From assembly GCA_044342325.1 (NCBI GenBank), contig JBIIPZ010000008.1:24208-88207 (forward strand): a stretch of 64,000 bases of DNA, written 5' to 3'. The DNA is from Terrimicrobiaceae bacterium (GTDB taxonomy: Bacteria > Verrucomicrobiota > Verrucomicrobiia > Chthoniobacterales > Terrimicrobiaceae). How positions within the stretch are numbered: position 1 is the first letter of the stretch; each line of letters opens with the position of its first letter. Shown here piece after piece: positions 1 through 64,000 of the stretch. The translations under genes and the position numbers were made by a program. The notes beneath the pieces are model-generated. The model had not been told where the DNA came from. It searched no databases and saw only the letters and a list, made by a program, of their open reading frames with translations.

Positions 1-1521
<1,521 letters not shown>

Positions 1522-1528
1522 TCTCAAG

Positions 1529-2098
1529 ATGACCCCCGCGCTCGCAAAGGCACTCCCGTCGCAGCCGTGCAGCGATTTTCTTGAGGTATTGAAAACGCGC
1601 TTTGAGTCGAACATGCGGCGGCATGCCGACTCAGCCTGGCCTCAAGTCCAAGCGAGGTTGGAGGCGAACGCTGGAAAGCTTTGGTCCCTTCATGAAATGG
1701 AGCGCACCGGAGGAGAGCCCGATGTGGTTGGCCAAGATCGAGTGACTGGAGAGCTCATTTTCGTGGATTGCTCCGAACAAACTCCGAAGGGACGAACCTC
1801 CGTCTGCTACGACAGGGAAGCCCTCGAGTCGCGCAAGGTCGCTAGGCCAGAGAACAGCGCGATCGATATGGCGGCGGAGATGGGGATTCAGATTTTGACC
1901 GAGGAGGAATACCGAGAACTGCAAATGCTCGGTGAGCTTGATACAAAGACATCGAGTTGGGTTAGAACGCCCGAAAGTGTTCGAAGCTTCGGGGGAGCGA
2001 TATTTTGTGATCGCCGGTTCGGTCGCGTCTTTACCTATCACAATGGTCCGCAGTCTTACTTTGGAGTCCGAGCGTTTCGAGGATCTCTCAGGATTTAA
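1529..2098 (+). CDS. DUF4256-family protein
   Basis: LKTRFESNMRRH...KLWSLHEMERTGGEPDVVG...SVCYDREALESRK...GGAIFCDRRFGRVFTYHNG matches the DUF4256 pattern; ATG at 1529, 7 nt after the thiC stop. Confidence 0.8.
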   Translation: MTPALAKALPSQPCSDFLEVLKTRFESNMRRHADSAWPQVQARLEANAGKLWSLHEMERTGGEPDVVGQDRVTGELIFVDCSEQTPKGRTSVCYDREALESRKVARPENSAIDMAAEMGIQILTEEEYRELQMLGELDTKTSSWVRTPESVRSFGGAIFCDRRFGRVFTYHNGPQSYFGVRAFRGSLRI

Positions 2099-2173
2099 AA
2101 TCGCGCAGAGGTTTTGTTTTCGCCTTCTGAGTTCCTCCTTGTCGGAGCCTCGCGGTCGGTGGGAGATTGCTTT

Positions 2174-3421
2174 ATGGATTCATTTTTTCAAAAGCTCGGG
2201 AATGCTGTTCTGACGCGCTGGAAGCAGGAGAATTTCTCACTGGAAAAATTTTCCGGCATCGCGGTGGACGAGTTGCAGAACAACCCGCCGGCCGCGCATG
2301 TGGATCTGGAGAAGTTTCTTCGAGGCTTTCTGCTTGATGATGCTCAGCCTTCGCAGACGGAGTCTGGATTTGGTGAGCCTGAGATCATTGTTTATGAGAA
2401 CCCTCGTTTTTACATCCAGTTGCTTTTTTGGATGGATGGCACGACGGCGATTCATCAGCACGAATTCTCCGGTGCGTTCCATGTGATGTCGGGATCGAGC
2501 ATTCATGCACAATTCGAGTTTGAAAACGAAACCGCGATCACGCCGCATTTCCGTGTGGGTGATTTGCAGATGAGGGACATTTCCCTACTCGAGACGGGGT
2601 GCACGGTGCCTATTGTTTCGGGTCGGTCCTGTATCCACTCCCTTTTTCATTTGGATACGCCATCGATCACGGCGGTCGTGCGCACGCAGCATGATCCGGG
2701 CACTGGCCCGCAATTCAACTATCTCCCTCCGCATGTCGCATATGATCCCGTTTTCAGCGACCCACTCACGCTGAGGCGTCGCCAGGTGCTTGATGTGCTC
2801 GAGCAAATTCAGGATCCTGCCTATTTGGATCTGGTGCTGGAGATGATCCAGGAGTTGGACTTCGAGCGAGGTTTTCACACCCTCCAAAACTGCATGGGAC
2901 ACCTGCAGGATTCGGGGGCGTGGGAGCAAGTGTATGCGGCTTTTCAGAAAAAACACGGTGCTCTCTCGCTGGGTATCGAAGCCACTTTGGACGAGTGCGG
3001 GCGGCGGGATCGCATCAAGGCCATGCGGGCCCGCATTTCAGACCCCGAGCATCGCTTTTTTCTGGCGCTGCTGCTGAATGTCCGCACGCGGTGCGATCTT
3101 TTCTCGCTCGTTGCCCAGCGCTTCCCGGAGGCGTCTGTGGTTGATGTCATCATCCGCTGGAGTGAAGAACTTCTGGAGGAGACGGATTGCGGTGTCGCCA
3201 TTTTGGATGCGGTTTTTCCACAGGAGTTAGATGTCGATTTTGCCGAACAACCCAGTGTGTTTCTTGCCGCGTTGAGGAAAATTTTGGATGCCGATTTCAA
3301 AGTGCCTAAGGGGTTCCCAAAAGACGCACTGGAGCCACTCAGGAGCGCTTTGGCCGAATCAAGTTTGGGGCTTTTGGTCGGGGAAAATGACGCCTGTTTT
3401 TCGCAAGTCCGTGCAGGTTGA
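2174..3421 (+). CDS. Hypothetical protein with N-terminal cupin (cysteine-dioxygenase-like HxH...H) domain
   Basis: TTAIHQHEFSGAFHV...CIHSLFHL; ATG at 2174 preceded by GGGAG; predicted helical C-terminal half. Confidence 0.6.
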   Translation: MDSFFQKLGNAVLTRWKQENFSLEKFSGIAVDELQNNPPAAHVDLEKFLRGFLLDDAQPSQTESGFGEPEIIVYENPRFYIQLLFWMDGTTAIHQHEFSGAFHVMSGSSIHAQFEFENETAITPHFRVGDLQMRDISLLETGCTVPIVSGRSCIHSLFHLDTPSITAVVRTQHDPGTGPQFNYLPPHVAYDPVFSDPLTLRRRQVLDVLEQIQDPAYLDLVLEMIQELDFERGFHTLQNCMGHLQDSGAWEQVYAAFQKKHGALSLGIEATLDECGRRDRIKAMRARISDPEHRFFLALLLNVRTRCDLFSLVAQRFPEASVVDVIIRWSEELLEETDCGVAILDAVFPQELDVDFAEQPSVFLAALRKILDADFKVPKGFPKDALEPLRSALAESSLGLLVGENDACFSQVRAG

Positions 3422-3684
3422 GTCTGAGTGCGCGGAGTTTGCAAATGCGACAAATTAAAAAAGTTTCGAAATTCCCCTTGCCGAGAAGCGCAGTTTGCTA
3501 TCTACCTACTTGCACAAATGATGCCTCGTAAAGAGATCTGCCATTTTTCTGTTTTTGTTTCGTCTGCATGCGGCGCTTGATTTCTCTTTTTTCAACGCGC
3601 GGCATGCGCTCGTTTTTCACCCACGCTGCGGCACGATGAATTTGATTCGTGCGCTGAATTCACACCCCTCACAGAGGAGCTTCT

Positions 3685-4311
3685 ATTAATATCAAGGACA
3701 TCCGTATCAATGAACGAATCCGCGCCCGCGAGGTGCGCGTGATTCTTGCCGCAACCAATGAACAGCTCGGCGTCATGCGCCTGGACGAAGCGATCCGGCG
3801 AGCCCGTGCTCTCGGACTGGATCTCGTCGAGATCGCTCCCAATGCCCAACCGCCCGTCTGCCGTATCGTGGATTTCGGGAAATTCCGCTACGACCTGGCG
3901 AAGCAGGAGAAGGAAAAGAAACACGCGGTCAGCAAGGTGAAGGAAATCAAGTTCCGGGTGAATATCGACGCCCATGACTACCTCACCAAGATTCGGCATG
4001 CGGAGGACTTTCTCGACAAGGGCAACAAGGTGAAAATCCAGCTCCAGTTCCGTGGCCGCGAAATGGCCCACCAGAATCTTGGGTTGCTCGTTGTTCAGCG
4101 TGTGCGGGATGACTTGGCGGGAATGGCCCATGTGGACATGGAGCCCAAACTTGTGGGACGCGCTGTAGGCATGACGCTCAGTCCGCTTCCTGCAAACAAG
4201 CGTCACCGCAAATTCACCAAACACGGCGAAATCCTCGAACCTGAGCCCGAAGAGGCTCCACATGAGGACGACGACCACGAGGACGATGCACCTGCCGGTG
4301 ATGCAAACTGA
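3685..4311 (+). CDS. infC: Translation initiation factor IF-3 (non-canonical ATT start)
   Basis: In-frame upstream extension reads INIKDIRINERIRAREVRVI; ATT at 3685 with GAGGAG at 3674-3679; DLVEIAPNAQPPVCRIVDFGKFRY, KEIKFR, FRGRE. Confidence 0.95.
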   Translation: MNIKDIRINERIRAREVRVILAATNEQLGVMRLDEAIRRARALGLDLVEIAPNAQPPVCRIVDFGKFRYDLAKQEKEKKHAVSKVKEIKFRVNIDAHDYLTKIRHAEDFLDKGNKVKIQLQFRGREMAHQNLGLLVVQRVRDDLAGMAHVDMEPKLVGRAVGMTLSPLPANKRHRKFTKHGEILEPEPEEAPHEDDDHEDDAPAGDAN

Positions 4312-4990
4312 GCGGCGTCTCCTGCTGTTTGACATCGACGGCACGCTGATCACATCCGGCGGCGCAGGCGAGGGGGCTTTGAAGGATGCGATGAAGGTGC
4401 GTTTCGGTGTGGAAGAGGATTTACAGGGGATTCTTTTAGCTGGTGCCACGGATGCAAAAATCGCACGCGAGCTTTTGGCCAAGCACGGTATCGAAGTGAG
4501 TGCTGAAAATGTGGCGGCTCTTTTGGATGAATATTTGCAGCATCTGGCGGGGCGGATGTCCCGGCACGATGGCAGGTTGTTGCCCGGCATTGTTCCTGTC
4601 CTGCAGGCTCTGGAAAATCACCCGGAAGCCGTCTTGGCCTTGCTTACGGGAAATCTCACTCGCGGCGCGGAGATCAAGCTTACACACTATGGGGTGTGGA
4701 ATTTTTTCGAGTTCGGAGCCTTTGCGGATGATCACCATGACCGCAATGAGTTGGGGAAATTCGCTCGCTCCCGGGCGCATGAGCGGCACGGCATCGAGTT
4801 CCCGCCCGAGCGGGTTTATGTCATCGGCGACACGCCTCGGGATATCGAGTGTGGGCGTGCCATCGGAGCCAAGACCGTGGCCATAGCGACCGGGCATTAC
4901 TCAATGCCCGAATTGGCGGAGCATGCGCCGGATTTTCTTTTTGAGGATTTCTCGGACACACAGCGTGTGCTCGGGTGCCTGCTCGGATAG
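4301..4990 (+). CDS. HAD-family hydrolase (phosphoglycolate phosphatase-like)
   Basis: LFDIDGTL (motif I), LLTGN (motif II), IGDTPRD (motif IV); overlaps the infC stop. Confidence 0.9.
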   Translation: MQTERRLLLFDIDGTLITSGGAGEGALKDAMKVRFGVEEDLQGILLAGATDAKIARELLAKHGIEVSAENVAALLDEYLQHLAGRMSRHDGRLLPGIVPVLQALENHPEAVLALLTGNLTRGAEIKLTHYGVWNFFEFGAFADDHHDRNELGKFARSRAHERHGIEFPPERVYVIGDTPRDIECGRAIGAKTVAIATGHYSMPELAEHAPDFLFEDFSDTQRVLGCLLG

Positions 4991-4995
4991 CGACC

Positions 4996-5832
4996 TCAGG
5001 GAGTGCCGCTTTGTTCGGCAGGTTTTTTCTTCGCTTTTGCGAAAGGTAGGCGCAGAGGCACCTCCCCGAGGCGTTTGGGTTTGAGGTGCGGTTTGTTGCC
5101 GAGTGCGTCTCGCTGATAAAGATACTCCGAGAGTGTTGCCGATATTTCGTGCGCTGTGCGCCTTGTGTCGAAGCTCACGCCGCTGCGAATGCCATCCACC
5201 GCGTTGAATAGCGAGGTCAGAGCCATGGGGCCGCTCACTGGCAGTGTGACAATTCCGCCTATGCCTTGGGAAATGTTCGATCCTCCTGTGGTTTCGAAGG
5301 CGAGAAATTTGTTTGGAACCGGCCCTGATAATTCCTGAACGACGACGATCGTTTCCATTTTGGTTCCTCCGGCACCCAGCCCCAGTGTGCTGCGGAGGAG
5401 GCGGCTACCTTGGTTGATTCGTGCGAATCGGCCCGTGAGCACCCAGTAGTTTCCGCGTGGCAGGCCGTCCTCTGGGGAAATGACGCGGGCCGGAGCGACA
5501 TGAGTGCCGAGTTTTTTGACCAGATGCCGGTTCAGGCGGGCTTGGAGCTCCGCTCGGAAGGTTTCGAAGTCCTTGCCCGTTCTATCCACGCGCAGCCCGT
5601 CCTCGTTCAGGGCAAAGGGAAGGATGAGGATTTCTTCGGGCGCGACGCTCGGAGGATTGGCGCTCGTTTGGCGGATATTGTCCACGCTCACCGAGGCACA
5701 TGATGCGAGGCAGAAGGACAATCCTGCGAAGATCAGCCGGGCAGCCCGACAGAGTGAGGTTTTTAGGCGGATTGGAATGGCGTCGAAATTCAACAGGCGG
5801 GAGAGGGAATCAGATGAGGCCGCCGTCCTCAA
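4996..5832 (-). CDS. DUF4410-like lipoprotein (start uncertain)
   Basis: Lipobox-like LASC after a hydrophobic stretch; GRFARINQGSRLLRSTLGLGAGGTK is typical of DUF4410. Confidence 0.65.
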   Translation of the reverse strand: MRTAASSDSLSRLLNFDAIPIRLKTSLCRAARLIFAGLSFCLASCASVSVDNIRQTSANPPSVAPEEILILPFALNEDGLRVDRTGKDFETFRAELQARLNRHLVKKLGTHVAPARVISPEDGLPRGNYWVLTGRFARINQGSRLLRSTLGLGAGGTKMETIVVVQELSGPVPNKFLAFETTGGSNISQGIGGIVTLPVSGPMALTSLFNAVDGIRSGVSFDTRRTAHEISATLSEYLYQRDALGNKPHLKPKRLGEVPLRLPFAKAKKKPAEQSGTP

Positions 5833-5885
5833 GACTCAAAAGCCAGGAGTTGAACCGCAGGCCATCATCACGCATCGTGGCGCGT

Positions 5886-7142
5886 ATGAAATTTTCAGCA
5901 CTCGGTCAGAATCTCTCCGGCGGTAGCGGCATCGAGAGCCTCATGGACGATTTGGGCAAAGCGCTTTCAGGAGTCGGTCCCGCCCCGCTTATGCTGGGAG
6001 GGGGAAATCCCGCGCACATCCCGGAAATGGAGGCTGTCTGGAAAGCGCGCATGGAACAAATCACAGCCGACCCTGCCGTGCTGCGGCGCACGCTGGCGAT
6101 CTACGATCCGCCTTGTGGCAATGCGGGTGTGCTGGAGTCCCTCGCCGGTTTGCTTCGCAACGAATTCGGGTGGCCGGTAGGCCCGGAGAATATTGCGGTG
6201 ACGCCCGGTGGGCAGACGGCATTTTACTTTCTTTTCAATCTTTTCGGTGGCCGCCGTGCCGATGGAACGCCCGGTCGCATTCTTTTCCCGCTCATGCCGG
6301 AATACATCGGCTACGCAAATCAGGCCCTCGAGCCGGGAATGTTCGCCGGAGTCCAGCCCGGCATTTCGCGCACCAGTCCGCATCGCTTCAAATACCATGT
6401 GGATTTTAAAAATCTGAATCCGGGTTCTGATATTGCCGCGATGTGTGTCTCGAGGCCCACGAATCCCAGCGGGAACCTGATCTCGGATGCCGAGCTTCGG
6501 CATCTCGCAGATATTGCCGCTCAGCGTGAGATCCCGCTCATCATCGACAATGCATACGGCTGGCCATTTCCTGGAATCGTTTTTGGCGAGGTCAAGCCGC
6601 TCTGGAGCGGTCAAACCGTGCATGTGATGAGCCTGTCGAAATTCGGCCTGCCCGGCACGCGAACCGCTTTTGTGGTGGCTCCGCCCGAGGTAGCTGCCGC
6701 CGTTTCGTCCATGATGGCGGTGAGTGGTCTCGCGAATGGAAACTTCGGTCAGGCGATCGCGGGTCCGCTCATTGCCAGTGGCGAAATCGTTCGCCTCAGC
6801 CGCGAGATCATTCGGCCCTTCTATCTTCGAAAACGAGACGCCGCACTCGAGGCGATCGCGGAATTTTTCCCGGTGGATGCCCCATATGCCCTCCATGAAA
6901 GTGAAGGCGCCCTCTTCCTTTGGCTCTGGCTGGATGGAGCAAAAAAGACCTCCCGCGAGCTGTATGAAATCCTCAAGAAACGCGGAGTTCTCGTCGTGCC
7001 GGGGGATTATTTCTTTTTCGGCTTGCCGGACGAGGATTGGCGCCACCGCCGGGAATGCCTCCGCATCTCATTCGCCATGAGCGATGCGGAGGTGCGTGCG
7101 GGGCTCAAAATCATCGGCGAGGAAGTCGCGCAAGCCTTCTGA
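5886..7142 (+). CDS. avtA: Valine--pyruvate transaminase
   Basis: MKFSALG...SGIESLMDDLG...MLGGGNPAHIP, PEYIGY, SRPTNPSGN, IDNAYG and SLSKFGLPG (PLP lysine). Confidence 0.9.
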   Translation: MKFSALGQNLSGGSGIESLMDDLGKALSGVGPAPLMLGGGNPAHIPEMEAVWKARMEQITADPAVLRRTLAIYDPPCGNAGVLESLAGLLRNEFGWPVGPENIAVTPGGQTAFYFLFNLFGGRRADGTPGRILFPLMPEYIGYANQALEPGMFAGVQPGISRTSPHRFKYHVDFKNLNPGSDIAAMCVSRPTNPSGNLISDAELRHLADIAAQREIPLIIDNAYGWPFPGIVFGEVKPLWSGQTVHVMSLSKFGLPGTRTAFVVAPPEVAAAVSSMMAVSGLANGNFGQAIAGPLIASGEIVRLSREIIRPFYLRKRDAALEAIAEFFPVDAPYALHESEGALFLWLWLDGAKKTSRELYEILKKRGVLVVPGDYFFFGLPDEDWRHRRECLRISFAMSDAEVRAGLKIIGEEVAQAF

Positions 7143-7149
7143 GTCCCCA

Positions 7150-7186
7150 AAAAAAGGCGTTTCGCATGTGCTGCGAAACGCCTTTT
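7150..7186. terminator. Bidirectional intrinsic terminator
   Basis: AAAA-GGCGTTTCGCA-tgtgc-TGCGAAACGCC-TTTT between convergent genes. Confidence 0.85.
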
Positions 7187-7204
7187 CGTTAAGTTGATTA
7201 TGTA

Positions 7205-7624
7205 TTATCCTTGGTGGTTCGTGCCGGAGAGAATCCGCCAGTTGCCGCTTTCCAGTTTTTGGAACTGGCCAAGCTTTTTGCCTGTGGTGCTGAACCATAC
7301 ATGAACTTGTGCAACCGGTTTCTCAACTTTTTCAGCAAGTTCCTTGACCCCTGCGCCCACTTCACCGGCGGCTTGCAGGAGTTTAATGATTTGCTCTTGC
7401 ATAAAGCCTTTTGGCGAGCGTGGTTTCTTTGGGCCCTTGGCTACTCCACGGCGTTTTTTGATGGATTTTGCGCGGAGGATGCGGGTTGCCGCAAGGACTT
7501 CTCCAGAGGCGAGTCCCGCGATTTCTTTTTCCACTTGTGCCACCTTGGCCAGCAGGGTTTCTTTTTTCTTGGTAAGAGAAAGAAGTGCCGTCAAAGTTTG
7601 TGTATTGATATCTGTTACTTTCAT
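7205..7624 (-). CDS. Small basic putative DNA-binding (nucleoid-associated-like) protein
   Basis: N-terminal coiled coil, K/R-rich linker and C-terminal winged-helix-like segment (QIIKLLQAAGEVGAGVKELAEKVEKPVAQVHVWFSTTGKK). Confidence 0.65.
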   Translation of the reverse strand: MKVTDINTQTLTALLSLTKKKETLLAKVAQVEKEIAGLASGEVLAATRILRAKSIKKRRGVAKGPKKPRSPKGFMQEQIIKLLQAAGEVGAGVKELAEKVEKPVAQVHVWFSTTGKKLGQFQKLESGNWRILSGTNHQG

Positions 7625-7671
7625 CAGGATTCTAAAAAACAAGGAATGTGAGTGTGCTGCAAGAAAAAAAT

Positions 7672-8343
7672 ATGCCAGCGGAAATTTTTAAAATAGAACC
7701 CAAAATACTTGATTATGGGCAGTTTGATGTATGGCTGCCTAAGGGAAATCCTGATAGCAATCTCTTAAGTCCGGAGGAACTGGACCGACTTCATGCGATC
7801 TCCAGTCAAAATGCGCGTCAAACATTTCTTTTAAGTAGATGTGCAATTAAATCTATTGTAAAATATTATACAAAAAATAGCGATTTTATCTCCGAGGTTC
7901 ATACGCATCCCGGAGGTAAGCCGTTTTTAATTAATTTGCAGGACTTGCACTTCAGTTTAAGCCATACGGGAAGTGAAGTGGCGATTGTCTTTTCGCGGTC
8001 GCCGGTTGGATTTGATATGGAAAAATCCGACCGTCGCACCGACTTCCTTGCTCTGGCCAAGCGATTTTTTACGGCGGCCGAATTGGCTGGTATGGTGGCT
8101 GCCGGAATGGATTCCGGTAAAAGCTTTTTGGAGCTTTGGACAGCTAAGGAAGCGATTTTAAAGTTGGAAGGAACAGGGATTTCCGGCGGTCTTGATCGCG
8201 CGCTTATTCTGAGTGAATCGGAAGGCGACTTGGACGGACGGCGCGTTCACCTGCACCGCATCGAGTGGCCTGGCTTGATTGCCAAACTGGCGTCATTTGA
8301 AAAACCAGTCGCAGTAAGAATGAGGGAGTTAATTCTCCAATAA
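7672..8343 (+). CDS. Sfp-type 4'-phosphopantetheinyl transferase
   Basis: GKPFL, FSLSHT, VGFDME and FLELWTAKEAILK motifs. Confidence 0.88.
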   Translation: MPAEIFKIEPKILDYGQFDVWLPKGNPDSNLLSPEELDRLHAISSQNARQTFLLSRCAIKSIVKYYTKNSDFISEVHTHPGGKPFLINLQDLHFSLSHTGSEVAIVFSRSPVGFDMEKSDRRTDFLALAKRFFTAAELAGMVAAGMDSGKSFLELWTAKEAILKLEGTGISGGLDRALILSESEGDLDGRRVHLHRIEWPGLIAKLASFEKPVAVRMRELILQ

Positions 8344-10053
8344 TCTCTTACGCGCTGCTTCGAGATTTATTTTGGCGTCTTGCAGGTCAGGGGTGATCTG
8401 GAGAGCCCTCTCAAAGCACTTCACGGATTCTGGAATTCGGTTTTCTTGGAAAAGGCTCACGCCGAGATTGCAAAGAAAAGTAGGATTTTCGGGAAATCTC
8501 CTAACCAAATCGGCATAAATCTCCGATGCCTCCCGGTATTGTCCATCCAGCCAAAGCGCTCGGGCGAGGTTGGCTTGAATGGCTATGATTCTTGGCGACA
8601 AGCGCATGGCTTCCCGAAATTCCTCGATGGCCGCCTTCGTGTCTTTGGTTGCCAGCACGCCGGAGCCGAGGTTGTTGCGGGTTTCCGCGAGGTCCGGCCG
8701 TAGCCTCACCGCCTCGCGGAAATGCGGTAGCGCGACATCGATTTTTCCTCGATTGAATTCCCGTGCGCCGAGCCGGTTGTGCGCCTGCCAGCAGTCCCAG
8801 TTGTGCCGGAGCGTGTAGCTCCACAGTTTATCCTCGTTTTCCCATATAGCTGCATAATTGTGGCTTAAAAGGGTGAGCCCTCCTGCGACAAGAATGCCGC
8901 CGCTAAAGAGAATTTGTTTTCCCGTATCACTCGCCCTCGCAAATGCCGAGCCGGTTGCCGCCGCCGCCAACGCGATGATTCCAATCATCGGGATGTAGAG
9001 GAAATGATCCGCCACCCAGCCGACTCGCATGTAGGACATCGCCACGAAACCCAGCACCGGCAGGATGGTGATGAAATAAAATCCAAAAGCCATCAGTGCG
9101 TGGCGGCCCCAGGTTTTGCGCCGCATCCAGAAAAAAACGAACGCTCCAATGATGAGCAGCCAAGGGAGAAACTGGTAGGCTTCAGGCGGGTTCGCCTTCC
9201 ATTGCGGGTAGATCGGCAGCAGCGTGAGAGGCCAAAAAATCTTCGTCAGGTAAAACAGCAGCGCCATCCCGGCTATAGCCAGTCGAGAGTCAAACCCGCC
9301 GATCGGAATCGGTTCATCGCCGATGGCGCGGTTCAATTGGAAGTGAAGAGTGATCAAACCCAGCAAGAGCGAAATGAGGAAAAACGGCGCGCTGCGCAGT
9401 ATGTCGCGCCAAGCAATTCCGCCCCGCAGCCACCAAGCGTGCAGGAGCATCACGCACGGAAACATGACGACCGAGCTTTTCCCCAGCATGGCGGCGAGGA
9501 ACAGCCCCAGCGCAGCGAAGTAAAAGCGGCGCCCGGATCCCTGCTCAAAGCGGACGACGCACCAGGCCGCAGCCAAAAAAAACGGGAGTGAAAGCGTGTT
9601 TTTCAACTCCGAGATCCAAGCCACAGACTCCACACCCAGCGGATGCACAGCAAAGATCAGGCCTGCGAACCAGGCCGCCCGGAGGCGCATTTGTCGCAAG
9701 AGTCCCCAAAGCAGGCAGGAGGCAAGCGCGTGGAGGATGATGGAGACGATGTGGTAGCCCGTGGAATCAAGTCCAAAGAACCTCCACTGCAGCCAGAGCG
9801 CGCTCATGGTGAGTGGCAGATAATCCGCCGTCGCGGGTGCGAACCACAACCTGCCAAGTCCATCGGCAGCCTGCACATCCGCGTTGTTGGTCAGCAGGTA
9901 GTCGTCGTCCCAGAGCCATTCGCCATCGTAAACGGGCGAGTAAATCCAAAAGCAGGCCATGAAAATGACAGCCACTTTCAGAAGCGGGAGCATCCACTGA
10001 GGGGTTGTTGCAGGCCGAGGCACCCGCAAGCACTCCCAAAAACGGAGTGTCAT
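8329..10053 (-). CDS. GT-C membrane glycosyltransferase with C-terminal TPRs (TMTC-like)
   Basis: WLWDDD acidic loop, HPLGVESVAWISE, about 10-11 TM segments, ADHFLY and TPR repeats (AHNRLG, NNLG, NLARAL, NLGVSL). Confidence 0.8.
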   Translation of the reverse strand: MTLRFWECLRVPRPATTPQWMLPLLKVAVIFMACFWIYSPVYDGEWLWDDDYLLTNNADVQAADGLGRLWFAPATADYLPLTMSALWLQWRFFGLDSTGYHIVSIILHALASCLLWGLLRQMRLRAAWFAGLIFAVHPLGVESVAWISELKNTLSLPFFLAAAWCVVRFEQGSGRRFYFAALGLFLAAMLGKSSVVMFPCVMLLHAWWLRGGIAWRDILRSAPFFLISLLLGLITLHFQLNRAIGDEPIPIGGFDSRLAIAGMALLFYLTKIFWPLTLLPIYPQWKANPPEAYQFLPWLLIIGAFVFFWMRRKTWGRHALMAFGFYFITILPVLGFVAMSYMRVGWVADHFLYIPMIGIIALAAAATGSAFARASDTGKQILFSGGILVAGGLTLLSHNYAAIWENEDKLWSYTLRHNWDCWQAHNRLGAREFNRGKIDVALPHFREAVRLRPDLAETRNNLGSGVLATKDTKAAIEEFREAMRLSPRIIAIQANLARALWLDGQYREASEIYADLVRRFPENPTFLCNLGVSLFQENRIPESVKCFERALQITPDLQDAKINLEAARKRLLEN

Positions 10054-10127
10054 GTCATGGAAAAACCTGATGGCCCGTAGCGCGGGAATCGCTTGCGAAA
10101 CCCGCTTGGAGGCAGGATATTTTTTTC

Positions 10128-10346
10128 ATGAATGAAAACCAAGGATCGGCGGGTAATGTAATCGCGGCTGTTTGCAGCTTCTTTTTTCCAGGCCTTGGGC
10201 AATTGGTGCAAGGTCGTGTGCTTGCGGCCTTGCTCTTCTTTGTTGGCGCGGGCGTCGTTTGGTTCATCAGCTTTGGCATGCTTGGCTGGATTATCCACAT
10301 TTGGTCCTGCATCAACGCCGCACTCTGGAAACCAGGGAGGATGTGA
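10128..10346 (+). CDS. Small membrane protein
   Basis: NVIAAVCSFFFPGLGQLVQGR motif plus two hydrophobic helices; stop overlaps the next ATG. Confidence 0.7.
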   Translation: MNENQGSAGNVIAAVCSFFFPGLGQLVQGRVLAALLFFVGAGVVWFISFGMLGWIIHIWSCINAALWKPGRM

Positions 10347-11821
10347 TGACTCTGAAAAACTATGTGAACGGCGCATTCGTTCCCGCGTGGAACGGAAATG
10401 TGCGTTCGTTTCACAATCCCGCCGACAATTCGCAACTCGGCGAGGTGGCGGACTCCTCGATTGAGGATGTGGACAAAGCGGTGAGAGCCGCCCGCGAGGC
10501 CTTTGACAATGGTCCGTGGCCCCGGACTCCGGCTACAGAGCGGGCCAGTCGCCTTTTTAAGCTCGCCGATCTCATCGAGTCGCGTGCTGTGGAGTTTGCA
10601 GAAATGGAGACGCGCAACTGCGGCAAGCCCCTCCGTGAGTCCCGCTTCGACGTCGCGGATGCCGCCGCCTGCTTCCGCTACTACGCCGGGCTTGCCTCGA
10701 AGCCTCACGGGCAGACCTTTGAAGTCGGTGATGCGAATATCGTCTGCCAGACCGTGCGCGAGCCGATCGGAGTCTGCGGCCAGATCGTTCCTTGGAACTA
10801 CCCGCTTCTCATGGCCGCCTGGAAGCTGGCTCCCGGCCTTGCGGCGGGAAATTGCTGCATCTTGAAGCCTTCCGAGTTCACACCGCTCTCCGCCTCGTTG
10901 CTTTTCGAGCTGATTGATGAGGTGGGGTTCCCCCCAGGCGTCGTGCAGTTGCTTTACGGGCTGGGTAACCCCGTGGGCGCGCGACTCGCCGAGAGTCCGC
11001 TGGTCGATAAAATCGCCTTCACTGGCGGAGGCGACACCGGTCGCAAAATCCTTGCCGCCGCCGCCTCGAATTTCAAAAAAGTCTCGCTCGAACTCGGCGG
11101 CAAGAGCCCGAACATCGTGTTTGCGGATTCCGACCACGACCACGCTCTCGAGTATGCGCTTTTCGCTATTTTTGCGGGTCAAGGCGAGGTCTGTAGCGCT
11201 GGTTCCCGCCTGCTCCTTGAGCGCAGTCTCGCCGATTCTTTCCTGCCGAGACTCGCCGCCGCTGCCGAAAAAATCGTCGTCGGCCCCGGCATGGACGAGG
11301 CCACTGAAATGGGGCCGCTCATCTCCCGCGCGCACCAGAAAAAAGTCCTCGAGCACATCCAGAGCGCCTGCTGTGAGGGCGCCCAACTCCTCGTCGGAGG
11401 CTCCGCCTACAATGACCAGCGCAGCGCCGGAAACTTCGTGCAGCCCACGATTTTTACCGCTGTGAAACCCGCTATGCGCATCGTGCGGGAGGAAATCTTC
11501 GGGCCGGTCCTAGCCGTTCAGCTTTTCGACACCGAGGACGAAGCTGTCCACATCGCAAACGACACCACCTACGGCCTCGCTGCCGGAGTTTTCACGAGGG
11601 ATGCCTCGAAGGCCCAGCGCGTCGTCCGCCGCCTCCGCGCTGGCATCACTTGGATCAATACCTACCACCCCACCTTCAACGAAGCCCCCTGGGGCGGCTA
11701 CAAACAAAGCGGCATGGGACGCGAACTCGGCACCTACGGCTACGAGGCCTACACCGAGGTCAAACAGATCACCCAGTGCATCAATCCCCAGCCTCTCGGC
11801 TGGTTCCGCTCGGCACCCTGA
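10346..11821 (+). CDS. Aldehyde dehydrogenase (betaine-aldehyde dehydrogenase-like)
   Basis: IVPWNYP, FTGG, LELGGKSP, catalytic Cys in GEVCSAGS, EEIFGPV and PWGGYKQSG. Confidence 0.93.
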   Translation: MTLKNYVNGAFVPAWNGNVRSFHNPADNSQLGEVADSSIEDVDKAVRAAREAFDNGPWPRTPATERASRLFKLADLIESRAVEFAEMETRNCGKPLRESRFDVADAAACFRYYAGLASKPHGQTFEVGDANIVCQTVREPIGVCGQIVPWNYPLLMAAWKLAPGLAAGNCCILKPSEFTPLSASLLFELIDEVGFPPGVVQLLYGLGNPVGARLAESPLVDKIAFTGGGDTGRKILAAAASNFKKVSLELGGKSPNIVFADSDHDHALEYALFAIFAGQGEVCSAGSRLLLERSLADSFLPRLAAAAEKIVVGPGMDEATEMGPLISRAHQKKVLEHIQSACCEGAQLLVGGSAYNDQRSAGNFVQPTIFTAVKPAMRIVREEIFGPVLAVQLFDTEDEAVHIANDTTYGLAAGVFTRDASKAQRVVRRLRAGITWINTYHPTFNEAPWGGYKQSGMGRELGTYGYEAYTEVKQITQCINPQPLGWFRSAP

Positions 11822-11826
11822 TTTCT

Positions 11827-12627
11827 GTGCCCGTCTTCCTCGTCGCTTTTTTCCTCGCGCTTCCGATCGCTTGCGCGTGGCAGTCCACGGTTGCGCCGAA
11901 TACTCCCGGGCCGTTCCCCGCCATTCGCCCATTCCAAGCCGAATACCGCCTCGGCTGGGCAGAGATCGAGGCTGCCAAAGCCCGCGCTGCCATTTCTTAT
12001 GATGGAGGCCATACCCTGTTCGCTGGATCCGGTGGCACGACCGGCTTTGCCCGCACCCTTTATCAACTCGACGCCACACTCAATGCCGCCGCCGCCAGTT
12101 CCAGCCTCGAGACGATTCGTTCCGAGCAACTCGAAAAATACGCCACCCGCACCTTATCCACGCGCATCGAGGGCAAAAGCGGCAATCTGACCAGCCTGCG
12201 CGAGTGGATTTCGCCCGGATCCAAGCCTGGCCGTTGGAAGCCAGTCAAAATCTCTCCCGTCCGCGATCTCTTCGCTGCCTCCCTCTTCATCCGTAGCCAA
12301 TCCCTCGCAAAAGGCGAAAAAGTCCGCACCCTCGTCTTCCCGGGCGGCTCTCCCTTTCTCGTCGATATCGAATCCCTCGGACCCGAGAAAATCTCCATCG
12401 CTGGATCACTCCGCGACGCCCTCCGCCTCGACATCAAAATCCAAAGCGTGAACACAAAAAAAGGCAACGCCCTTGAGCCCCACCGCAAATTCCGCTCCGG
12501 CACCCTCTGGCTCAGCAACGACGCCGACCGCATCCTCCTCAGAGCCGAGGTCCAAGTCTTCGTCGGCTATGTCTTCGCGGAGTTGTCTTCGTTCGCACCA
12601 AGCGGCGGAGTTTTCGAATCACGCTGA
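11827..12627 (+). CDS. DUF3108-like exported protein (start approximate)
   Basis: Signal-like hydrophobic N-terminus; C-terminal LWLSNDADRILLRAEVQVFVGYVFAEL. Confidence 0.65.
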   Translation: MPVFLVAFFLALPIACAWQSTVAPNTPGPFPAIRPFQAEYRLGWAEIEAAKARAAISYDGGHTLFAGSGGTTGFARTLYQLDATLNAAAASSSLETIRSEQLEKYATRTLSTRIEGKSGNLTSLREWISPGSKPGRWKPVKISPVRDLFAASLFIRSQSLAKGEKVRTLVFPGGSPFLVDIESLGPEKISIAGSLRDALRLDIKIQSVNTKKGNALEPHRKFRSGTLWLSNDADRILLRAEVQVFVGYVFAELSSFAPSGGVFESR

Positions 12628-12640
12628 CGCTACGGTGTTG

Positions 12641-13261
12641 TCAGGATTCAGTGGTATCCGAGTCCGTGCTCTTGCCGCGCTTTTTACGAGGTTTTCTTTT
12701 GGAGGCTTTGGGCGCGCGCGGCGTTGGGGTTTCCGCCGATGCAGGTTCGCTTTCCGTGTCTTGGGTATTTAAATCCAGTTCCGCGAGAAAGACGGCATCC
12801 TCCGGAGTATCGCCGCCGAAGAGGACCCGCATGTAGGCCGGAAAATAGCGGTCTGCCGTGGAAAGCGCCGACCCGATGATGCGGCGGATGACTTCATCCT
12901 CCAAGCGCCCGTCTCCGATGATGTGGCTGATGTGGTAGCGCGCCTCGCCATCGCGCAAGTCCACCTCGAATGCCCCAAGGACGAGACCGTAGTTCACTCG
13001 GGTGAAGAACTCCGTCACGCTCGGCCGCATTTTTTCATCCTTCGCCAGCACCGGGTAGTTAAGATGGATTTGAAAAATCTCGTCGTCATTGGAAATGCGC
13101 AAATGGCATGTATAAAGCGCGTGTCTGCGGCAGATGTTCAGTCGAATGCGCTTTTCCTCGCGGAAGATCGCAAAGCTGAGTTCATTCGCCTCGCAATGGT
13201 CTACGAGCGATTGAAAAGGCGTGCCGAAGCTGGATGAATCAAGATTATCGTTGTTGGACAT
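12641..13261 (-). CDS. YbjN-domain protein
   Basis: EFFTRVNYGLVLGAFEVDLRDGEARY...ADRYFPAYMRVLFGG; basic low-complexity tail. Confidence 0.75.
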   Translation of the reverse strand: MSNNDNLDSSSFGTPFQSLVDHCEANELSFAIFREEKRIRLNICRRHALYTCHLRISNDDEIFQIHLNYPVLAKDEKMRPSVTEFFTRVNYGLVLGAFEVDLRDGEARYHISHIIGDGRLEDEVIRRIIGSALSTADRYFPAYMRVLFGGDTPEDAVFLAELDLNTQDTESEPASAETPTPRAPKASKRKPRKKRGKSTDSDTTES

Positions 13262-13482
13262 AAAAATGGGTGTGCTGGAGTTCGGGTTCCAATAATTGGC
13301 CGCTACTCATACTTTCTCCATTGTCGCACGAGGTGCAACATGTGTTCTGAATCTGCGTGTCGGGTAGGGGGGCGGGGTGTGAATGAATCGCCACCGCACA
13401 ACAGTGCGCAGTATTTGAAAGTGGAAACAATTATTGCCGGTTGATGCTTTAACTGGTAGTAATATTTTCCAGTTTACCTAAA

Positions 13483-14796
13483 ATGCTTGAGACGCTGAAA
13501 GAATTGATCCTCGATTTTCAGGAAATGCACTTGAAAACGGGTGTGCCGAGAAGGGTTTCTGTTTCAACAATTCCCGGTAAGGCCACTGTTTGTATCGGTG
13601 TGCGCCGATGCGGCAAATCCACCTTCATGTTTCAAATCATGAAGCAGATGTTGGATTCCGGTGTCTCGCGGAACAACATTCTATACCTCAATTTCTTCGA
13701 TGACCGTCTTCATCGCTTGCAGCAGGAAAATCCGGGGCTGATCCTCGAGGCTTACTTTTCGCTGTATCCGGAAAAAAAGAACACCGAGAAGGTTTATTGC
13801 TTCTTTGATGAAATCCAGATGCTTCCCGGTTGGGAGCGTTTTGTTGATCGTTTGATGCGCACCGAGGAGTGCGAAGTCTATCTCACGGGATCATCCGCCC
13901 GAATGCTCTCGAAGGAAATTGCCACCGAAATGAGAGGCCGGGCTCTGTCATGGGAAATGTTTCCGTTTTCGTTTCGGGAATTTCTGGATTTCAAGGGCAT
14001 CGACAGCAGCGGAGTTTTATCAAGTAAAAGGCGTTTCACCATCCAGCATGCATTCGGTGAATTTTGGGAATGCGGAGGGTTCCCGGAAGTTCTCGGCCTC
14101 GATCGCTGGACTCGGGTTAAAGTCCATCAGGAATATTTCCAGACAATGCTCTTTCGCGATCTCGTGGAGCGGCATGATATCGCCCACCCCAAAGCGGTGA
14201 CGGACCTGGCTCACTGGCTGGCGGACAACGCTGGTTCACTTTACTCGGTCAACAATCTCACGGGTTACCTGAAATCCCTCGGCCACAAAGCTCCGAAATC
14301 CGCCGTGGCCGATTATCTCGAATGGTTTCAGGACGCCTATGTCTTCTTCACAGTCCGACTCTTCGACGCCTCGCTGGCAAGATCCAACACCAATCCCAAA
14401 AAGATTTATTGCATCGATCACGCTCTGGTGAGGTCCGTCAGCTCCGGGGTGCTTATCAATTCCGGCCACTTGCTCGAAAATCTCGTTTTTGCAGCCTTGC
14501 GCCGAGTGGAGCCGGAGATTTTTTATTACAAAACCAAGTCGGGCCGCGAGGTCGACTTCTTGACCTCACGGCGTGGCGACTCGCGCAGGCTCGTCCAAGT
14601 CTGTGAGTCACTGGCGATGCCGGAAACGCGCCAACGGGAAATCACCGCTCTGGGCGAGGCCATGGTCGAGCTGAAATTGACGCAAAGCTGCATCGTCACG
14701 CGGAGCGAGGAGGATCGTATCGAGTTGGACTCTGGAGTCATCGAGTTGGTTCCTGCCTGGCGTTTCCTTTTGAATTTGCCCGACGGCTCAGGATGA
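13483..14796 (+). CDS. AAA+ ATPase (AAA_14 + DUF4143 type)
   Basis: Walker A GVRRCGKS, Walker B FFDEIQ, TGSS, GGFPE, KIYCIDHAL, LENLV and a C-terminal EVDF..VQVC. Confidence 0.9.
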   Translation: MLETLKELILDFQEMHLKTGVPRRVSVSTIPGKATVCIGVRRCGKSTFMFQIMKQMLDSGVSRNNILYLNFFDDRLHRLQQENPGLILEAYFSLYPEKKNTEKVYCFFDEIQMLPGWERFVDRLMRTEECEVYLTGSSARMLSKEIATEMRGRALSWEMFPFSFREFLDFKGIDSSGVLSSKRRFTIQHAFGEFWECGGFPEVLGLDRWTRVKVHQEYFQTMLFRDLVERHDIAHPKAVTDLAHWLADNAGSLYSVNNLTGYLKSLGHKAPKSAVADYLEWFQDAYVFFTVRLFDASLARSNTNPKKIYCIDHALVRSVSSGVLINSGHLLENLVFAALRRVEPEIFYYKTKSGREVDFLTSRRGDSRRLVQVCESLAMPETRQREITALGEAMVELKLTQSCIVTRSEEDRIELDSGVIELVPAWRFLLNLPDGSG

Positions 14797-14850
14797 GAAC
14801 ACTTGGGTTCGAAAGAACGAGTTCAACTCTCGGCAAGCGCTGGAGGGGGG

Positions 14851-14922
14851 AGCCGACAGTCGGATTCGAACCGACGACCAGCGGTTTACAAAACCGCTGC
14901 TCTACCACTGAGCTATGTCGGC
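14851..14922 (-). tRNA. tRNA-Thr (anticodon TGT); CCA not encoded
   Basis: GCCGACA-TA-GCTC AGTGGTA GAGC-A-GCGGT TTTGTAA ACCGC-TGGTC-GTCGG TTCGAAT CCGAC-TGTCGGC-T forms a complete cloverleaf. Confidence 0.97.
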
Positions 14923-15053
14923 GTGGAAGAATGAAGAAGTTTCCACACTTTCGCATTGGATGCAAGAGCCGTTTCAAATGGTTTCAAAGCGCGAGCGGTG
15001 GCGTGTTCTGTCTTTACAGTCCAATGCGGGGACGCTGATATTCCCCGCTCTCA

Positions 15054-16352
15054 ATGACACAAAGAATCGGCATAGGATTGGCAGGGTTTGGAACGGTTGG
15101 CGCCGGGGTTTATAAAAACCTCCTCCGCAATGCCGCTCTTTTGGAGCAGCGGATCGGTGTCCAGTTCGAGGTGCGCAAGATTGCTGTGCGTGATTTGAAG
15201 AAGGCACGCGATGTCCAGGCACCTGCGGAGCTTTTTACAGCGTCACCCGATGACCTGCTGGCCGATCCTTCGATCGATGTGGTAGTGGAGCTCATGGGTG
15301 GCATCGATCTCCCGCTGGCCTTCGTGAAAAAAGCCATCGCCGCTGGCAAGATTGTCATCACCGGCAACAAGGCGCTCTTGGCGGAGCACGGGCGTGAGAT
15401 TTTTCAACTGGCTGCCGAGAAGCGGGTGCCGGTTTTCTATGAGGCAGCCGTGGCGGGTGGAATTCCCATCATCAAATCCGTGCGCGAGGCTTTTGTTGGA
15501 AACCGCTTTGAGGCGATCCATGGAATCCTGAATGGCACGAGCAATTATATTTTGAGCCGGATGACGGATGAGGGCTTGGATTTTGCTCCTGTCCTCGCGG
15601 AAGCCCAGAAACTCGGCTACGCGGAGGCGGATCCCGCGCTGGATGTGAATGGCTGGGACGCTGCTCACAAGGCGATCATTCTCGCCTCGCTGGCCTATGG
15701 CTTCTGGATTGATCCGAACGATGTCCTCGTGGAAGGTATCGAAAAAGTCACCGCAGCTGATATTCAATTTGCGAACGAACTCGGCTATCGCATCAAGTTG
15801 CTCGCCTCCATCAAGGCTGACGAGAAGAACTTCATCGAGGTGCGAGTGGTGCCGACGCTCATTCCAAAAACCCATGTTCTTGCTTCGGTGAATGGCGTCT
15901 TTAACGCCGTGGCCGTGAAAGGCGATGTCGTGGGAGAGGCTCTTTTCTACGGACGCGGCGCTGGCCAGGATCCGACATCGAGTTCCGTGCTCGGCGACCT
16001 CGCGGAGGCGGCGGCTTTCATGCAGTCGCCCCGTCGTTGTGTTGGTTTCACCTCGCATGATCTCTACGGGCGTTGCAAGCCGGTGGACGAAACCATTTCA
16101 AAATACTACTTGCGTCTTGGTGTGGAGGATCGTCCGGGCGTGCTGGCGCAGATCGCCGGCACTTTGGCCAAAGCCGATATCGGCATCCTCTCGGTGATCC
16201 AACCGGAGGGTCTTGTGGATGGTTCCGTGCCTCTCATCCTCACGCTCCATGACGCGCCTTACGGATCGATGAAAAAAACCGCCAACGAGTTGGCATCCCT
16301 TCCTTGCGTGAAGGGAACGCCGCTCCTGCTTCACATGGAGGCCTTCTCGTGA
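15054..16352 (+). CDS. hom: Homoserine dehydrogenase (with ACT domain)
   Basis: GFGTVG, TGNKALLA, EAAVAGGIP, GILNGTSNYIL, GRGAG and C-terminal DRPGVL. Confidence 0.96.
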   Translation: MTQRIGIGLAGFGTVGAGVYKNLLRNAALLEQRIGVQFEVRKIAVRDLKKARDVQAPAELFTASPDDLLADPSIDVVVELMGGIDLPLAFVKKAIAAGKIVITGNKALLAEHGREIFQLAAEKRVPVFYEAAVAGGIPIIKSVREAFVGNRFEAIHGILNGTSNYILSRMTDEGLDFAPVLAEAQKLGYAEADPALDVNGWDAAHKAIILASLAYGFWIDPNDVLVEGIEKVTAADIQFANELGYRIKLLASIKADEKNFIEVRVVPTLIPKTHVLASVNGVFNAVAVKGDVVGEALFYGRGAGQDPTSSSVLGDLAEAAAFMQSPRRCVGFTSHDLYGRCKPVDETISKYYLRLGVEDRPGVLAQIAGTLAKADIGILSVIQPEGLVDGSVPLILTLHDAPYGSMKKTANELASLPCVKGTPLLLHMEAFS

Positions 16353-17443
16353 ACGAGCCGCTCAACGACAAAGGCGTGATCCACCGCTACCGGCAGTTCC
16401 TGCCCGTGAGCGATTCTACGCCCGTGATCTCTCTCAGCGAGGGCTCCACGCCGCTCATCTACTCGCCGCGTCTCAGCGAAAAAGCGGGTGCCGAGGTTTA
16501 TTTGAAGTATGAGGGACTCAATCCAACGGGCTCCTTCAAAGATCGGGGCATGACGGTCGCTATTTCCAAGGCGGTGGAGGACGGCGCCAAGACGGTCATC
16601 TGCGCATCCACAGGAAACACCAGCGCAGCCGCTGCGGCTTACGCTGCCCGTGCGGGAGTCCAATGTGCCGTGATTTTGCCTGCCGGTAAAATTGCCATTG
16701 GCAAGCTGGCGCAGGCTTTTGTTTACGGGGCGAAGGTCGTGGCGATTCGTGGAAATTTCGACGACGCCTTGCGCATCGTGCGCGAGTTCGGCGGCATCGA
16801 TGGTGTGGCGATCGTGAATTCAATCAACCCGCATCGCATCGAGGGCCAGAAGACGGCGTCTTTTGAAATCATCGAGGACCTCGGCGACGCGCCGGATATC
16901 CACATTCTGCCAGTTGGAAATGCGGGAAACATCACCGCCTACTGGAAGGGCTATCGCGAATTTCATGCCGCCGGACGCTCGACGCGCCTGCCGAAAATGG
17001 TCGGTTTCCAAGCCGCCGGCTCGGCTCCTATTTTTTTCAATCAACCCATCGAAAAACCTGACACCGTCGCCACAGCCATCCGCATCGGCAATCCTGCAAG
17101 TTGGCAGGGGGCGAACAACGCCGTGAGCGAATCCGGCGGGTGCATCGATATCGTGACGGACGAAGAAATCCTCGCCGCGCAAGCTTGGTTGGCTGCCAAC
17201 GAAGGCATCTTCGTCGAACCCGCCAGCGCAGCCAGCGTGGCTGGATTATTGAAATGCCACTCGAATGCCCGCTGCAGCGGATGTCCTTTCGCATCGGCCG
17301 TGCGCCCCGGCGCTAAAGTCGTTCTCACCGTTACCGGTCATGGACTCAAGGATACCGAGACCCCTGTGAAGTTCGGAGGATTCACTCCGGCAGAGGCGGA
17401 TGCCAATCTCGCCGCCGTGCGGGCGGTTCTTGATAAAAGCTGA
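16349..17443 (+). CDS. thrC: Threonine synthase
   Basis: KYEGLNPTGSFKDRGM, CASTGNTS, PVGNAGN, LTVTGHGLKD; GTGA overlap with hom. Confidence 0.95.
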   Translation: MNEPLNDKGVIHRYRQFLPVSDSTPVISLSEGSTPLIYSPRLSEKAGAEVYLKYEGLNPTGSFKDRGMTVAISKAVEDGAKTVICASTGNTSAAAAAYAARAGVQCAVILPAGKIAIGKLAQAFVYGAKVVAIRGNFDDALRIVREFGGIDGVAIVNSINPHRIEGQKTASFEIIEDLGDAPDIHILPVGNAGNITAYWKGYREFHAAGRSTRLPKMVGFQAAGSAPIFFNQPIEKPDTVATAIRIGNPASWQGANNAVSESGGCIDIVTDEEILAAQAWLAANEGIFVEPASAASVAGLLKCHSNARCSGCPFASAVRPGAKVVLTVTGHGLKDTETPVKFGGFTPAEADANLAAVRAVLDKS

Positions 17444-17452
17444 TTTTTTACC

Positions 17453-18667
17453 ATGGCACTGATTGTTCAAAAATACGGCGGCACTTCGGTTGGAAACCCC
17501 GAGCGGATTCAAAATGTCGCAAGGCGCGTTCTGGCAACCCAGCAAGCAGGCAACTCGGTCGTTGTTGTGGTTTCTGCCATGTCCGGAGTCACCGACGGTC
17601 TCATCAAACTCGCCAAGGAAGTCTCGCCAGCACCTGCCGAACGGGAAATGGATGTTCTCCTCGCCACCGGCGAGCAGACGACAATCGCCCTCACCGCCAT
17701 GGCCATTAATGCTCTCGGTGGTAAGGCGGTCTCACTCACTGGTGCCCAGGCGGGAATCATTACAAGCGGTGTTCACACAAAAGCGAAAATTGCCAATATC
17801 GCACCTCGGCAGGTCAGAAAATTTCTCAATGAGGGCAATGTCTGCATCGTCGCCGGATTCCAAGGCCAGACGCTCGAGGGGCAGATTACCACACTCGGGC
17901 GCGGAGGTTCCGACCTCACAGCCATCGCCATCGCAGCGGCTCTCAAGGCTGATATGTGCGAGATCTACACGGATGTGGATGGCGTTTACACCTGCGATCC
18001 GCGCGTGGTGCCGGATGCCAAGAAAATCGATGCGATCGCTTATGACGAGCTTCTGGAAATGGCCAGCAGCGGATCCAAGGTCATGCAATCCCGCTCGGTC
18101 GAATTCGCCAAAAAATTTAAAGTGCCTTTCGAGGTGCGCAGCAGTTTCAACAACAACAGGGGAACCATCGTGAAAGAAGAATCCATCGGACTCGAAAATG
18201 TCGTCGTGCGCGGCATCAGCCTCGAACGCAAACAAGCCAAGGTCACCATCACCCAAGTGCCCGACAAACCCGGCACCGCCTCCCGCATTTTTACCGCCCT
18301 CTCTGAGGCGAATGTGATCATCGATGTCATCGTTCAAAATGTCTCCGTAAGCGGATCGACCGACATTTCCTTCACGATGAGCGCCGATGAACTCGAAAAG
18401 CTTGGAGCCGTCATCGACCGCGTGGCCAAGGAAGTCGGCGCCGGCGAGGTGATCAAAAAAAGCGGCATCGCTAAGCTCAGCGTTGTCGGTATCGGGATGC
18501 GCTCCCACTCGGGAGTCGCCGCCACACTCTTCGAATGCCTCGGCAACGGCGGGGTGAACATCCAAATGATCTCTACCTCCGAAATCAAAATTGCCGTCAT
18601 CATCGACGAAGCCCAGATCGAGCATGCCGCCAAACTCGCCCACGCTGCGTTCGGGTTGGCGAATTAG
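17453..18667 (+). CDS. lysC: Aspartate kinase
   Basis: VQKYGGTSV, VVSAM, TTLGRGGSDLTA, YTDVDGV and two ACT domains. Confidence 0.96.
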   Translation: MALIVQKYGGTSVGNPERIQNVARRVLATQQAGNSVVVVVSAMSGVTDGLIKLAKEVSPAPAEREMDVLLATGEQTTIALTAMAINALGGKAVSLTGAQAGIITSGVHTKAKIANIAPRQVRKFLNEGNVCIVAGFQGQTLEGQITTLGRGGSDLTAIAIAAALKADMCEIYTDVDGVYTCDPRVVPDAKKIDAIAYDELLEMASSGSKVMQSRSVEFAKKFKVPFEVRSSFNNNRGTIVKEESIGLENVVVRGISLERKQAKVTITQVPDKPGTASRIFTALSEANVIIDVIVQNVSVSGSTDISFTMSADELEKLGAVIDRVAKEVGAGEVIKKSGIAKLSVVGIGMRSHSGVAATLFECLGNGGVNIQMISTSEIKIAVIIDEAQIEHAAKLAHAAFGLAN

Positions 18668-18691
18668 TCTGGAGATTTCGCAGCGCCCACC

Positions 18692-19222
18692 ATGGATATC
18701 TTCGAAAGTGTCGGGAATCTCAGCGAGCAGTTGGGACTCCCCGTTCTTTTGATTGGTGGCCATGCGGTGAATTTTTACGGCTACAACCGGACAACGCTTG
18801 ATGTGGATTTCCTGATCGCGGTGGATAGCTTCCCCGCTTGGCGCTCTGGCTTCGAGTCCATCGGCTATAAGTGGGTCGGGCAGACAGAGAATTTTGTCAG
18901 GTTGGAGCCTGTGGCCCCTGCATTGTTTCCGATGGATGTCATGCTGGTCGCGCCGGAGACATTTCAAAAACTTTACGCCGAACGGGTGGAGTGTCCCATA
19001 GGAACTGCGCGGATGAACTTGCCCAAGCCAATTCACCTGATCGCCCTGAAACTGCATGCCATGAAGAATCCCGTGCGCTTGAGGCAAGGCAAGGACTTGC
19101 TCGACATTTTAAATCTCGTTTCCCTTTGCAAGATCGATATCGAGGGGCAAGATTTCCAAGGCGTCCTCGACCGCTATGCCAACGAAGAAATCAGAAACCT
19201 CGTCCTCCGCTCCATCCGCTGA
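18692..19222 (+). CDS. Pol-beta-superfamily nucleotidyltransferase (AbiEii/DUF6036-like)
   Basis: LLIGGHAVNFYGYNRTTLDVDFLI (GG...DxD), LIALKLHA and KDLLDI. Confidence 0.8.
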   Translation: MDIFESVGNLSEQLGLPVLLIGGHAVNFYGYNRTTLDVDFLIAVDSFPAWRSGFESIGYKWVGQTENFVRLEPVAPALFPMDVMLVAPETFQKLYAERVECPIGTARMNLPKPIHLIALKLHAMKNPVRLRQGKDLLDILNLVSLCKIDIEGQDFQGVLDRYANEEIRNLVLRSIR

Positions 19223-19409
19223 GCAATCAGGCGCGGATTTTTTTGATCTGCCCGAGATAACCGCTGCCGATGAGGCGTTTTTGAAAAGCCATCCCACGCC
19301 GACTTTCGCGCAGCAGATCGCCCATTCCCTTTGGTTGCTTGCTTGGCGGAGGAGCAGGGGCATTCCGGATGACCACCCGCCCCGTCAGCACGAGCGGTTT
19401 GAGATGTAG
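19176..19409 (+). CDS. Small hypothetical protein, probable partner of the nucleotidyltransferase
   Basis: 77-aa ORF overlapping the nucleotidyltransferase 3' end and filling the gap to the next gene. Confidence 0.5.
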   Translation: MPTKKSETSSSAPSAEQSGADFFDLPEITAADEAFLKSHPTPTFAQQIAHSLWLLAWRRSRGIPDDHPPRQHERFEM

Positions 19410-19475
19410 TGGGCAAACTGTCACCAGTTTCTCGTCGCCAACTCTCCGGCTATCTGTTTGAAGCATCCTAAATTT

Positions 19476-20357
19476 ATGAGCGTTCCGCAGAACACGATTG
19501 CGATTGTTTACGACTACGACCAAACCCTCTCGCCGATCTATATGCAGGAGGAGGCGATTTTTCCTGTTTTTGGCATTGATCCCTCCCACTTCTGGAAGCG
19601 GTGCGCCGAGTTGGTGCAAAAGCAGGGTTACGACCACGAGTTGGCCTACATGAAGGTGCTTCTAGACTGCCTCGAGATTGACCGCCCAACGAATGCCCGC
19701 CTGCGCGAATTGGGGGCTCGGCTTACCTTTTATCCCGGCTTGCCGGAAATGTTCGAGGATTTGAAAAACACGCTCATCACTCCGGAGCATGCGGCGCACG
19801 GGATTCGGGTGGAGCATTACATTGTATCCTCAGGAATGAAGGAGCTCATCCAGGGCAGCCGCCTCGCGCCGTATGTGCGCAAGATTTTCGGCTGCGAATT
19901 CGCCACCGATGAGCATGACCGCATCTCATTTCCCAAACGCGCAATCAGCCACACCCAGAAAACCCAATTTCTCTTCCGCATCAACAAAGGCATGCTGGAA
20001 CTTGATCAGGATGTGAACGACCACATGGATCCCGCACTGCGTCCGGTTCCTTTTCAGAATATGATTTATGTCGGTGACGGGCCTACCGATGTGCCGTGCT
20101 TCACGGTCATGCGTCGCAATGGCGGCCAGGCGATTGCCGTTTACAATCCCGAAGATCCCACGCGCACAAGTTTCAAAAAATGCTACCAACTCTGCACCCA
20201 TGCGGACCGGGTGAAAAATATCGCTCCTTCAGATTTTCGTGCGGGGAGCCATCTGCGGCTTCTCCTCGAGGAAATGGTTCTCGAGATCGGTAATCGCATC
20301 ATCCAGCGCCGAAGCGATGATCTCGAGGCCGGCACGGTGAAGGCGCCGAAGCACTGA
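19476..20357 (+). CDS. HAD-like hydrolase
   Basis: IVYDYDQTLSP, YIVSSG, KTQFLFRINKG and YVGDGPTDVPC. Confidence 0.88.
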   Translation: MSVPQNTIAIVYDYDQTLSPIYMQEEAIFPVFGIDPSHFWKRCAELVQKQGYDHELAYMKVLLDCLEIDRPTNARLRELGARLTFYPGLPEMFEDLKNTLITPEHAAHGIRVEHYIVSSGMKELIQGSRLAPYVRKIFGCEFATDEHDRISFPKRAISHTQKTQFLFRINKGMLELDQDVNDHMDPALRPVPFQNMIYVGDGPTDVPCFTVMRRNGGQAIAVYNPEDPTRTSFKKCYQLCTHADRVKNIAPSDFRAGSHLRLLLEEMVLEIGNRIIQRRSDDLEAGTVKAPKH

Positions 20358-20361
20358 GACT

Positions 20362-20946
20362 TCAGAGCAGCAGAAGAAAAACCGCCACGCAGATCGCAGT
20401 TGGAATGAGAGCTGCGAGGAAAAGCTTCAGCGCGCTCACACCGTTCTCGCCAAAGTAGGATTGCAGAATCGACTGGCCGGCCGGATTCGGGGCATTGGCG
20501 ATCACGGTAAGCCCGCCGCCCGCGACGGCACCCGCCACGACAGCGAGTTTAGCCTGATCAGAAAATCCGGGCACGAGCGATGCCAGATATGTGATCGCCG
20601 CATTGTCGTTGAATGCCGTGAGCACGGTTGATCCGAGAAGGAGTTGGGTCGGGTTCAGACTTGTCAGCACCGGCTCGATCCACCACTGCTGGCAGCCTCC
20701 GTGAATGACAAGCCCGGCCAGGAAAAAGCCCACGAGCACAGGGCCTCGTAGACTGATCGCATCTTGGTTCCTCTCCGTGGCGGCCACAAAAGCCAGGAAG
20801 AACATGAAGGTTAAAACAACCATCGCCGCATAGAGGGCTGTGTAAACGACAAACCCAATGAAGAGGACATGACAAAGTATGAACTGGACAGGAACTTGAG
20901 GGGCTTTATCCGTAGCGTGCGCAGGGTTCGCAGGGCATACCCGCAC
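20362..20946 (-). pseudogene. C-terminal fragment of a DUF1504-type putative Na+/H+ antiporter
   Basis: VGFFLAGLVIHGG.QQWWI, LTAFNDNAAITYL and AVAGGGLTVIANAPNPAG; the N-terminal TM half is absent upstream. Confidence 0.75.
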
Positions 20947-21068
20947 GATGGGAGTTGATCGACTTCTTGCCGCTCGAATGCCGTCCGCATGCGATACGAG
21001 CAGATTGTAACTACGGCAATGAATCCAAGATGATCGAATATGAAAAATGTGGCATCCCCTATCTCTTC

Positions 21069-21112
21069 AACCTCAGACATCCGTTTTCCCTCAGCTCATG
21101 ATGTCTGAGGTT
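21069..21112. repeat. Perfect 13-bp inverted repeat with 18-nt spacer
   Basis: AACCTCAGACATC (21069-21081) and GATGTCTGAGGTT (21100-21112). Confidence 0.8.
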
Positions 21113-21233
21113 AATCCAATCCCATCGCCCTACTAAAAACCGGTATAAACTTGAAGTTTTTCCTTTTGGATTGGCGTTGAATTATTCCCCTTGTGCAGAG
21201 CTTTTGATAATGTCTTCTGCGCGAGGGGATAAA

Positions 21234-21440
21234 TTCGAACAAATCCACGCGAAGTCCTGCAGGCAAACGGGAGCGAATCCATTCCGGATTGATTGGCCAA
21301 TGCAGGAAAAGAAGCCGACTCCACCGCTGACGCATCACTGCCCGAGAAGGCGGAGTCTCCCTCATCGAGAGACCCTGATGGTGCGTTGGTGTCCTTGGCG
21401 ATGAGTTTGCTCGAACTCCCGAGCTTGGGTCTTGTTTCAT
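21234..21440 (-). pseudogene. N-terminal fragment of a DUF2071/YqjF-family gene
   Basis: VMRQRWSRLLFLHWPINPEWIRSRLPAGLRVDLF, then abrupt loss of similarity. Confidence 0.7.
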
Positions 21441-21620
21441 CACATATTGGTTATGCTGCAGGCATACGAACGCGACTTCCAAAAACCAACAATCGGGGCC
21501 AAGGGATCACTCGCACAAAGCGTGCTGCCAGCCCGAAAATTTAAAACCTAACCTATCCTGTATCGCCAGCACGCGCGAGATAGCCAAGCCTCCTTGGCCT
21601 TCGCGTCTCACACGCTTTCC

Positions 21621-22034
21621 TTACCCATCAGAATTTCTGAATTTGTGTGGGGCAACCGAGGCCCCGCCCTTTTGAGATGAGTCGCCGTTGTCGGCGACCG
21701 GATTGACTGGCACATCAATACGATTTCTTCCCTCGTCGAGGACTGAGCGATCCCCAAGAGGGATTTTGCGCGCATAGGCGGCACGACCCAGCAAGCTCGC
21801 CGCGACCGGCGCGGTTAGAAAAATAAACAAGAGCGTGACCACCGCCTTTGTCACTACCCCCGTCTCCCTGAAGTAAAGCGCGGCGGCGATAAGCAGAAGA
21901 GCCACTCCCAAAGAGGCTCCCTTGGTTGCCGCGTGCATACGGCAGAAGACGTCCGGCATTCGAATCAAACCCAGTCCGGTGAGGAAGAAAAGAAAGGTTC
22001 CAGCCAACAAAAGGAGACAAATTACATAGGTCAT
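21621..22034 (-). CDS. mrpG: Mrp antiporter subunit G
   Basis: GLIRMPDVFCRMHAATK...FIFLTAPVAA. Confidence 0.92.
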   Translation of the reverse strand: MTYVICLLLLAGTFLFFLTGLGLIRMPDVFCRMHAATKGASLGVALLLIAAALYFRETGVVTKAVVTLLFIFLTAPVAASLLGRAAYARKIPLGDRSVLDEGRNRIDVPVNPVADNGDSSQKGGASVAPHKFRNSDG

Positions 22035-22315
22035 TTAAAAAATCCCCGTTCAATTGCGATTGCCAAAGCGATCGTGCCCAGAAAAACAACGAGAGCGATA
22101 GCCAGTGCGATATCCAGCAAGAAGGACTCGGCTGTTGTCAAAGATGTGAGCACCAGCAAGCCGATCATCATTGTGGCAAGGACATCCGCTGCCACAACGC
22201 GATCGGGTAAACTGGGCCCAAGAAGAAGACGGATGAACGCAAGCACCATGCCAACCCCAAGAATCACGCCAGAGGCCCAGATCGACATCATGAGAATAGG
22301 ATGGCCTTCAGGCAT
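22031..22315 (-). CDS. mrpF: Mrp antiporter subunit F
   Basis: RLLLGPSLPDRVVAAD...LDIALAIALVVFLGT. Confidence 0.92.
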   Translation of the reverse strand: MPEGHPILMMSIWASGVILGVGMVLAFIRLLLGPSLPDRVVAADVLATMMIGLLVLTSLTTAESFLLDIALAIALVVFLGTIALAIAIERGFFK

Positions 22316-22318
22316 GGA

Positions 22319-22792
22319 TCACCTCAGGAGTTCAAGAACGCGCCGTTCGAGATTGTTTTTGATATCGGCCCGTAGCGCATCGGGGTCACGGATATACATG
22401 GCATGAATGTAGAGTGTTTTACGATCTGGCGAAATGTCGAGGCTCAGTGTGCCTGGAGTCATCGTGATGAGATTTGCGAGCACCGTGATTTCCAGGTTGG
22501 TCCGCGCATCCAAAGGAATCCCTATCACGCCCGGAGTCATTTGAAAGTTGGGTGTCAAAATGTCATAGGCAATCACGCCATTCGAAACGATGAGTTCTTT
22601 AAGGTAATAAAGGAGAAATGAGAGGAGCTTCTTGACCTTGCCAAAATACCGTTCGTGCTCAGGTTGGTCGCGTGTCAGAAAGGACAGGACAAGATAGCTC
22701 AGAACAAATCCCGAGACCAGATTAGCCAGCGACAATCCGCCCAGCAGACCAGACCAGACAAGCGCGAGGACAATATTCCAAAAGGGATACAC
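22319..22792 (-). CDS. mrpE: Mrp antiporter subunit E
   Basis: LANLITMTPGTLSLD...LYIHAM. Confidence 0.92.
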   Translation of the reverse strand: MYPFWNIVLALVWSGLLGGLSLANLVSGFVLSYLVLSFLTRDQPEHERYFGKVKKLLSFLLYYLKELIVSNGVIAYDILTPNFQMTPGVIGIPLDARTNLEITVLANLITMTPGTLSLDISPDRKTLYIHAMYIRDPDALRADIKNNLERRVLELLR

Positions 22793-22795
22793 GGC

Positions 22796-24316
22796 TTAAT
22801 TCCTCCCTCCGATCACAGCTTCAATGTAACGCTCCGGGGCAAGCAGCTGAGCCGCTGCCCGCTCCGCAAAGTCGAAGTAAAACTGCGGAAAAAATCCGAT
22901 CGAGAGTGTCAAGAGGGTAAGCACAACAACCGGCGCAAACAAGCAGGCCTTATCACAAAAAGGCAAAGCATTGACATCAATTGCTTGCCCCCCCTCGGGC
23001 ACTGCCTTCCAAAAGACCTCAGACCATATTTTTGTCATCGAAAAAAGAGTGAGCAGGCCCACGGCCAAGGCCACCACGCCAAGCACCACGGCCCATGGCC
23101 CGAACATTGTATCCCCCGCAAGAGAGGCTTTGACGACCGCGAATTTGGCAAAAAAACCGGAAAGCGGGGGAATTCCGCCCAGCGACATGGCCGGAATAAA
23201 AAACAGGATCGCAAGCCAAGGCATAGCCGCATAGAAACCGCCGAGTTTTTTCAACTGGAACGTGCCGCTATAACGCTGTGTTATGCCACTGATCAAGAAC
23301 AAATTCGATTTCACCACGATGTGGTGGAAGAGGTAAAATACACACCCTGCAAGAGCCAGCGGCGTAAAGAGCGCAAGCCCCATGACCATATAACCGATCT
23401 GACTGACGATATGAAAGGAGAGGAGCCTGCGAAAATCAAACTGCACTACCGCTCCGAGCACTCCAGTTATCATTGTGAAGCCAGCAATCGCCAGCAGAAG
23501 ACCATGTGTGAACAACAAGTCGCCGGTAAACACGAGTGTGAAGACGCGCATCAAGGCATACACTCCGACTTTTGTCAGCAAGCCAGCGAATACCGCCGAC
23601 ACTGCCACAGGAGGAGTGTGGTAGGACGCTGGAAGCCAGAAAAACAAGGGAAAGACGGCGGCTTTAAGACCAAATGCAACCAGGAAGAGCATCGCCGTCA
23701 TGGTCAGCATGCTTGGGTGCATCAATTCACGCGACTTCCCAGCCAAATCAGCGAGATTTAGCGTGCCGGTCTGCCCGTAGAGGATGCCGCAAGCCGCAAG
23801 GAAAAGGCTTGAGGAGAGGAGGTTCAACACCACGTATTTCACTGCCCCTTCCATCTGTTGCTTCTCTCCTCCGAGACACATGAGCACGAAGGAGCTTATC
23901 AGCATGACCTCGAACCAGACAAACATGTTAAAAATGTCGCCAGTGAGGAAGGCCCCACAAACGCCCATCATCATAAAATGAAGAAAAGCAAAAAATCCGT
24001 GGCGCACTCGACTGGCATCGACATCCGCAAGGGAATACACGGCGACAGCTAAGCCTGTGATTGCCGACACCAGCACCATGATCGCTGACAGAAGATCGGC
24101 CACAAAAACAATTCCAAATGGAGCCGCCCAATTGCCAAACTCGACGACATGGATTGTGCCGTCCGAAACCTCGGCCATCAGCCAGAGCGAAACCAGCAGC
24201 AACGCAACCATACCCGTGACACCGAATAACTTCTGCGCTGCAGTCGAGCGCACGGCCAATAGGCAGGCCACTGCTGTGATCAGTGGCACCAGGATGCACA
24301 AAGTCAGAGGATTCAT
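22796..24316 (-). CDS. mrpD: Mrp antiporter subunit D
   Basis: [37 protein letters not shown] and [11 protein letters not shown]. Confidence 0.94.
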
Positions 24317-24663
24317 TACGAGTCCGACCTCCTGAGGTCATCGACATCGTCGGTGCCGGTGCTTTGGTCGGCGCGGTGAACCATGGCGAGGGTGAAAGCG
24401 AGAACTCCAAAACTGATGACGATGGCTGTAAGAATCAGAGCCTGCGGAAGCGGATCAGCGCTCGTGGGGGCGAGAGTCTCCGCAGTTGCGGAAACAAATG
24501 GAGAACCAGCCTCGGTGATCCCTCCGACAGTAAAAATCAGGAGATTCACTGCCTGGCTGAGTAAGGATACGCCGAGAATCACACGCACCACGCCACGGCG
24601 CATTAGGAGATAGACCGAAGCGGCGTAGAGAACTCCTATCGTCAGCGCGAGCACGATTTGCAT
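24316..24663 (-). CDS. mrpC: Mrp antiporter subunit C
   Basis: [17 protein letters not shown]. Confidence 0.94.
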
Positions 24664-24664
24664 A

Positions 24665-25090
24665 TTAGTCCTTCCCCTCCCCCTCATCCTCGCCAAGCGA
24701 AAACACAATCAGACTGGCGACTCCAAGAACTACGATGTAAACGCCGACGTCGAACAAGAGCGGCGTGCCGACCTTGCCCAGAACCGGCCAAACCGTCTTG
24801 TCCCAAAACCCAGTGAAGAAAGGCATGCCTGCAACGACGGATGGAATACCGCTTGCCACCGCCACCGAGAGTCCGATGCCGAGGATTTTGATCGGATCAA
24901 TTCCAAGCAGGCGCTTCGCAGTCCTCACACCTTCCGAGAGCATGACCAGGACGAATGCTCCGGCGGCAACAAGCCCACCGGAGAAGCCTCCTCCGGGCAG
25001 GTTATGGCCACGCAGCAAGAGAAAAAAAGAAAAGATTAGAAGCAGCGCAGCGACGGGGCGGCCGACAGTCGTTAGAATCACACTGTTCAT
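24665..25090 (-). CDS. mrpB: Mrp antiporter subunit B
   Basis: LLRGHNLPGGGFSGGL...LFDVGVY. Confidence 0.94.
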   Translation of the reverse strand: MNSVILTTVGRPVAALLLIFSFFLLLRGHNLPGGGFSGGLVAAGAFVLVMLSEGVRTAKRLLGIDPIKILGIGLSVAVASGIPSVVAGMPFFTGFWDKTVWPVLGKVGTPLLFDVGVYIVVLGVASLIVFSLGEDEGEGKD

Positions 25091-27420
25091 TTGTCGCCCC
25101 CCTTTTCGGGATTTTTTGGCCGCAGGCGCATGATTGCCCAGACGCCGAGAGCTGCGATAGCCAGCACCGTGATTTCTCCGAAGGTATCCAGCGCTCGGAA
25201 ATCCACGAGAATGACATTCACCACGTTCCGCCCAAAGGCATGCGGCAGGCTGGACTCACCCATGAAAGCCGAGACGCTTTTGTCGGCCGTGCCAGCACCG
25301 AGTGCAAAAAGAATAACGAGTGTCATCACCGTTCCAAACCCCGTCGCGATGAGTGCATCCCTCAATTTGTTGGCTGGCTTTGATAGGTTCGCAAAGACGG
25401 GAAGCCTATAGAAAGCCAGCACGAAAAGCACCATGGCAAGCGTTTCAACAAGCACTTGTGTCATGGCAAGATCCGGTGCACTGAAGAGAAAATAAAGCAT
25501 GCCGACACCGAAGCCAACGACACCCAGTGCAAGAATCGCGTAGAAGCGCGACAAGGTGAGACATGCGGCGATTGCCGCAACAACAATCATCAGGCACACA
25601 ACAACCGGAAGAAAGCGAATCGGTAGCAAATCACCAGTGGAGGGCATTTGGACATCCGTAGGCAGAGTCCAAAGCAAAAGCGCCGAGGTGAAAAACAAAA
25701 CCGTAATGAGATAATTCCGCAGGTAGCCATTTTGAAGAAACGAGGTGAGGCGTCCTGCAAATTCGAGGGTGCCGGATAGGATCAACTCATATCCGCGCTC
25801 AGGACCGAGCCTCCCAAGGATAGCAAATCTTCCGGAGGCTGCGCGGATACGGGGGGCGGCGAGATAAAGTGCAACACCGAGCGCCATAGTCAAAGCACTC
25901 AATCCCAGTGCGACAGTCCACCCGTGCCAGAATTTATAAACGATCTCTTGCTCGTTGGAGCCAAGCACCGCATGCACCGAAGGGGCAATAAGCATGCCCC
26001 CTGCAAAGCCTGGAAAAAGCCCGGCCGCGAGCCCCGCAAGGCTGAGCAAGATCGGACCGATCCACATCGTCCAGGGGGCCTCGTGCGGATGCTTGGGAGT
26101 AGGTCGCATCGGACCTGCAAAGGGCTTCCACGCAGCTGTGGAAGCAAGCGCAAACATCACCACACTCGCGGATACGCCGAGCACTTCCCAAAGAATTCCC
26201 AAGCCCTGAGTGTCGAGAAGCGCTTTGTAGAAATACTCCTTTCCGACAAATCCCAAAAGCGCTGGGAATCCTGCCATGGAGAGCCCGGCAAGGAGCGCAG
26301 CGGCTGCGGTGAAGGGCATTGCCCTCCTTAACCCGCCGACAGCATCCGGATCGCGCGTGCCAGTTTCGTGATCTATCGAGCCCGCGCACATAAACAGGGC
26401 AGCTTTGTATAAGGCGTGAGCAAGAAGATAGACCATCGCTGCCTTCACAGCGGCCTCGGTGCCGATTCCCAGAAGCATGGTCAATGTTCCGAGAACCGCG
26501 AGGGTGCTGTAAGCGAGGATTTTTTTCAGATCCCGCTGGCCGAGTCCCATCACCACACCAATCATCATCGTCACCGCACCCACGGGAGCGACGATCGGGA
26601 TCCAAAGCGGGCTCGCAGAAAGCAACGGATGCAGGCGGGCGAGCAAAAAGACGCCAGCCTTCACCATTGTCGCGGAATGCAGATAGGAACTAACCGGTGC
26701 CGGAGCCTCCATGGCGTTTGGCAACCAGAAGTGGAACGGAAATTGCGCGGATTTGGTGAAGGCACCCAGGAGGATGAGCACGAGCACGACAGGAAATCCG
26801 GGTTCGGAGACCAACCGCACAGCATCAAGGGCATTAAGCTCAGAGATGCGAAACGTTCCCGCCATGCGCCCGAGCAAAAGCATGCCCGCAAGCATGGCGA
26901 GGCCACCGGTGCCGGTCACAAGGAGAGCTTGGAGAGCTGAAGCCCGCGAGCGCGGAGCTGTGTGGTAGTAACCAATGAGCAAATACGAGGAGATACTGGT
27001 TAACTCCCAGAACACAAACATGGCAACCAAGTGGTCGGAGCTGACCACACCCAGCATCGAGCCCATGAATCCAAAGAGGTAGAGATAAAATCTCCCGAGA
27101 TCTTTTTTTCCGTGAAGGTATCCCGCCGCATACCATGTCACGAATACCCCGATGCCGCTGATGAGAAGAAGGAACAGCAACGAGAGTCCATCGATACGAA
27201 GATCAAGGGCGAGGCCAAGTGAGGGAACCCACTCCCTGCGAAATTCCACGACCCCGCCGGCCGAAACCAGGGGAATCATCGAGGCGTAGAGAAAGGCTGC
27301 GGCGAGTGGGATGAGACCCAGCAAAATGCCGCACCGGTCACCGAGTCGACGATGCAACCACGGAGCGGCAAATGCCGCGCCGAAAACAGCTGCTACTGCG
27401 ATGGCGGAAAGTTGTCCCAT
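25087..27420 (-). CDS. mrpA: Mrp antiporter subunit A (group 1, MrpB separate)
   Basis: FWELTSISSYLLIG, TKSAQFPFHFWLPNAMEAPAPVSSYLHSATMVKAG, APDLAMTQ and NVVNVILVDFRALDTFGE. Confidence 0.95.
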   Translation of the reverse strand: MGQLSAIAVAAVFGAAFAAPWLHRRLGDRCGILLGLIPLAAAFLYASMIPLVSAGGVVEFRREWVPSLGLALDLRIDGLSLLFLLLISGIGVFVTWYAAGYLHGKKDLGRFYLYLFGFMGSMLGVVSSDHLVAMFVFWELTSISSYLLIGYYHTAPRSRASALQALLVTGTGGLAMLAGMLLLGRMAGTFRISELNALDAVRLVSEPGFPVVLVLILLGAFTKSAQFPFHFWLPNAMEAPAPVSSYLHSATMVKAGVFLLARLHPLLSASPLWIPIVAPVGAVTMMIGVVMGLGQRDLKKILAYSTLAVLGTLTMLLGIGTEAAVKAAMVYLLAHALYKAALFMCAGSIDHETGTRDPDAVGGLRRAMPFTAAAALLAGLSMAGFPALLGFVGKEYFYKALLDTQGLGILWEVLGVSASVVMFALASTAAWKPFAGPMRPTPKHPHEAPWTMWIGPILLSLAGLAAGLFPGFAGGMLIAPSVHAVLGSNEQEIVYKFWHGWTVALGLSALTMALGVALYLAAPRIRAASGRFAILGRLGPERGYELILSGTLEFAGRLTSFLQNGYLRNYLITVLFFTSALLLWTLPTDVQMPSTGDLLPIRFLPVVVCLMIVVAAIAACLTLSRFYAILALGVVGFGVGMLYFLFSAPDLAMTQVLVETLAMVLFVLAFYRLPVFANLSKPANKLRDALIATGFGTVMTLVILFALGAGTADKSVSAFMGESSLPHAFGRNVVNVILVDFRALDTFGEITVLAIAALGVWAIMRLRPKNPEKGGDK

Positions 27421-27699
27421 GAATATGCAAAAAGCCCCGGAATGGCCTCCAAGAGGCTGGCGACAAAGCACGATCCCGCCACCCAAGTCAAGTGCAACAG
27501 GTGCGATGGGAATCCAAGAAAACCATCCCGCCTACAACCTCACCACAACGGCTATTGCCCAATCAGCAAGAATATCTAAGAGGACCGCTCCACAATTTCA
27601 AACCCGATGGAGAGTGGATCATTCTCGAAGCTCTGCGTGGAGGATGCGATCATCCGCAGCAGGACTCCGCCAGAAGGCGCGGGTGTGGCTCTTGTGGGT

Positions 27700-27970
27700 T
27701 TGAGGGGCTTTTTTTCAAACCAGTCGCGCTGCACGGTAATGGTGCAACGGGCTCCGGGTAGTCCGGCCGTTACCGGCGAGATGGGCTCGAGGGCGGCTTT
27801 GCGGGTGTCAATGCGCCCGTGATCCTCTTCGCAACTCAGCTCAAAAAGGGGAGCCCTTTAGTGCCTCGCCAACTCCCTTAAGGCGCCTGAAGGTATTTAC
27901 TTTTGTGCAGCAAGGTAGTCGCCACCCTTCTCCAAGATGACCCGCGCGGTGGCCTCTTTGTTGTGGGGAG
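27700..27970 (-). mobile_element. Degenerate ISAs1-family transposase remnant
   Basis: A single minus-strand frame reads HNKEATARVILEKGGDYLAAQK*...*RAPLFELSCEEDHGRIDTR, matching the ISAs1 motifs GGDY and HGRIETR, with in-frame stops. Confidence 0.7.
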
Positions 27971-28266
27971 GAGTTTTTTTCTTCTGCCCTGAGTTCATAG
28001 GTTGCTTGGCTTTCAAACCAAACGCCATGTTCATGGCCTGCTCGCCTGCCACCACCGCCTGCAGCCCGTCATCAAAATCTATGTCATCAGGAATGCGGAA
28101 AAAACTCGGCGCGCGGAGCGTGTTAGCTGTGACATGGCGCAATTGGATTAACACAAAACAGCCAACGGGCAAACGGCATCAATCTCCGCATCGCCCGTAG
28201 TGGCTCTCGTTCGGCGGGGGGGAATTGATTTGCATGGGGTGCGTCGCGGGATTGATAGTCGCGGGC

Positions 28267-28863
28267 ATGTTTACTGGACTTGTTGAGGAAGCGGGGCGCT
28301 GCGAGTGGCTGAGAATCGGGGAGTCGGGCGCTCAATTAGCGATTCGCGCTCCGCACATTTCCGATACGGTGCGCATTGGCGACAGCGTGGCGGTCAATGG
28401 TTGCTGCCTCACGGTGACGCGGACTGCGGATTCGGTGATGGAATTCGATCTCCTTGTTGAAACCCTGCGCCGCACGAATCTGGAATCTCTCGTTTCCGGT
28501 GCGGGGGTGAATCTCGAGCGCTCGCTGGCGGCGGATGGGCGCCTGGGCGGGCATTTCGTGCAGGGGCATGTGGATACCACCACAAAGGTTCGCTCCGCTG
28601 CGCGGCATGGTGCGGACATTCGTTTGGATTTTGAAATGCCTTCTGAATTCGCCTGCTACCTTGCTTACAAAGGTTCGGTGGCCATCAACGGGGTGAGCCT
28701 CACTGTTGCGGAAGTCGGGACCGACACTTTCACCGTTTGGATCATTCCCCACACGGCCTCAGCCACAAATCTCGGCGCTCTTGCAGCGGGGCACACCGTC
28801 AATCTCGAGTGCGACATGCTGGCGAAATACACCGCCCGCATCCTCGAGTGTCGGCGCGGTTGA
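28267..28863 (+). CDS. ribE: Riboflavin synthase (alpha chain)
   Basis: MFTGLVEE, GDSVAVNGCCLTV, VNLERS, LGGHFVQGHVD and KGSVAINGVSLTV. Confidence 0.95.
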   Translation: MFTGLVEEAGRCEWLRIGESGAQLAIRAPHISDTVRIGDSVAVNGCCLTVTRTADSVMEFDLLVETLRRTNLESLVSGAGVNLERSLAADGRLGGHFVQGHVDTTTKVRSAARHGADIRLDFEMPSEFACYLAYKGSVAINGVSLTVAEVGTDTFTVWIIPHTASATNLGALAAGHTVNLECDMLAKYTARILECRRG

Positions 28864-28874
28864 CCGGCCCGGCT

Positions 28875-29261
28875 TTATTCCAAACCACGCTCGGAGAGGT
28901 CACCCTCGTCGAGCCCGAGGTAGTGGCCGAGTTCATGGAGGAATGTGATGCGCACCTCCTCGCGATAGGCGTCCTCCTCGGCCTCACACATATCCCAGAG
29001 ATTTCCCAGCCACAGCACGATCCTCGGCATTTGAGGGCTTGCTGGATCCGTGGCATCCGCGCCTTCGAAGAGGCCGAGTTGGTCGCTATCCACGCCATCC
29101 GCCTCATGTGCCGTCGAGGGGAATTCCTCCAGCACCATGGCCACCTCGCTCAGAGCGTCGCGAAGTGGTGCAGGTAGCTCCGAGCGGGTTTTTTCGATTT
29201 CCTCGGTGGCCACTTCCATCAGGTAGGCAAATGGCGCGTCGGGATTGTTTTCAAAGTTCAT
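28875..29261 (-). CDS. Minimal zincin metallopeptidase family (Zincin_1/DUF1025)
   Basis: LGLFEG...RIVLW...ITFLHELGHYLGLDEGDL (HExxH). Confidence 0.88.
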   Translation of the reverse strand: MNFENNPDAPFAYLMEVATEEIEKTRSELPAPLRDALSEVAMVLEEFPSTAHEADGVDSDQLGLFEGADATDPASPQMPRIVLWLGNLWDMCEAEEDAYREEVRITFLHELGHYLGLDEGDLSERGLE

Positions 29262-29381
29262 GGCCTTTTTTCGGAGCCATCGGCTCAGACGCAGCACACA
29301 TTCAGTGGCTCATCGAAAAAAGCCAGTAATTCTGTTTTCAAAAGCGGATGCCTTAAACTAACGTGCGCACTTGATTTCGTT

Positions 29382-30041
29382 ATGGGCCCCGAACACGAGT
29401 TTATTGAAAAAAGCCTCGAACTTTGCCAGAGCGGAGACATGGAAGAACTTGCTCGCGTCTATTTAGAGCTTCTTCCATTGCTTCAAGGATACCTCCAAAA
29501 CCTTGGCGCCTCTTCGCTCGAGGCGGAAACGCTGGCGGTCGAAGTTCTGAGTGATTGTTTGGTTGGAACTCTGAGTCGCCCGCCTCTGATCAATAAATGC
29601 CAGGGGCGCAGTTCTCTCGCCACCTGGATGAGTGCTGTGGCCAGAAACCGATACTATGATTTTATGCGTGGACAAAAAATGGATCGCGCCATCGCCTCGG
29701 ATCTTCAAGAGGCCTTGGTCGCAGGGGATCAGTGGGTTGAAACCCGCGTTCAAGATGAACACCTTTTCGAGGCTTTGCGCTCGGCGTTGGTTCGGGCTTT
29801 TCAAGCCTTATCAGCCACTGATGCCGTTCTCCTCCACTTGGTGCATGGCCACAAGGTGGATCAACGCATTCTCGCGAGATCACTTGGTTGGTCGGATACC
29901 AAGATGAGCCGCCATCTCGCATCCCTCCGATGTAATCTGAAGCTCCATGTCCAATCCTTGCTCCGCGATGTGGAGAGAGGCGATCCGCCAAGCTGGGAGG
30001 ACCTGATTCAGGTTTGCGGTCAAATGGTTGAACCACTCTGA
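29382..30041 (+). CDS. ECF-type sigma-70 factor (divergent)
   Basis: Region 2-like GRSSLATWMSAVARNRYYDFMR; region 4-like ALSATDAVLLHLVHGHKVDQRILARSLGWSDTKMSRHL. Confidence 0.75.
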   Translation: MGPEHEFIEKSLELCQSGDMEELARVYLELLPLLQGYLQNLGASSLEAETLAVEVLSDCLVGTLSRPPLINKCQGRSSLATWMSAVARNRYYDFMRGQKMDRAIASDLQEALVAGDQWVETRVQDEHLFEALRSALVRAFQALSATDAVLLHLVHGHKVDQRILARSLGWSDTKMSRHLASLRCNLKLHVQSLLRDVERGDPPSWEDLIQVCGQMVEPL

Positions 30042-30047
30042 AAAACA

Positions 30048-30320
30048 ATGGCTACTCTTTCCTTTGATTCCACCCCAGACGATGCGCCGTTCCAGTTTCT
30101 TCTCGATATGTTTCTGCGCGCCGAGTCATTGGCTTGTTTTGCTGGTCACTCTGACGAAGAAGAAATCAACGGAACTATGCAGGAAATGGCGGCGGGTCGC
30201 CTCGCCCCGGTCGATGTGCAGGAGCTTTTCGGTAAGCTCAGGTCGGATCCCTCCGCCGTGGCCCGCCTCGCCTCACTGCTCCAAGAATCCAGGGGTGGCG
30301 ATCGGGAGGCTGAGGAATGA
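30048..30320 (+). CDS. Small soluble acidic helical protein (candidate anti-sigma)
   Basis: 90 aa, 6 nt after the sigma gene stop, ATGA-coupled to the next gene, no TM segment. Confidence 0.55.
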   Translation: MATLSFDSTPDDAPFQFLLDMFLRAESLACFAGHSDEEEINGTMQEMAAGRLAPVDVQELFGKLRSDPSAVARLASLLQESRGGDREAEE

Positions 30321-30952
30321 AGGGCGATAACTCGCGTTACATCATTCCGGCAGCCGCATTGCCCGATGGCATCCAACTCCCGCAGGGAACCGGCCTGGTG
30401 ATGGATGCTTGGATGGACGCGCAAGCTGGTGCGATCTGCCGGGGCGAGTGGAGTGGATGGCCCTGCGCCGGGGGATTTGATTTGCTGCGCGATGCGGTGA
30501 CTGCCACCGATGCGGATGACGGAGTGCTCTGGTTGGTGGACGATGTGAAACGCGAGCTGCGTCCCTGCTTCAGCATCGGGCAGCATTGTGAAATCTTTCT
30601 CAAAGAGATTCGTCAACCGCTCACCTCGGGCTTGATCAGCATGGTTTTTTTCACCGAGGACTCGATCTGCGAAGCTGAAGTTAGACGCCGGAGCGAGTAT
30701 TGCCCGGATGTCGATTCGCGTCTCGGCGCGAAGACAAAAGCCATGATTGCGGTCCCGATCTTTTTTGCACAGCGGTGCAGGGGAGTTTTTTCGGCCGTTC
30801 TCTTCGAGGTTAGTTCCCAAGTGACGCATAAGGAGGCCTTCCTACACTCGGATTTTGAAACGCTCTCTCAGGCGGCCACGCTCTGGGGCGAGTTGATGGA
30901 TTCGCAACTCGCTGGAGTCGGAATACAAGGCGGCGCAAACTCGGGTTTATGA
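30317..30952 (+). CDS. Stand-alone GAF-domain protein
   Basis: GVLWLVD...ELRPCF...QPLTSGLISMVF...TKAMIAVPIFF...GVFSAV...FETLSQAA is a GAF-type strand/helix pattern. Confidence 0.75.
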   Translation: MKGDNSRYIIPAAALPDGIQLPQGTGLVMDAWMDAQAGAICRGEWSGWPCAGGFDLLRDAVTATDADDGVLWLVDDVKRELRPCFSIGQHCEIFLKEIRQPLTSGLISMVFFTEDSICEAEVRRRSEYCPDVDSRLGAKTKAMIAVPIFFAQRCRGVFSAVLFEVSSQVTHKEAFLHSDFETLSQAATLWGELMDSQLAGVGIQGGANSGL

Positions 30953-31713
30953 GTGGAGTCATTCGCTGGGAGGACTTCCCGGATGCCGTGCGGCGTGGTG
31001 ACGGGCGAGGGGTGAGGATTGCGGTGCTTGATTCCGGCATCGAAAGGCTTCATCCGGGATTTGAAGGGGCTCACTTTGATGACGATCTTTGCTTTGCGAC
31101 TACGGAAAATGGCGAGGCTCCAAATGATGCCGGCGGGATGGATTTCTTTGGTCATGGAACGGCTGTGGCATCGGTGCTTCTTCAGACCGCCCCCGCTGTC
31201 ACGATCGGCAGCTTCCGCGTTCTTGGCGGCGAGGCTTACGGTCGGGATGAAATCATTCGCCGGGCCGCATTGGAGGCCATAGCGCGTGGATACCACATCA
31301 TCCACTGCAGCTTTGGCGCGAGCGGGTCGCCATTCACCGTGATGTCGTTCAAATCGTGGATCGATGCCGCGTATCTAGCCGGCGTTCATATTGTCGCGGC
31401 CTGCAATAATGGCGGATCATCTGTGCGTGTTTGGCCAGCGCATTTTTCAAGCGTGGTCGCGGTGGATTCCGCCGCTGGGGTTTCCAGCGGGCAAATCCAG
31501 AGGCGTGCTGGATCGCTTGTGGAGTTCGCTACTCTGGGAGGCGTTCGGGCGCGTTTGCCTTGGAAGGATAAAACGATGCGCAACATTGCGGGAACGAGCT
31601 TTTCCGCCCCAGTGGCCACGGGCCTCATGGCCAGGATTCTCTCCATCCATCCCGACATTCATCCCGACCAGATGAAGATGATTCTGCGGGAAATCGCCGA
31701 GCCTGCGGAGTAG
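30949..31713 (+). CDS. Minimal cytoplasmic S8 (subtilisin-like) serine peptidase
   Basis: IAVLDSGI (Asp), GHGTAVA (His), AACNN (oxyanion Asn), GTSFSAP (Ser); no signal peptide or propeptide. Confidence 0.88.
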   Translation: MSGVIRWEDFPDAVRRGDGRGVRIAVLDSGIERLHPGFEGAHFDDDLCFATTENGEAPNDAGGMDFFGHGTAVASVLLQTAPAVTIGSFRVLGGEAYGRDEIIRRAALEAIARGYHIIHCSFGASGSPFTVMSFKSWIDAAYLAGVHIVAACNNGGSSVRVWPAHFSSVVAVDSAAGVSSGQIQRRAGSLVEFATLGGVRARLPWKDKTMRNIAGTSFSAPVATGLMARILSIHPDIHPDQMKMILREIAEPAE

Positions 31714-31743
31714 CAGGCTGATGGTGAGTGGTTGGCCGCTTCC

Positions 31744-33321
31744 CTACTGGATCGAGGGAGGAACGGGGCCGGTTTTGGGAACGAGGCGGAGAATGACCGT
31801 GCGGTTGCGCGCAGCGGCATTTGGGACATCGCTCGAGAAAGGCTGGGTCATGCCGCCGGTCGAACTCACAAGCAGGCGCTCTGCGGGAAAGTTGCTATCC
31901 TCGCGCAAGACTTCCGTGGCGGCCACAGCACGGCGAAGTCCGAGCGTGTAGTTATCGCGGAATGGTGACTGCTGGCGCATGGCAGTGCCGTCCGTCTGGC
32001 CTTCGATGATAAGCCAGAAGTCCGGAGCGTTCTTGGCGATCAATGCTCCTGTGAGAGCAAGTTGCTCGCGGCCTTTTTTATCCACTTTCAAGCCTGAAGC
32101 GAAGATGCCTTCTTCAAACTTGATGCGTATCTCGTTTTTGTTGCTGGTGATCACGCAGCCGGGGAGTTCCATGAGGCTTGGGAGCAGGCGGTTGATTGCT
32201 TCCAGATTCTGGTCGGGAGCAGGCGCTGCCGCAACAGGGGCAATCGGTGCGGTGCGGGCGGGCACTTCCGGCGTCAGGGTCACAGGCTTCGGTGTCGGAG
32301 CCTCTACAAGTGCGACTGGCGCAGGCGTAGGTGCAGGTGTGGAAATCGTCTCGGTCACAGCGGCAGGCATCGGCGCGGAGGCGGAGATGTTTGCCTGAGA
32401 TGCGATCGGCTCATCGTTGTCGTTATGTTTATAAACAACCTGAAATTCCGGCAACACGGGCATGGTGGGTTGCGGCTTAGGCTGGGCGAGCGGCGAGGGG
32501 GCCGGTTCGCCGGGATTGAGGAGTTCTTTGATGCCGAATCCTGCGGCGCCAAGAACGACCAGAATCACAACCCAGTAAGCGAGTTTCCGAAAGGCGTTCA
32601 TGCCTCCACCGGAGCGGTCGCCATTGCGAGAGGGAGGAAGCGGAACGGCTCCGGGCTTGTTGTAGGGACGCGATATCTCCACGGCATCGGTGTCGTGTGA
32701 GGTCTCGCGGTTTGTTTCGCGGAATGCCGGGAGGGCAGATGCTGAGGGCTGAACAGCTTTACGAATCTTCGGTTCTCTCGGTGCAGGAGCCGCTTTGGAA
32801 GATTTTTTGCCCTGCGATTTTTCAGAGATTTGGGCCATGAGCTCTAGGGCGGAGGTAGAGCGAGCCGGTGCCTTGCGGGCGGCTTTAGCTGCGGGTTTGG
32901 CAGGAGCCTCTTCTTCGTCTGGTTGCTCGATCACTTCGCTGACACCGCTGAATTCGTCAATCTCACGCACTTCGCCGACGGAATCGAAATCGTCATCACC
33001 GACCGAGCCAACCATTTCCTCGACCACTGGCTTGATTTGCCGAGCCACGGTGGACTCGGCTTTTTGAAGCTTGGCGGGAAAATCGACCTCGGCTGGTTCG
33101 CCCACTGATTCTTCAGGCAGATTGGTGGCTTCGCCATCGCGTTCGCGCATCCAATTTTCCAGTGCGAACCGGTTGAACCGCCACTGGCGTCCGACTTTCA
33201 CTCCGGGCAATTGCCCCTCGCTGCAGAGTTTCAAGAGTGTGGACTTGGGCATTTTGAGGAAGACTGCCGCCTCGTCGCCGTTCATCACTTCATTTTGGGG
33301 AGTTGTTTGATCGTTTGCCAT
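31744..33321 (-). CDS. Excisionase-type HTH + single TM + OmpA/MotB-like C-terminal domain protein
   Basis: VMNGDEAAVFLKMPKSTLLKLCSEGQLPGVKVGRQWRF; TM LAYWVVILVVLGAAGFGI; IIEGQTD...NYTLGLRRA...ARNRTVIL. Confidence 0.8.
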   Translation of the reverse strand: MANDQTTPQNEVMNGDEAAVFLKMPKSTLLKLCSEGQLPGVKVGRQWRFNRFALENWMRERDGEATNLPEESVGEPAEVDFPAKLQKAESTVARQIKPVVEEMVGSVGDDDFDSVGEVREIDEFSGVSEVIEQPDEEEAPAKPAAKAARKAPARSTSALELMAQISEKSQGKKSSKAAPAPREPKIRKAVQPSASALPAFRETNRETSHDTDAVEISRPYNKPGAVPLPPSRNGDRSGGGMNAFRKLAYWVVILVVLGAAGFGIKELLNPGEPAPSPLAQPKPQPTMPVLPEFQVVYKHNDNDEPIASQANISASAPMPAAVTETISTPAPTPAPVALVEAPTPKPVTLTPEVPARTAPIAPVAAAPAPDQNLEAINRLLPSLMELPGCVITSNKNEIRIKFEEGIFASGLKVDKKGREQLALTGALIAKNAPDFWLIIEGQTDGTAMRQQSPFRDNYTLGLRRAVAATEVLREDSNFPAERLLVSSTGGMTQPFSSDVPNAAARNRTVILRLVPKTGPVPPSIQ

Positions 33322-33428
33322 GCCAGATTTGTGGGGAGCGAACCTGCAATAAAAAGCAGGCGGATGCAAACATTGCTTTTCGGGTTTGTCGTTGCCGGAT
33401 GCGGATTTTTTCGAGAATGCTTGAGGAA

Positions 33429-34268
33429 ATGAAAAGCGTTCGAGTGCGAGTGCCGGCTACTACGGCAAATCTGGGGCCTGGTTTTGATGCGATGGGAATC
33501 GCCCTGCGTATTTACAATACAACCACCGTCGCGCGCGGGAGAGGAACCGATCCCGGCGACATGGCCCAAGCTGCGGCGGATCTGTTTTTTCAGACCTCGG
33601 GGCTGAAGAAATTTGATTTCCACTGGAGTGTGGAAGGCGATGTGCCGAGGTCGCGCGGTCTTGGCAGCAGCGTCACCGTGCGACTTGGTGTGTTGCATGG
33701 ACTCAACGCGCTGGCTGGCAAGCCGCTGGATCGACAAGCGGTCTTCAAGCTCTGCGCGGAATTGGAGGGCCACCCCGACAACGCCGCGCCTGGGGCCTTC
33801 GGGGGCTTCTGCATCGCTCCCAAAGCCGGTCCATTGCAGCGTTATCCAGTCGGTGAGGAACTGGCCTTTGTTCTGCTGATTCCTGACATGGAGCTAGAGA
33901 CATCCAAGGCTCGTGGCGTTCTTCCATCAAAAATCCCACTCTCCGATGCCGCTCTCTCGGTGGGTAACGCAGCGGCCATCGCCGGGGCGTTTGCCAGCGG
34001 CGACTACCGTAAGTTGGCAGGTTGCTTCGAGGATCGCCTGCACCAACCTTACCGCGCCAAACTCATGCCGTTTCTGGATGATGTCATCGCCGCCGGATGC
34101 GCAGCAGGCGCCCTCGGGGGCTGGCTGAGTGGAGCTGGATCGACTGTAGCCTGCGTAGCGCTTCGCCGTCCGGACAAGGTGGCAAATGCCATGATCTCGG
34201 CCTGCGGACTCGAATCCGCCTGCGCCGTCGTGGTGCGCGCTGACAATGCCGGGGTGAAAATCGCATGA
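33429..34268 (+). CDS. thrB: Homoserine kinase
   Basis: VPATTANLGPGFD, PRSRGLGSS, EGHPDNAAP, DRLHQPYR and LSGAGST. Confidence 0.95.
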   Translation: MKSVRVRVPATTANLGPGFDAMGIALRIYNTTTVARGRGTDPGDMAQAAADLFFQTSGLKKFDFHWSVEGDVPRSRGLGSSVTVRLGVLHGLNALAGKPLDRQAVFKLCAELEGHPDNAAPGAFGGFCIAPKAGPLQRYPVGEELAFVLLIPDMELETSKARGVLPSKIPLSDAALSVGNAAAIAGAFASGDYRKLAGCFEDRLHQPYRAKLMPFLDDVIAAGCAAGALGGWLSGAGSTVACVALRRPDKVANAMISACGLESACAVVVRADNAGVKIA

Positions 34269-35455
34269 GGCGTTGGATCGAGGGGCTCGAGTCCTTCGCG
34301 ATGGATGTCATTCTGGACCGTCGCTACGGGCGGCGGGCAGGGGCATTGCGCTGGGTTCTCTCCGGGTTGTCAAAAATCTACCTCGCCATTGTGCAAATGC
34401 GCTTGGCGCTTTACCGGGGTCGCATTTTCCGCAGCCACTCGCACGGTTGCCTCGTCATCAGTGTTGGGAATCTCACTGTGGGCGGAACCGGCAAGACCCC
34501 TGTGGTGGAAATGCTCGCGAGGGCGCTTCAAGATGGCGGCCGGCGGGTCGCTATTTTAAGCCGGGGCTACAAGAGCGTGCCGCGACCGTTTTTTTTGAGG
34601 CTCGCGGATAAACTCACGCGCCGAAAATCGCTGTTCGTGCCCCGCGTGGTTTCGGACGGGGTTTCCTTGCTGCTGGATTCCCGCACGGCGGGTGATGAGC
34701 CCTTCATGCTCGCAAACAACCTGCGTGGTGTCGTGGTGCTGGTGGACCGCGACCGCGTGAAGAGCGGAATCTACGCGATCAAGGAATTCGGCTCGGATGT
34801 GCTCATTTTGGACGATGGTTTCCAGTATGTAAAAATGCGGCACGGTCTCGAGGTGGTTCTGATTGATCGTCAGGCTCCCTTTGGCAACGAATACATGCTG
34901 CCACGCGGAACTCTGCGCGAGCCCCCGGAGAACCTCCGCCGGGCCACCCACATTTTTCTCACCAAGTGCGACGGGAGCGACAACTCGGAGATCATTGCAA
35001 GAATTCGCCGCTACAACCGCACGGCTGAAATCATCGAGTGCACGCACCGTCCGAAGCATCTGCGCAATTTCTCTACCGGCGAGGTCAAGCCGCTTGAGTT
35101 TTTGCAAGGGTTGAAAATCGGCTCCCTGAGCGGCATCGCCGTGCCCGAGAGCTTCGAGTCCGCCCTGCGTGGGTTGGGCGCCGAGCTGGAGCTCACGCAG
35201 AGCTACGCCGACCACCACCGCTATTCCACAAAGGAAATCGATCGCTTCATCCGCCGCTGCGCTCGCAGGAATCTTGATGCCGTTCTCACCACTGAGAAAG
35301 ATGCTGTGCGCATTCCCCGCATCATGAATCCCGAGGTGCCGGTTTATTACATGCGCGTCGAAATTGAAATTCTGGCGGGCCAGGAGACCTGGGAGCGTTT
35401 TGTCGGCAGGCTCACGCAGTTGCGCGGCGGGCTGATTCCCGAGCGCTGCTATTGA
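34265..35455 (+). CDS. lpxK: Tetraacyldisaccharide 4'-kinase
   Basis: [38 protein letters not shown] and TTEKDAVR. Confidence 0.95.
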
Positions 35456-35904
35456 TTTGAGAAATGCCGCCGCGTCGCCTCGTGGCGGGAGCGAAACATC
35501 TCGGCGAAGACCAACGGCAGAATCCAACGCGATACAAGTCGCCCGGGCAGGCCGCCCTTCAGCAGATACTCCACACAGTCGGTCAGCAGGGCTCCCTCGG
35601 GATGTGGACTGAAGATGTGGCTGTGCCGCCAGATGGCGAATGGCGAGCTGAGCGCTGTGTCCACAAGCAGGCTCGGCGCTTCGGCTTTTTCCCATTGCCC
35701 GGTCCACCGGATCGGAAGGCCGAACTGCGTGGCGCGGATGCGGAAGGTTTCTCCGGCCCTCGCCTGCTTCTGGCAGATGATTTCCTGCACGGCCAGTGAA
35801 CTGGGCGCAATAAGCGTCATGTTTCCTGGATTCTCGTGAAATTCATAGAGAGCTTCAGGACTTGTTGCGACCGGTGTGGAGCTTTCGAAAACGTATGGCT
35901 TCAT
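35449..35904 (-). CDS. SRPBCC-family protein
   Basis: LYEFHENPGN...SPFAIWRHSHIF...MFRSRH. Confidence 0.8.
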   Translation of the reverse strand: MKPYVFESSTPVATSPEALYEFHENPGNMTLIAPSSLAVQEIICQKQARAGETFRIRATQFGLPIRWTGQWEKAEAPSLLVDTALSSPFAIWRHSHIFSPHPEGALLTDCVEYLLKGGLPGRLVSRWILPLVFAEMFRSRHEATRRHFSNQ

Positions 35905-36031
35905 GGAAAAATGCGCTTGACCTATTTGCGGCATCAGCAAGTTTGGCGCGCGCCTTCCGAGTTGCTTCAAATTTCTTGTTGCAAAATGAAAGGCCGCTCA
36001 TTACTCACAACCCGCAATCCAATCTAATCAC

Positions 36032-36277
36032 ATGTCTGAAAAATCCATCGAAGAAAAAGTAAAAGATATCATTGTCGAGCAACTCGGAGTGAACGCCGAA
36101 CAAGTGACGCCCACAGCCTCCTTCATTGAGGACCTCGGAGCCGACTCGCTCGATACTGTTGAACTCGTCATGGCCTTCGAGGAAGAATTCTCGGTTGAAG
36201 TTCCCGATGAGGACGCCGAAAAGCTCCAGTCCGTCGGCGATGTGATCAAATACATCGAAGAAAAAGCCGGCAAGTAA
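36032..36277 (+). CDS. acpP: Acyl carrier protein
   Basis: [20 protein letters not shown]. Confidence 0.97.
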
Positions 36278-36299
36278 TCGCTCGGTTTTAGTTTTTAGG

Positions 36300-36325
36300 A
36301 AAACCCCGCTTCGGCGGGGTTTTTT
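36300..36325 (+). terminator. Intrinsic terminator after acpP
   Basis: AAAACCCCGC-TTCG-GCGGGGTTTTTT. Confidence 0.9.
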
Positions 36326-36369
36326 GTTTTCCATCGACTTCCGGGTCCGGGGTTTTGCAGGATGCACTC

Positions 36370-37770
36370 ATGAAGATTCTCATTGCGGCCAGCGAAATGT
36401 CTCCCATTTCAAATTCTGGGGGGCTTGCGGATTTTGTTGAGGGATTGTCCGCCCACCTTGGTGCTGCTGGTCACGAGGTCACCGTCGTTCTCCCGTTCTT
36501 CCGCTGCGTCAGGGAAAACAAGGCTCTCGGGGCGAAACGCTCCAAGATGAGGTTCTCGGTCGCGGTCGGTTCGGAAAATTTGTCCTGCGAGGTCTGGGAG
36601 GCCGCCGGTCCCCGGGGCGTGAAGTTGCGCTTCATCCAGCGGGAGGAGTATTTCGACCGCACAGGCCTCTATGGCGTTGATGGCCGTGACTACCAAGACA
36701 ATGCGGCGAGGTTCATTTTCTTTTCCAAATGCGTGACAGAACTCGCCCGTCTCAACCTGCCGGATGCCGTTCACCTCGTCGGTTGGCAGGTCGCGATGGC
36801 GGCGGTGTTCATTCGGGATCAAAAACTGCCCGTCCCCACGGTGCTCTCACCGTTATCGCTCGATTACCAAGGCAATTTCTGGAGCCATGACTTTGCATTC
36901 ACCAATCTGCCGGGCTCCTATTTTTCAGCGGATGGGTTGGAGTTCTACGGCAGCATGAATTTTCTCAAGGCGGGGATCGTTTTTGCCGACGCCGTTGCGC
37001 TTCCAGGTGGGCGTTTCCTTGCGGAGGCCCAAACGCCGGTGCATGGATGCGGTCTCGAAAATGTGCTTCGCGAGCATTCGGCAAAGCTGGAGGCCATCGC
37101 GTTTGGATTCGATGAAAAGGATCTGCCTGTTGTGAAGGCTGACGCCAAATTGCGAGTTGCTGCGCGTCGCGAATTCTTCCCCTCCGCCGATCCCAAGTCG
37201 GCCCGTATTTTTGTGGTGGATACGATTTCCTCAGGCGGTGAGGGCATCGATCTGCTCTTGCAGGCTCTGGATTTGATTCCATCGCCGGACTTTTGCGTGG
37301 CCTTGCTGGGGCCGGTGGCCAATGACTCCATCGAGGTTCTTGATATCGCCCTGCGGCGTCATTCCAAGCGCCTTGTGCATTTGCCGGAAGTCGATGGGGG
37401 GCTCCTCGCCCGCGTCTTGGCGGCGGGGGATTTTGTCCTGGTTCCAGGTCCATTGGAGCCGCGAAGCGCCTTTGTGGCTGCTGCGATGAGGAACAGTCTA
37501 GTTCCCGTCTTGGAGTATTGCCCCGGCCTTCTGGATTTGGTGAGGGACTTTGATCCCGTGACCGGTTCCGGGAACGTCCTTGTCTTTCATCGTCACTCGG
37601 TCGCCGCACTCGCCGATGCCGTGAAGCGCGCCCTCTTCCTGCCGGCGGGAGAATGGGAAATTCTTTCGCAGCGCGTGCGCGAGACGGATTTTTCGTGGGG
37701 ACCGGCTGTCGCTCGCCTCGAAGAACTTCAGCGTCGTCTTCTACGCAAAACAGGCCGGACTTTAGTCTAA
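36370..37770 (+). CDS. Glycogen synthase-like (GT5) protein with degenerate catalytic motifs
   Basis: MKILIAASEMSP..GGLAD, DNAARFIFF, MNFLKAGI and DFSW give the GlgA fold, but the KTGG, HDW, HN and R..QKG motifs are altered. Confidence 0.8.
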   Translation: MKILIAASEMSPISNSGGLADFVEGLSAHLGAAGHEVTVVLPFFRCVRENKALGAKRSKMRFSVAVGSENLSCEVWEAAGPRGVKLRFIQREEYFDRTGLYGVDGRDYQDNAARFIFFSKCVTELARLNLPDAVHLVGWQVAMAAVFIRDQKLPVPTVLSPLSLDYQGNFWSHDFAFTNLPGSYFSADGLEFYGSMNFLKAGIVFADAVALPGGRFLAEAQTPVHGCGLENVLREHSAKLEAIAFGFDEKDLPVVKADAKLRVAARREFFPSADPKSARIFVVDTISSGGEGIDLLLQALDLIPSPDFCVALLGPVANDSIEVLDIALRRHSKRLVHLPEVDGGLLARVLAAGDFVLVPGPLEPRSAFVAAAMRNSLVPVLEYCPGLLDLVRDFDPVTGSGNVLVFHRHSVAALADAVKRALFLPAGEWEILSQRVRETDFSWGPAVARLEELQRRLLRKTGRTLV

Positions 37771-37773
37771 GAG

Positions 37774-39468
37774 GTGGCGATGCAAAGGCGTTGGATCTTT
37801 CCTGCGGCATCGGATGCCTCGTTGCTCTCGCGGGTCAGGCGCGAAGCAGATGTGCCGGACTTCCTCGCCGAGTTGCTATTGAAACGCGGGGTTGCCGATG
37901 GAATCTCCGCCGAGGCCTATCTCAAACCACGCCTGCGTTCCTTGAGCGCTCCCGAGCAGTTGCCAGAGATGGAGGCGGCCGTGGCAAGGATTCTGGCTGC
38001 GATGGATCGCCGCGAGAAGGTCGTTCTTTACGGGGACTACGATGTGGATGGCATCACTTCACTGGCGATTCTGGCGCGTTTTTTTAAAGCCTGTGGAATC
38101 ACGGTTCCATGCTTCCTGCCTCTGCGCGCCGAGGAGGGGTATGGTCTCAGCGAGGCCGGGGTTGAGCGTTGCTTGGAAATGCACGCGCCGCAATTGCTGC
38201 TGGCGGTGGATTGCGGAACGACTTCGGTGAGGGAAATTGCCGCACTTCGTCGGCGCGGGGTGGATGTCATTGTCCTCGACCACCACGAACCGGGTGCCGA
38301 ACGCCCTGACTGCGTGGCGCTCGTGAATCCCAAGTGCGGCACAGGCTTTCATTATCTCTGCAGCGCCGGCGTGGTTTTCAAACTCGCCCACGCCATTTTA
38401 AAGACCCGCCCGGTTGAGGGTCTCGATTTGAAGGAATATCTCGATCTGGTGGCGCTGGCCACGGTCGCCGACATCGTTCCTCTCGTGGACGAGAACAGGA
38501 TTTTTGTGAGCCACGGCCTCCGGCAAATGGAGCACACCCGCTGGGCGGGATTGGCCGCCCTCCAGCGTGTGGCGGATGTCCCCACGCCTGTAAAAGCAGG
38601 AGATATCAGCTTCCGCATGGGGCCGAGGATCAATGCCGCAGGGCGTCTCGGGCCTGCCATGGAGGCGCTCCAGCTTCTGCTCGCGGACGACCCCGCCGAG
38701 GCCTCGCGTCTCGCGGAGGGGTTGGATGCCCATAACCGCGAGCGTCAAGGAGTCGAGCGCCATGTCGTTCGCGATGCCGAGGAATGGGTTGCCAAAAATT
38801 TCAATCCCGACACCCAGGCTTCGATCGTCGCTGGCAGCCGGGATTGGCACATCGGCGTTCTCGGTGTGGTCGCCTCACGCATCATGAGGCAATACCACCG
38901 CCCGACCTTTATTATAGGTTTCGACGATTCGGGGGCGGGTAAAGGCAGTGGACGCAGCATCGAGGGGCTTCCCTTGGTGGCGATGCTCCGCGATTGCGCC
39001 GGGCATTTGGAGAAATTTGGCGGTCATGACATGGCGGCAGGTATTTCCTTGAGCGAGTCGAGTCTGCCCGCATTTCGAGAAGCTTTTGAGACCGCAGCCC
39101 AAGCGATTGCCAACGAGGAAATGCTGGCACCGCGCCTGCGCTTGGATTGCGAGTTGGGGCTGGGAGATATCGACGCCTCGGTGCTGGAGTCGCAGGATTT
39201 ATTGGAGCCTTTTGGAAATTCGAATCCCCAGCCCGTCATGTTCTCGCGCGCCGTGGCTCCAGCGGGCGAGCCTCGTGTCATGAAGGAAAAACACCTGCGG
39301 ATCGAGTTTCTGTGCGGTCGCCGCCGCGTTTCCGCTATCTTTTTTAATGCCCCGGTAAATGCCATGCCGCGACCGCCGTGGGATATTGCCTACACGCTGG
39401 ACTGGAATGTCTGGCAGGGTCGGGCCGAGCCTCAGTTGAGGATCGTCGAGGTGCGCCACTCGGAATGA
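37774..39468 (+). CDS. recJ: Single-stranded-DNA exonuclease RecJ
   Basis: GDYDVDG, VDCG, DHH, PRINAAGR, GSGRS, FGGH and EPFGNSNP. Confidence 0.96.
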   Translation: MAMQRRWIFPAASDASLLSRVRREADVPDFLAELLLKRGVADGISAEAYLKPRLRSLSAPEQLPEMEAAVARILAAMDRREKVVLYGDYDVDGITSLAILARFFKACGITVPCFLPLRAEEGYGLSEAGVERCLEMHAPQLLLAVDCGTTSVREIAALRRRGVDVIVLDHHEPGAERPDCVALVNPKCGTGFHYLCSAGVVFKLAHAILKTRPVEGLDLKEYLDLVALATVADIVPLVDENRIFVSHGLRQMEHTRWAGLAALQRVADVPTPVKAGDISFRMGPRINAAGRLGPAMEALQLLLADDPAEASRLAEGLDAHNRERQGVERHVVRDAEEWVAKNFNPDTQASIVAGSRDWHIGVLGVVASRIMRQYHRPTFIIGFDDSGAGKGSGRSIEGLPLVAMLRDCAGHLEKFGGHDMAAGISLSESSLPAFREAFETAAQAIANEEMLAPRLRLDCELGLGDIDASVLESQDLLEPFGNSNPQPVMFSRAVAPAGEPRVMKEKHLRIEFLCGRRRVSAIFFNAPVNAMPRPPWDIAYTLDWNVWQGRAEPQLRIVEVRHSE

Positions 39469-41540
39469 CTCGGCTTTCTCCCACAACGGCGCTGGAAGGG
39501 TTGCCTTGGGTTCCATCCAGTCGCGTCGCGGCTTTGCGGCGCTTGGGGTTGCTTACGCTTGAGGATTTGCTGCGCCATTTTCCACGGCGCTACGAGGACC
39601 GCCGTAAGTTCGACCGCTTTCCGGACAGTCCCTCCGAGACGGCTGTCTGTCTCTATGGCGTGGTCAAAAAGACGAGCTACAAACGCTTCGGCCCGCGCCG
39701 GATTTTTGAGACGATTCTCGAGGATGACAATGGAGGCATCCTGAGTAATCCCATCACCCTGCGTTGGTATAACATGCCCTGGGTGCAAAAAATGATCCTC
39801 GGCGGGCATCGGCTTGTTGTTTATGGCAAGCCCCGCGAACGCTCGAAGCGTCTGGTGATCGAACATCCCGAGTTCGAGGTCATTGAGGACGAAGGCGGGG
39901 TCTCCCTGCACTTCGACCGTATCACACCCGTGCACGGCGCGGGGGATGGCCTGCTTGTCCATGTTCTGCGCGAACTCATCCACCGTGCTCTCGAGGAAAG
40001 CGATCTGAGCGCCATTCCCCGCCTCTGGCCAGAGGGGAGGGGAGGAACGCCCTTCTTGCCGGATGTCTGGAGAGCTGTTCATTTTCCCGTGGATATGGCC
40101 GAGTGCGAGGAGGCCAGACGCCAACTCGTGAGGGATGTCTTTTTTGGAATCCAGCTCATCCTCGGCTCGCGGCATGCCTCGGTGAAAAAAAACGGAGGCT
40201 TCGCGCGACCGGGAAACAGTTCTGTTTGGCGGAGTGTCGAGGAGTCCCTGCCTTTCGTGCTCACCGATTCGCAGCGTGTGGTGATGGATGAGATTTCCAC
40301 CGATATGGCCGCTCCACACCGCATGAACCGCCTCCTCCAAGGAGATGTCGGTTCCGGAAAGACCATGGTGGCTCTACGGGCTATGATTCAAGCCCACGAG
40401 TCGGGGTGGCAGGCGGCTCTGATGGCGCCCACACAGATTTTGGCTGAGCAGCATTATCTGAACTTCCGCCGCATCCTGGATCCTCTCGGAATCCCGGTGG
40501 TGTTGCGAACCTCCTCGCGGCGGGAGGATTCCTTGAAAGGCCCGGATTTATTTGAATCGAACCCAAGTGGTCCCGCGCTTGTCGTCGGCACGCACGCACT
40601 CCTCTTCGAGAGCGCGGAGTTTGAGAAGCTGGGCCTTGTTGTCATCGACGAGCAACACAAGTTTGGCGTGCTGCAGCGCACCAAACTGATCGAACGGGCG
40701 GATGCTCCCGATGTGCTTGTGATGACGGCCACACCCATTCCTCGCACCATCACGCAGACCCTCTACGGCGATCTCGATGTTTCGATTTTGAAGCACCGTC
40801 CTGCTGGTCGTGGTCGCATTGTCACAGCTGTGCGTGAGGTCGAAAAGTTGCCAGCCATCGTTGATTTCCTGCGTGGGGAATTGGCGGCAGGTCGGCAGGC
40901 TTACATCGTGTATCCCCTCATCGAGGAATCTGAGAAACTCGATGTCAAAGCCGCCACGGCCGAGTTCGAAAAATGGACGGCGCTCTTGGCTCCGGCCACG
41001 GTTGGCATCGTTCATGGAAGAATCGATGCCGAGGCCAAGGAGGCTGTGATGCGCGAATTCCGCGAGGGGCGCCTCTCCGTGCTTGTGGCGACCACGGTCA
41101 TTGAAGTCGGAGTCGATGTGCCCAATGCCACCATCATGATCATCGAGGAGGCCGGGCGCTTCGGCCTTTCGCAGATGCACCAACTTCGCGGCCGCATTGG
41201 CCGAGGACCTGAGAAATCTTGGTGCATTCTTCTTCACGACGGCGCCACCGGCCCCGCCCTCGAAAAATTGAAGGTTCTCGAAAAGACATCGGATGGTTTT
41301 GAGATCGCCGAGGCCGACCTCCAACTGCGCGGGCCGGGCGATATTTTAGGCACCGCCCAGACCGGCCTGCCATCACTCGGGCTCGGCGACTTGCTGAGGG
41401 ATGCGGATATCATGGCCGAGGCCCGGCGGGTCGCTTTGGAAGTTCTCGCGGAGGATCCCGAACTCCGGCATCCCGCCCATGGATTGATGCGCGATTATGT
41501 TTCCAAGAACGCAGCGTGCCAGGAGCTGTCCGCAGGCTGA
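39465..41540 (+). CDS. recG: ATP-dependent DNA helicase RecG
   Basis: LLQGDVGSGKT, DEQHKFG, MTATPIPRT, HQLRGRIGRG and DLQLRGPG; ATGA overlap with recJ. Confidence 0.96.
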   Translation: MTRLSPTTALEGLPWVPSSRVAALRRLGLLTLEDLLRHFPRRYEDRRKFDRFPDSPSETAVCLYGVVKKTSYKRFGPRRIFETILEDDNGGILSNPITLRWYNMPWVQKMILGGHRLVVYGKPRERSKRLVIEHPEFEVIEDEGGVSLHFDRITPVHGAGDGLLVHVLRELIHRALEESDLSAIPRLWPEGRGGTPFLPDVWRAVHFPVDMAECEEARRQLVRDVFFGIQLILGSRHASVKKNGGFARPGNSSVWRSVEESLPFVLTDSQRVVMDEISTDMAAPHRMNRLLQGDVGSGKTMVALRAMIQAHESGWQAALMAPTQILAEQHYLNFRRILDPLGIPVVLRTSSRREDSLKGPDLFESNPSGPALVVGTHALLFESAEFEKLGLVVIDEQHKFGVLQRTKLIERADAPDVLVMTATPIPRTITQTLYGDLDVSILKHRPAGRGRIVTAVREVEKLPAIVDFLRGELAAGRQAYIVYPLIEESEKLDVKAATAEFEKWTALLAPATVGIVHGRIDAEAKEAVMREFREGRLSVLVATTVIEVGVDVPNATIMIIEEAGRFGLSQMHQLRGRIGRGPEKSWCILLHDGATGPALEKLKVLEKTSDGFEIAEADLQLRGPGDILGTAQTGLPSLGLGDLLRDADIMAEARRVALEVLAEDPELRHPAHGLMRDYVSKNAACQELSAG

Positions 41541-41591
41541 TTTCGTGCCTTGTCAAAAGCCCGTGCGGGTTTATTAGTAGCCACTAAATCT

Positions 41592-42149
41592 ATGCCAGCC
41601 GCCAATGATCTCCGCAAAGGAATGGCCATCCGCTACAACGGAAACCCAGCCATCGTTCTCGACATCCACCACCGCACGCCCGGAAACCTTCGCGCTTTTG
41701 TTCAGTGCATCATCCGCTACATCGGAACCGGTAAATCGGCCGATATCCGCTTCTCCTCCACAGAAAAAGTGGATGTTGTGGATGTAAACCGCCAACCGCT
41801 TGAATTCAGCTACAGCGACCATCAGGGCTACCATTTCATGGACCCTTCCACTTATGAGACGATCACGCTCAACGAGTCGCTGATCGGCGATTCCAAGCAG
41901 TATCTCGTCGAAAACCTCAAGGTCGAAGTTCTCAGCATCGAAGGCCGCCCAGCCCAGATCGAGTTGCCATCCTCAGTCGTCCTCAAGGTGGTCGAATCCG
42001 CCGAAGGCATCCGCGGTGACTCCGCAAACAATGTTCAAAAGCCTGCCACTCTCGAAACCGGCAAGATCATCAATGTTCCGCTCTTCATCAAGGAAGGTGA
42101 ACTGATCAAGGTCAGCACCGTCGATGGCACTTACATGAGCCGCGCGTAA
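41592..42149 (+). CDS. efp: Elongation factor P (PGNLR loop type)
   Basis: DLRKGMAI, HRTPGNLRAF, KPATLETG, VPLFI and YMSRA. Confidence 0.95.
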   Translation: MPAANDLRKGMAIRYNGNPAIVLDIHHRTPGNLRAFVQCIIRYIGTGKSADIRFSSTEKVDVVDVNRQPLEFSYSDHQGYHFMDPSTYETITLNESLIGDSKQYLVENLKVEVLSIEGRPAQIELPSSVVLKVVESAEGIRGDSANNVQKPATLETGKIINVPLFIKEGELIKVSTVDGTYMSRA

Positions 42150-42205
42150 GATTTCTCGAAAAATCCATTTGACTTTGCGTTTCCACACGCGAGCTTAAAA
42201 GCCTT

Positions 42206-42373
42206 ATGAAAAAAATCGCACTCCTCGCAGCAGTAGTCGTCGCTTTCTCCGCATCGGCCGTCATGGCTGGATCCTGCCCCGGCAGTGGATGCGGCGGTGG
42301 TGACAAATCCAAGGATAAAGAAGGAACCAAAGACGGTGAGAAAAAATCCCTCACTGTTGAAGTTGCCCTCTAA
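42206..42373 (+). CDS. Unlisted 55-aa secreted Cys/Gly/Lys-rich micro-protein
   Basis: Own translation: MKKIALLAAVVVAFSASAVMA-GSCPGSGCGGGDKSKDKEGTKDGEKKSLTVEVAL*; clear Sec signal peptide and followed by a terminator. Confidence 0.75.
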   Translation: MKKIALLAAVVVAFSASAVMAGSCPGSGCGGGDKSKDKEGTKDGEKKSLTVEVAL

Positions 42374-42401
42374 GAAATTTTAGAAAATTTCCTTCCAACG
42401 A

Positions 42402-42442
42402 AAGGCGCGGGTGGTCCAAGGATCACCCGCGTTTTTGTTTTG
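42402..42442 (+). terminator. Intrinsic terminator after the micro-protein gene
   Basis: GGCGCGGGTGGTCC-AA-GGATCACCCGCGTT followed by TTTGTTTT. Confidence 0.75.
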
Positions 42443-42677
42443 TTAAAAGACGCAATCGCGGCATCAGCGCTGCGGGTTTTGAAAAACACTCTTCGGGCGT
42501 CCCTGCAGGCGAGTGGGCGTTGTTTTCTTCGATCTGAGATTGCTTGTGGCGAAAAATAAAAACTCCGGATCTCGGAAATGTTTCCCTGATGCATTTTTTC
42601 AGCATTTTTCTGGGTTTTTGGATGTAAATTTTGCCGCAAATCCCAAAAAGTTGGCCCGGTTTATGCTTGGCTCAAAA

Positions 42678-42724
42678 CCACTATATATTGTGGTTGGTAA
42701 AAAAAAATCCACAACATAGAGATT
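42678..42724 (+). promoter_or_regulatory. Tandem NrdR boxes upstream of nrdBA
   Basis: CCACTATATATTGTGG (42678-42693) and weaker CCACAACATAGAGATT (42709-42724), 31 bp apart; matches the acaCwAtATaTwGtg consensus. Confidence 0.85.
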
Positions 42725-42841
42725 TTTTTTGACTTTTAGGGGTTTGAAAAATAAAAAGCACACCTGCCTGCATGCCTGTGGCGTAGATTGCATGCGGAAC
42801 CACCCGCCAACGCATTTGCTGAACACCAAACTTTACTCAAA

Positions 42842-43933
<1,092 letters not shown>

Positions 43934-43960
43934 AAAAACCCTCCACTACCCAAAAACCAC

Positions 43961-46900
43961 ATGCCTCGACACCTCTCTCTCGACGAAGATATCGCGCTGA
44001 AGCGCCTCGTCACCATGCCACGCGACCAGAAGCCCGACTTCTCCTGGCGCGAAGCGATTGCCACTCCTGCACACCCGCTCACTGGGATCACTGTGACACG
44101 CACTAACGGCGACGAACAGTCGTTCAACCTCTCTGATGTAGCAGACGAAATCGGAGAAGCCCTCACCGACTTGCTGCTCTCGCGCGAGGAGAAAAACATC
44201 TTCAACGAGCAAAATCGCGGCTTCGTCGCGAATGTGGCCCACTCGGTGGCTTTGAGCCTCGCCGAGCAGGCGCAGAAGGGCGGTTCGCTCCGCCTCTCCG
44301 AGCATGATTTGTCGCTTCTCATCGAAAAAGCTCTCATCGAAAACGACGCTCATGATGTCGCAAAGAGCCTTGTTTTCAAACGCTCGATCCGCTCTGGAAG
44401 TTCATCCACACTCGTTCTGGAGGCGGAGCCGATGAATGTTCGCCTGATTCGCCGCAATGGCGCTGTTGTTCCTTGGATGGAATCCAAAATCGAGGCCGCC
44501 TGCCGCCGCGCCTTCCTTTCCATGAAGGAAAACGCCGAGGCCGCCGCATCGATCTCCCGAGGAGTCAGCGAGCGCGTCCGTGCCCGCGACTCGGCATTCG
44601 TTCACATCGAGGATGTGCAGGATCTCGTGCAGGAGGAACTCATGCGCCAAGGCTACTACAAAGTCGCCGAGAGCTATATTCTCTACCGCGCCCAGCGCGC
44701 CAGTCACCGCGAGGAGGTCGTCAAAACGGAAGCCGAGGCGGAGACCAGCGATCTCCAAGAATCCCTCATCATGGTCGTGCAACGCGATGGTCAGAGCGTT
44801 CTCTGGGATGGCTCCGAGCTTCGTAAGCGAATCCAGTTTGCGATGATCGGCCTCGATCTGAACCTCGACCCGCTTCACATCGAGCGCGAGCTTCGCCGTT
44901 CCCTTGCGACCGAGGTGACCGAGGACATTCTAAAAAACACGGTCATTTTGAATGCCCGCACGCTCATCGAGCGCGATGCCGACTTCGCCAAGTTCGCGGC
45001 TCGCATCATGCTCTCTTACATTTACGAGGAAGTCCTCGACTGGAAAATCCAGCGCGACGGCATAGAAGGTCTCCGTGATGCCCATCGCAAGGCCTTCAAG
45101 AGCTATCTTCGCACAGCTGTTGGAATCGAGCGTCTCACGCCGAAGCTTCTCGGATACGATCTCGATGTTCTCGCTGATGCCATCGATCCCACAGCCGACA
45201 TGGACTTTGATTTCCTTGGGATTCAGACGCTCTACGATCGCTACCTCATCATCGATAAAACCAAAAAAACACTCCGCCGCTTGGAAACACCGCAGTTCTT
45301 CTGGATGCGCGTTGCGATGGGTCTCTTCATCGAGGAGCCTGCAAAGCGCGAGGATTGGGTTATTCGTCTCTACAATCTTTATAAGAGCCGCCGCTTTTGC
45401 TCCAGCACGCCCACGCTCTTCAACTCTGGCACCCTGCACAGCCAGCTTTCCAGTTGCTATCTCTACAAAGTGGACGACTCCATCGAGTCGATCATGCAGC
45501 GCGGCATCGCGGAAAACGCCTATCTCTCGAAATGGGCCGGCGGACTCGGAGGCTCATGGACAGCGGTTCGTGGCACCGGAAGCTACATCAAAGGCACAAA
45601 CGGTGAGAGCCAGGGCGTCATTCCTTTCCTCAAGCTGCACAACGATCAGCTCGTAGCCGTGAACCAAGGTGGCAAGCGCCGTGGTTCAGGCTGTGCCTAT
45701 CTCGAGACTTGGCACAACGATGTGGAAGACTTCCTGCAACTTCGCCGCAACACAGGCGACGACCGTCGGCGCACGCATGATCTCAATACAGCCAACTGGG
45801 TTCCCGACCTTTTCATGAAGCGCATGGAGTCCCGTGAGAACTGGACACTCTTCCGCACCAATGAAGTGCCAGACCTTCATGATGCCTATGGACGCAAGTT
45901 CGAGGAGCGTTACCTCCACTATGAAGAGCTCGCCCGCCAAGGCAAAATCACCGGCAAGGAAGTGCCTGCCATCGATCTTTGGAAGCAGATGCTCAAGATG
46001 CTTCTTGAGACTGGGCATCCATGGATCACATTCAAAGATCCCTGCAACCTCCGCAGCCCGCAGGACCATATCGGAGTCATCCACTCCTCAAACCTCTGCA
46101 CAGAGATCACCCTCAATACCAGTGAGGATGAGACGGCGGTCTGTAACCTCGGGTCAATCGTTCTTGATACACATATCAAAGCCGATGGTTCGCTGGATCA
46201 TGAAATGCTGCGCGAAACGATTCATGTCGCCATTCGTGCCCTCGACAATGTCATCGACATCAATTTTTACCCCACGGAGGCCGCCAAGCGCTCGAATGTG
46301 CGCCACCGTCCGATTGGGCTTGGAGTGATGGGTCTTCAAGATGCGTTGTTCAAACGCAATGTCAGCTTCGCCAGTGCGGAGGCTGTCGATTTCAACGACG
46401 AATTCATGGAGGCCATTGCCTACCACGCCTACGCGGCATCGAGCGACCTGGCCGCCGAGCGCGGGCCTTACAGCAGCTATCGTGGCTCAAAGTGGGATCG
46501 TGGTCTTCTGCCTCAGGACACCATCGACCTCCTCGAGCGCGAGCGCGGCGTCAAAATCGATGTTCCCCGCGGCGGTCGCATGGATTGGTCACCTGTCCGT
46601 GACAAAATCAAAAAGCAGGGCATGCGCAATTCAAATGTCATCGCCATCGCGCCAACAGCCACGATCTCGAATATCATGGGCACCACCCCATGCATCGAAC
46701 CGAACTATAAAAACCTCTACGCCAAGGAAAATCTCGGCGGCAAGTTTACTATCCTCAGCACCGAGTTGGTTCGCGATCTCAAGAAGATTGGCAAATGGGA
46801 CACCCGCATGCTCGAACAGATCAAATATTTCGAGGGTGAACTCGGCAACATCGAGGACATCCCAGTTGCGATCCGGGAGAAGCACCGCACGGTTTTCTCG

Positions 46901-47221
46901 ATTCCCTTCGACTTCGTCATCGACGCCGCCGCGCGCCGCCAGAAGTGGATCGACCAGTCCCAGTCGGTGAACCTCTTCATCGGCGAGCCCGATATGAAGA
47001 TCGCCAGCCACATGTATCGCCGCGCTTGGCACACGGGGCTGAAAACCACCTACTACTTGCGAACCCTCGGCGCCTCCAGTATCGAAGGCCCGACCACGAA
47101 TGTGAAAAAGGAACTCCGCGGAGTTGTTGCAGGGCCCAAGGCCGAATACACCGCTGAGGAAAAGATGGCTTGCTCCATCGAAGCCATGCGCAACGGCGGG
47201 GAATGCGAGGCCTGCCAGTAA
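43961..47221 (+). CDS. nrdA: Ribonucleotide reductase alpha subunit with multiple N-terminal ATP cones
   Basis: STPTLFNSG, LSSCY, SSNLCTEI, AVCNLGS, APTATIS, TTYYLR and C-terminal CEACQ. Confidence 0.97.
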   Translation: MPRHLSLDEDIALKRLVTMPRDQKPDFSWREAIATPAHPLTGITVTRTNGDEQSFNLSDVADEIGEALTDLLLSREEKNIFNEQNRGFVANVAHSVALSLAEQAQKGGSLRLSEHDLSLLIEKALIENDAHDVAKSLVFKRSIRSGSSSTLVLEAEPMNVRLIRRNGAVVPWMESKIEAACRRAFLSMKENAEAAASISRGVSERVRARDSAFVHIEDVQDLVQEELMRQGYYKVAESYILYRAQRASHREEVVKTEAEAETSDLQESLIMVVQRDGQSVLWDGSELRKRIQFAMIGLDLNLDPLHIERELRRSLATEVTEDILKNTVILNARTLIERDADFAKFAARIMLSYIYEEVLDWKIQRDGIEGLRDAHRKAFKSYLRTAVGIERLTPKLLGYDLDVLADAIDPTADMDFDFLGIQTLYDRYLIIDKTKKTLRRLETPQFFWMRVAMGLFIEEPAKREDWVIRLYNLYKSRRFCSSTPTLFNSGTLHSQLSSCYLYKVDDSIESIMQRGIAENAYLSKWAGGLGGSWTAVRGTGSYIKGTNGESQGVIPFLKLHNDQLVAVNQGGKRRGSGCAYLETWHNDVEDFLQLRRNTGDDRRRTHDLNTANWVPDLFMKRMESRENWTLFRTNEVPDLHDAYGRKFEERYLHYEELARQGKITGKEVPAIDLWKQMLKMLLETGHPWITFKDPCNLRSPQDHIGVIHSSNLCTEITLNTSEDETAVCNLGSIVLDTHIKADGSLDHEMLRETIHVAIRALDNVIDINFYPTEAAKRSNVRHRPIGLGVMGLQDALFKRNVSFASAEAVDFNDEFMEAIAYHAYAASSDLAAERGPYSSYRGSKWDRGLLPQDTIDLLERERGVKIDVPRGGRMDWSPVRDKIKKQGMRNSNVIAIAPTATISNIMGTTPCIEPNYKNLYAKENLGGKFTILSTELVRDLKKIGKWDTRMLEQIKYFEGELGNIEDIPVAIREKHRTVFSIPFDFVIDAAARRQKWIDQSQSVNLFIGEPDMKIASHMYRRAWHTGLKTTYYLRTLGASSIEGPTTNVKKELRGVVAGPKAEYTAEEKMACSIEAMRNGGECEACQ

Positions 47222-47270
47222 TTGGCGCCTCAAATTCTCAGCCAAATTCAAAACTCAACGATTAAACAGC

Positions 47271-47750
47271 ATGTCAATTAACACTCCTCAACTCCCCTCA
47301 GTCGGGATTGTTGCCAATTTGGACCCTTCAGACATTGACGCTTTGGGATCCTACGGAACATTTGAATTCGCAGCACCCGGAACGGTTGTTATCGAGCAGG
47401 GGCAATCCCACGGGAAGTTGTTTCTCGTCATCAACGGCGTGCTCCACGCCCGCCGCAATGACCAAGGAAATGATGTGCTCCTCGGCCAAGTTGAGGAAGG
47501 CGAATGGATGGGCGAGGTCGACCTCTTCGATCCATCGGAAGCCGTGTGCTCCGTGGTAGCCGTGAAGGAGTGTCAATACTGGGTCATTACCCGCGATAAC
47601 CTCGAAGAGTTCATCAACAACTATCCTTCGGCTGGTATTCTTCTTCTGATCGGCCTCTCGACAACGCTAAGCCGCCGCATTCGTGAGGTGACGCGCAAAC
47701 TCGCCGAGCAGACGGAACTCACCAAGCTCCACGAATCCATGAGGAATTGA
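47271..47750 (+). CDS. Stand-alone cyclic-nucleotide-binding domain protein
   Basis: VIEQGQSHGKLFLVINGVL...GEWMGEVDLF...SVVA; no HTH domain. Confidence 0.82.
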   Translation: MSINTPQLPSVGIVANLDPSDIDALGSYGTFEFAAPGTVVIEQGQSHGKLFLVINGVLHARRNDQGNDVLLGQVEEGEWMGEVDLFDPSEAVCSVVAVKECQYWVITRDNLEEFINNYPSAGILLLIGLSTTLSRRIREVTRKLAEQTELTKLHESMRN

Positions 47751-47760
47751 CTCTGCCTCG

Positions 47761-48288
47761 ATGCTGAAATCACTCGCAATAGCCCTGCTCTTGACCTCCT
47801 CATCCCTCCAAGCGATGGATTCGAAGGGGGCCTTGGCGTGTCTGGAAGCCCTTCCTGAAAAGTATAGGAATGGTGTTCTCAAACTCTCTGCCGACAATGC
47901 CGACCCTGATCCGGACACTTGGTATGTCTCCGCGCAGGCCGGGCCTGATGACAAGGGCATGCGAAGCATCGAGGTTGCGTCCGGTCAGATCATTTCTGAT
48001 AAACCCGCACTCGGTCTGCGTGAGATTTTTTCTTCTGCCAAGCCGCTGGATCTCTCCAAAGTCCAACTTGATTCGCGTGAGATTTTTGACATCGCCCAGC
48101 AATATGCCGGAGCGAATGGAAAGCAGATCGGAACAGTGAGTTTTGTCCTCAATCAGCAAGGCAGCTCGGCTGTTCCCATATGGTCTGTCTGGTGTTATGG
48201 ACCAAATGGAACCTACTTCGGCGAGTTGAACCTCCTTGCGACCGATGGCACCGTGATTTCCAACGACGCCTTCCCGAAGAAACCCTAA
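47761..48288 (+). CDS. Secreted hypothetical protein (PepSY-like C-terminus possible)
   Basis: Signal peptide MLKSLAIALLLTSSSLQA; PIWSVWC...LLATDGTVI. Confidence 0.65.
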   Translation: MLKSLAIALLLTSSSLQAMDSKGALACLEALPEKYRNGVLKLSADNADPDPDTWYVSAQAGPDDKGMRSIEVASGQIISDKPALGLREIFSSAKPLDLSKVQLDSREIFDIAQQYAGANGKQIGTVSFVLNQQGSSAVPIWSVWCYGPNGTYFGELNLLATDGTVISNDAFPKKP

Positions 48289-48308
48289 TGCCTTAGCGGG
48301 CATGCACT

Positions 48309-49061
48309 ATGGCATCTGGCAAAAAAAGGCTCGATGCCTCACTTGTTGAACGCGGTTTTTTTCCAACTGTGGATCAAGCCGCGAGGGCTGTGATGGCTGG
48401 GCAGGTCTTTATTAAAGGCCAACCAGTCTCCAAGCCTGGGACTTCCGTGGCACCCGATGCGGACATCAGTCTCGCCGCGCGGGAAAAGTATGTCGGCCGC
48501 GGGGGATTTAAGCTGGAGGCCGCTTTGGATCACTTCGCTATCGATCCTTCTGGCCTTGTCTGTGTCGACATCGGCGCCTCCACCGGTGGGTTCACCGATT
48601 GCCTCCTGCAGAGGGGAGCGAGCCTGGTTCATGCGGTGGATGTCGGGCACTCGCAGCTCCACTGGCGCCTGAGGGCGGATTCGCGCGTCATCTGCCGCGA
48701 GGGCTTCAATGCACGGTTTCTGGCGCCCGGCGACTTTTTGCCACCGCCCGAGCTGGCAGTCGGGGATGTCAGCTTTATTTCCCTCACGGTCATTTTGCCG
48801 GCGGTTTTCCGTGTTCTTCCAGAAGGCGCGAATGCCGTTTTTCTCATTAAGCCCCAATTCGAGGCCCCCAAAGGTTCACTACCTCCAGGGGGAGTAGTTC
48901 GGGACGACGCCGTGCGCTTGGCTTGTGTTGAAAAAATCCAAAAATTTGTGGAGGAATCTGGTCAACAATGGCTCGGCTACATTCCGTCCCCTATCACCGG
49001 ACATGACGGAAATGTGGAATATCTGGCCCACATCAAGAAGGTGAGCGGGCCGCTAACTTGA
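48309..49061 (+). CDS. tlyA: TlyA-family rRNA methyltransferase
   Basis: S4 domain KRLDASLV, YVGRGGFKL, DIGASTGGFTD, DVSFISL, IKPQFE and GNVEYL. Confidence 0.93.
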   Translation: MASGKKRLDASLVERGFFPTVDQAARAVMAGQVFIKGQPVSKPGTSVAPDADISLAAREKYVGRGGFKLEAALDHFAIDPSGLVCVDIGASTGGFTDCLLQRGASLVHAVDVGHSQLHWRLRADSRVICREGFNARFLAPGDFLPPPELAVGDVSFISLTVILPAVFRVLPEGANAVFLIKPQFEAPKGSLPPGGVVRDDAVRLACVEKIQKFVEESGQQWLGYIPSPITGHDGNVEYLAHIKKVSGPLT

Positions 49062-49067
49062 GCCAAT

Positions 49068-50576
49068 TTAGAAATTGAAATTGAAGCTCGTGTCGAAGCG
49101 GGTTTGAAGTTCTTCGTTGTTTGCTTGGCCGGTGGAGACTTGGAAGGTGTTCTGCCAGGCAAGCCATTCGCGAATGCGCCAGTAGAGCGAGGCATTGGCG
49201 AGCCAGTAGTCGGCCGGGCCTTCGACCGGATTGGGCAGTTTTTCGCTGGTGAGCGAAACATATTCGGACTGCTCATAGCCCGCCGACAGCGAAACATTTA
49301 TGCCTTTGAACAACTGCTGCGCCACTGTGCCGAGGATGCCGCGGGTGATGTTATATTGATCTGGAGAAAGGGTGGAGAAACCTTGGTTCTGGTAAACCGA
49401 GAGCGAGAGTCTGGTTTTTTCCCTCATATCCCAACCTGCAACCAAGCTGAAGTTCGGCCGGATATCCGCGCCCTGCATTCCGAATTTTGCTTTGAAGTAG
49501 GTCTTCTCGGTGGGGGTGTAATTGATCCCCGCCGTGTAAACGGGCCTTACGCCAACGTATTCGGGGTCTGGAATGTTTTGATCTAGCACATAGCCCACAC
49601 CGCCGCCCGCGTCCACCGAGAGCTTGGGTGCGAGTTGATAGGTCAGCATAAGCATGGCATCGAAGAAGCGCCTTCCTTCTGTGACGCCGCCGCTGAAGTC
49701 CTGCAAGTCCTGACCCGCACTCAAAATCATTCGGACATTGGTTTTTGGCGTCACAAGATAGTCCGCAAACAAGCTTGCAGCAGCCGAGAGACTGTTGCTG
49801 TTCGGTTGCGGGGTTTCCCCTGTGGCTACCTGGGCATCCGCCGTATTTGAATAAGTGCCCGAGACGGCTCCGCCTACGCTAAATTCTTCGCTGATGATGT
49901 AGCGCACAGAAAGGCCCGCCGATATTGTGGACTGCCAGTTATTCGCACCGGCGACTGGATCGTAGCCAGTTCCCGACGAGGCGCTGGCATTGAGGTTCAC
50001 CGCCAAGCGGCTTGTATTGTATCCGATATCAATCCCGGCTGTCATCGCGAGCGGGTTGCGCTGCGCGCCCGTTCCAGCCGCCGTGTAGTCTTGGTTGAAG
50101 TAGTATCTGTAGCCAGCGGAGTATTGCGCCGAGACATTCCACACACCCACTTCCCGTTCATATGTGACCGCTGCGGTGGGCGCGGCAAAGAAGCTGTTGT
50201 TATCGTTGAAATCGGTGTCTCCTCCCACGGAGTTCTGATTGGTGTATTCCCAGCCTGTTGCCAGCCCGAGTTGAAAATCCAGCGGTCCAAAGCGTAGCCT
50301 GCGCTTGAGGCTTTCCGCCATGCTGTCCATGGATTGTGAGAGACCTTGCGGTTGTGGTTCCTCTGCCGCCTCTGGTTCGCCTACCTGTTCCCCAACATCT
50401 TCCCCAAGCCCTCCATTCGGTTGAAAGTATTGTGCAGGCACGGCGCGGTCTTCCTGGCGCCCTTCCCATCTCGATCGAAACTCAGCTTCACGAACAGTGA
50501 GCACCGTTTGAGCGTCTGCTTCAGCCTGCGTAAAAAGAAGCATGCCAAGCAGGATAGAAGCTATCCAAGCTTTCAT
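49068..50576 (-). CDS. Outer-membrane beta-barrel protein
   Basis: Signal peptide MKAWIASILLGMLLFTQAEA, alternating amphipathic strands and a C-terminal Phe (TSFNFNF). Confidence 0.75.
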   Translation of the reverse strand: MKAWIASILLGMLLFTQAEADAQTVLTVREAEFRSRWEGRQEDRAVPAQYFQPNGGLGEDVGEQVGEPEAAEEPQPQGLSQSMDSMAESLKRRLRFGPLDFQLGLATGWEYTNQNSVGGDTDFNDNNSFFAAPTAAVTYEREVGVWNVSAQYSAGYRYYFNQDYTAAGTGAQRNPLAMTAGIDIGYNTSRLAVNLNASASSGTGYDPVAGANNWQSTISAGLSVRYIISEEFSVGGAVSGTYSNTADAQVATGETPQPNSNSLSAAASLFADYLVTPKTNVRMILSAGQDLQDFSGGVTEGRRFFDAMLMLTYQLAPKLSVDAGGGVGYVLDQNIPDPEYVGVRPVYTAGINYTPTEKTYFKAKFGMQGADIRPNFSLVAGWDMREKTRLSLSVYQNQGFSTLSPDQYNITRGILGTVAQQLFKGINVSLSAGYEQSEYVSLTSEKLPNPVEGPADYWLANASLYWRIREWLAWQNTFQVSTGQANNEELQTRFDTSFNFNF

Positions 50577-50857
50577 CGATCGAGGCCTCAAGAGGCTCAA
50601 TGTCTGAATGAGGTTATGCATTGGCAGAGTTATTCACAATCAATCGCCACCCTCTGGATACTTGATTTTGAAGTGAGACAAATCATTTCGGGGAGAATTA
50701 TTTTTGGGTTCCTGTGACTAGTCAGAATTTGTTTAGGGGGATTATTCATTTTTTCCAGCTTTAAGTCGATTATACTTTGGTTAAAGGGAAGGGCCCCATA
50801 TCCGAGCAGGTCATTCTTAGGGGCGTGACATATGTGTGTGGAGTAAGCGCCGCGGCC

Positions 50858-51469
50858 TCATTTTAGTTGAAGGCGTTCTGCGACGAGCACGAGTTGAGCG
50901 AGTGATTCGACGCCCATTTTGGTCATGACGCGGCCGCGGTGGACTTTGATAGTTTGCTCTACCACGCCGAGATTCGAAGCGATTTGTTTATTTGGAAGTC
51001 CTTTTACGACATGAAATAAAACCTCTTTTTCTCGTGTGCTGAGTGCGGCGTGCCGCTGCTTCCACTCGCTAATCTCGGCGCGTGCTGCAAGCATGGTTCG
51101 GGATTTTTCGAGTGCTGTTTGTATTACCGCGAGGAGATCTTTATCTTTGACTGGTTTGGTTAAAAAATCCACCGCGCCCGCTTTGATGGCTCGCACGCTC
51201 ATCGGGATATCTCCATTTCCTGTGATGAAAATGACGGCGAGGGCCGAGTCCTCTTGGATAAGTCTCTGTTGCAATTCCGTGCCAGACATTTCCGGCATCG
51301 ATTGATCGAGGAGGACACAACCGGCGCCATTGTTGTGCGGTGCCGACAAAAATTTCATGGCGCTGTCAAAAGCCTGCACGGTGAATCCCTCCGCTTTGAG
51401 GAGTCGTCCAAGTGCTTTTAAGAGGGCGGGCTCGTCGTCAACGAGGAAAACAGTCTCGGAATGTTTCAT
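50858..51469 (-). CDS. FixJ/LuxR-family response regulator
   Basis: VFLVDDE, LLDQSMP, FITGNGD, DFLTKP and LuxR HTH LSTREKEV...TIKVHRGRVMTK. Confidence 0.93.
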   Translation of the reverse strand: MKHSETVFLVDDEPALLKALGRLLKAEGFTVQAFDSAMKFLSAPHNNGAGCVLLDQSMPEMSGTELQQRLIQEDSALAVIFITGNGDIPMSVRAIKAGAVDFLTKPVKDKDLLAVIQTALEKSRTMLAARAEISEWKQRHAALSTREKEVLFHVVKGLPNKQIASNLGVVEQTIKVHRGRVMTKMGVESLAQLVLVAERLQLK

Positions 51470-53292
51470 AAATTTTCAGGCACGATGGGGAGTTGGAAAT
51501 GGAATGTCGCGCCGTGGCTTTTGTTTTTTTCTGACCAGAGATTTCCACCATGGGCGCGAATGATGGTCTGGCAGATTGTTAAACCAAGGCCAAGGCCCTT
51601 TGGCTTGGTGGTGTGGAAGGCCTCGAAGATTTTGTCGCCGTCGTCGCCCAAGCCGTGGCCATTGTCCCTGACGGAAAACCTCAGCCACCCGCCCTCGTTC
51701 ACGCAGGTGAGAGACAGCGTTTTTTCCCGGGATCCATTGTCCTCCATCGCCTCGCAGGCATTTTTGATGAGGTTCAAAAGAACCTGCTCAATGGGAATTC
51801 GGTCCGCTTGAATCAAAGGCAGTTTTTTGGAGTGCCGCCTGGAAACCTGAACGCTGCCGGATTTGAGGTCTGGTTGTGCCATCGAAAGAGCCTGGTCAAA
51901 GAGAGCGTGTGGCGAAACTGTTTCCAGAACAGGCTTGCCTTGGCGGAGAATAGATCGCAAGCGCTTGATGACATCTGCGGCACGGATATCAGCGCTGACG
52001 ATGTCCTCCAGAATTTCTCGCAGTTCATTCAGGTCGGGTTCATCGTGAGCCATGAGGCGCTGGGCCGCCTGTGCGTTGCTAAGAATGATGGCAAGCGGTT
52101 GGTTGATCTCATGAGCCAGTGAGCTGGAAAGCTCGCTTACCGATGCCACGCGGGCGATGTGGGCCATCTGTTCGCGCTGCTTTTCCGTCTCGGCCGCGAG
52201 TGCGCGCTGCGAACTGACATCGATGCCGATTCCCACGAGATGGGGTTCTCCGGCGACTTCCACCGGAACCATGCGGAAAAAGTGCCGTGCTGTGCGACCA
52301 TCCCGTCGTGCCAGATCAAATTCCACCTCATGCCCCCCCTGTGCCAGGGCTATGCTCCGCGCCTCCATCAAAATTTCCTTCTCCTCTTCGACGCAAAAGT
52401 CTTCGGCCTTCATCCGTGCAGTCTCGGTATTGGAGTATCCGGTGACGCGCTCGTGCTGCGAATTCCATCTCACCATGCCTCCATCGGCGGACTGCAAATA
52501 CAGCATGCCGGGAGCGCTCTCAAAGATGGCGTCGGTGAGTTTTCTTTCGCCCAGCAGTTCGCTTTCACGAATCTTGAGTTGCTCCGCCAACTTGGCGGAG
52601 CGCAGCATATCCTCACTCAACTCGAGGCCCATCACGATCAGGATTCCAGCAAAAAACAAGCTCGCCACGATCGGCATGTCTATGAATCCCCAGAGGGCGA
52701 ACATCATTTGAAGCGAAAGTGCGAGGACAAAAAAGACCGCGCTCAAGCCGACGCGAATCGCGCCAGGCCTGTTCCCGCGCTGGGCGCTTCGCCATGTCGC
52801 ATCCACCAGATACGCTGCAAGCACCAGCAAGCTCATCTGCCCGATGATCGAGAGCGGGCTGGGGATGCCCTCCACAACTGTCACATCCGATCCCAGAAAA
52901 CGAATCCGCACCAACTCTTCGATGCTCGTGTAGTAGACCATCGGAGAAAAAATAAAATTCACCAGCAGGCTCAGCGTTCGCAGGCCGCAGACGGTCCATT
53001 CCAGCCATGGGCGTCCTGAACCAAGGTAGAAATGGATGAAACCGACGAGCGCCAGAGTAACAATCCAGCGCATGACATTATACCACTGCAGGGCATGCGC
53101 GTAAGATTCCATGTCCGTCTGCTGCATAGTCCAAAGCTCGCAAGCCGCCATGCCTGCCGTGGCGACTCCCATGATGCAGAACATGAGGCTGGCCATCTGG
53201 CGGCGCTGGCGCAGCCATGCAAACCCGTGCACGCCCGCCAGCGTGAGGGATGCGGCCGCCGTCATGGACCAGATGATCGTTACCCAGTTCAC
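51466..53292 (-). CDS. Membrane sensor histidine kinase with PAS domain (FixL-like core)
   Basis: About 7 TM helices, PAS domain, SLAHEINQPL (H box), QVLLNLIKNA, DNGHG and GLGLGL; GTGA-coupled to the upstream gene. Confidence 0.9.
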   Translation of the reverse strand: MNWVTIIWSMTAAASLTLAGVHGFAWLRQRRQMASLMFCIMGVATAGMAACELWTMQQTDMESYAHALQWYNVMRWIVTLALVGFIHFYLGSGRPWLEWTVCGLRTLSLLVNFIFSPMVYYTSIEELVRIRFLGSDVTVVEGIPSPLSIIGQMSLLVLAAYLVDATWRSAQRGNRPGAIRVGLSAVFFVLALSLQMMFALWGFIDMPIVASLFFAGILIVMGLELSEDMLRSAKLAEQLKIRESELLGERKLTDAIFESAPGMLYLQSADGGMVRWNSQHERVTGYSNTETARMKAEDFCVEEEKEILMEARSIALAQGGHEVEFDLARRDGRTARHFFRMVPVEVAGEPHLVGIGIDVSSQRALAAETEKQREQMAHIARVASVSELSSSLAHEINQPLAIILSNAQAAQRLMAHDEPDLNELREILEDIVSADIRAADVIKRLRSILRQGKPVLETVSPHALFDQALSMAQPDLKSGSVQVSRRHSKKLPLIQADRIPIEQVLLNLIKNACEAMEDNGSREKTLSLTCVNEGGWLRFSVRDNGHGLGDDGDKIFEAFHTTKPKGLGLGLTICQTIIRAHGGNLWSEKNKSHGATFHFQLPIVPENL

Positions 53293-53921
53293 TTGCCGAG
53301 TCGGGCTTTGACAACGCGTCTTGCCTCCGCGATGAGCAGGCTGCACGCATCGATGCAGAGGAGGGGAATTTCTTTTTCTTTGATCGGAACAACTGGTGGC
53401 ACAGCATCGGAGGGGATCGGCCACTGGATACAGCGCAGGCAACCGGGAGTGCAAAGGGTGTCCACGATCCCTTGGGCCTCTTCGTCGGTGATCAGGCCTG
53501 TGACGCGATACATGCCGGTCTGGCGGCTCACCGTTTCCCGCAGCGGCGTGGCGATCTTTTCGTTGCGCAGCAGCGCCCGCCAGTTCGCCAGCGCGGCGGG
53601 GTAGAGGAGGTCCAACGCCAGATGCAAGTCGGCCAGCGAAGCGACACGCAGGCCCCAGCCGTGCTTCAGGTTGGGCCCAGTTTTGAGCGGACGGTAGTCG
53701 CCGGCATCGTCATGAAGCGCTATGGCTGCGGCATCATGCGGGTTGTCGAAAATTTCCAGATCTTCGCGCCCGGCATCCTCCGCGTGGCAGAGCAGAAATC
53801 CGTTGCCATCGGCTTTGAAAATAGCCTGACCGATTTTGTGGTATCCCTCGGCCACCGCCGCAGCCAGCAGGTCGCGGAGTGTTGAGGTGGCTGCGGATGT
53901 GAGAGTTGATGAATAATTCAC
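53289..53921 (-). CDS. DR2241-family protein (putative Fe-S binding, no CbiX domain)
   Basis: YRPLKTGPNLKHGW, LYPAALANW, RETVSRQTGMY, CTPGCLR and LLCIDAC. Confidence 0.7.
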   Translation of the reverse strand: MNYSSTLTSAATSTLRDLLAAAVAEGYHKIGQAIFKADGNGFLLCHAEDAGREDLEIFDNPHDAAAIALHDDAGDYRPLKTGPNLKHGWGLRVASLADLHLALDLLYPAALANWRALLRNEKIATPLRETVSRQTGMYRVTGLITDEEAQGIVDTLCTPGCLRCIQWPIPSDAVPPVVPIKEKEIPLLCIDACSLLIAEARRVVKARLGK

Positions 53922-53980
53922 AGGACGCGGCGAGATTGCCTTGCCATGGCCTGTTATTCAAGCCGCCATCTTTTACGGGG

Positions 53981-54016
53981 AAAAACAAAACAGCCGGGTC
54001 CTTGCGAACCCGGCTG
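53981..54016 (-). terminator. Intrinsic terminator after groEL
   Basis: CAGCCGGGT...ACCCGGCTG stem with an A-tract on the plus strand (U-tract on minus). Confidence 0.75.
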
Positions 54017-54054
54017 AGTTGTTGAGTTTTGGCTTTGGGCCAGAGTGGCTGGAC

Positions 54055-55719
<1,665 letters not shown>

Positions 55720-55737
55720 TTAAGTTTTAAGTTGTGA

Positions 55738-56034
55738 TTAGCCGATGATGCCGAGGATGTCGTCTTCACGCATGATGGTGTAGGACTCTCCTTCGACTTT
55801 GACTTCAGTGCCGCCGTATTTGGAAACGAGGATTTTGTCGCCGACTTTCACGGTGAATTCGACGAGCTTGCCGTCGTCATCACGCTTGCCGGTGCCGAGG
55901 GCCACGACTTCAGCTTCCTGTGGTTTCTCTTTTGCGGAGTCGGGAATGATGATCCCGCCTTTGCTGATTTCCTTCTCTTCGAGCGGCTTCACGAGCACGC
56001 GGTCTCCGAGAGGTTTGATGTTTGGGTTTGCCAT
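55738..56034 (-). CDS. groES: Co-chaperonin GroES
   Basis: [23 protein letters not shown] and KYGGTE. Confidence 0.98.
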
Positions 56035-56118
56035 GTGTTTATGTGTCGTTTTGTTGGTTTTGTTTTTAACAGGCTTCGGCTCTGTGCGAACCGGAGCGGG
56101 TTGTTAAAGTGGTTGGAA

Positions 56119-58065
<1,947 letters not shown>

Positions 58066-58074
58066 CTAAGTCTA

Positions 58075-58212
58075 AGCAATTCGCGGGCCTGAAATGCTTG
58101 AAGTTTCTAGAATATTGTAAGTAAGATTATTATAAAAATTAGCATCGCATGTGATGACTTTGAAAAGAGACAACATGGCTCAATTATTTCCTGAGTAGTG
58201 CCACATGAGACA
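58075..58212 (-). promoter_or_regulatory. Putative sigma54 promoter with two upstream palindromic activator sites
   Basis: Minus-strand AGGCCCGCGAATTGCT (GG-N10-GC; 58075-58090), an AT-rich spacer, and imperfect palindromes at 58167-58182 and 58198-58212. Confidence 0.55.
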
Positions 58213-58240
58213 TTTCTATTGGCACACATGCGCCGAAGAA

Positions 58241-58480
58241 TCAGATGGGCTTGAGCGGGAGGTGCTCGTTTTTGCCGCCACATTGAGGACAGCGTTGGAT
58301 GCGTGCCGACGGTTCCGCCTTGTATTGGAAGGCGCAGATGGGGCATTGCGTCCAAGCGCGGAGTTTGCGGGATTCGCGGCGCCGGCGACCTATCTCGTAG
58401 CAGATCCAAGTGAAGAGGATTCCAGCGAGAAAGATGAAGAGGGCCGTGAAAACGAGCCATGGCAGTGGCATGCGAATCAT
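58241..58480 (-). CDS. Small membrane-anchored zinc-ribbon protein
   Basis: One TM helix, then CPIC...CPQC; ATGA-coupled to the upstream gene. Confidence 0.7.
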   Translation of the reverse strand: MIRMPLPWLVFTALFIFLAGILFTWICYEIGRRRRESRKLRAWTQCPICAFQYKAEPSARIQRCPQCGGKNEHLPLKPI

Positions 58481-59214
58481 GGCTCGACGGGGCGGGACGA
58501 GCTTGCGGCGAAATGGAGGTTCACGAACCCCCAGGCAAGCGGGATGTTTTCGGCGGGGGAGAAGCGCAGGGATTGCAGGACTTGCAGTGTCTGGTGGTCA
58601 AGTTTCGTGTCGCCAGAGGATCGGGCGGGCAGGATATGGGCCACGGTGCCATCGGATCGAACGCCTACAAAAAACGAAGCAGAATCGAGCGCGTCGGCGG
58701 TCGTGCCTTGGGGGAAGGATATTTTTTTGGGAGTTTCCGGTAGGCGCGAGGCCAGTTCCAGTGAGGCGGATAGGCGGTTTGAGTCAGGGAGGGGTGCCGT
58801 GGTCGCGGGCGGGGTCTGGGGTTTTCTGACCAATACAGGATTCGGGTTGGGGGAGGTGCCTGCATCCGGCTTGCTTCGCGGTGGCATGTTGAGGAGGGCG
58901 GTTTTGGCTGAGGCGTATTGAGGAACATAGGTGGCGGTGGATTCTCTCTCTGAGGAAGATCCGTGGCGCGGCGCAAAAAGGGCTGGGTCGTTCGACGCAA
59001 GGATGGTCTCGAGTTGGGCGAGTTCGGGGCTGCTTTCGTCGAGGAAAAAAACGCGTGCCGGGTTGAGTCCATCTGTTTTCACAGGCGGATTGGCCACCGA
59101 GAAGAGGAAAAAAATCCCGCCGTGTGCAAGCGCGGCGAGGATTAGCATACTCGGCAATAGGAGGTGAATGCGATGGCGGTGGGGCCATTTGAAAAGCAGT
59201 GTGGCTGATTTCAC
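58477..59214 (-). CDS. TonB-like protein
   Basis: N-terminal TM with His (LAALAHGG), Pro-rich linker and C-terminal VRSDGTV...SSGDTKLD...LRFSPA. Confidence 0.7.
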   Translation of the reverse strand: MKSATLLFKWPHRHRIHLLLPSMLILAALAHGGIFFLFSVANPPVKTDGLNPARVFFLDESSPELAQLETILASNDPALFAPRHGSSSERESTATYVPQYASAKTALLNMPPRSKPDAGTSPNPNPVLVRKPQTPPATTAPLPDSNRLSASLELASRLPETPKKISFPQGTTADALDSASFFVGVRSDGTVAHILPARSSGDTKLDHQTLQVLQSLRFSPAENIPLAWGFVNLHFAASSSRPVEP

Positions 59215-59612
59215 TTGTCCTCCGAAGTGGCAATGACGGTGGGGTAGCCGAGTCCAAGTGAGATGTTCATGACGGCGGCCAGTTTTTCAAACGGCGCATG
59301 GCGGTCGGTCTTGATGATGAGCGTGTGGTGTCTTTCCGTGCGGGCGCGGAGCTTTTCGTGAAGCTCCTCGAGGTCGGTCTCTTCGTTCTCGAAATATACG
59401 GAGGAGAGTGGCGCTGCGACGATGCTGATGATGAGAGGATTCCTTTGCGGGGCGAGCAGGAAGGGGGAGTCTGGCACCGAGACGCCCACGCCTGGCTGCA
59501 AAAGGAAGGAGGTGCTCAGGATAATAAAAAAAATCAAGGCCAGCACCACATCAAGCGATGGCGCGATAAAAAGCAGGGCTGGATGCAGGCTCGGCGAGCG
59601 TTGGAGTTTCAC
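59211..59612 (-). CDS. ExbD/TolR-family protein
   Basis: APSLDVVLALIFF (conserved Asp), IKTDRHAPF and VIAT. Confidence 0.85.
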   Translation of the reverse strand: MKLQRSPSLHPALLFIAPSLDVVLALIFFIILSTSFLLQPGVGVSVPDSPFLLAPQRNPLIISIVAAPLSSVYFENEETDLEELHEKLRARTERHHTLIIKTDRHAPFEKLAAVMNISLGLGYPTVIATSEDK

Positions 59613-60229
59613 ACTTGGTCGTTGGATGGAGCGCGGAGGATTTCGAGCATCTCTATGCCTGCGCGCTCGATGTCGTGTATGGCATTGTTCACTCTCGCGG
59701 AGAGATAACTGTGGGCCACAAATGCCGGTAGAGCCACTGTGAGAGCGGCTGCGGAGGTGAGCAGGCTCTCATAGACGCCGCCTGCGATTTCGGCCGCTGT
59801 GGCATAGCCGCCGTGGGTGGTGATTTGCTGAAATGCCGTCAACAGGCCGAGGATCGTTCCAAGCAAGCCGATGAGCGGCGTTGCATAGGCGATGGTGGAA
59901 AGAAGCGCCAGGTTGCGCTCAAGTCGCGGAACCTCAAGTTGGCCCGCCTCCTGAGCGATATCGCGGAGTTCAGTTCGAGGCGCGTCATGCCGCAGAAGCA
60001 TCGCGTGGAGCACGCGTGGAACCGGGCCGGGGGATGCCGCGCACTCCTGGATCGCCTCGGCGTAGTTTTTATTTTTGATGAGATTCGCCAAGCCCCGCAG
60101 GAAGTCCCCCGTTTGGATCGATGCGCGGTGAAAGTAAATGATTCGCTCCAGAAAGACCCCGAGGCCGGTGACGCTGCAGGCGAGGATGAGCCACATGAGG
60201 GGGCCGCCCTTTTGCACAAGTTCCATCAT
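59609..60229 (-). CDS. ExbB/MotA/TolQ-family proton channel
   Basis: KGGPLMW, TPLIGLLGTILG and GGVYESLLTSAAALTVALP. Confidence 0.9.
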   Translation of the reverse strand: MMELVQKGGPLMWLILACSVTGLGVFLERIIYFHRASIQTGDFLRGLANLIKNKNYAEAIQECAASPGPVPRVLHAMLLRHDAPRTELRDIAQEAGQLEVPRLERNLALLSTIAYATPLIGLLGTILGLLTAFQQITTHGGYATAAEIAGGVYESLLTSAAALTVALPAFVAHSYLSARVNNAIHDIERAGIEMLEILRAPSNDQV

Positions 60230-60275
60230 AGTGGGGTTGGTCTTTAAATGATGTGCCGCCCGGCGGCAATGGCAT

Positions 60276-61289
60276 TCAGCCTTCGGGTGTGGGTAAGGGG
60301 AGTGCCAGCGGGGCGCTGGTGAGTTCTGTGAGCGCGGCGGTCATTTTTTCCCGCACGCCGGGGACGAACCCCCTGTCGCCGTGGAAGACCAGCATGGCGA
60401 GGTGTTCTTTTTGAAAAATACTCAGCGGACCTCTGGCCGTGTGGAGGGTGACGGCTGGGATTTCTCCAATACCCATGCCCGCCGAGGCGTCGTGCATGGC
60501 TCGGAGCATGGCGGCGGCATTCGAGCTGAGCGATACGATGTCGAGTCCCTCGGGAATGTTGTGCGAGGCGACCACTTGGTTCTCGGAGGTGAGAACGCAG
60601 GACTGGATGCCGGGCAGTCCGCCGCAGAGTTCGACAACGCGGCCGGTGCTCAGGTTTTCATCCGTCATGAAGAGCGCCTGCAACGCATGCTGGTCGGGAA
60701 GCTCCGATTCCACTGCGGCATTCGATGGCTGTGGTTCTGGTGTCAGAGGCTTGAGCGTGAGAAAAGTCGTCTCCGTGACCCGCTGGAAGGTGGGCAGATT
60801 GCTGATGATCTCCGCAAGTCTGCGAGGCGGGGGCTCGCTTTCCGGCTCTGCAGCGGCTTCGACAGGCTCCGGCAATTGCTCGATTTCCGGTTCATCGGGG
60901 GGTGCAAGAATTTTTCCCAGATGTGCCGAAGGCGAGGCAATCTCGTCTCGAAACAAAAAATCGTCCGGCCCCGAAAGCGTGGAATCTCTTGTTTCCAGAA
61001 GCCCGTAGGCTTTTGCAATGCGGTGTGCAGGCAGGCGGACCACTCCGCGAGCGGGCTCGATCAGATCTGGTTGAAGCTCCGCCAGCAGGCTCAGGGAAAG
61101 AGTGGGAACGATGTGGGCGAGAATGTGGCTGGCGGGGAGATCGATGGTTTCATCCTCTGCAATCGGCCGCAGCAGCAGCTCCCGTGGCAAAAGGTCCTCG
61201 ATGTCGGCAAGCCTCAGACGCAGCGTCTGTGGAGCCACGCTGCGAAAGGCGGCGGACTCTGCTTCGAGGGATTGCGTGACTGCGGACAT
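60276..61289 (-). CDS. Protein with C-terminal Roadblock/LC7 (MglB-like) domain
   Basis: LPGIQSCVL...VVASHNIP...[14 protein letters not shown]...[16 protein letters not shown]; Pro/Glu-rich linker. Confidence 0.6.
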
Positions 61290-61351
61290 ATTCTTTGTGT
61301 TTGTCGAATGGGTCTGCAAAGGCTATCCAGCAGGGCTCATTTAGCAATCCT

Positions 61352-61747
61352 GTGGAATTCGATTTCAAATTCACCGCCGACGGGTTAATTCCCGTGATCG
61401 TCCAAGAAGCCTCCGGCGCCGAGCGCCCCTCCGGCCGCGTGCTTATGTTTGCCTGGATGAATCGCGAATCCCTCGCCATGACCCTCGAGAAGGGACTCAT
61501 GACCTACTGGAGCCGCTCACGCAGCAAACTCTGGCTCAAAGGCGAATCCAGTGGTCACACCCAACGCGTCGTCCGCTGGTTTGTGGACTGCGACAAGGAT
61601 GTCCTCCTCTTCGAGGTCGAACAAGAAACCGGCGCCTGCCACACTGGCTACGAAAGCTGCTTCTTTCAGGAAATGGACCGCTCCGCCCAAGCCCTGCCCG
61701 TCCGAGAGGGAAAAATGTTCGACGACGGCAAAGTGTATCAAAAGTAG
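61352..61747 (+). CDS. hisI: Phosphoribosyl-AMP cyclohydrolase (start approximate)
   Basis: [33 protein letters not shown] and [10 protein letters not shown]. Confidence 0.95.
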
Positions 61748-61756
61748 GCGTCAGCC

Positions 61757-62983
61757 TCACCCCTCGAACATCTTCAGTAGTGCGGGCACGCAAATGCTGT
61801 CGCGGTCGTAGCGCTCGGCGATGAACTTTCGGGCGTTTTTGCGCAGTTCATCAAAGCGCCTCGGCTCGGCGAGGGCCTCGCAGACCCGGTTGGCAAGACC
61901 TGGGATGTCGAAGAAATCCACAAGCAGGCCGGTTTTTCCATCCTCGATGAATTCCGTGACCGGCGGCGTGCTGGAGCCGATCACCACGCATCCAGCCGAC
62001 ATTGCCTCGAGCATCGACCAAGACACAAAGTAGGGGTAGGTGAGATAAACATGGGCCCGCGAGAGTTGCAGCACGCGTAGGTGGGCGTCGAACGGCAGCT
62101 TGCCGAGGAAATGCACACGCGAGAGGTCCATGCGCTCGCCGACTTCTTTCAAGAGCCTTTGCCGCCATGTCAGACCATCCGTTGGCTTGTTGCCATAAGA
62201 GGTGTCGTTTTCCATCCCTGTGATCAAAACCCGCGCCTGAGGCCGCCGGGAGAGGATTTCCGGCATGGCACGCATGAAGACATGAAATCCCCGGTAAGGC
62301 TCCATGTTGCGGTTCACGAAAGTCAAGATCTCCTCCCCATCGTGCACCGTGGTCCCATCGGGCAAGGTCGCTTTGGCCTCGGGATTCGGGCGAATTGTTT
62401 TTGTATCGACCCCCTCATGCTGGATCTGCAGGTCGCTTTTCAGATTCTGCGGAAATAACGATGCCTGCCAGCGTGTCGGCGTCCATCGCACATCGCAATC
62501 CTCCCACGCCAGCAACGAAGTGGCATTTTTCATCCGCACCTCGAGCAGATTATCGAGGTTCATTCGGAACTCGGGATCAAACCCGATATCCGCCCCGCGC
62601 GGCCGATAGTAGTATTCAAAATACCCCGAGATCCGCGCCTCTGGAAACGCCTCGCGCAGGAAAAGAGTGTCTCCCCAGCCTGTATGCGCGGCAATGACAT
62701 CTGGTCGATAGCCCTCCTTCTTCAGCGCCAGACACAGCCGCAGCACCGCCTGCCCGCGCAGCGCATTCTCCTCAGTGCCCCGCAAATAATGATGCGTCTC
62801 CTTCGCCGCCCGCCGTGGCAATTTGTATCCAAGCAACCTCGCCCCCTTCACCATCCCCGCCTGCCGCTGCACATTCGCATGCTCCCCCACGCCCAAAACA
62901 TCCACCCCTTCCGCGACCAAATGCCGCGCCACATGCAGGAACTGACCAGGGAAATTCGGGTGGATGAAGAGGTGCTTGCGCAT
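61757..62983 (-). CDS. GT4-family glycosyltransferase
   Basis: FIHPNFPGQF, HTGWG, RNMEPYRGF and YLTYPYFVSWSMLEAMSAG. Confidence 0.9.
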   Translation of the reverse strand: MRKHLFIHPNFPGQFLHVARHLVAEGVDVLGVGEHANVQRQAGMVKGARLLGYKLPRRAAKETHHYLRGTEENALRGQAVLRLCLALKKEGYRPDVIAAHTGWGDTLFLREAFPEARISGYFEYYYRPRGADIGFDPEFRMNLDNLLEVRMKNATSLLAWEDCDVRWTPTRWQASLFPQNLKSDLQIQHEGVDTKTIRPNPEAKATLPDGTTVHDGEEILTFVNRNMEPYRGFHVFMRAMPEILSRRPQARVLITGMENDTSYGNKPTDGLTWRQRLLKEVGERMDLSRVHFLGKLPFDAHLRVLQLSRAHVYLTYPYFVSWSMLEAMSAGCVVIGSSTPPVTEFIEDGKTGLLVDFFDIPGLANRVCEALAEPRRFDELRKNARKFIAERYDRDSICVPALLKMFEG

Positions 62984-63132
62984 CGGTTCTTTTAAGTGAC
63001 AAATGTATTGGCAAGAAGCGATCTTTTTTGCAAAGTCTGCCAATTGCTGTAAAAGTGTTTCCAAAGAAACTAAAGATTCCCGCCAAATATCCGATTGTAA
63101 GTTACCCAGTCTCGGCTTCCTAAACTTTTTCC

Positions 63133-64000
63133 ATGGCTATCCGTATTTTCAATTCCAAAGCAGAATTCGACTCTGTCAAAGCCACGCTGGCAGGTGATCC
63201 CGGAGCCGACACGCTTTCGTTTTCCCTCGCCACGGCATCGGTTGTTCTAGCCGATACGGACTTTCTGGGGATGAACTCCATCACCAACGCAACCACCAGA
63301 TTCGAAGCGCTTGCTCTCTCAAACTACGCGGATCAAGTCACTCTGGCAGGCAATGCCTTTAATGTAGGTATTGTGTCGGTTTTTGGTGGAACCAATAGTG
63401 ATCGTATCGACGCATCCGCATATACTTCGGCTTTGAATGTCACACTCTCTGGGGGATTTGGCAATGACACGCTGCTCGGAGGAGATGGGGCGGATAGTTT
63501 GGATGGAGGAGCAGACAATGATAGCCTTTTCGGCGGAGGCGGGAATGATACGCTGAGCGGAGGGGCTGGGGCAGATTTTTTGGATGGAGGGTTTGGTGTT
63601 AATAGCCTGGTTGGTGGAGACGGCAATGACTACTACACCATTTCCAGCTCCTCAGATACAATTGTCGAGGCTTCAGGCGCTGGAACTGGCACGGATTCAG
63701 TCCTTGCCAATGTGGCTGGCGTCATTTTGGCATCCAATACCGAATGGCTCATTCTCGGGGCTGGAGCATCTAGCGGAGCGGGAAATTCTCTAGCAAACAC
63801 ACTTGTTGGTCAGGCAGGAACAAGTGATTCGTTGTTCGGTGATGCTGGAAACGATAGTTTGTTCGGTAACGATGGGAACAACACGCTGGACGGAGGGGCA
63901 GACAACGACACATTGGTATCTGGAAGCGGAACCGATAGTTTGATTGGTGGGGATGGGAATGACAGCCTCGTGGGAGGCACAGGGATAGACACATTCAGCG
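63133..64000 (+). CDS. RTX/hemolysin-type Ca2+-binding repeat protein (runs off the window end; not in the ORF track)
   Basis: Open from ATG 63133 (MAIRIFNSK...) to the end of the window; many GGxGxDxL nonapeptides (GGFGNDTLL, GGDGADSLD, GGGGNDTLS, GGDGNDSLV). Confidence 0.9.
   Translation, partial: MAIRIFNSKAEFDSVKATLAGDPGADTLSFSLATASVVLADTDFLGMNSITNATTRFEALALSNYADQVTLAGNAFNVGIVSVFGGTNSDRIDASAYTSALNVTLSGGFGNDTLLGGDGADSLDGGADNDSLFGGGGNDTLSGGAGADFLDGGFGVNSLVGGDGNDYYTISSSSDTIVEASGAGTGTDSVLANVAGVILASNTEWLILGAGASSGAGNSLANTLVGQAGTSDSLFGDAGNDSLFGNDGNNTLDGGADNDTLVSGSGTDSLIGGDGNDSLVGGTGIDTFS

Follow-up and report, generated by a model that had tools for sequence, protein, structure and literature searches.

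Four tightly coupled genes in the window, the whole 64-kb stretch of DNA that was analysed, encode a divergent sigma factor of the ECF type, a soluble protein of 90 amino acids (p90), a stand-alone GAF protein and a minimal cytoplasmic subtilase of the S8 family. Judging from sequence and predicted fold, we propose that the operon is a cytoplasmic proteolytic switch gated by a second messenger, in which a GAF protein of the cNMP-binding kind would activate the subtilase, the anti-sigma factor would be cut and the ECF-type sigma factor would be freed. We give this reading slightly less than an even chance. The four-gene module is recurrent and apparently undescribed.

All four genes are located on the forward strand. 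The sigma factor gene (29382..30041, 219 aa) is separated by a 6-nt gap (30042-30047) from the p90 gene (30048..30320), which shares an ATGA overlap at 30317 with the GAF gene (30317..30952, 211 aa). A second ATGA overlap at 30949 joins the GAF gene to the subtilase gene (30949..31713, 254 aa). This is the tight coupling described in the initial annotation, which had also stated that none of the four proteins contains a transmembrane segment. A 19-residue Kyte-Doolittle scan, which is a simple measure and not a dedicated localisation predictor, agrees with the latter: the hydropathy maxima are 1.05-1.39 in all four proteins, the N-termini are polar, and neither transmembrane segments nor signal peptides were detected. 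The operon is flanked by ribE, a zincin-like gene, an HTH-OmpA gene and thrB.

Between the sigma factor gene and the divergently oriented zincin-like gene lie 84 bp with a conserved non-coding block (29314..29362, forward strand), which may serve the operon as promoter or operator. When the 140 nt upstream of the sigma factor gene were aligned for the window and 13 same-genus loci, an A-rich/TTCTRTTTTCAA block was found to be kept, followed some 17 nt further downstream by one that resembles TTAAACTA. A regulon search with the 16-nt upstream core returned a single match in the genome, the operon's own site, and a control pattern was equally frequent. The scan of the operon for sigma-70 consensus promoters revealed nothing promoter-like, and its terminator-like sites did not exceed those of shuffled controls. 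Metatranscriptome contigs from two lake or freshwater runs, 90-98% alike to the operon and hence from related strains, cover parts of all four genes and span the sigma/p90 and p90/GAF junctions. They give a weak hint of expression, as DNA carry-over is possible and contigs alone are not a transcript.

The single sequence of the sigma factor scores below the curated cut-offs, with 22 bits against Pfam Sigma70_r2 (E 1.4e-4, cut-off 24) and 38.2 bits against the NCBIfam ECF superfamily model TIGR02937 (E 1.1e-9, cut-off 42.9), and is therefore regarded as a divergent member of the ECF family. The profile of its 43-member family matches solved ECF sigma factors over both domains (profile positions 19-216), including AlgU (8z6g_B, 7.8e-14), 6in7_B and RpoE (1or7, 3.7e-12), and upholds the divergent ECF assignment made at the outset. 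Sigma2 and sigma4 are the only domains present and both are recognisable by the family profile, which is the composition of ECF group 4. The PADLOC models gave only a weak CasR-like match for this protein (E 0.023).

The assignment of the subtilase is clear. It matches PF00082 with 84.5 bits (1e-23, cut-off 21.8), and the intact D/H/N/S set noted earlier, D28, H69, N154 and S217, shows the Asp-His-Ser triad in its order together with the oxyanion Asn; these residues are invariant in six sequences and kept in 86-87 of 87 relatives. The protein comprises the catalytic domain only. Its N-terminus lies just 18 residues ahead of the Pfam domain, and neither the I9 propeptide nor the signal peptide of secreted subtilisins was found in it. 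The family aligns to residues 22-253 of mature subtilisin BPN' and Carlsberg and thus has no propeptide, as had been claimed. The accompanying statement that subtilases normally require an inhibitory propeptide is to be qualified: cytoplasmic ones without a classical propeptide are known, as illustrated by the QhpE model and by an intracellular serine protease (7y6m_C) among the PDB matches. QhpE (NF049966) is the best NCBIfam model for the subtilase (1.2e-24, 86.9 bits, cut-off 165). The PADLOC "subtilase" model matches it at 1.2e-21, and the PADLOC IetS model covers only residues 8-78 (7.7e-9). No fused GAF-S8 protein or longer S8 form was present among 8000 candidates at E<=1e-20, which is weak evidence.

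The match of the GAF protein to Pfam GAF_2 is below the cut-off (1.9e-4). The profile of its 78-member family recovers the cAMP-binding GAF domain of CyaB2 (1ykd, 2.4e-21), 5w10 (1.5e-14) and PDE2A (9e-11), followed by PDE10A, PDE6C and PDE5A. The predicted structure (pLDDT 83.9) has a GAF fold: at E<=0.001 it matches 212 PDB structures, headed by GAF domains, and its best Foldseek match is the GAF domain of Lcd1 with cAMP (5w10, 3.7e-9). The nearest relatives are cNMP-binding GAF domains by both sequence profile and fold, and both also sustain the original description of a stand-alone GAF protein. The ligand is likely to be cAMP or cGMP, a likelihood drawn only from family resemblance.

The p90 protein has no family match in Pfam, NCBIfam or PADLOC. 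It belongs to a family of stand-alone proteins that are about 80 aa long; at least 482 representative clusters make up this family, and almost all of them fall within 68-123 aa. It is acidic, and its model (pLDDT 75) contains four helices (residues 10-23, 36-48, 54-64 and 68-89), which together with the low hydropathy agrees with a soluble helical protein. The best three structural matches of residues 36-90 among 48,161 chains are anti-sigma domains, namely those of RsiW (Z 6.3, rmsd 2.0, 55 aa), MucA (Z 6.2) and RslA (Z 5.7), with 53-55 residues aligned; Z values of about 6 are modest, and helical proteins may reach any value below 8 by chance. Further anti-sigma domains appear at ranks 14 (RskA) and 44 (PupR). 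Foldseek returned nothing for the model at E<=0.001, and the profile of the small-protein family found nothing significant among the PDB sequences. A Pfam search of 52 small proteins gave only weak matches, with no family common to more than six members; zf-HC2 was found in two of the 52 (best E 0.027), and a zf-HC2 search of relatives gave two matches in 13 genomes. The zinc-binding H-x3-C-x2-C motif is absent from p90, which contains a single Cys and a single His, and in the absence of this motif and of a zf-HC2 match p90 is not assigned to the ZAS group. Anti-sigma domains that lack zinc are known. The look-alikes of p90 in the structure atlas are unnamed Verrucomicrobial clusters, with a zf-HC2 cluster at rank 22 (score 0.79) that serves as a lead only. 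Paralogous pairs of the sigma factor and the small protein stand alone, without GAF-S8, in other species; like the adjacency of the two genes in 25 of the 56 related loci with full flanks, they are indirect evidence that the small protein may bind the sigma factor. Fold resemblance lends modest support to p90 as a candidate zinc-less, class I-like anti-sigma factor, and p90 is also the candidate substrate of the protease.

The gene neighbourhoods were compared for the best 80 of 267 genome hits, which cover three phyla; 56 of the loci have at least 2.5 kb of flanking DNA on both sides. The GAF gene is located directly upstream of the S8 gene in all 56, L048 included. In 32 of them a sigma factor gene, a small-protein gene or both are found no more than 2.5 kb away (both in 25, the small protein only in six, the sigma factor only in one), and neither is found within this distance in the other 24. 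At least four gene orders occur: both genes upstream on the same strand, small(-)/sigma(+) downstream, small(-)/sigma(-) downstream, and a divergent pair (L013). In a quick S8 tree the sigma-linked loci are scattered over most clades, and two S8 clades occur inside one genus. The arrangement recurs across genera and phyla and is thus beyond chance. GAF-S8 is its core, and the four genes do not form a single obligate unit. The co-conservation of all four genes, by which the initial annotation had proposed to check its idea, is therefore only partly borne out: it extends to GAF-S8 throughout, to the sigma factor, the small protein or both in 32 loci, and to the agreement between the small-protein and S8 profiles in 41 related genomes, and it fails in the 24 loci with neither. 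Among these 41 genomes the S8 subfamily is present in 12; a strong small-protein match was obtained in 11 of the 12, the contig being cut in the remaining one, and in none of the 29 S8-negative genomes. The distribution of the module is patchy, with 10 of 24 same-genus genomes and two others in a 400-genome sample of the phylum. In same-genus genomes without the module, a presence/absence junction was sought; synteny is lost in G008 and G013, so that no indel can be demonstrated. One relative, G386, carries GAF-S8 and no small-family gene in its genome, and the locus G010 contains the sigma factor, the small protein, S8 and a TPR-S protein without GAF.

The loci devoid of the sigma factor and the small protein carry ABC exporters, HtrA, CHAT or caspase proteins. 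Because they make up 24 of the 56, the S8 protease must act on other or further substrates within the family. The neighbours of GAF-S8 in some loci are CHAT-TPR proteins (adjoining it in L049, L086 and L105), paired caspase(C14)-Sel1 proteins, WD40 proteins and TPR-S/RyR cyclases (TPR-S is PF20308). An ABC exporter is encoded directly downstream of S8 in nine loci, and only one of these, L108, has a small-family gene beside GAF-S8. Of 85 loci, 14 encode class III cyclases; in eight of these, which include all seven Gemmatimonadota loci, the cyclase gene is co-directional and lies immediately upstream. These cyclases lend indirect support to cAMP or cGMP as the ligand of the GAF protein. The locus in the window has no adjacent cyclase; four cyclase genes are present in its own genome.

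In the proposed switch, p90 would act as a soluble zinc-less anti-sigma factor that keeps the sigma factor inactive. The GAF protein, in complex with the propeptide-less subtilase, would hold the protease inactive or off-target until a cyclic nucleotide, cAMP or cGMP, binds. The nucleotide would here be supplied by sensor cyclases encoded elsewhere, for example the CHASE2- or dCache-cyclases of the same genome. The active subtilase would cut p90, plausibly in the low-confidence linker 24-35 between the N-terminal helix and the three-helix anti-sigma-like bundle, and the freed sigma factor would transcribe its targets, probably including its own operon. We infer the protein-protein contacts, the ligand, the cleavage and the regulon of this switch. 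In its favour are the tight coupling of the genes, the invariant GAF-S8 pairing, the 32 loci with the sigma factor or small-protein gene nearby, the matching profiles of the small protein and S8, the intact catalytic residues, the cNMP-type GAF, the anti-sigma-like fold, the cyclases beside GAF-S8 and the precedent of CalpL/CalpT/CalpS. The 24 loci with neither the sigma factor nor the small protein, the lack of a cyclase gene next to the operon, the modest anti-sigma resemblance, the presence of zf-HC2 in only two of 52 family members, G386, G010 and the sigma-small pairs free of GAF-S8 are counted against it.

The order of events might also be reversed. The sigma/anti-sigma pair would then control the transcription of GAF-S8, and the cNMP-gated protease would be the output, an effector that degrades other cellular or foreign proteins or an activator of neighbouring caspase or CHAT proteins, comparable to conflict or abortive-infection systems, with no cleavage of the anti-sigma factor. 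This would explain GAF-S8 without the sigma factor or the small protein in 24 of the full loci, and the conflict-system-type domains beside GAF-S8, the PADLOC "subtilase" match, the patchy spread and the two S8 clades in one genus speak for it too. However, a soluble anti-sigma factor of 80 aa without a sensor requires an inactivating input, and GAF and S8 are the sole conserved candidates adjoining it. The small protein still adjoins GAF-S8 in the six full loci without an adjacent sigma factor gene, its strong matches are confined to S8-positive genomes among the 41 relatives, and the operon has housekeeping flanks and no CRISPR-like repeat array within the 64 kb. We consider the reversed order rather unlikely. 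A partner switch without cleavage is improbable: here the ligand-bound GAF protein would be an anti-anti-sigma factor acting on the small protein to free the sigma factor, and S8 would merely clear or reset the components. Soluble anti-sigma factors are often under partner-switching control, and the adjoining, translationally coupled small-protein and GAF genes would suit it, but S8, whose catalytic residues are intact, is no less invariant than GAF, GAF-S8 is kept where the small protein is missing, and no STAS, kinase or phosphatase partner was found in the scanned neighbourhoods. Very improbable is a role in peptide maturation, with S8 as a cytoplasmic leader peptidase of the QhpE/LanP type, the small protein as its processed and exported precursor and the sigma factor as regulator of the cluster, to which the best NCBIfam model and the nine exporter loci point, since the score is far below the QhpE cut-off, the window's operon contains neither modification enzymes nor an exporter, just one of those nine loci has the small-family gene, and the small protein, which is paired with the sigma factor alone in other genomes, is a conserved and acidic bundle of helices that has an anti-sigma-like fold and a single Cys and lacks a variable core.

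Beyond the proteolytic switch proposed for the window, a wider reading is put forward more tentatively. GAF-S8 may represent a widespread new class of proteases activated by cyclic nucleotides, and the first cAMP/cGMP-gated protease module in bacteria. It would be fed by membrane or TPR-S sensor cyclases and would have modular outputs, the release of an ECF-type sigma factor via new minimal soluble anti-sigma factors in the window, or the activation of caspase/CHAT proteins or exporters elsewhere.

In the usual view, the release of ECF sigma factors proceeds through membrane proteolysis, partner switching or a conformational change of the anti-sigma factor. To our knowledge, the only characterised cases in which a messenger-activated cytoplasmic protease frees an ECF sigma factor, CalpLTS and Craspase, are CRISPR-linked. 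If the proposed switch is true, it would provide a way of activating ECF sigma factors in the cytoplasm by a second messenger outside the CRISPR systems, and ordinary cAMP/cGMP signalling would be tied to proteolysis and transcription. A chromosomal, CRISPR-independent module made of a cNMP-type GAF protein, a bare subtilase and a new 80-aa anti-sigma-like family would further imply that this logic evolved more than once. It would also give a function to an unannotated family of at least 482 representative clusters and explain how a propeptide-less subtilase stays harmless in the cytoplasm. The module is small, soluble and testable in vitro, and would offer synthetic biology an orthogonal switch that leads from a small molecule through a protease to a sigma factor.

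Our literature search retrieved nothing on a module combining an ECF sigma factor, a subtilase, an anti-sigma factor, a GAF protein and a cyclase. The accessible text of the conflict-systems paper (PMC7159879) and that of the ECF re-classification paper (PMC7826278) contain no mention of such a module, and their supplements may list the context. The initial annotation knew of no characterised module of this composition, which holds for the composition itself; as far as the accessible parts of the reports go, its logic has analogues in CalpL/CalpT/CalpS and in Craspase/Csx30. According to the accessible part of its description, a nucleotide messenger activates the protease of the CalpL-CalpT-CalpS system, a soluble anti-sigma factor on an ECF-like sigma factor is cut, and the sigma factor is freed (bioRxiv 10.1101/2024.05.08.593097). 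On this account the proposed switch would share the all-cytoplasmic three-part logic of protease, anti-sigma and sigma factor. CalpL is a SAVED-Lon protein with a fused sensor that responds to cA4 from Cas10, whereas the window encodes an S8 subtilase and a cNMP-type GAF sensor on a separate polypeptide, with cAMP or cGMP from class III cyclases as the likely messenger. For the small protein of the window, no relation to any known family was detected by sequence. Identity with CalpL/CalpT/CalpS was rejected, as S8 is not Lon, GAF is not SAVED and the window has no CRISPR-like array. In Craspase (gRAMP/Cas7-11 with TPR-CHAT), again from partial sources, a regulated cytoplasmic protease likewise cuts a small partner, the RpoE-linked Csx30, but it is activated by target RNA that a Cas effector binds, and its protease is of the caspase-like CHAT type, while the window's operon has no cas genes. 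IetAS or another PADLOC subtilase system was also rejected, with IetS matched partially, the IetA partner absent and two operon proteins without any PADLOC match.

The classical pairs RsiW/SigW, MucA/AlgU and RslA/SigL resemble the operon in that an ECF-type sigma factor gene is followed by one whose product resembles a cytoplasmic anti-sigma domain. AlgU (8z6g_B) and MucA (8z6g_A), from one PDB entry, are among the top matches of the sigma factor and the small protein, respectively. Classical ECF/class I anti-sigma systems employ intramembrane proteolysis by site-1 and site-2 proteases; the window offers no transmembrane segment, periplasmic domain or zinc motif, and a cytoplasmic subtilase. 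QhpE and the Bacillus intracellular serine proteases share with the window's protease the form of an S8 enzyme of about 220-320 aa that lacks both a signal peptide and the classical I9 propeptide. The S8 enzyme was rejected as QhpE on the score given above and on its neighbours, none of which is a qhp gene. We know of no invariant GAF partner and no sigma/anti-sigma context as features of QhpE or the intracellular serine proteases. The GAF domains of CyaB2, Lcd1 and PDE2/5/6/10, the best profile and fold matches of the window's GAF protein, are fused to the enzyme that they regulate (a cyclase, a diguanylate cyclase or a phosphodiesterase), whereas the GAF protein of the window stands alone and is encoded together with a protease.

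The four genes of the module lie on the plus strand and encode a sigma factor (29382-30041, 219 aa), a small protein (30048-30320, 90 aa), a GAF protein (30317-30952, 211 aa), and an S8 peptidase of the subtilase type (30949-31713, 254 aa). The tight coupling described in the initial annotation is evident: a 6-nt gap separates the sigma stop codon from the small-protein gene, and ATGA start/stop overlaps are found at 30317 and 30949. As also described, no transmembrane segment or signal peptide was detected in any of the four proteins by a simple 19-residue hydropathy scan (maxima 1.05-1.39), and the N-termini are polar. The flanking genes are ribE (+), a zincin-like gene (-), an HTH_17/OmpA-like gene (-), and thrB (+). 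The zincin-like gene (28875-29297), divergent from the sigma gene, encodes a 140-aa metallopeptidase (PF06262, 8.1e-16). It is syntenic within the genus and occurs also in the genomes G008, G013, and G020, all lacking S8; in other lineages it was not found next to the module. The HTH_17 gene (31744-33369) is convergent with the S8 gene and syntenic in same-genus loci; its 541-aa product combines an excisionase-type HTH_17 at the N-terminus (8.6e-12) with a long Pro/Ala-rich middle and a C-terminal OmpA/MotB-like domain (1.7e-5, below the cut-off); a DNA-binding HTH and a peptidoglycan-binding domain in one protein are an odd combination. At the window end (63436-63995), degenerate direct repeats of 27, 54, and 81 nt encode Gly/Asp-rich nonapeptide-like units, which we take to resemble RTX-type calcium-binding repeats.

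As a single sequence, the sigma factor falls just below the curated cut-offs (Sigma70_r2, 22 bits against 24; TIGR02937, 38.2 against 42.9). A profile of 43 family members, searched against the sequences of solved structures, matches ECF sigmas over both domains: AlgU (8z6g_B, 7.8e-14), 6in7_B, and RpoE (1or7, 3.7e-12). Because the profile matches solved ECF sigmas though the single sequence misses the cut-offs, the protein is classified as a divergent ECF-type sigma, as first annotated. According to the ECF re-classification (PMC7826278), sigmas with domains missing the Pfam models were left out, which may be the reason why such a group goes undescribed there.

The 90-aa protein has no match in Pfam, NCBIfam, PADLOC, or the PDB sequences. 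A search of 1.84 billion representatives assigns 482 representative clusters to its family at E ≤ 1e-3, of which 237 remain at E ≤ 1e-10; the 150 matches listed almost all measure 68-123 aa and carry no added domains, and we regard the family as real. The AlphaFold model (pLDDT 75) predicts helices at residues 10-23, 36-48, 54-64, and 68-89, which agrees, together with the negative hydropathy scan, with the annotated helical protein free of membrane segments. In a fold search of 48,161 PDB representatives by a method independent of Foldseek, the top three matches to residues 36-90 were cytoplasmic anti-sigma domains, those of RsiW (Z 6.3, rmsd 2.0 Å over 55 residues), MucA (Z 6.2), and RslA (Z 5.7), modest scores that warrant caution for helical folds; RskA ranked 14 and PupR 44. 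Foldseek alone returned nothing significant for the model, and Pfam zf-HC2 was matched, weakly, by only 2 of 52 family members. On account of these modest scores and two poor results, the protein is termed anti-sigma-like, short of a proven family member. Its identity as a ZAS anti-sigma was rejected on the zf-HC2 result.

The single GAF sequence is below the Pfam cut-off. The first matches of a 78-member profile are cyclic-nucleotide-binding GAF domains (CyaB2, 2.4e-21; 5w10, 1.5e-14; PDE2A, 9e-11), followed by PDE10A, PDE6C, and PDE5A, and the best fold match of the model (pLDDT 83.9) is the cAMP-bound GAF of Lcd1. Profile and model both agree with the annotation as a GAF protein. The peptidase matches PF00082 at 1e-23 and, because its alignment covers residues 22-253 of mature subtilisin, consists of the catalytic domain only. 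The annotated lack of a propeptide thus holds, but this feature alone is not new, as other cytoplasmic subtilases are known that lack a classical propeptide. The catalytic set reported as intact (D28, H69, N154, and S217) is kept in 86-87 of 87 relatives. For the module, PADLOC gave only generic subtilase similarity, and a QhpE identity for S8 was rejected (score 86.9 against a cut-off of 165).

The S8 subfamily was found in 12 of 41 related genomes (the window's own, 10 of the 24 others in the genus, and one from a different family) and, in a short open frame, in only two more genomes of a sample of 400 others from the phylum. When subfamily-specific motifs were used to scan 185,579 species, each represented by one genome, 267 relatives were obtained; the best 80, analysed further, comprise 72 Verrucomicrobiota, 7 Gemmatimonadota, and 1 Terriglobales by record title. 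Loci were annotated from six-frame ORFs with iterated HMMs, for which the window and three distant loci supplied the sequences. Among these 80, 56 loci are flanked by 2.5 kb or more on each side, and features were counted within 2.5 kb. The GAF gene is directly upstream of S8 in all 56 (in L048 by inspection); sigma and small protein are both present in 25, the small protein only in 6, sigma only in 1, and neither in 24. Co-conservation of all four genes, proposed as a check in the initial annotation, is therefore complete for GAF and S8 and partial for the other two, and the core of the module is better placed in the GAF-S8 pair.

Where both genes are present, sigma and small protein precede GAF-S8 on the same strand in 17 loci, and lie downstream of S8 as small(-)/sigma(+) in 5 and as small(-)/sigma(-) in 3; in genome G030 the sigma-small pair is divergent from the GAF-S8 pair. 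Such changed orders with kept proximity argue for function over inherited synteny. The sigma-linked loci, 51 of 86 rows, are spread over most clades when S8 is placed in a quick ML tree. One Chthoniobacterales locus (L094, 2936-4550) has sigma flanked by two small-family genes, in the order small, sigma, small, GAF, S8.

Of the 12 S8-positive genomes, 11 have a strong small-protein match (E ≤ 1e-15) and the twelfth has a cut contig; of the 29 S8-negative ones, none has a strong match and 3 have weak matches. Together with a second copy each in G009 and G010, these three make up five small-family paralogues. Four (G003, G008, G009, G020) are located just downstream of a same-family sigma; no sigma accompanies the G010 copy in the stretch examined, and neither GAF nor S8 was found within the stretches examined around any of the five. 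Housekeeping genes flank the two paralogue loci annotated. Since paralogues adjoin sigma without GAF-S8, sigma and small protein form an autonomous pair, as expected for a sigma and its anti-sigma, and GAF-S8 a second, separable one. The paralogous pairs are at L130 (G008), L131 (G020), L132 (G003), and L129 (G009); those of G008 and G020 sit between the genes for adenosine deaminase and the CCA-adding enzyme.

Class III nucleotide cyclases (15 ORFs) accompany GAF-S8 in 14 of 85 loci; in 8 of these, including all 7 Gemmatimonadota and the Terriglobales locus, the cyclase gene immediately precedes the pair on the same strand. The cyclase is joined to CHASE2, to HAMP, to GAF, or, as a C-terminal domain, to TPR-S; some of the TPR-S proteins also have an N-terminal RyR domain. 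No cyclase lies beside the window's own module; the four cyclases of its genome are encoded elsewhere, a CHASE2-cyclase and a dCache-cyclase among them. In 9 loci an ABC exporter is encoded directly after S8; HtrA-like proteases, CHAT-TPR proteins, and caspase-Sel1 proteins in pairs are further neighbours of GAF-S8. In five Gemmatimonadota loci (L069, L082, L084, L107, L109), a CHASE2-cyclase, GAF, S8 operon is followed by two large opposite-strand ORFs, which in L069, L084, and L107 are caspase (Peptidase_C14) proteins by Pfam, one with Sel1 repeats; L105 has a 1142-aa CHAT-TPR protein in their place. This arrangement of S8 with caspase or CHAT proteins may represent a protease cascade. One strand of a larger divergent cluster in L089 and L097 encodes an HtrA-like protease, an ABC exporter, sigma, and the small protein; the opposite strand encodes GAF, S8, and an ABC exporter. 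The only GAF-less exception seen is G010, of the same genus as the window, where a 621-aa TPR-S (PF20308) gene (L015, 5698-7563, minus strand) stands between the small gene and S8. Because this S8 falls in a different clade from that of the window, with TPR-S in place of GAF, two independent acquisitions within one genus are suggested.

We propose a four-step switch, in which the small protein would sequester sigma, the cNMP-type GAF protein would regulate the propeptide-less protease as its partner, a cyclic nucleotide from sensor cyclases would turn the protease on, and cleavage of the anti-sigma, possibly in its low-confidence linker (residues 24-35), would free sigma. Of this, the analysis shows the domain identities, the gene coupling, the co-occurrence, the link to cyclases, and the intact catalytic residues; all protein contacts, the ligand, the cleavage, and the regulon are proposed. 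The small-molecule ligand of the initial annotation is probably a cyclic nucleotide, and its switch is plausible and supported in part. We hold this best-supported reading tentatively, at somewhat under even chances. The main rival, rather unlikely in our view, inverts the order: sigma and anti-sigma would regulate expression only, and GAF-S8 would be an effector acting on different substrates. The 24 loci with neither gene nearby and the conflict-system-like neighbours of GAF-S8 agree with it, but strong small-protein matches are confined to S8-containing genomes, and the small protein persists beside GAF-S8 in the 6 loci without nearby sigma. A partner switch without cleavage is improbable, and peptide maturation more improbable still.

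The module is real and conserved. In the literature searched, neither a GAF-subtilase pair nor an S8-linked ECF sigma was found described, and the module is apparently undescribed, as initially claimed for its composition; its concept has a CRISPR-linked precedent. Membership in CalpL/CalpT/CalpS or Craspase/Csx30 was rejected, given the S8 protease, the separate GAF, and a 64-kb window in which no CRISPR-like array was found. The switch proposed here nevertheless follows the same logic as the type III CRISPR system CalpL/CalpT/CalpS, in which, according to the preprint (10.1101/2024.05.08.593097), cA4 activates a SAVED-Lon protease, the anti-sigma CalpT is cleaved, and the ECF-like sigma CalpS is released. 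Craspase/Csx30 is a looser match. Whereas CalpL is a SAVED-Lon protease, the protease of the module is of the S8 type and its sensor a separate GAF protein.
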